Assembly (NCBI GenBank): GCA_051439505.1
Contig: JBFRWI010000140.1
Span: 1 to 16,642, forward strand
Length of the DNA stretch: 16,642 bases
Origin: Hormoscilla sp.
GTDB taxonomy: Bacteria; Cyanobacteriota; Cyanobacteriia; Cyanobacteriales; Desertifilaceae
Direction: 5' to 3'
Part shown: positions 1 to 16,642 of the stretch, piece by piece
Position numbering within the stretch: the first letter of the stretch is position 1
Layout: each line of letters opens with the position of its first letter
Notes under the pieces: generated by a model
Database searches by the model: none
Told to the model about the DNA's origin: nothing
Seen by the model: the letters and a program-made list of their open reading frames with translations, nothing else
Translations under genes and position numbers: made by a program

Positions 1-2
1 AG

Positions 3-707
3 GCTGCCCGATCGCGCCAATCCATGACAGTGGCGGCTCAACCGGTTCACGGGATAATGACTGGGGTACTGGATAAAGGTCATCGCGATCGCCTGAATCA
101 GTTCGATCTAGTCTGTCCAGACGGTCAACCGGTACGATGGGCACTGAACTTGCTGTATAAAACACGGCTATCCGATCGTGTTTATGGTCCAACGCTAATG
201 TTATATCTGTGTGATGGAGCCGCCACCAACAAGATTCCAATTTTTCTCTATGGTTCAACCCCACCAGTTCTGGAAAAATTGCAGCTGAACCTGAAACGAA
301 AATTTCCAAACTTAATCCTTGCCGGGGCGATATCTCCTCCATTCCGTCCTTTAACCCCAGAAGAAGATGCTGCATACATTCGAGAAATTCGCGAATCAGG
401 GGCTGGGATTGTATTTGTTGGTTTGGGATGTCCTCGTCAAGAAGCTTGGGCCTTCGATCATCACAATCAATTAGACTCTGCCTTGCTTTGTGTTGGTGCG
501 GCTTTTGATTTCCACGCCGGGAACATTCCCCAAGCGCCACCCTGGATGCAAAGGGCTGGTTTAGAATGGTTTTTCCGCCTGGGACTAGAACCTACTCGCC
601 TCTGGCAGCGATACTTATTGCTCAATCCCCTCTATTTGATGCTTCTGTTTCTCCAACTGATCAAATTATTTCCGCCTCAAAAGTGGACCGATTTAAAAAA
701 TGATTAA
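3..707 (+). CDS. WecB/TagA/CpsF-family glycosyltransferase (probably 5'-truncated by the window edge)
   Basis: Family motifs PDGQPVRW, RVYGPTLM, FVGLGCPRQE, VGAAFDF and APPWMQRAGLEWFFRL. The frame is open from position 3 (AARSRQSMT...), so the real start probably lies upstream of the ATG at 24. Confidence 0.9.
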   Translation, partial: AARSRQSMTVAAQPVHGIMTGVLDKGHRDRLNQFDLVCPDGQPVRWALNLLYKTRLSDRVYGPTLMLYLCDGAATNKIPIFLYGSTPPVLEKLQLNLKRKFPNLILAGAISPPFRPLTPEEDAAYIREIRESGAGIVFVGLGCPRQEAWAFDHHNQLDSALLCVGAAFDFHAGNIPQAPPWMQRAGLEWFFRLGLEPTRLWQRYLLLNPLYLMLLFLQLIKLFPPQKWTDLKND

Positions 708-710
708 ACT

Positions 711-2207
711 CTAGTATGCGCCTTCCTTACCCAAGACAACTTTAACTGTCCTCAGCAGAATCTGGAAATCAAGGGCTAGGGACCAGTTATTGATATAGGT
801 CATATCCAGTTTAAAGGCATCTTCAAAGTCCTGAATGTCCGATCGACCTGAAACCTGCCATAGCCCAGTAATCCCAGGTAAAACATTATGGCGTAAGAAA
901 TGGTGCTCGGAAAACCCCTCAACGTCCCGGAGTGGCAGCGGACGGGGACCTACCAGACTCATTTGACCGACGATCACGTTAATCACTTGGGGCAATTCAT
1001 CCAGACTGTAGCTGCGGAGAAACTTGCCAACTTTGGTGATGCGGGGGTCCTCTTTCATTTTGAACAGGACGCCACCTTTGACTTCATTCTTGGCTTCTAA
1101 TTCCTTCATGAGTTGATCGGCATTGACCACCATTGTGCGGAACTTCCACACCTTAAAATGCCGCCCCTTCAGACCGACACGGGTCTGTTTGTAAAAGATA
1201 GGTCCTGGAGAATCAAGTTTGATCGTTATAGCAATCAGCAAATAAAGGGGGCAGCCTAAGATTAAGATTAGTCCAGCCACGCTCAAGTCGAAGATACGCT
1301 TGAGCCAAAAGTCGCTGCCCACCAAAGCTGGAGGAGAGAAGATAATCGTCGGCATGCCGCCAATTATCTCAATTTTGGGGTTTTGATTGGGGATCTCCAA
1401 CCCGATCGGCAAGATTCTCAGCAGAATGCCACATGCTTTGAGACTCCAATACAATTCCATGGGATCCCCGATCGCCTGCCAGGAGCAAACAAAAACTTCA
1501 CCTACGCCCTGATTGTAAATCTGTTCCAGGGTTTCCGGCCAGTGATCGCGACCTTCTGGTGAAGATAAATCCACATGGGCAAAAATCTCGAATTCTTTCT
1601 TACTGACCAACCGCAGGATAAGTTCCCCCTTCTCCGTATCCTGGGGACGACCAACCAGGATAATTTTGCGAGTGACTCTACCCTGATGACGGAGGCTGGT
1701 GATTATAGCTTCCACCACTAGGCGTCCTGTCAAGACAAAGATGAGACTAAACAGCCATGCCAGCAAGAAAGTTGAACGGGAAACAATTAAACCGGGCTGG
1801 TAGAGAAAAGCTATTAGTACCAGCAGAATTTGAGCCAGGGTGAGGGACTCGATCAGCCGTCCGAATTGGCGACGACTGCTGCGATCGCCATATAGTCCTG
1901 CCGCTGCCACAGTTCCTAGTGTCATCACTAATATCGGCAGCAAGAACCCTGGCTGTCCGGGAGTACTCACCAGTAGATGAAATGACTTAACACTCTTGAA
2001 CCAATCTACTTTCTCCACCGCAACTTTTGCCATTTTCCAGCTCAGAGACACGCTAGCGCCATCCAGCGCCATAAAAGCCATAGTACGAAGCCAGCCTATA
2101 ACCAGACCGCGACGCAGACCCAAAATAGTGGCAACACGTAAGTCATGCCCCTCAGAGTCTCTCTTGCTGGGCCTATACTTCTTTGGATCCGGTCGATTAT
2201 CAAACAT
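711..2207 (-). CDS. Priming sugar transferase / polyprenyl glycosylphosphotransferase (WcaJ/CpsE/WbaP-like)
   Basis: Several N-terminal hydrophobic segments followed by a bacterial sugar transferase domain: KRIFD, FKVWKFRTM, DPRITKVGKFLR, SLDELPQ, MSLVGPRP, PGITGLWQVSGRS. Confidence 0.92.
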   Translation of the reverse strand: MFDNRPDPKKYRPSKRDSEGHDLRVATILGLRRGLVIGWLRTMAFMALDGASVSLSWKMAKVAVEKVDWFKSVKSFHLLVSTPGQPGFLLPILVMTLGTVAAAGLYGDRSSRRQFGRLIESLTLAQILLVLIAFLYQPGLIVSRSTFLLAWLFSLIFVLTGRLVVEAIITSLRHQGRVTRKIILVGRPQDTEKGELILRLVSKKEFEIFAHVDLSSPEGRDHWPETLEQIYNQGVGEVFVCSWQAIGDPMELYWSLKACGILLRILPIGLEIPNQNPKIEIIGGMPTIIFSPPALVGSDFWLKRIFDLSVAGLILILGCPLYLLIAITIKLDSPGPIFYKQTRVGLKGRHFKVWKFRTMVVNADQLMKELEAKNEVKGGVLFKMKEDPRITKVGKFLRSYSLDELPQVINVIVGQMSLVGPRPLPLRDVEGFSEHHFLRHNVLPGITGLWQVSGRSDIQDFEDAFKLDMTYINNWSLALDFQILLRTVKVVLGKEGAY

Positions 2208-2527
2208 TTTCTTATATTTGTTTATGCTTCACATCTGCTGCTGAACTAGAGCCCACAGCCCACAGCACATAGCTTGCAGATAGTGCTGTCAACTGAAGCG
2301 ATAATACAAGCAGCTTTCATCTACACTATACCTTTTTCCTTTTTCTCCGGGTAAAGGCAACGGTCCGATTTTGCTCTGCGATCATCTAATCAGATTACCG
2401 ATTATTTGTCAATCTATAATTATGCTGAAATTTAGGGGCAAGTCATGGTGTAAAACTCTGTTAGCTTGTCTGAATAATATATGATAGCAGCTAGACCTAA
2501 ATATTCTTTTCCGGCATAATAATTGCT

Positions 2528-2558
2528 CTTGGCTGAGGGGGACTACCCCTCGGCCAGG
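2528..2558. promoter_or_regulatory. Inverted repeat with core GAGGGG-GACTA-CCCCTC (2535-2551); candidate HetR-binding site or RNA hairpin
   Basis: Perfect 6-bp arms with a 5-nt spacer, extendable to about 13 bp using two G-T pairs. Fits GGG-N5-CCC. Confidence 0.45.
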
Positions 2559-2757
2559 CTTCCCAAATTCCAGGCTGAGCAGAGTTCTATGTTTGTAACT
2601 ACTGGAGTGATGCATAGAGAGGAAAACTAAATCTTTTCTCCAGCCCGATCGCCCTACTTTCACAGACTATGATAAAATTTATTTTCACATCACAACAATC
2701 TGTCAGTATAGTAACTTTTATCCCATAAACCCGCTCCATATAGATCGTAAATAATTC

Positions 2758-3483
2758 TTAATCAGATTGCAAATATATCTCCCTAATATCAGCAGGCAAG
2801 GTATCTAAGAGCAGTTGATAACCCTCAATAAGCTGCATTTTAACATTAGCTGGAGAAATCATCTCTCCTTCTGCTTGCAGATAGGCAGAGATCCGGGTTT
2901 CGCTCCAGTGGAAGGTCTGAGCCATCAAAATTATTAACCGCATCCCTGGCGGCACTTGCTCTAATGCCTGCTCAAGATAACACCACAGAGGCGGCGATGC
3001 TTCTTCCAGGGAATAATATATGGACTCAACTGGTGGGAGTTCAAAGCGGTTAATACAGATAGCTGTGATGTCGATCAGCCAATTTTGTAGAGTTAAAGTA
3101 TCTGTCGATAACTGTGCGATAGGATCCCTAGACGTAAGTTTATTACTCCCAGCATCATGGTACCGGAGGTAACTTTCTTGCGGTGTGACCACCTTATTCT
3201 CAGATATTCTATCAGGTCGTGACACTGCCCGCAAATCCAAGCCACGCAGTTCGTGAAATATGTGACGCCACGTAAGGGCAAATAGATAGTCTGCCTGCAC
3301 TGGCGATCGCGCCGATTGACTAATCAACGTATAAACGATCGGATAGTAGCGACAGAAAATTGCCGTGAAGTACCGACCGCATTCCGGATGAAGCTGGAAC
3401 AAGGTCAGCAATTCGCGATCGCTGTGATTAAACAGCGACTTAATAATTGTGTGATTGCATTCAGGAAACTCAGGCAGTTGCAT
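2758..3483 (-). CDS. Conserved cyanobacterial sigma-70-family-like (ECF-like fold) protein
   Basis: 241-aa ORF with family-like segments SDRELLTLFQ, YFTAIFCRY, SPVQADYLFALTWRHI, LQNWL and SPPLWCYLEQAL, plus a region-4-like C-terminus (RLIILMAQTFHWSETRISAYL). Co-oriented directly downstream of sigC. Confidence 0.65.
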   Translation of the reverse strand: MQLPEFPECNHTIIKSLFNHSDRELLTLFQLHPECGRYFTAIFCRYYPIVYTLISQSARSPVQADYLFALTWRHIFHELRGLDLRAVSRPDRISENKVVTPQESYLRYHDAGSNKLTSRDPIAQLSTDTLTLQNWLIDITAICINRFELPPVESIYYSLEEASPPLWCYLEQALEQVPPGMRLIILMAQTFHWSETRISAYLQAEGEMISPANVKMQLIEGYQLLLDTLPADIREIYLQSD

Positions 3484-3541
3484 GATTACTTACTTGATTT
3501 AAAACTGCTAGCATTTCAGATTTTTAACTATCATCCATCTT

Positions 3542-3562
3542 ATCAAACATCAAACATCAAAC
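3542..3562 (+). repeat. Short tandem heptamer (ATCAAAC)x3
   Basis: Read directly in the sigC / sigma-like intergenic region; STRR-type cyanobacterial repeat. Confidence 0.75.
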
Positions 3563-3602
3563 AGCAATTAATCGAGGCAACTGATAAATTACAACGGCGA
3601 TT

Positions 3603-4883
3603 TTAAGTAAGAGAATCCAAATAGTCGCGAATGCGACTGCGACGTTTAGGTTGACGCAATTTCTGTAACGCCTTAGCTTCAATTTGACGCACTCGTTCTC
3701 TTGATATATCTAAAGCCCGTCCAACTTCAGATAAAGAGTAAGGATGACCATCTCCCAAACCAAACCGCATCTGAATTACATCCCGTTCGCGACTGGTTAA
3801 ATCAGCCAGCAGTTTCTGCAAGTCCCGGTATAATGATTCTCGCATCAACTGCTCCTCTGGAGACAGGCTATCTGTTTCCAGCAAATCACCCAGTTCCGTG
3901 TCCTTTTCCTTCCCAACTTTAGTTTCTAAGGAAACAGAACGCGGCACTCGCAAGAGGATCTCCCGCACTTGAGATGGAGTCATCTCCAGTTCAATGGCAA
4001 TATCTTCAATTGTGGGAATGCGACCTTTTTCCTGAGAAATTTTCCGCCGTGCTTTTTTGATTTTGTTCAGCTTTTCGGTAATGTGAACTGGTAGGCGAAT
4101 CGTGCGGCTTTGAGTTGCGATCGCCCGGGTCATTCCCTGACGAATCCACCAGTAGGCATAGGTGCTAAATCGATAACCCTTCGTGGGGTCAAATTTTTCC
4201 ACCGCCCGTTCTAACCCCAGAGTTCCTTCTTGGACTAGATCCAGCAGTTCTAAGCCACGATTTTGATATTTTTTAGCAATAGACACTACCAGACGCAAAT
4301 TAGCCTCGATCATGTGAGCTTTAGCTTTTATCCCTTCCGCCTGAATGCGATCGAGTTCTTTACCATTTAATCGGGCTAACTCTGCCCATTGTTGCTTACC
4401 AGCTCTAATTATCGGTTTAATTTCCGAAACCTTGACACCAGCGCTTTCTGCCCACCGTTCCAAAGCTGGACGATGTCCCAATTGAGCTGTCAGGCGATCG
4501 CGAACCTCTATCAACTGCAAATAATACCCAATTGGTCCGGACCGATCCTTATAAGACTGGCGCAGTTCTAACAATTGCATGTAACACTGGACTTTTTGCG
4601 CTAATGATACTTCTTCCTCTTTCTCTAACAAACTCACCCGACCAATTTCCTGGAGATATAAGCGTACCAGGTCAGTAGTGCGACGGTTGCCAATCTTCTG
4701 TAGCGTTGGAGCAAGTTCTTGCTCTGCCAGATAGGCCAAATCTTCCATTGTTGGTTCCAAATCCTCATCCTGCATCAAGGGAGACCTGTCTTGGGATACA
4801 GCAGCGGCAGGCAGTTGATAGCCTCGTGCAGGCTGCTCATCGTAAGAGGCATCAATGTCAGGTTGGTTAGGCGGCGCGATCAT
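3603..4883 (-). CDS. sigC: Group 2 RNA polymerase sigma factor SigC
   Basis: Region 1.2 RRTTDLVRLYLQEIGRV, LGHRPALERWA, region 2 ANLRLVVSIAKKYQNRGLELLDLVQEG, FSTYAYWWIRQG, LLRVPRSVSLETKVGKEKDTELG and region 4 SRERVRQIE are typical of cyanobacterial SigC. The ATG at 4883 is preferred over the ORF-track TTG at 4907. Confidence 0.9.
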   Translation of the reverse strand: MIAPPNQPDIDASYDEQPARGYQLPAAAVSQDRSPLMQDEDLEPTMEDLAYLAEQELAPTLQKIGNRRTTDLVRLYLQEIGRVSLLEKEEEVSLAQKVQCYMQLLELRQSYKDRSGPIGYYLQLIEVRDRLTAQLGHRPALERWAESAGVKVSEIKPIIRAGKQQWAELARLNGKELDRIQAEGIKAKAHMIEANLRLVVSIAKKYQNRGLELLDLVQEGTLGLERAVEKFDPTKGYRFSTYAYWWIRQGMTRAIATQSRTIRLPVHITEKLNKIKKARRKISQEKGRIPTIEDIAIELEMTPSQVREILLRVPRSVSLETKVGKEKDTELGDLLETDSLSPEEQLMRESLYRDLQKLLADLTSRERDVIQMRFGLGDGHPYSLSEVGRALDISRERVRQIEAKALQKLRQPKRRSRIRDYLDSLT

Positions 4884-5293
4884 TGTCTCTTCTGCTCCAG
4901 ATAACAAAAAGGTGAGGGACGCTTAAAAACGTAACGTAAATATTATTTTTTCCGGTAATATAGCGGAATATTTCCACCATTTAACAGAATAGCTACAGCT
5001 CTTTAAGGTTTTGTCTACTTACTATAAAGCTGTTGACTAACTCTGCTAAAAGTTGATAATCTCAAAATAATTATCAACTCCAAAATCAGAGTGACAATGT
5101 CTATCTTGAGGTCGTGAATTGGCAAACTTTGCTGACCTGATGATGCCAGAGCACTTTCTCTTCCTAGTTATGGAATTTTCGCTAACTCCCCATTCCTTAT
5201 TTAATAGGTTGGCAGAGCGAAGAGAGCGGCTAGAGAACACCTAAATCATCAAACATTGCCTTCCGCTAAAGCGATATAAGGCTGCGCTTATAC

Positions 5294-5318
5294 AACTAAC
5301 TATAGAGAGTAGTTAGTT
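5294..5318. promoter_or_regulatory. Palindrome AACTAACTA-N7-TAGTTAGTT in the sigC upstream region
   Basis: Perfect 9-bp inverted arms (5294-5302 / 5310-5318). Confidence 0.35.
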
Positions 5319-5642
5319 TCACCAGAGTGATGCTAGTCAGATACTAGGTTAATTAACGTCACCTAAGGGCCCCGTTCGCGATCATTTTCCCAATAACCAC
5401 AATAGCTTCCCATCTAGTCAATTCCCTCTCCATCTGCGGATTGTGGTGAGGATATGGTATTCTACCCGGGCATGAATGGCATAGCGATTCCGATCGCCAT
5501 GTTCTCAGAAACACCGGCGATCGCTCTCCCGATCGCTCACGATCGGTGGTTAGTAATTAGTCTGTAAAGAACAACCTGCAACTGACAGCCGACAACTCTC
5601 CAGCAGCAGCTTTGCTTGTAATGGAGAATAGATCTGAACCAA

Positions 5643-6539
5643 TCACACCCCGTCAGTCACTATTGGAGGACGCCGGGGATAACGATCCATCAAGGATCTC
5701 ACTTGTCCGGCATGATAAGAACTGCGAGTGAGGGGAGAGGAGATGACTTGCAGAAATCCCCAAGATTCTCCCAGTTCTCTCCAAGCGTCAAACTCCGCCG
5801 GCGTGACAAACCTCTCGATTTTCAGATGCTTTTGGCTGGGTTGGAGATATTGTCCAATAGTCAAGATATCGCAGTGGACCTCTCGCAAATCCTGCATTAC
5901 TTCCCGAATTTCTGCTGCGCTTTCTCCTAACCCCACCATCAAGCCTGACTTACTGTATACCCAAGGGGCTAACTGACGCGCTAGCCGCAGCAATTCCAAA
6001 CTCCGCTGATAATTACCTTGCGGACGTACCTGCCGATACAGTCTAGGAACGGTTTCTATATTGTGATTGAGCACTTCTGGCTGTGCTTGTAAAATTACCT
6101 CTAGTGCCTCCCAATTCCCGCAAAGGTCTGGAATCAACACTTCGACGGTTGTTTGAGGCATGATGGCGCGAACAGCTTCTATACAGCGCACAAATTGGGA
6201 CGCACCGCCATCGGGTAAATCATCCCTATTCACCGACGTAATCACTACATGATTTAATTTTAGCTGGCTGACTGCTGTAGCGACCCTCTCTGGTTCCTTT
6301 GGATCTAAGGGTTTCGGCTTTTTCTCGAATTCAATATCACAGTAGGGACAAGCCCGAGTACATGCCGGTCCCATAATCAAAAATGTTGCTGTCCCAGCAG
6401 CGAAGCACTCACCGATATTCGGGCAAGATGCCTCTTGACATACCGTATTGAGCCCCAAATCCTTTAAGATTTCGTCAACTTTGCCGATGCGCTCCCATTG
6501 AGGCGCTTTTACACGCAACCATTCTGGCTTCACAGTCAC
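5643..6539 (-). CDS. lipA: Lipoyl synthase (radical SAM)
   Basis: KPEWLRVK N-terminus, auxiliary-cluster motif CX4CX5C ([12 protein letters not shown]), radical SAM CX3CX2C (CTRACPYC), TIGQYLQP and RSSYHA. GTG start. Confidence 0.96.
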
Positions 6540-6682
6540 AGCCCGATCTTACCCCCTTTATCTGATAGCATAATCGCCCGCAAGCACTTCGTTAGCGAGC
6601 CCAGGCAGTGGCTGAAAAAAACTGATTTTTTTCCCCACTCCCACAGATCCTATGATATGATATATTTATTGGTAGTTAACTG

Positions 6683-6756
6683 CGGGATGTAGCGCAGTTT
6701 GGTAGCGCACCTCGTTCGGGACGAGGGAGTCGCAGGTTCAAATCCTGTCATCCCGA
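6683..6756 (+). tRNA. trnP: tRNA-Pro (anticodon CGG)
   Basis: Acceptor stem CGGGATG/CATCCCG, D-arm GCGC..GCGC, anticodon stem CCTCG/CGAGG with loop TT-CGG-GA (anticodon 6717-6719), T-loop GGTTCAAATCC. CCA is not encoded. TATGAT -10-like hexamers lie upstream at 6651-6661. Confidence 0.97.
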
Positions 6757-6768
6757 TATCTCCGCATC

Positions 6769-6813
6769 CGATCGCCCCTGAGAGCGTACAGTCCCAGGGG
6801 CGATCGCCCTTTT
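6769..6813 (+). terminator. Probable intrinsic terminator after tRNA-Pro
   Basis: 12-bp perfect inverted repeat CGATCGCCCCTG (6769-6780) / CAGGGGCGATCG (6795-6806) followed by CCCTTTT. Confidence 0.6.
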
Positions 6814-6975
6814 GACATCTGCTGCTAAACTGATGCTGGACGCTCAGATTAACACCGGCACTTACCCGAGCGCGAATAATCCCATAGAGAGTTATCAGAC
6901 TCTGTTGGTGGTGGTAAAAATGTCATGATTTCGCTCGGGCCATGCTTGTTGCCGTTGCCCCTCGCCACACATTAA

Positions 6976-7022
6976 TGACAACTGACAACTGACAACTGAC
7001 AACTGACAACTGACAACTGACA
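6976..7022 (+). repeat. STRR-type heptamer array (TGACAAC)x6 plus a partial copy, just downstream of the hetR stop
   Basis: Read directly. Confidence 0.92.
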
Positions 7023-7033
7023 GATGAATTCAT

Positions 7034-7957
<924 letters not shown>

Positions 7958-8025
7958 TTACAATAATTACAGATTTTGGTATGCCGGAGAGCATGCAACT
8001 CCAGCGCCGTGCGGTTTGCTGTCGC

Positions 8026-8036
8026 GGGTATTTCCC
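8026..8036. promoter_or_regulatory. GGG-TATTT-CCC, candidate HetR box about 93 bp upstream of the hetR start
   Basis: Matches the GGG-N5-CCC HetR consensus. The motif is short, so a chance occurrence is possible. Confidence 0.35.
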
Positions 8037-8398
8037 AAAACGGTATAACACTGCTGTCCTGTTACTATCTTAGCCTTTGGATAGCAATTTTTGTCAGGGT
8101 TGGCCAGTAAATAGTTCTCACGATTGTAGCTTTGCTGGCTTTTATTGTGGATCAACTCGGGGATGATAGTTGTCAGTTGTCATTAGCTATATCTGCCGGT
8201 CACCGATGAAACGCTTTCGTGGCTTAGTTATCATCGGTGTCGTTGTGCAACGCCAATTTTTCCGCTACCGGTGAAGCTAAGATAGGGTTTTTCATCGGAA
8301 AGAGGCGGGAATCCATCGCTAGATAGATCCCACCTCGGAAATCTTATTTAAGTAGCCATCAAAGCAAATATTGTTGCTAGATGGCCCATTGCGTTAAT

Positions 8399-8707
8399 TC
8401 AGGCTTGGGAAATGAGGATGTTCGTGCATCCGAGGAAACTTTTCTCTAACCGTCCACTACCACGATGAACGAATTTAGTTATGACTTTTACTTTCGACTT
8501 TGAGGTGCTAAACTGACTACAGCGTCCACTCCCCCGAGGATCGTTATCCCGATCGCCCCCCAGGAGATTCCGTGATTCTTTGGAGAATAATTGTCTGGAC
8601 CTGCTAGATTTTAAGCAGTTAGTTGAGATCTGTTTCAGACACAGTTTACTAACCAAGAGGGAAACATATAGCAAGCTTGTTAAGGTGACAGCAGTGTGAA
8701 TAAGCAT
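8399..8707 (-). CDS. patX: PatX-like RGSGR-containing protein (PatS/HetN-type HetR inhibitor) with two RGSGR motifs
   Basis: Hydrophobic N-terminus (LIHTAVTLTSLLYVSLLVS). PRGSGR has its RGSGR at aa 58-62 (nt 8522-8536) and HRGSGR at aa 82-86 (nt 8450-8464). It lies directly upstream of hetR on the same strand. Confidence 0.8.
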   Translation of the reverse strand: MLIHTAVTLTSLLYVSLLVSKLCLKQISTNCLKSSRSRQLFSKESRNLLGGDRDNDPRGSGRCSQFSTSKSKVKVITKFVHRGSGRLEKSFLGCTNILISQA

Positions 8708-8844
8708 GGGAAAAATCGGCTTTTGAAGTTACTAATCCCCTCTTCGGATGTCTCCCAAGCCGATCAGGATAAATTTTTCGCTGCTTTACTGCGGCACGAC
8801 AAAATTATCGCACCCCCTCTTTAACGCCCATATCTATTTCAATG

Positions 8845-9244
8845 ATGGCGATCGCACAGTGGGTTAGCAACTCCCCAAATTCCGACACTCAGATTTGCCC
8901 ATGCCTCGGCGATCGCCGGTACCATCTGGTTTGTTTCTACCATCAATGGCGAGCGCACATTGGGTTAGTTAGCTACACTCGCCCATGCCTCGGCTAGCGC
9001 CGGTACCTACTCGAAGGTTTCTACCATCAATGGCGAGCGCACATTGGGTTAGTTAGCTACACTCGCCCATGCCTCGGCGATCGCCGGTACCTACTCGAAG
9101 GTTTCTACCATCAATGGCGAGCGGACAGTGGGTTAGCTACACTCGCCCATGCCTCGGCTAGCGCCGGTACCATCTGGTTTGTTTCTACCATCAATGGCGA
9201 TCGGACAGTGGGTTAGCAGTTCCTACACTGAGATTTTCCCATGC
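8845..9244. repeat. Tandem array of 80-84-bp units (4 units plus degenerate flanks)
   Basis: Units start GCCCATGCCTCGGC at 8897, 8981, 9065 and 9145 (84, 84 and 80 bp spacing). Segment 8845-8904 resembles 9194-9244. Confidence 0.93.
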
Positions 9245-9476
9245 TTCTGTTATCACCGGCAGCTATATATCCTCAAGTTGCGATCCACATCTTATGACCG
9301 GCAGCTTTTCTATATATTCCGAGCGCATACACCGGCGGTTAGTCGATCGCTATAGCTATATCCGCCCTAGGCAAGGGCATTATACCTTAATTTTGACTTT
9401 TTTCGCTAAATAACAGATTTTATTCCAAAATTTGGGGAGAAGCGTTAAGAAATGTAACAATATTGCCGTCAAAGAG

Positions 9477-9516
9477 TCTTGACATCTTGACAGTAGGAGG
9501 GTAGATTGGGTAGAGT
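9477..9516 (+). promoter_or_regulatory. Two overlapping sigma70-type promoters for the RHH-ycf46-ycf35 operon
   Basis: TTGACA (9479-9484)-17 bp-TAGATT (9502-9507) and TTGACA (9487-9492)-18 bp-TAGAGT (9511-9516). The two -35 boxes form a direct repeat (TCTTGACA)x2. Confidence 0.6.
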
Positions 9517-9552
9517 AGTAAAAGATATCCGGGAAGGACGACTGAGAGTTAT

Positions 9553-9903
9553 ATGCAAGAGAAGCAAAAAGTAACGTTGTACATTCCACCAGAACTCCAT
9601 CGTCGGCTCAAAATCAAGGCGGCAGTCGATTCTGAACCAATGTCAGCGATTGTAGAACGAGCAGTCGTTCTTTACCTGGAGCATCCAGAAATCAGGGAAC
9701 TTCCCTCCACTTCCTACGGACAGACTCATAAAGTCCATAACTGTCCGGACTGCAACAGTTCCCTAGTGATGAAAGATGGAGAACTGGCTTCTCTGAAAGG
9801 TCAAGCAACAATGTTGCCAGAAGAGAAGTTGCAAGTATTGCGGGTGCCATCTGTTAAAGGTAGTACAGAATCACCAGGAGAGGAAGAATTAGTGCCGTGC
9901 TAA
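9553..9903 (+). CDS. Conserved cyanobacterial ribbon-helix-helix-like protein with a C-terminal HxCPxC motif, first gene of the ycf46 operon
   Basis: QKVTLYIPPELHRRLKIKAA..MSAIVERAV fits an RHH beta-alpha-alpha pattern; YGQTHKVHNCPDC; ends EELVPC. Adjacent to ycf46. Confidence 0.75.
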   Translation: MQEKQKVTLYIPPELHRRLKIKAAVDSEPMSAIVERAVVLYLEHPEIRELPSTSYGQTHKVHNCPDCNSSLVMKDGELASLKGQATMLPEEKLQVLRVPSVKGSTESPGEEELVPC

Positions 9904-10013
9904 GATTGACAGTTGATTGGGGCAGATTTTAGCTAAAAATACTTAGTCAAGATCTCGAAAAATCAGCTAAGGTAAGAGGAAGATACGCCGTTTTTAGTAG
10001 GTGGTTGAAGGTT

Positions 10014-11531
10014 ATGCGAGAAGAGCTAAATATACTCATACAAGCTCAATACCCTCTGATCTACCTCATGACCCCCGAGGAAGAACGGGCTGAGCAGGCA
10101 ATCTCGATAATTGCTAATAATAAGCCCCCGCGGCGTGTATTTGTCTGGACGGTAACCCACGGCATAGTTGAGTACGGTCAACCGCGCAGCGTAACGCAGC
10201 ACAATACTGTATCTCCCCAGGCCGCAATAGAATGGGCGATCAGACAACCGGCTAAGGAGGCAGGAATATTTATATTCAAAGACTTGCACCCGTTCATAGA
10301 TGCGCCAGAGGTGACGCGATGGCTGCGAGATGCGATCGCCAGTTTTAGGGGCACGCAAAAGACAATCATCATGATGTCGCCGGTGCAGCAAGTGCCGATA
10401 GAGCTGGAAAAGGAAGTGGTGGTGATAGACTTTCCGCTGCCCAGCATCGCCGATCTAAATAAAGTCTTATCTGGCCAGTTAGAGCAAAATGTCCGTCAAA
10501 GTCGGATAAGTACGGAAGGACGGGAAAAACTGCTCAAAGCGGCGCTGGGTTTGACAAAAGATGAAGCCCAAAAAGTATATCGCAAAGCTCAAGTAACCGC
10601 AGGCAAACTCACGGAAGCGGAAGTAGAAATTGTTTTGTCGGAGAAAAAGCAGTTGATTCGTCGCAACGGGATTCTAGAATATCTAGAAGAAGATGAGACG
10701 CTCAACTCGGTCGGCGGTCTAGAAGAGTTAAAGCGATGGTTGAAGCAGCGTTCTAATGCCTTTAGCGAACGGGCAAGGGAATATGGTCTGCCCCAACCGA
10801 AAGGGATGTTAATATTAGGAGTACCGGGCTGCGGTAAGTCCCTAATTGCGAAAACAACATCGCGTTTGTGGGGGTTGCCACTCCTGCGCTTGGATATGGG
10901 GCGAGTATATGATGGCTCGATGGTGGGTCGATCGGAAGCCAACCTGCGCAATGCCCTAAAAACCGCAGAATCGATTTCACCTGCTATACTGTTTATAGAC
11001 GAACTAGATAAGGCTTTTGCTGGAGGTACGGGCTCGGCTGACTCGGATGGGGGCACGTCCAGTCGCATATTTGGCTCCTTCCTGACCTGGATGCAAGAGA
11101 AAAAATCCCCGGTATTTGTAATGGCAACGGCGAACAGAGTCGAACGTTTGCCAGGGGAGTTCCTGAGAAAGGGTCGCTTTGACGAGATTTTCTTTGTAGA
11201 CCTGCCTAATGCGGAAGAAAGGCAAGAGATTTTTAAGATTCATCTGGGAAAACGCCGTCGCGAGATCGATCGCTTTGATATCGAACAATTGGCGAAGGTT
11301 TCCGATGGGTTTTCCGGAGCAGAAATTGAGCAGGCGCTGATAGCTGCAATGTACGAGGCATTTGCCCAGGACCGGGAATTTTCCCAACTGGACATTATTG
11401 CAGCTATCAAGGCGACGTTGCCGCTGTCGAGGACGATGAGCGAGCAGGTAACGGCCCTGAGAGATTGGGCTAGACAGCGTGCGCGTCCGGCTGCATCATC
11501 CGTCGCTGAATATCAGCGGATGGAGTTTTAA
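10014..11531 (+). CDS. ycf46: Ycf46-family AAA+ ATPase
   Basis: Walker A GVPGCGKS, Walker B ILFIDELDK, sensor ATAN, FLRKGRFDEIFFVDLP, N-terminus ELNILIQAQYPLIYL. The ATG at 10014 is preferred over the TTG at 10005. Confidence 0.92.
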   Translation: MREELNILIQAQYPLIYLMTPEEERAEQAISIIANNKPPRRVFVWTVTHGIVEYGQPRSVTQHNTVSPQAAIEWAIRQPAKEAGIFIFKDLHPFIDAPEVTRWLRDAIASFRGTQKTIIMMSPVQQVPIELEKEVVVIDFPLPSIADLNKVLSGQLEQNVRQSRISTEGREKLLKAALGLTKDEAQKVYRKAQVTAGKLTEAEVEIVLSEKKQLIRRNGILEYLEEDETLNSVGGLEELKRWLKQRSNAFSERAREYGLPQPKGMLILGVPGCGKSLIAKTTSRLWGLPLLRLDMGRVYDGSMVGRSEANLRNALKTAESISPAILFIDELDKAFAGGTGSADSDGGTSSRIFGSFLTWMQEKKSPVFVMATANRVERLPGEFLRKGRFDEIFFVDLPNAEERQEIFKIHLGKRRREIDRFDIEQLAKVSDGFSGAEIEQALIAAMYEAFAQDREFSQLDIIAAIKATLPLSRTMSEQVTALRDWARQRARPAASSVAEYQRMEF

Positions 11532-11535
11532 CAGG

Positions 11536-11672
11536 CTTTCTCTCCTGCTCCCAACAGGAGGAAGGGCTAGCTGTTTGCTAGCAGTTACAAAAGTCGTCGT
11601 TGACTTTACCAAACAAAGACGGCGCAAGTTGATAAACCTAAGTTGTCGTTTCTCTCAAACTTAAACTGGAGG
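11536..11672 (+). promoter_or_regulatory. Structured ycf46-ycf35 intergenic region (three hairpins) ending in the RBS GGAGG (11668-11672)
   Basis: Hairpins at 11536-11565 (CTCCTG/CAGGAG core), 11566-11582 (GCTAGC/GCTAGC) and 11590-11607 (AAAGTC/GACTTT). Confidence 0.5.
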
Positions 11673-11681
11673 AAATCCGAA

Positions 11682-12035
11682 ATGTCTCATTTTAGCACTT
11701 TGCGTACCAAAATCTCCGATGCTGAAATCCTGAAGGCTTCTTTACGGGACCTGGGGATCGCTGTGAAGACGGAAGCTGAAATCCGTGGTTATAACGGTCA
11801 GCGTCTGCGTGCGGACATCGTTGCGGTTTTGGAAGGCGAGTATGACCTGGGTTGGTCTCGCAATACTGATGGTTCTTTCGACCTGATCGCCGATCTTTGG
11901 GGTGTTGCTAAGAAGCACAATCAAACCGAACTGATCAATTCTATCAATCAAAAGTACGCTGTTAATAAGACTTTGGCGGAAGTGAAGCGCCCTGGTCTGC
12001 AAAACGCTAACGTGAAGCTGGTCGTCCAAAAGTAG
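11682..12035 (+). CDS. ycf35: Ycf35 / DUF1257 family protein
   Basis: MSHFSTLRTKI, EGEYDLGWSRNTDGSFDLIADLWGVA, INSINQKYA. The ATG at 11682 is preceded by GGAGG; the ORF-track TTG at 11643 is unlikely. Confidence 0.9.
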   Translation: MSHFSTLRTKISDAEILKASLRDLGIAVKTEAEIRGYNGQRLRADIVAVLEGEYDLGWSRNTDGSFDLIADLWGVAKKHNQTELINSINQKYAVNKTLAEVKRPGLQNANVKLVVQK

Positions 12036-12060
12036 ATTCAGCTTTTGCGTTCCCAAGCGG

Positions 12061-12095
12061 GCGGGTTAACCTGGAAGCGGGTTAACCCGTTTTCT
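12061..12095 (+). terminator. Intrinsic terminator of the ycf46 operon
   Basis: CGGGTTAACC (12062-12071) / GGTTAACCCG (12080-12089) stem followed by TTTTCT. Confidence 0.7.
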
Positions 12096-12109
12096 ATTGG
12101 GGAATTGAA

Positions 12110-12134
12110 AATGGCTAATGGCTAATGGCTAATG
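12110..12134 (+). repeat. Heptamer (AATGGCT)x3 plus a partial copy
   Basis: Read directly. Confidence 0.8.
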
Positions 12135-12447
12135 TTTTTGTGCTCCTTTGTCCATGATAGTAGCAGCATCTCTAACCCGGAAACACCCGATCGCACTTCC
12201 CGAACCGGCGGGGATTGTTTCGTCACATTAGCTGGCTTGGGTATGAGAAAATATTATCCCGATTGAAATGCGATCGGGGGTCTTTGGCGATACCAACAGA
12301 TACAGGAGTGTTGGTTTCTTGTCGCAGCGGCGATCGCGCTGAAATTTGAAATGGCATCTGTTGGAAAGTACATAAGCGATCGGGAAATCTTCACAGTCCC
12401 CTTTCTCCGCGATCGGCTAAAAGGAGGTATATTCACTTCTTAAGATT

Positions 12448-12675
12448 ATGGAAGTTCTAAAACTGAGCGCTAAGACTGATGAATCTGGTTGTTTGCATCT
12501 GCAAATTCCAACGCAATTAGCGACAGCAGAGGTGAATGTTGTCATCGTGTTGAATCCTGTTTCATCAGTCGAGAAGAAGCCGCGAGTCAAGTATGATTTC
12601 TCGGATTTGGTAGGTAAATTAACTTGGCAGGGAGATGCAGTCGCTATGCAGAGGAGTCTGCGGAATGAGTGGTGA
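12448..12675 (+). CDS. Small putative antitoxin-like protein (type II TA, partner-less)
   Basis: 75 aa with a beta-rich N-terminus (KTDESGCLHLQIP..EVNVVIVL) and C-terminus YDFSDLVGKL..DAVAMQRSLRNEW. The stop region overlaps an ATG, as in TA operons. Family assignment is from memory of PIN-toxin partner genes. Confidence 0.55.
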   Translation: MEVLKLSAKTDESGCLHLQIPTQLATAEVNVVIVLNPVSSVEKKPRVKYDFSDLVGKLTWQGDAVAMQRSLRNEW

Positions 12676-12712
12676 ACGTTACTTGATATATTTAATGCTA
12701 TGGATACCTTAG
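12665..12712 (+). pseudogene. Stub of a PIN/VapC-like toxin start (MSGERYL...) running into the xisI start region
   Basis: 15-codon ORF MSGERYLIYLMLWIP overlapping the upstream gene's end. MSGERYL resembles the start of PIN toxins just before the LDTN motif, which is absent. Confidence 0.4.
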
Positions 12713-13031
12713 AGTCTTATCGCAATATTATTCAGTCCTTGTTGACCGCTTATGCTGCGATTCCAATTGCTAATGGAACGATTGATTGCTACCGTGTTTT
12801 CGATACTAAACAAGACCATTACCAGGTCATGAATGTGGGATGGGATGGCCATCGGCGCGTCTATGGTTCGGTTTTACATTTGGATATTAAACAGGGCAAG
12901 ATATCGAGCAAAATATGACGGAAATGCGCGTGGCCCAAGAACTTGTCGATCGGGGGGTGGCGAAGGATGATATTGTGCTGGGGTTTCAAGCTCCTGAAAT
13001 TCGCCCATATACTGACTATGCTGTTGGTTAA
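12700..13031 (+). pseudogene. xisI: XisI-family protein, frameshifted at about 12902
   Basis: Frame 1 gives MDTLESYRNIIQ..DHYQVMNVGWDGHRRVYGSVLHLDIKQGKI. A second frame from 12903 gives IEQNMTEMRVAQELVDRGVAKDDIVLGFQAPEIRPYTDYAVG*. The conserved Trp of GKIWI is missing, consistent with a 4-nt deletion. Confidence 0.88.
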
Positions 13032-13036
13032 TTTTA

Positions 13037-13100
13037 TCGGACCTTCCCCGATCGCACTTCCTGGGCCGAGATGCGATCGGGGAAGGTCCGACTCTTTTTT
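13037..13100 (+). terminator. 20-bp perfect hairpin with T-tract right after xisI
   Basis: TCGGACCTTCCCCGATCGCA (13037-13056) / TGCGATCGGGGAAGGTCCGA (13072-13091), then CTCTTTTTT. Confidence 0.75.
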
Positions 13101-13179
13101 CTAACCGATTGGCTAGCGCCGTCAGGATATTCTGGCACGCCGAAAATTCAGGCGATCGGGATTGATATTTGCCAAATTA

Positions 13180-13213
13180 AGAAGCCCGGTTTCTTCGGAG
13201 AAACCGGGCTTCT
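13180..13213. repeat. REP-like palindrome AGAAGCCCGGTTTCT-TCGG-AGAAACCGGGCTTCT
   Basis: Perfect 15-bp arms with a 4-nt loop. Resembles the AGAAACCGGGTTTCT-type dispersed palindromes I recall from Oscillatoriales. Confidence 0.8.
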
Positions 13214-13543
13214 CCCCGCCCGGGTCGGATCGTCTCCCCGCCCGGGTCGGATCGTCTCCCCGCCCGGGTCGGATGGTCTGACAGCCGCAGTCGGATGGTC
13301 TGAGAGCCTTGGTCGGATCGTCTGACAGCCGCAGTCGGATCGTCTGAGAGCCGCAGTCGGATCGTCTCCCCGCCCGGGTCGGATCGTCTGACAGCCGCAG
13401 TCGGATCGTCTGAGAGCCGCAGTCGGATCGTCTGAGAGCCTTGGTCGGATCGTCTGAGAGCCGCAGTCGGATCGTCTGAGAGCCTTGGTCGGATCATCTG
13501 AGAGCCTTGGTCGGATCGTCTGAGAGCCGCAGTCGGATGGTCT
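13214..13543. repeat. 15 x 22-bp tandem array: 10-nt variable block + 12-nt constant GTCGGAT(C/G)GTCT
   Basis: Parsed unit by unit; exact 22-bp period over 330 bp. Confidence 0.95.
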
Positions 13544-13802
13544 CACTGCTTTAGCTTGGTTTTACCCTAGCCTTTCAGAGAAAACAAAAAAGGCCCTTTT
13601 GGGAAAATAGCCCATTTTTACGGTCTAATATACCCCCCTGTGAGTTGTACAAAAATGGCCCTGTAAGCAATTGCGCTCATTCACATCACTAAATTGCTGG
13701 CATTGGGAAAGTCTTTGGGAGCAAGGATCAGGCGAGACTTTCGGGATCCATATCTGTAGCAAGCATTGGTTAATGGCGATGACGGCGCTACATAAAGTAG
13801 TT

Positions 13803-13828
13803 CGACCACCGACCACCGACCACCGACC
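13803..13828 (+). repeat. Heptamer (CGACCAC)x3 plus a partial copy
   Basis: Read directly. Confidence 0.8.
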
Positions 13829-14112
13829 CGATCGTATTTCCAAAAATATCAGCCTCTCATCAACATAGAGCGGGCAATACTTTCAGGCTCTGATTTGTAG
13901 CAATTGTTTTTGATAACCTGGGGACGGCGATCGGGACGCGATCGCGCGGTATTGGGGGTGAGTTCGACAGCTCTTGGTTAGGGAGAAGGGAGTTGTCGCC
14001 GGTGTCTTCACCTGCGGTCACTCTCTGGCCACTCCTCACTCTCCACAACTCGGGAGGCCACTCCCCACTCCCTTTCAAGGGTATGTTTTTAACAATTCGT
14101 CGAAATGTAACA

Positions 14113-14240
14113 GACGCGGTGACGCGGTGACGCGGTGACGCGGTGACGCGGTGAAAAAAGCGCTCCTTTTCTCACCGAAAAATTAGAAGTTCGACCTGTC
14201 CAGTGCGTCTCCCTGTCTCCGTGTCCCCGCGTCACCCGCG
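14113..14240. repeat. Octamer (GACGCGGT)x5 (14113-14152) with degenerate inverted copies at about 14205-14240 and an internal hairpin at 14149-14177
   Basis: Read directly. The downstream TCCCTGTC TCCGTGTC CCCGCGTC are degenerate reverse complements. Confidence 0.8.
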
Positions 14241-14425
14241 AGATCTGTAGGGGCTCCCGCATTTGGGGGGATAACATAAGTCAGAGCCGATCGCGGCCCA
14301 ATTCAGTTTGGAGGTGCCGTCATTTTGGTCATGAAGAAGCGCTCGCTGGCCCCAGGGCACCGGCGAGTACCAGGGCGGACGCGATCGCCAACCTCAGTAA
14401 GAACTGAGTAATATAAAACAAAGTC

Positions 14426-14473
14426 CCGTCTTAGTAACCAGTCTTTCAGGTTATCCAAGCCGCCGATATGAGA
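14426..14473 (-). pseudogene. Short fragment of a second Ycf46-family AAA ATPase gene
   Basis: SHIGGLDNLKDWLLRR aligns with SVGGLEELKRWLKQR of the intact ycf46 in this window. No Walker A follows. Confidence 0.6.
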
Positions 14474-14489
14474 AGCGTTTACCATGATA

Positions 14490-15704
14490 TTATTTGCGAT
14501 CGAGCTTCGCCAGGTTCTCCACTGCCTTTTCCATGTCTTCCCTCCTACACAAAGTGCTTAGGCGTAAGAAACCTTCTCCACTAGCACCAAACAAAGAACC
14601 AGGTATGCCAACAATACCTGTTTTGAACAACAGTTCGTTAAAAATTTCCCACGAACTCATTCCCTCGGGTCCATTGACCCATATATAAGGATTATTAGTG
14701 CCACCAAAACAGGTCAGTCCAAAAGCGGACAAACCTTCCTTGAGAATTCTGGTATTTTCCAGGTAATAGTTGACAATTTCTTGACATTCTTGTTGGCCCT
14801 GTTGCGATAAAGCAGCAATGCCTCCTTGTTGTGCTAAATTAGAAGCACCCCAAAACCTGATAGATTGACTGAGTCTAAACATCTCGGTCAACTCTCCTGC
14901 TACAGTGCTTTCCAGGGTTAGAGCAACGGGAACCACAGACCAACCTAATCTCAAGCCAGTGAATCCGGCCATTTTGGAAAAACTGCCAATTTCGATCGCA
15001 CATTCAGCAGCCCCTTCTATTTCATAAATACTTCTAGGAATGTGGGGCTCGGTAATAAACGCACTATAAACAGCATCAAAAATTATGATAGAATTGTAGC
15101 TTCTAGCATAGTCAACAAAGGCTTTGAGTTTTTCTTTTGTGGCCACTCCTCCTGTGGGATTGTTGGGAAAACAAAGGTAAATTACATCCACCTTTGATTT
15201 GGGAAGTTCGGGAATAAAATTATTCCCCTCGTTGCACCCTAGATAGATGATTTGACTCCTCCCTGCCAAGAGATTTGCCTCTAAATATGGGGGATATATC
15301 GGGTCTTGTAGGGCAATAACATTATCTAGACCAAATAGTCCTTGGATATCAAAAGTGGCTGACTGAGCCCCATCACTGACAAAAATTTCCTCCGGTTGTA
15401 AGTAAATTCCACGATGTTTGTAGTGGTTGTTGCAGATAGCCTCTCTCAGCTTGACATTTCCTTCAAATTGCCCATATCCTGTATAAGTTGACTGATGACC
15501 GAGGCGGGCAGCAGCATCAACTAAAGCTTCAACAATTGTTGGAGGTAAGGGATGATTGGTGTCACCCCACGCCATCATGTATATTTCTTTTTGAGGATTG
15601 GAAGATTGATGAACTTCAATCTTCTTCATTAGCTTATTCCTGACCATATCGGCGAAGGTAGAAGAAGCAAACAAGTTACTCAAGTTTATATTTTTTGTAG
15701 TCAT
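14490..15704 (-). CDS. PLP-dependent aminotransferase, LL-diaminopimelate aminotransferase (DapL/ALD1) family, divergent
   Basis: YTGYG, EIFVSDGA, DVIYLCFPNNPTG, IIFDAVYSAFI, PRSIYEIEGA, SFSKMAGFTGLRLGW (PLP lysine), NNPYIW, PGSLFGASGEGFLRLS. Confidence 0.88.
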   Translation of the reverse strand: MTTKNINLSNLFASSTFADMVRNKLMKKIEVHQSSNPQKEIYMMAWGDTNHPLPPTIVEALVDAAARLGHQSTYTGYGQFEGNVKLREAICNNHYKHRGIYLQPEEIFVSDGAQSATFDIQGLFGLDNVIALQDPIYPPYLEANLLAGRSQIIYLGCNEGNNFIPELPKSKVDVIYLCFPNNPTGGVATKEKLKAFVDYARSYNSIIIFDAVYSAFITEPHIPRSIYEIEGAAECAIEIGSFSKMAGFTGLRLGWSVVPVALTLESTVAGELTEMFRLSQSIRFWGASNLAQQGGIAALSQQGQQECQEIVNYYLENTRILKEGLSAFGLTCFGGTNNPYIWVNGPEGMSSWEIFNELLFKTGIVGIPGSLFGASGEGFLRLSTLCRREDMEKAVENLAKLDRK

Positions 15705-15720
15705 ATTTGGAGTTGTGGTT

Positions 15721-16642
15721 ATGTTTTCAATACTGATCGTTTATGAAGCTGAAAATCTCGAACTCTTGATTGGGCAACTCAAGGCAAGTATACCAGATCT
15801 CGACGTCCATATATGGCCAAAAGTGGAGAACCCAGAGAAAATAGAAGCAATCTTAACATGGAAGCCTCCTCTGGGAATAATGGAAAAATTTCGGAACCTG
15901 AAGGTAATTATTTCCCTAGGGGCGGGAGTAGAAGAGATTTTAAGAGACCCCCATCTTCCCCCAACTGTGCCCATTGTTCGTATTGTTGAGCCAACTGTGG
16001 CATCAAGAATGACTGAATACATATTGTTAGCTGTTCTTCGTTTTCACAAACAAGCATTTGCATATCAAACATTTCAAAAAGCGCGACATTGGGAACCTTT
16101 ACCTTTACAAGCAACTCGCTTCTGTACTATAGGAATGTTAGGTCTTGGTATTCTTGGTACCGATGCTGCTCGGAAACTCAATACTCTTGGTTTTCCTATT
16201 CGTGGTTGGAGTCGGACAGCAAAGAACATCGATGGTATAGAGTGTTTTCATGGACGAGACCAGTTAGAACTTTGCTTGAGTAAATGTCGAGTCCTGGTGT
16301 GCTTACTTCCCTTAACTGTGGAAACAGAAGGGATTCTTAATCGTGAAACATTTTCAGCCATGCCTCAAGGAAGTTATTTGATTAATGTTGCACGGGGAAA
16401 ACACTTAGTAGAAACAGATTTATTAGAATCATTAGATTCCGGTCAACTTTCAGGTGCTTGTCTGGATGTTTTCTCTCAGGAACCTTTGCCTGAAAATCAT
16501 CCATTTTGGTCACACCCTCAAATTACCATAACACCACATGTGGCAACTCAAACTGATTCTGAATATTGGACAGAACAGATTGTAGATGCTATTCGTTGCC
16601 TTCGTGCTGGTCTTCCTTTGCAGAATGTGGTGAATTCTCAAC
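15721..16642 (+). CDS. D-2-hydroxyacid dehydrogenase, GhrA (glyoxylate/hydroxypyruvate reductase A)-like; 3' end just outside the window
   Basis: Own translation (not in the ORF track), open for 307 codons from ATG 15721 with GGAG 8 nt upstream: SLGAGVE, RMTEY, Rossmann GMLGLGILG, GWSRT, LLPLTVETEGILN, INVARGKHL, LDVFSQEPLPENHPFW, ITPHVA. Confidence 0.92.
   Translation, partial: MFSILIVYEAENLELLIGQLKASIPDLDVHIWPKVENPEKIEAILTWKPPLGIMEKFRNLKVIISLGAGVEEILRDPHLPPTVPIVRIVEPTVASRMTEYILLAVLRFHKQAFAYQTFQKARHWEPLPLQATRFCTIGMLGLGILGTDAARKLNTLGFPIRGWSRTAKNIDGIECFHGRDQLELCLSKCRVLVCLLPLTVETEGILNRETFSAMPQGSYLINVARGKHLVETDLLESLDSGQLSGACLDVFSQEPLPENHPFWSHPQITITPHVATQTDSEYWTEQIVDAIRCLRAGLPLQNVVNSQ

Follow-up and report, generated by a model that had tools for sequence, protein, structure and literature searches.

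A patX-type gene with two RGSGR motifs upstream of hetR

The window, by which we mean the whole 16,642-nucleotide stretch of the Hormoscilla sp. contig analysed here, carries on its minus strand hetR and, 465 nt upstream of it, a patX-type open reading frame (ORF) with two RGSGR pentapeptides (Table 1). The description in an earlier note made from the letters of this DNA, a 102-aa ORF with two such motifs 24 residues apart, is borne out in both coordinates and codons. Other readings of the ORF are ruled out: each of the five genus members has 3-9 stops in the remaining five frames, a 1-nt insertion in the window cuts the ORF off from the upstream Met that is in frame in the congeners, and the distance to the promoter hexamer fixes the start at 8707. 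The single aligned sequence (1 of 18) that is missing copy 2 comes from genus g2, whose gene has one motif, and in most orthologues copy 1 is followed by Cys.

Six-frame translation of the 6.47-Mb genome yielded 68 RG(S/T)GR matches in 12.9 million codon positions, and the window ORF was the sole reading frame with two of them. The chance probability is ~6e-4 for a 109-codon frame to contain a second copy and, jointly, ~3e-6 for a motif pair in one frame located at most 1 kb upstream of hetR. The feature is genuine and under selection. Outside the motif, the two repeat units are only 29% identical at the DNA level, indicating that the duplication is old, as had been proposed from the differing codons of the two copies.

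Table 1. Coordinates of the patX-hetR features within the window
Feature	Position	Strand	Basis
patX-type ORF, 102 aa, two RGSGR	8707->8399	-	translation; only frame of six that is stop-free in all 5 genus members
Hydrophobic N-terminal stretch, aa 6-20, signal-peptide-like, atypical	8648..8692	-	hydrophobicity; no basic n-region, no AxA
RGSGR copy 1, aa 58-62	8536-8522	-	codons CGG GGG AGT GGA CGC; invariant in 18/18 aligned sequences
RGSGR copy 2, aa 82-86	8464-8450	-	codons CGT GGT AGT GGA CGG; in 17/18 aligned sequences
TCCTGA, DIF1/sigma-HetZ-type -35 hexamer, 62 nt before start codon	8764..8769	-	conserved in 4/4 congeners
CGAA, candidate -10, 17 nt past hexamer	8743..8746	-	consensus comparison
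Candidate element	8026..8036	-	lone short match to consensus from PMC4649674
hetR, 299 aa	7933->7034	-	Pfam and NCBIfam NF009718, 569 bits (cut-off 489)

Assignment to PatX

The ORF was the best match in the genome (aa 1-66, E 2.6e-6) of an independent PatX profile built from 30 single-motif PatX proteins, none of them from g1 or g3, and comparison of the PatX profile with the alignment of window orthologues by hhalign returned a probability of 98.4% (E 1e-14). NCBIfam PatX (NF047413.1) was also the best model for the window protein (P0001), with a score of 14 bits; this is below the 30-bit cut-off, which explains why the gene carries no PatX annotation, the cut-off being a threshold rather than a defining trait. 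Its orthologues scored 13-33 bits against the same model, two of them, P0004 and P0006 (62-68% identical to the window protein), above the cut-off. The profile match, together with a DIF1-type hexamer upstream, upholds the PatX-like assignment made earlier and supports the identification of the gene as a divergent PatX, the hetR-linked patX of this organism. PatX is established as a protein in its own right (PMC7761841, PMC5812504, PMC7377430, PMC7476756, PMC12669612). Identity with PatS was rejected (102 aa with internal motifs; only 9.2 bits against NF047415), as was identity with HetN, a short-chain reductase domain being sought without success (no Pfam family matched at E up to 0.1).

The genome contains a second patX-like gene (G000:C148:19985-20212 (+), equivalent to L306:1501-1725), which encodes 75 aa with a strong hydrophobic N-terminus and the degenerate motifs RGTSQ and TGTGRR, has a perfect TCCGGA at -61, and lies directly 3' of a 336-aa pentapeptide-repeat gene that scores below the HetL cut-off; DNA searches of the four congeners and G005 gave no match to it. 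A 13-aa PatS-like ORF in the genome (G000:C119) was treated as a chance occurrence because it has no upstream DIF1 hexamer. Duplication of the gene instead of the motif was seen in G026 (L018:563-652 and 1032-1250 (+)), where two tandem patX-like genes, each with TCCTGA at -61, precede hetR, one ending in HRGSGR and the other containing KGTGR.

The N-terminus had been described as signal- or transmembrane-like. The hydrophobic stretch is present, with 16 uncharged residues, but it is weak as a signal peptide: residues 2-7 include no K/R, there is no AxA, and the hydrophobicity of the window protein is the 20th lowest among 114 PatX-like proteins. The h-scores of the congeners fall within the lowest 8 of these 114, with the h-region broken by Lys in the congeners and in homologue P0005, and a 10-residue h-region deletion was found in P0002, the source of which is one short contig that could be misassembled. 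The 15-16-residue uncharged stretch is retained in P0001, P0003, P0004 and P0006. Judged from these features, export of PatX in this genus appears doubtful. As for the residues around the motif, Cys flanks it on both sides in 22 of the 114 PatX-like proteins, and several orthologues of the window gene have Cys on either side of copy 1, where the window protein has Gly upstream; a disulfide loop could gate the processing of motifs flanked in this way.

Promoter and intergenic DNA

Of the 114 PatX-like genes, 103 have a TCC(G/T/A)GA hexamer at -57 to -70, compared with 3 of 570 control windows, and 94 of these 103 promoters have no more than 2 mismatches to the sigma-HetZ consensus. The window promoter likewise differs by 2 mismatches from TCCGGA-N16-17-TGNA-N7-9-T, the consensus of PMC13342950, where the DIF1 motif is assigned to sigma-HetZ as its -35 box and the hexamer position that varies in the window is reported to tolerate other bases. 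The genome encodes hetZ, above cut-off, on contig C58. Transcription of the window patX from a sigma-HetZ-type promoter is likely on this evidence; between patX and hetR, no sigma-70 or terminator signal exceeded chance. Two more hetZ-like genes score below the cut-off (G000:C41:10942-12039 and C162:11523-12335), and a 241-aa ORF 3' of sigC (window 2758-3483 (-)), which matches sigma-70 region 4 weakly and has no NCBIfam family, is a possible divergent sigma-like factor.

Small shares (0.05-0.13) were present in three metatranscriptome runs. Two contigs from X1 span 8392-8816 without gaps and with 42 mismatches in 440 bases, which places a ~90% identical relative in the RNA library and is not proof of transcription; the ORF was uncovered in X2 and X3, and a metagenome scan gave one weak locus. 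The intergenic DNA also includes an 84-bp tandem repeat (3.9 copies, 87% matches, window 8897-9216) between the patX promoter and a divergent slr0373-like operon, absent from the aligned congener stretches, and a 22-bp tandem repeat of 14.8 copies (window 13218-13543).

Conservation and selection

Retention of both motifs in relatives, which the earlier note had proposed as a check, was found in all four congeneric genomes, with the same spacing of 24 residues, in all seven genomes of a second genus, g3, and in all five database homologues; genus g2, represented by two genomes, has a single motif. Neither copy varies in any of the 17 double-motif orthologues, which come from two genera ~25-28% identical overall. 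Comparison with the four congeners, which are close kin and amount to about one comparison, gave 48-54% amino-acid identity outside the motifs and, in the motif codons, 0 non-synonymous and 2 synonymous changes, with a dN/dS of 0.80-0.90 for the whole ORF and 0.13-0.14 for hetR. Within g3, all 21 pairs showed 0 non-synonymous and at most 8 synonymous motif changes (dN/dS 0.06-0.48). Synonymous changes occur in both motif copies, and indels within the ORF are multiples of 3, save for one 5-nt deletion past motif 2 in congener G004. This pattern supports purifying selection on both RGSGR motifs, in agreement with the earlier suggestion of selection on the peptide. The residue preceding the motif is variable: P and H in the window ORF, Y and Y in the four congeners, and mostly H and R in g3.

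The position directly upstream of hetR, reported earlier and true of the window, is not fixed in the genus. The presumed ancestral order, lipA-hetR-patX-slr0373-like-AAA ATPase, is retained in G002 and G004, where patX lies ~4 kb upstream of hetR with transposase-like ORFs (judged by inspection) in between; linkage is absent in G001, and patX of G003 is on a different contig. Direct adjacency is probably the ancestral arrangement. In the named collection, the HetR sequences most similar to that of the window (93% identical) come from records titled Hormoscilla sp.

Multi-motif PatX across cyanobacteria

The double motif is not confined to the window. Proteins with a signal-like N-terminus and 2-18 copies of RG(S/T)GR were identified in no fewer than 78 of the genomes sampled, and two RefSeq proteins of this kind are already named PatX; of the ten proteins looked up, four had no entry in the collection and the other named ones are labelled 'hypothetical'. 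Among 80 named hetR loci, five have at least two RGSGR in one upstream ORF, namely those of an uncultured Hormoscilla, Lyngbya PCC 8106, L. aestuarii BL J and two MAGs (3 and 4 copies). A paired-motif codon pattern matched 100 of the 401 genomes of the order, and translation of candidates confirmed a hydrophobic N-terminus followed by 2-18 RGSGR in 52 of the 401 (own genome included) from seven families; these counts include confirmed cases only and are lower bounds, the codon patterns being blind to pairs made up of RGTGR alone, to serines encoded by TCN and to periods above ~45 aa. The pattern hits viewed in families f6, f32, f8 and f2 proved to be low-complexity runs of Ser, Gly and Arg, and a looser first pattern, which matched 298 of the 401 genomes with an equally high control, was discarded.

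In the class-wide sample, the pattern matched 39 of 301 genomes and yielded, beyond the genome of the window, 26 genomes with a PatX-like gene preceded by the hexamer, 24 of these genes adjoining hetR. Among them are 21 of the 25 genomes of family f46; in two genomes of family f4 (L021:672-1169 (+) and L348), the PatX-like gene adjoining hetR contains RASGR, in place of RGSGR, 4-5 times, and some relatives have degenerate first copies (RGNGR, KGKGR). In family f6, no array was found in 28 genomes, the 4 pattern matches being all low-complexity, in a search that would miss RGTGR pairs; the HetR of one f6 member is ~90% identical to those of Anabaena and Fischerella. Short ORFs with two ERGSGR 12 residues apart were noticed in family f54 (L324, L325, L326); they have a PatS-like residue before the motif and no hexamer at -57 to -70.

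The longest arrays comprise 18 (L240:1911-2753 (-)), 17 (L241:1751-2764 (-)) and 11 copies (L239:1504-2106 (+)) with a period of 11-16 residues, and the units of the 17-copy array are near-identical. Across the relatives, periods range from 11 to 54 aa, with 23-25 aa in 25 of 130 intervals, and no cleavage-site consensus flanking the motifs was found. Neighbouring units are >90% identical in some arrays, indicating that expansion is ongoing. The HetR tree, a quick one covering 89 genes next to hetR (36 multi- and 53 single-motif) from a biased sample, required at least 7 changes of state, 5 of them forced by well-supported branches, which suggests that the multi-motif state was gained or lost repeatedly. 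Where the multi-motif gene is unlinked, a separate single-motif patX adjoins hetR in 13 of 19 genomes. The 99%-complete, 320-contig genome G050 has an 11-motif gene, and a search of all but 1845 of its bases with the window HetR gave no match, possibly because of an assembly gap.

As far as sequence comparison can tell, the multi-copy precursor is a variant of the known PatX system, and a widespread one; having two motifs is in itself nothing unusual in a series of 2-18 copies, and the interesting part is the series, which has evolved repeatedly. Profile-based PatX surveys likely undercount such genes, many of which score below the annotation cut-off. No paper on repeated-motif PatX was found in the searchable literature, the defining 2018 survey lying outside the search, and a word search of a 2025 survey paper returned no mention of multi-motif PatX. 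Both named strains were sequenced before that 2018 survey (Elhai and Khudyakov 2018), which may therefore well display multi-motif cases, the odds being near even, and Figure S1 of PMC11298460 may show one such gene.

A putative precursor of two HetR-inhibiting peptides

In Nostoc PCC 7120, PatX is exported through a Sec signal and cleaved by the S13 peptidase PatP, HRGTGR binds HetR with a Kd of 88 nM, freeing HetR from DNA, and PatX without its signal lost the inhibitory effect (PMC12756182). The window HetR keeps 6 of 6 peptide-binding residues (R223, E253, E254, D256, D270, D278) of the pocket described in the HetR-PatS6 structure (PMC4649674). The genome encodes three PBP4/S13 peptidases, the presence of which carries little weight because PatP-type peptidases occur in most cyanobacteria; searches of the genome, which is 93% complete, detected neither nifH nor nifD, and the lone strong NifH-family match proved to be ChlL.

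We consider it moderately probable that the window gene is the two-motif, hetR-linked patX of a non-nitrogen-fixing filament, likely transcribed in the sigma-HetZ manner, and that its product is exported and cleaved to two HetR-inhibiting hexapeptides, doubling the dose. In this scheme, a sigma-HetZ-type promoter would drive transcription and, by extension from Nostoc PCC 7120, the precursor would be exported and cut by a PatP-type peptidase. Cleavage would yield two X-RGSGR hexapeptides, each of which, again as in Nostoc, would bind HetR and switch it off, and two hexapeptides per precursor would amount to a doubled dose of inhibitor. Copy number might then set the signal dose, for instance for filament growth or breakage. 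Of the ideas put forward earlier, a precursor releasing two peptides appears to be the best reading, whereas tuning by the residue before the motif (P or H) fares poorly: this residue varies among relatives, and in the HetR-PatS6 structure the pocket captures the free amine at the N-terminus of the peptide, whereas the side chain of the residue that precedes RGSGR is not used for binding, and substitution of this residue left the affinity unchanged (PMC4649674). An N-terminal proline might still behave differently. The structural data, the variable preceding residue and the range of periods together favour equivalent released units over either P/H tuning or bivalence, and the variable periods and near-identical recent repeats fit units that are released one by one.

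More tentatively, and with a probability that we would put clearly on the low side, multi-motif proteins might represent an undescribed, prohormone-like 'poly-PatX' class of non-heterocystous filaments, in which an exported chain would be cut into 2-18 hexapeptides, the arrays would have expanded independently in several lineages, and copy number would tune morphogen dose and, through it, a spatial trait such as filament length or necridium spacing.

The other readings differ in where the peptides would be made and what they would bind. Should the export signal have decayed, a two-peptide precursor might be processed in the cytoplasm, like PatS, and serve mainly as a cell-autonomous or septal-junction signal. 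The missing K/R n-region and AxA of the window protein, the Lys in the h-region of the congeners and P0005, the h-region deletion of P0002 and the near-neutral evolution outside the motifs all point that way; yet four proteins (P0001, P0003, P0004, P0006) retain the uncharged stretch, the P0002 deletion could be an assembly error on one short contig, and signal-less Nostoc PatX lost inhibition (PMC12756182), and we find cytoplasmic processing unlikely. We attach a similarly low probability to released peptides whose main action lies beyond the HetR circuit, where another receptor would read them as an extracellular or density signal amplified by multi-copy precursors. Such a role is suggested by Leptolyngbya BL0902, in which transcriptomes indicate that the effects of patX deletion are largely HetR-independent (PMC11298460), by the single-motif patX that occupies the place beside hetR in 13 of the 19 genomes whose multi-motif gene is unlinked, and by the 11-motif gene of G050, which is accompanied by no HetR match to the window query in all but 1845 bases. 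Against it, the window gene and 24 of the 26 class-level multi-motif genes adjoin hetR, all six peptide-binding residues of HetR are retained, and the conserved unit is the exact known HetR ligand.

Bivalent binding, in which an uncut two-motif segment would occupy both clefts of one HetR dimer, had also been raised earlier, and we now regard it as very unlikely. The dimer does offer two peptide clefts, and 25 of the 130 intervals measure 23-25 aa; but in the HetR-PatS6 structure a free N-terminal amine is needed, N-terminal extension to 7 or more residues is sterically hindered and the C-terminal carboxyl is close to Arg223 (PMC4649674), periods vary from 11 to 54 aa, many arrays have an odd or large number of copies, and a 30-mer, once exported, would need to re-enter the cell. 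That only one motif matters, or that the gene is a decaying vestige with a second copy retained by chance, is more improbable still, having been largely refuted by conservation: the whole-ORF dN/dS near 0.9 within the genus, the single motif of g2 and the degenerate first copies of some relatives would suit it, but both copies are invariant in all 17 double-motif orthologues, across genera ~25-28% identical, and synonymous changes have accumulated in both motifs.

Significance and comparison with known systems

The role of HetR and PatX in filaments that never form heterocysts is an open question (PMC11298460, PMC12756182). Natural precursors in which an identical inhibitor unit occurs 1 to 18 times provide a dose variable that is directly testable in Anabaena or Leptolyngbya, and those with multiple motifs are ideal substrates for mapping the excision of the hexapeptide, itself unsettled. 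If multi-peptide processing is true, bacteria would possess a counterpart of polyprotein hormone precursors, one that arose several times through tandem duplication.

The closest counterparts by architecture are the two RefSeq entries named 'heterocyst-inhibiting protein PatX', WP_009786836.1 (Lyngbya sp. PCC 8106, 2 motifs) and WP_017716326.1 (6 motifs), both of which, unlike the window protein, pass the NCBIfam PatX cut-off and bear the name that this model assigns. The Lyngbya protein resembles that of the window in having two RGSGR 24 residues apart and a gene directly upstream of hetR, but the Lyngbya pair belongs to a separate branch of the HetR tree. Leptolyngbya sp. BL0902 shares with the window a patX immediately upstream of hetR, the non-heterocystous habit and the TCCTGA promoter variant, and differs in the HetR-independent effects reported for it (PMC11298460). 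PatX of Nostoc/Anabaena PCC 7120 (Asl2332, 77 aa; NF047413.1) is similarly short, with a hydrophobic N-terminus, an internal RG(S/T)GR, a DIF1-type promoter and co-occurrence with hetR; it has one HRGTGR in place of two RGSGR and a functional signal peptide in place of an atypical signal-like stretch, and the window host, in contrast to PCC 7120, has no nifH or nifD matches. PatS (13-17 aa) and HetN share the RGSGR ligand with the window protein, but PatS, which is tiny, has its motif at the C-terminus and lacks a signal peptide, and HetN is a reductase-family protein. Finally, multi-copy peptide precursors are familiar from yeast prepro-alpha-factor, from FMRFamide precursors and from the multi-core precursors of cyanobactins, in all of which a signal or leader is followed by tandem short active peptides with variable spacers. 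The likeness of multi-motif PatX, the processing of which is predicted, to these precursors is an analogy of design and not a homology.
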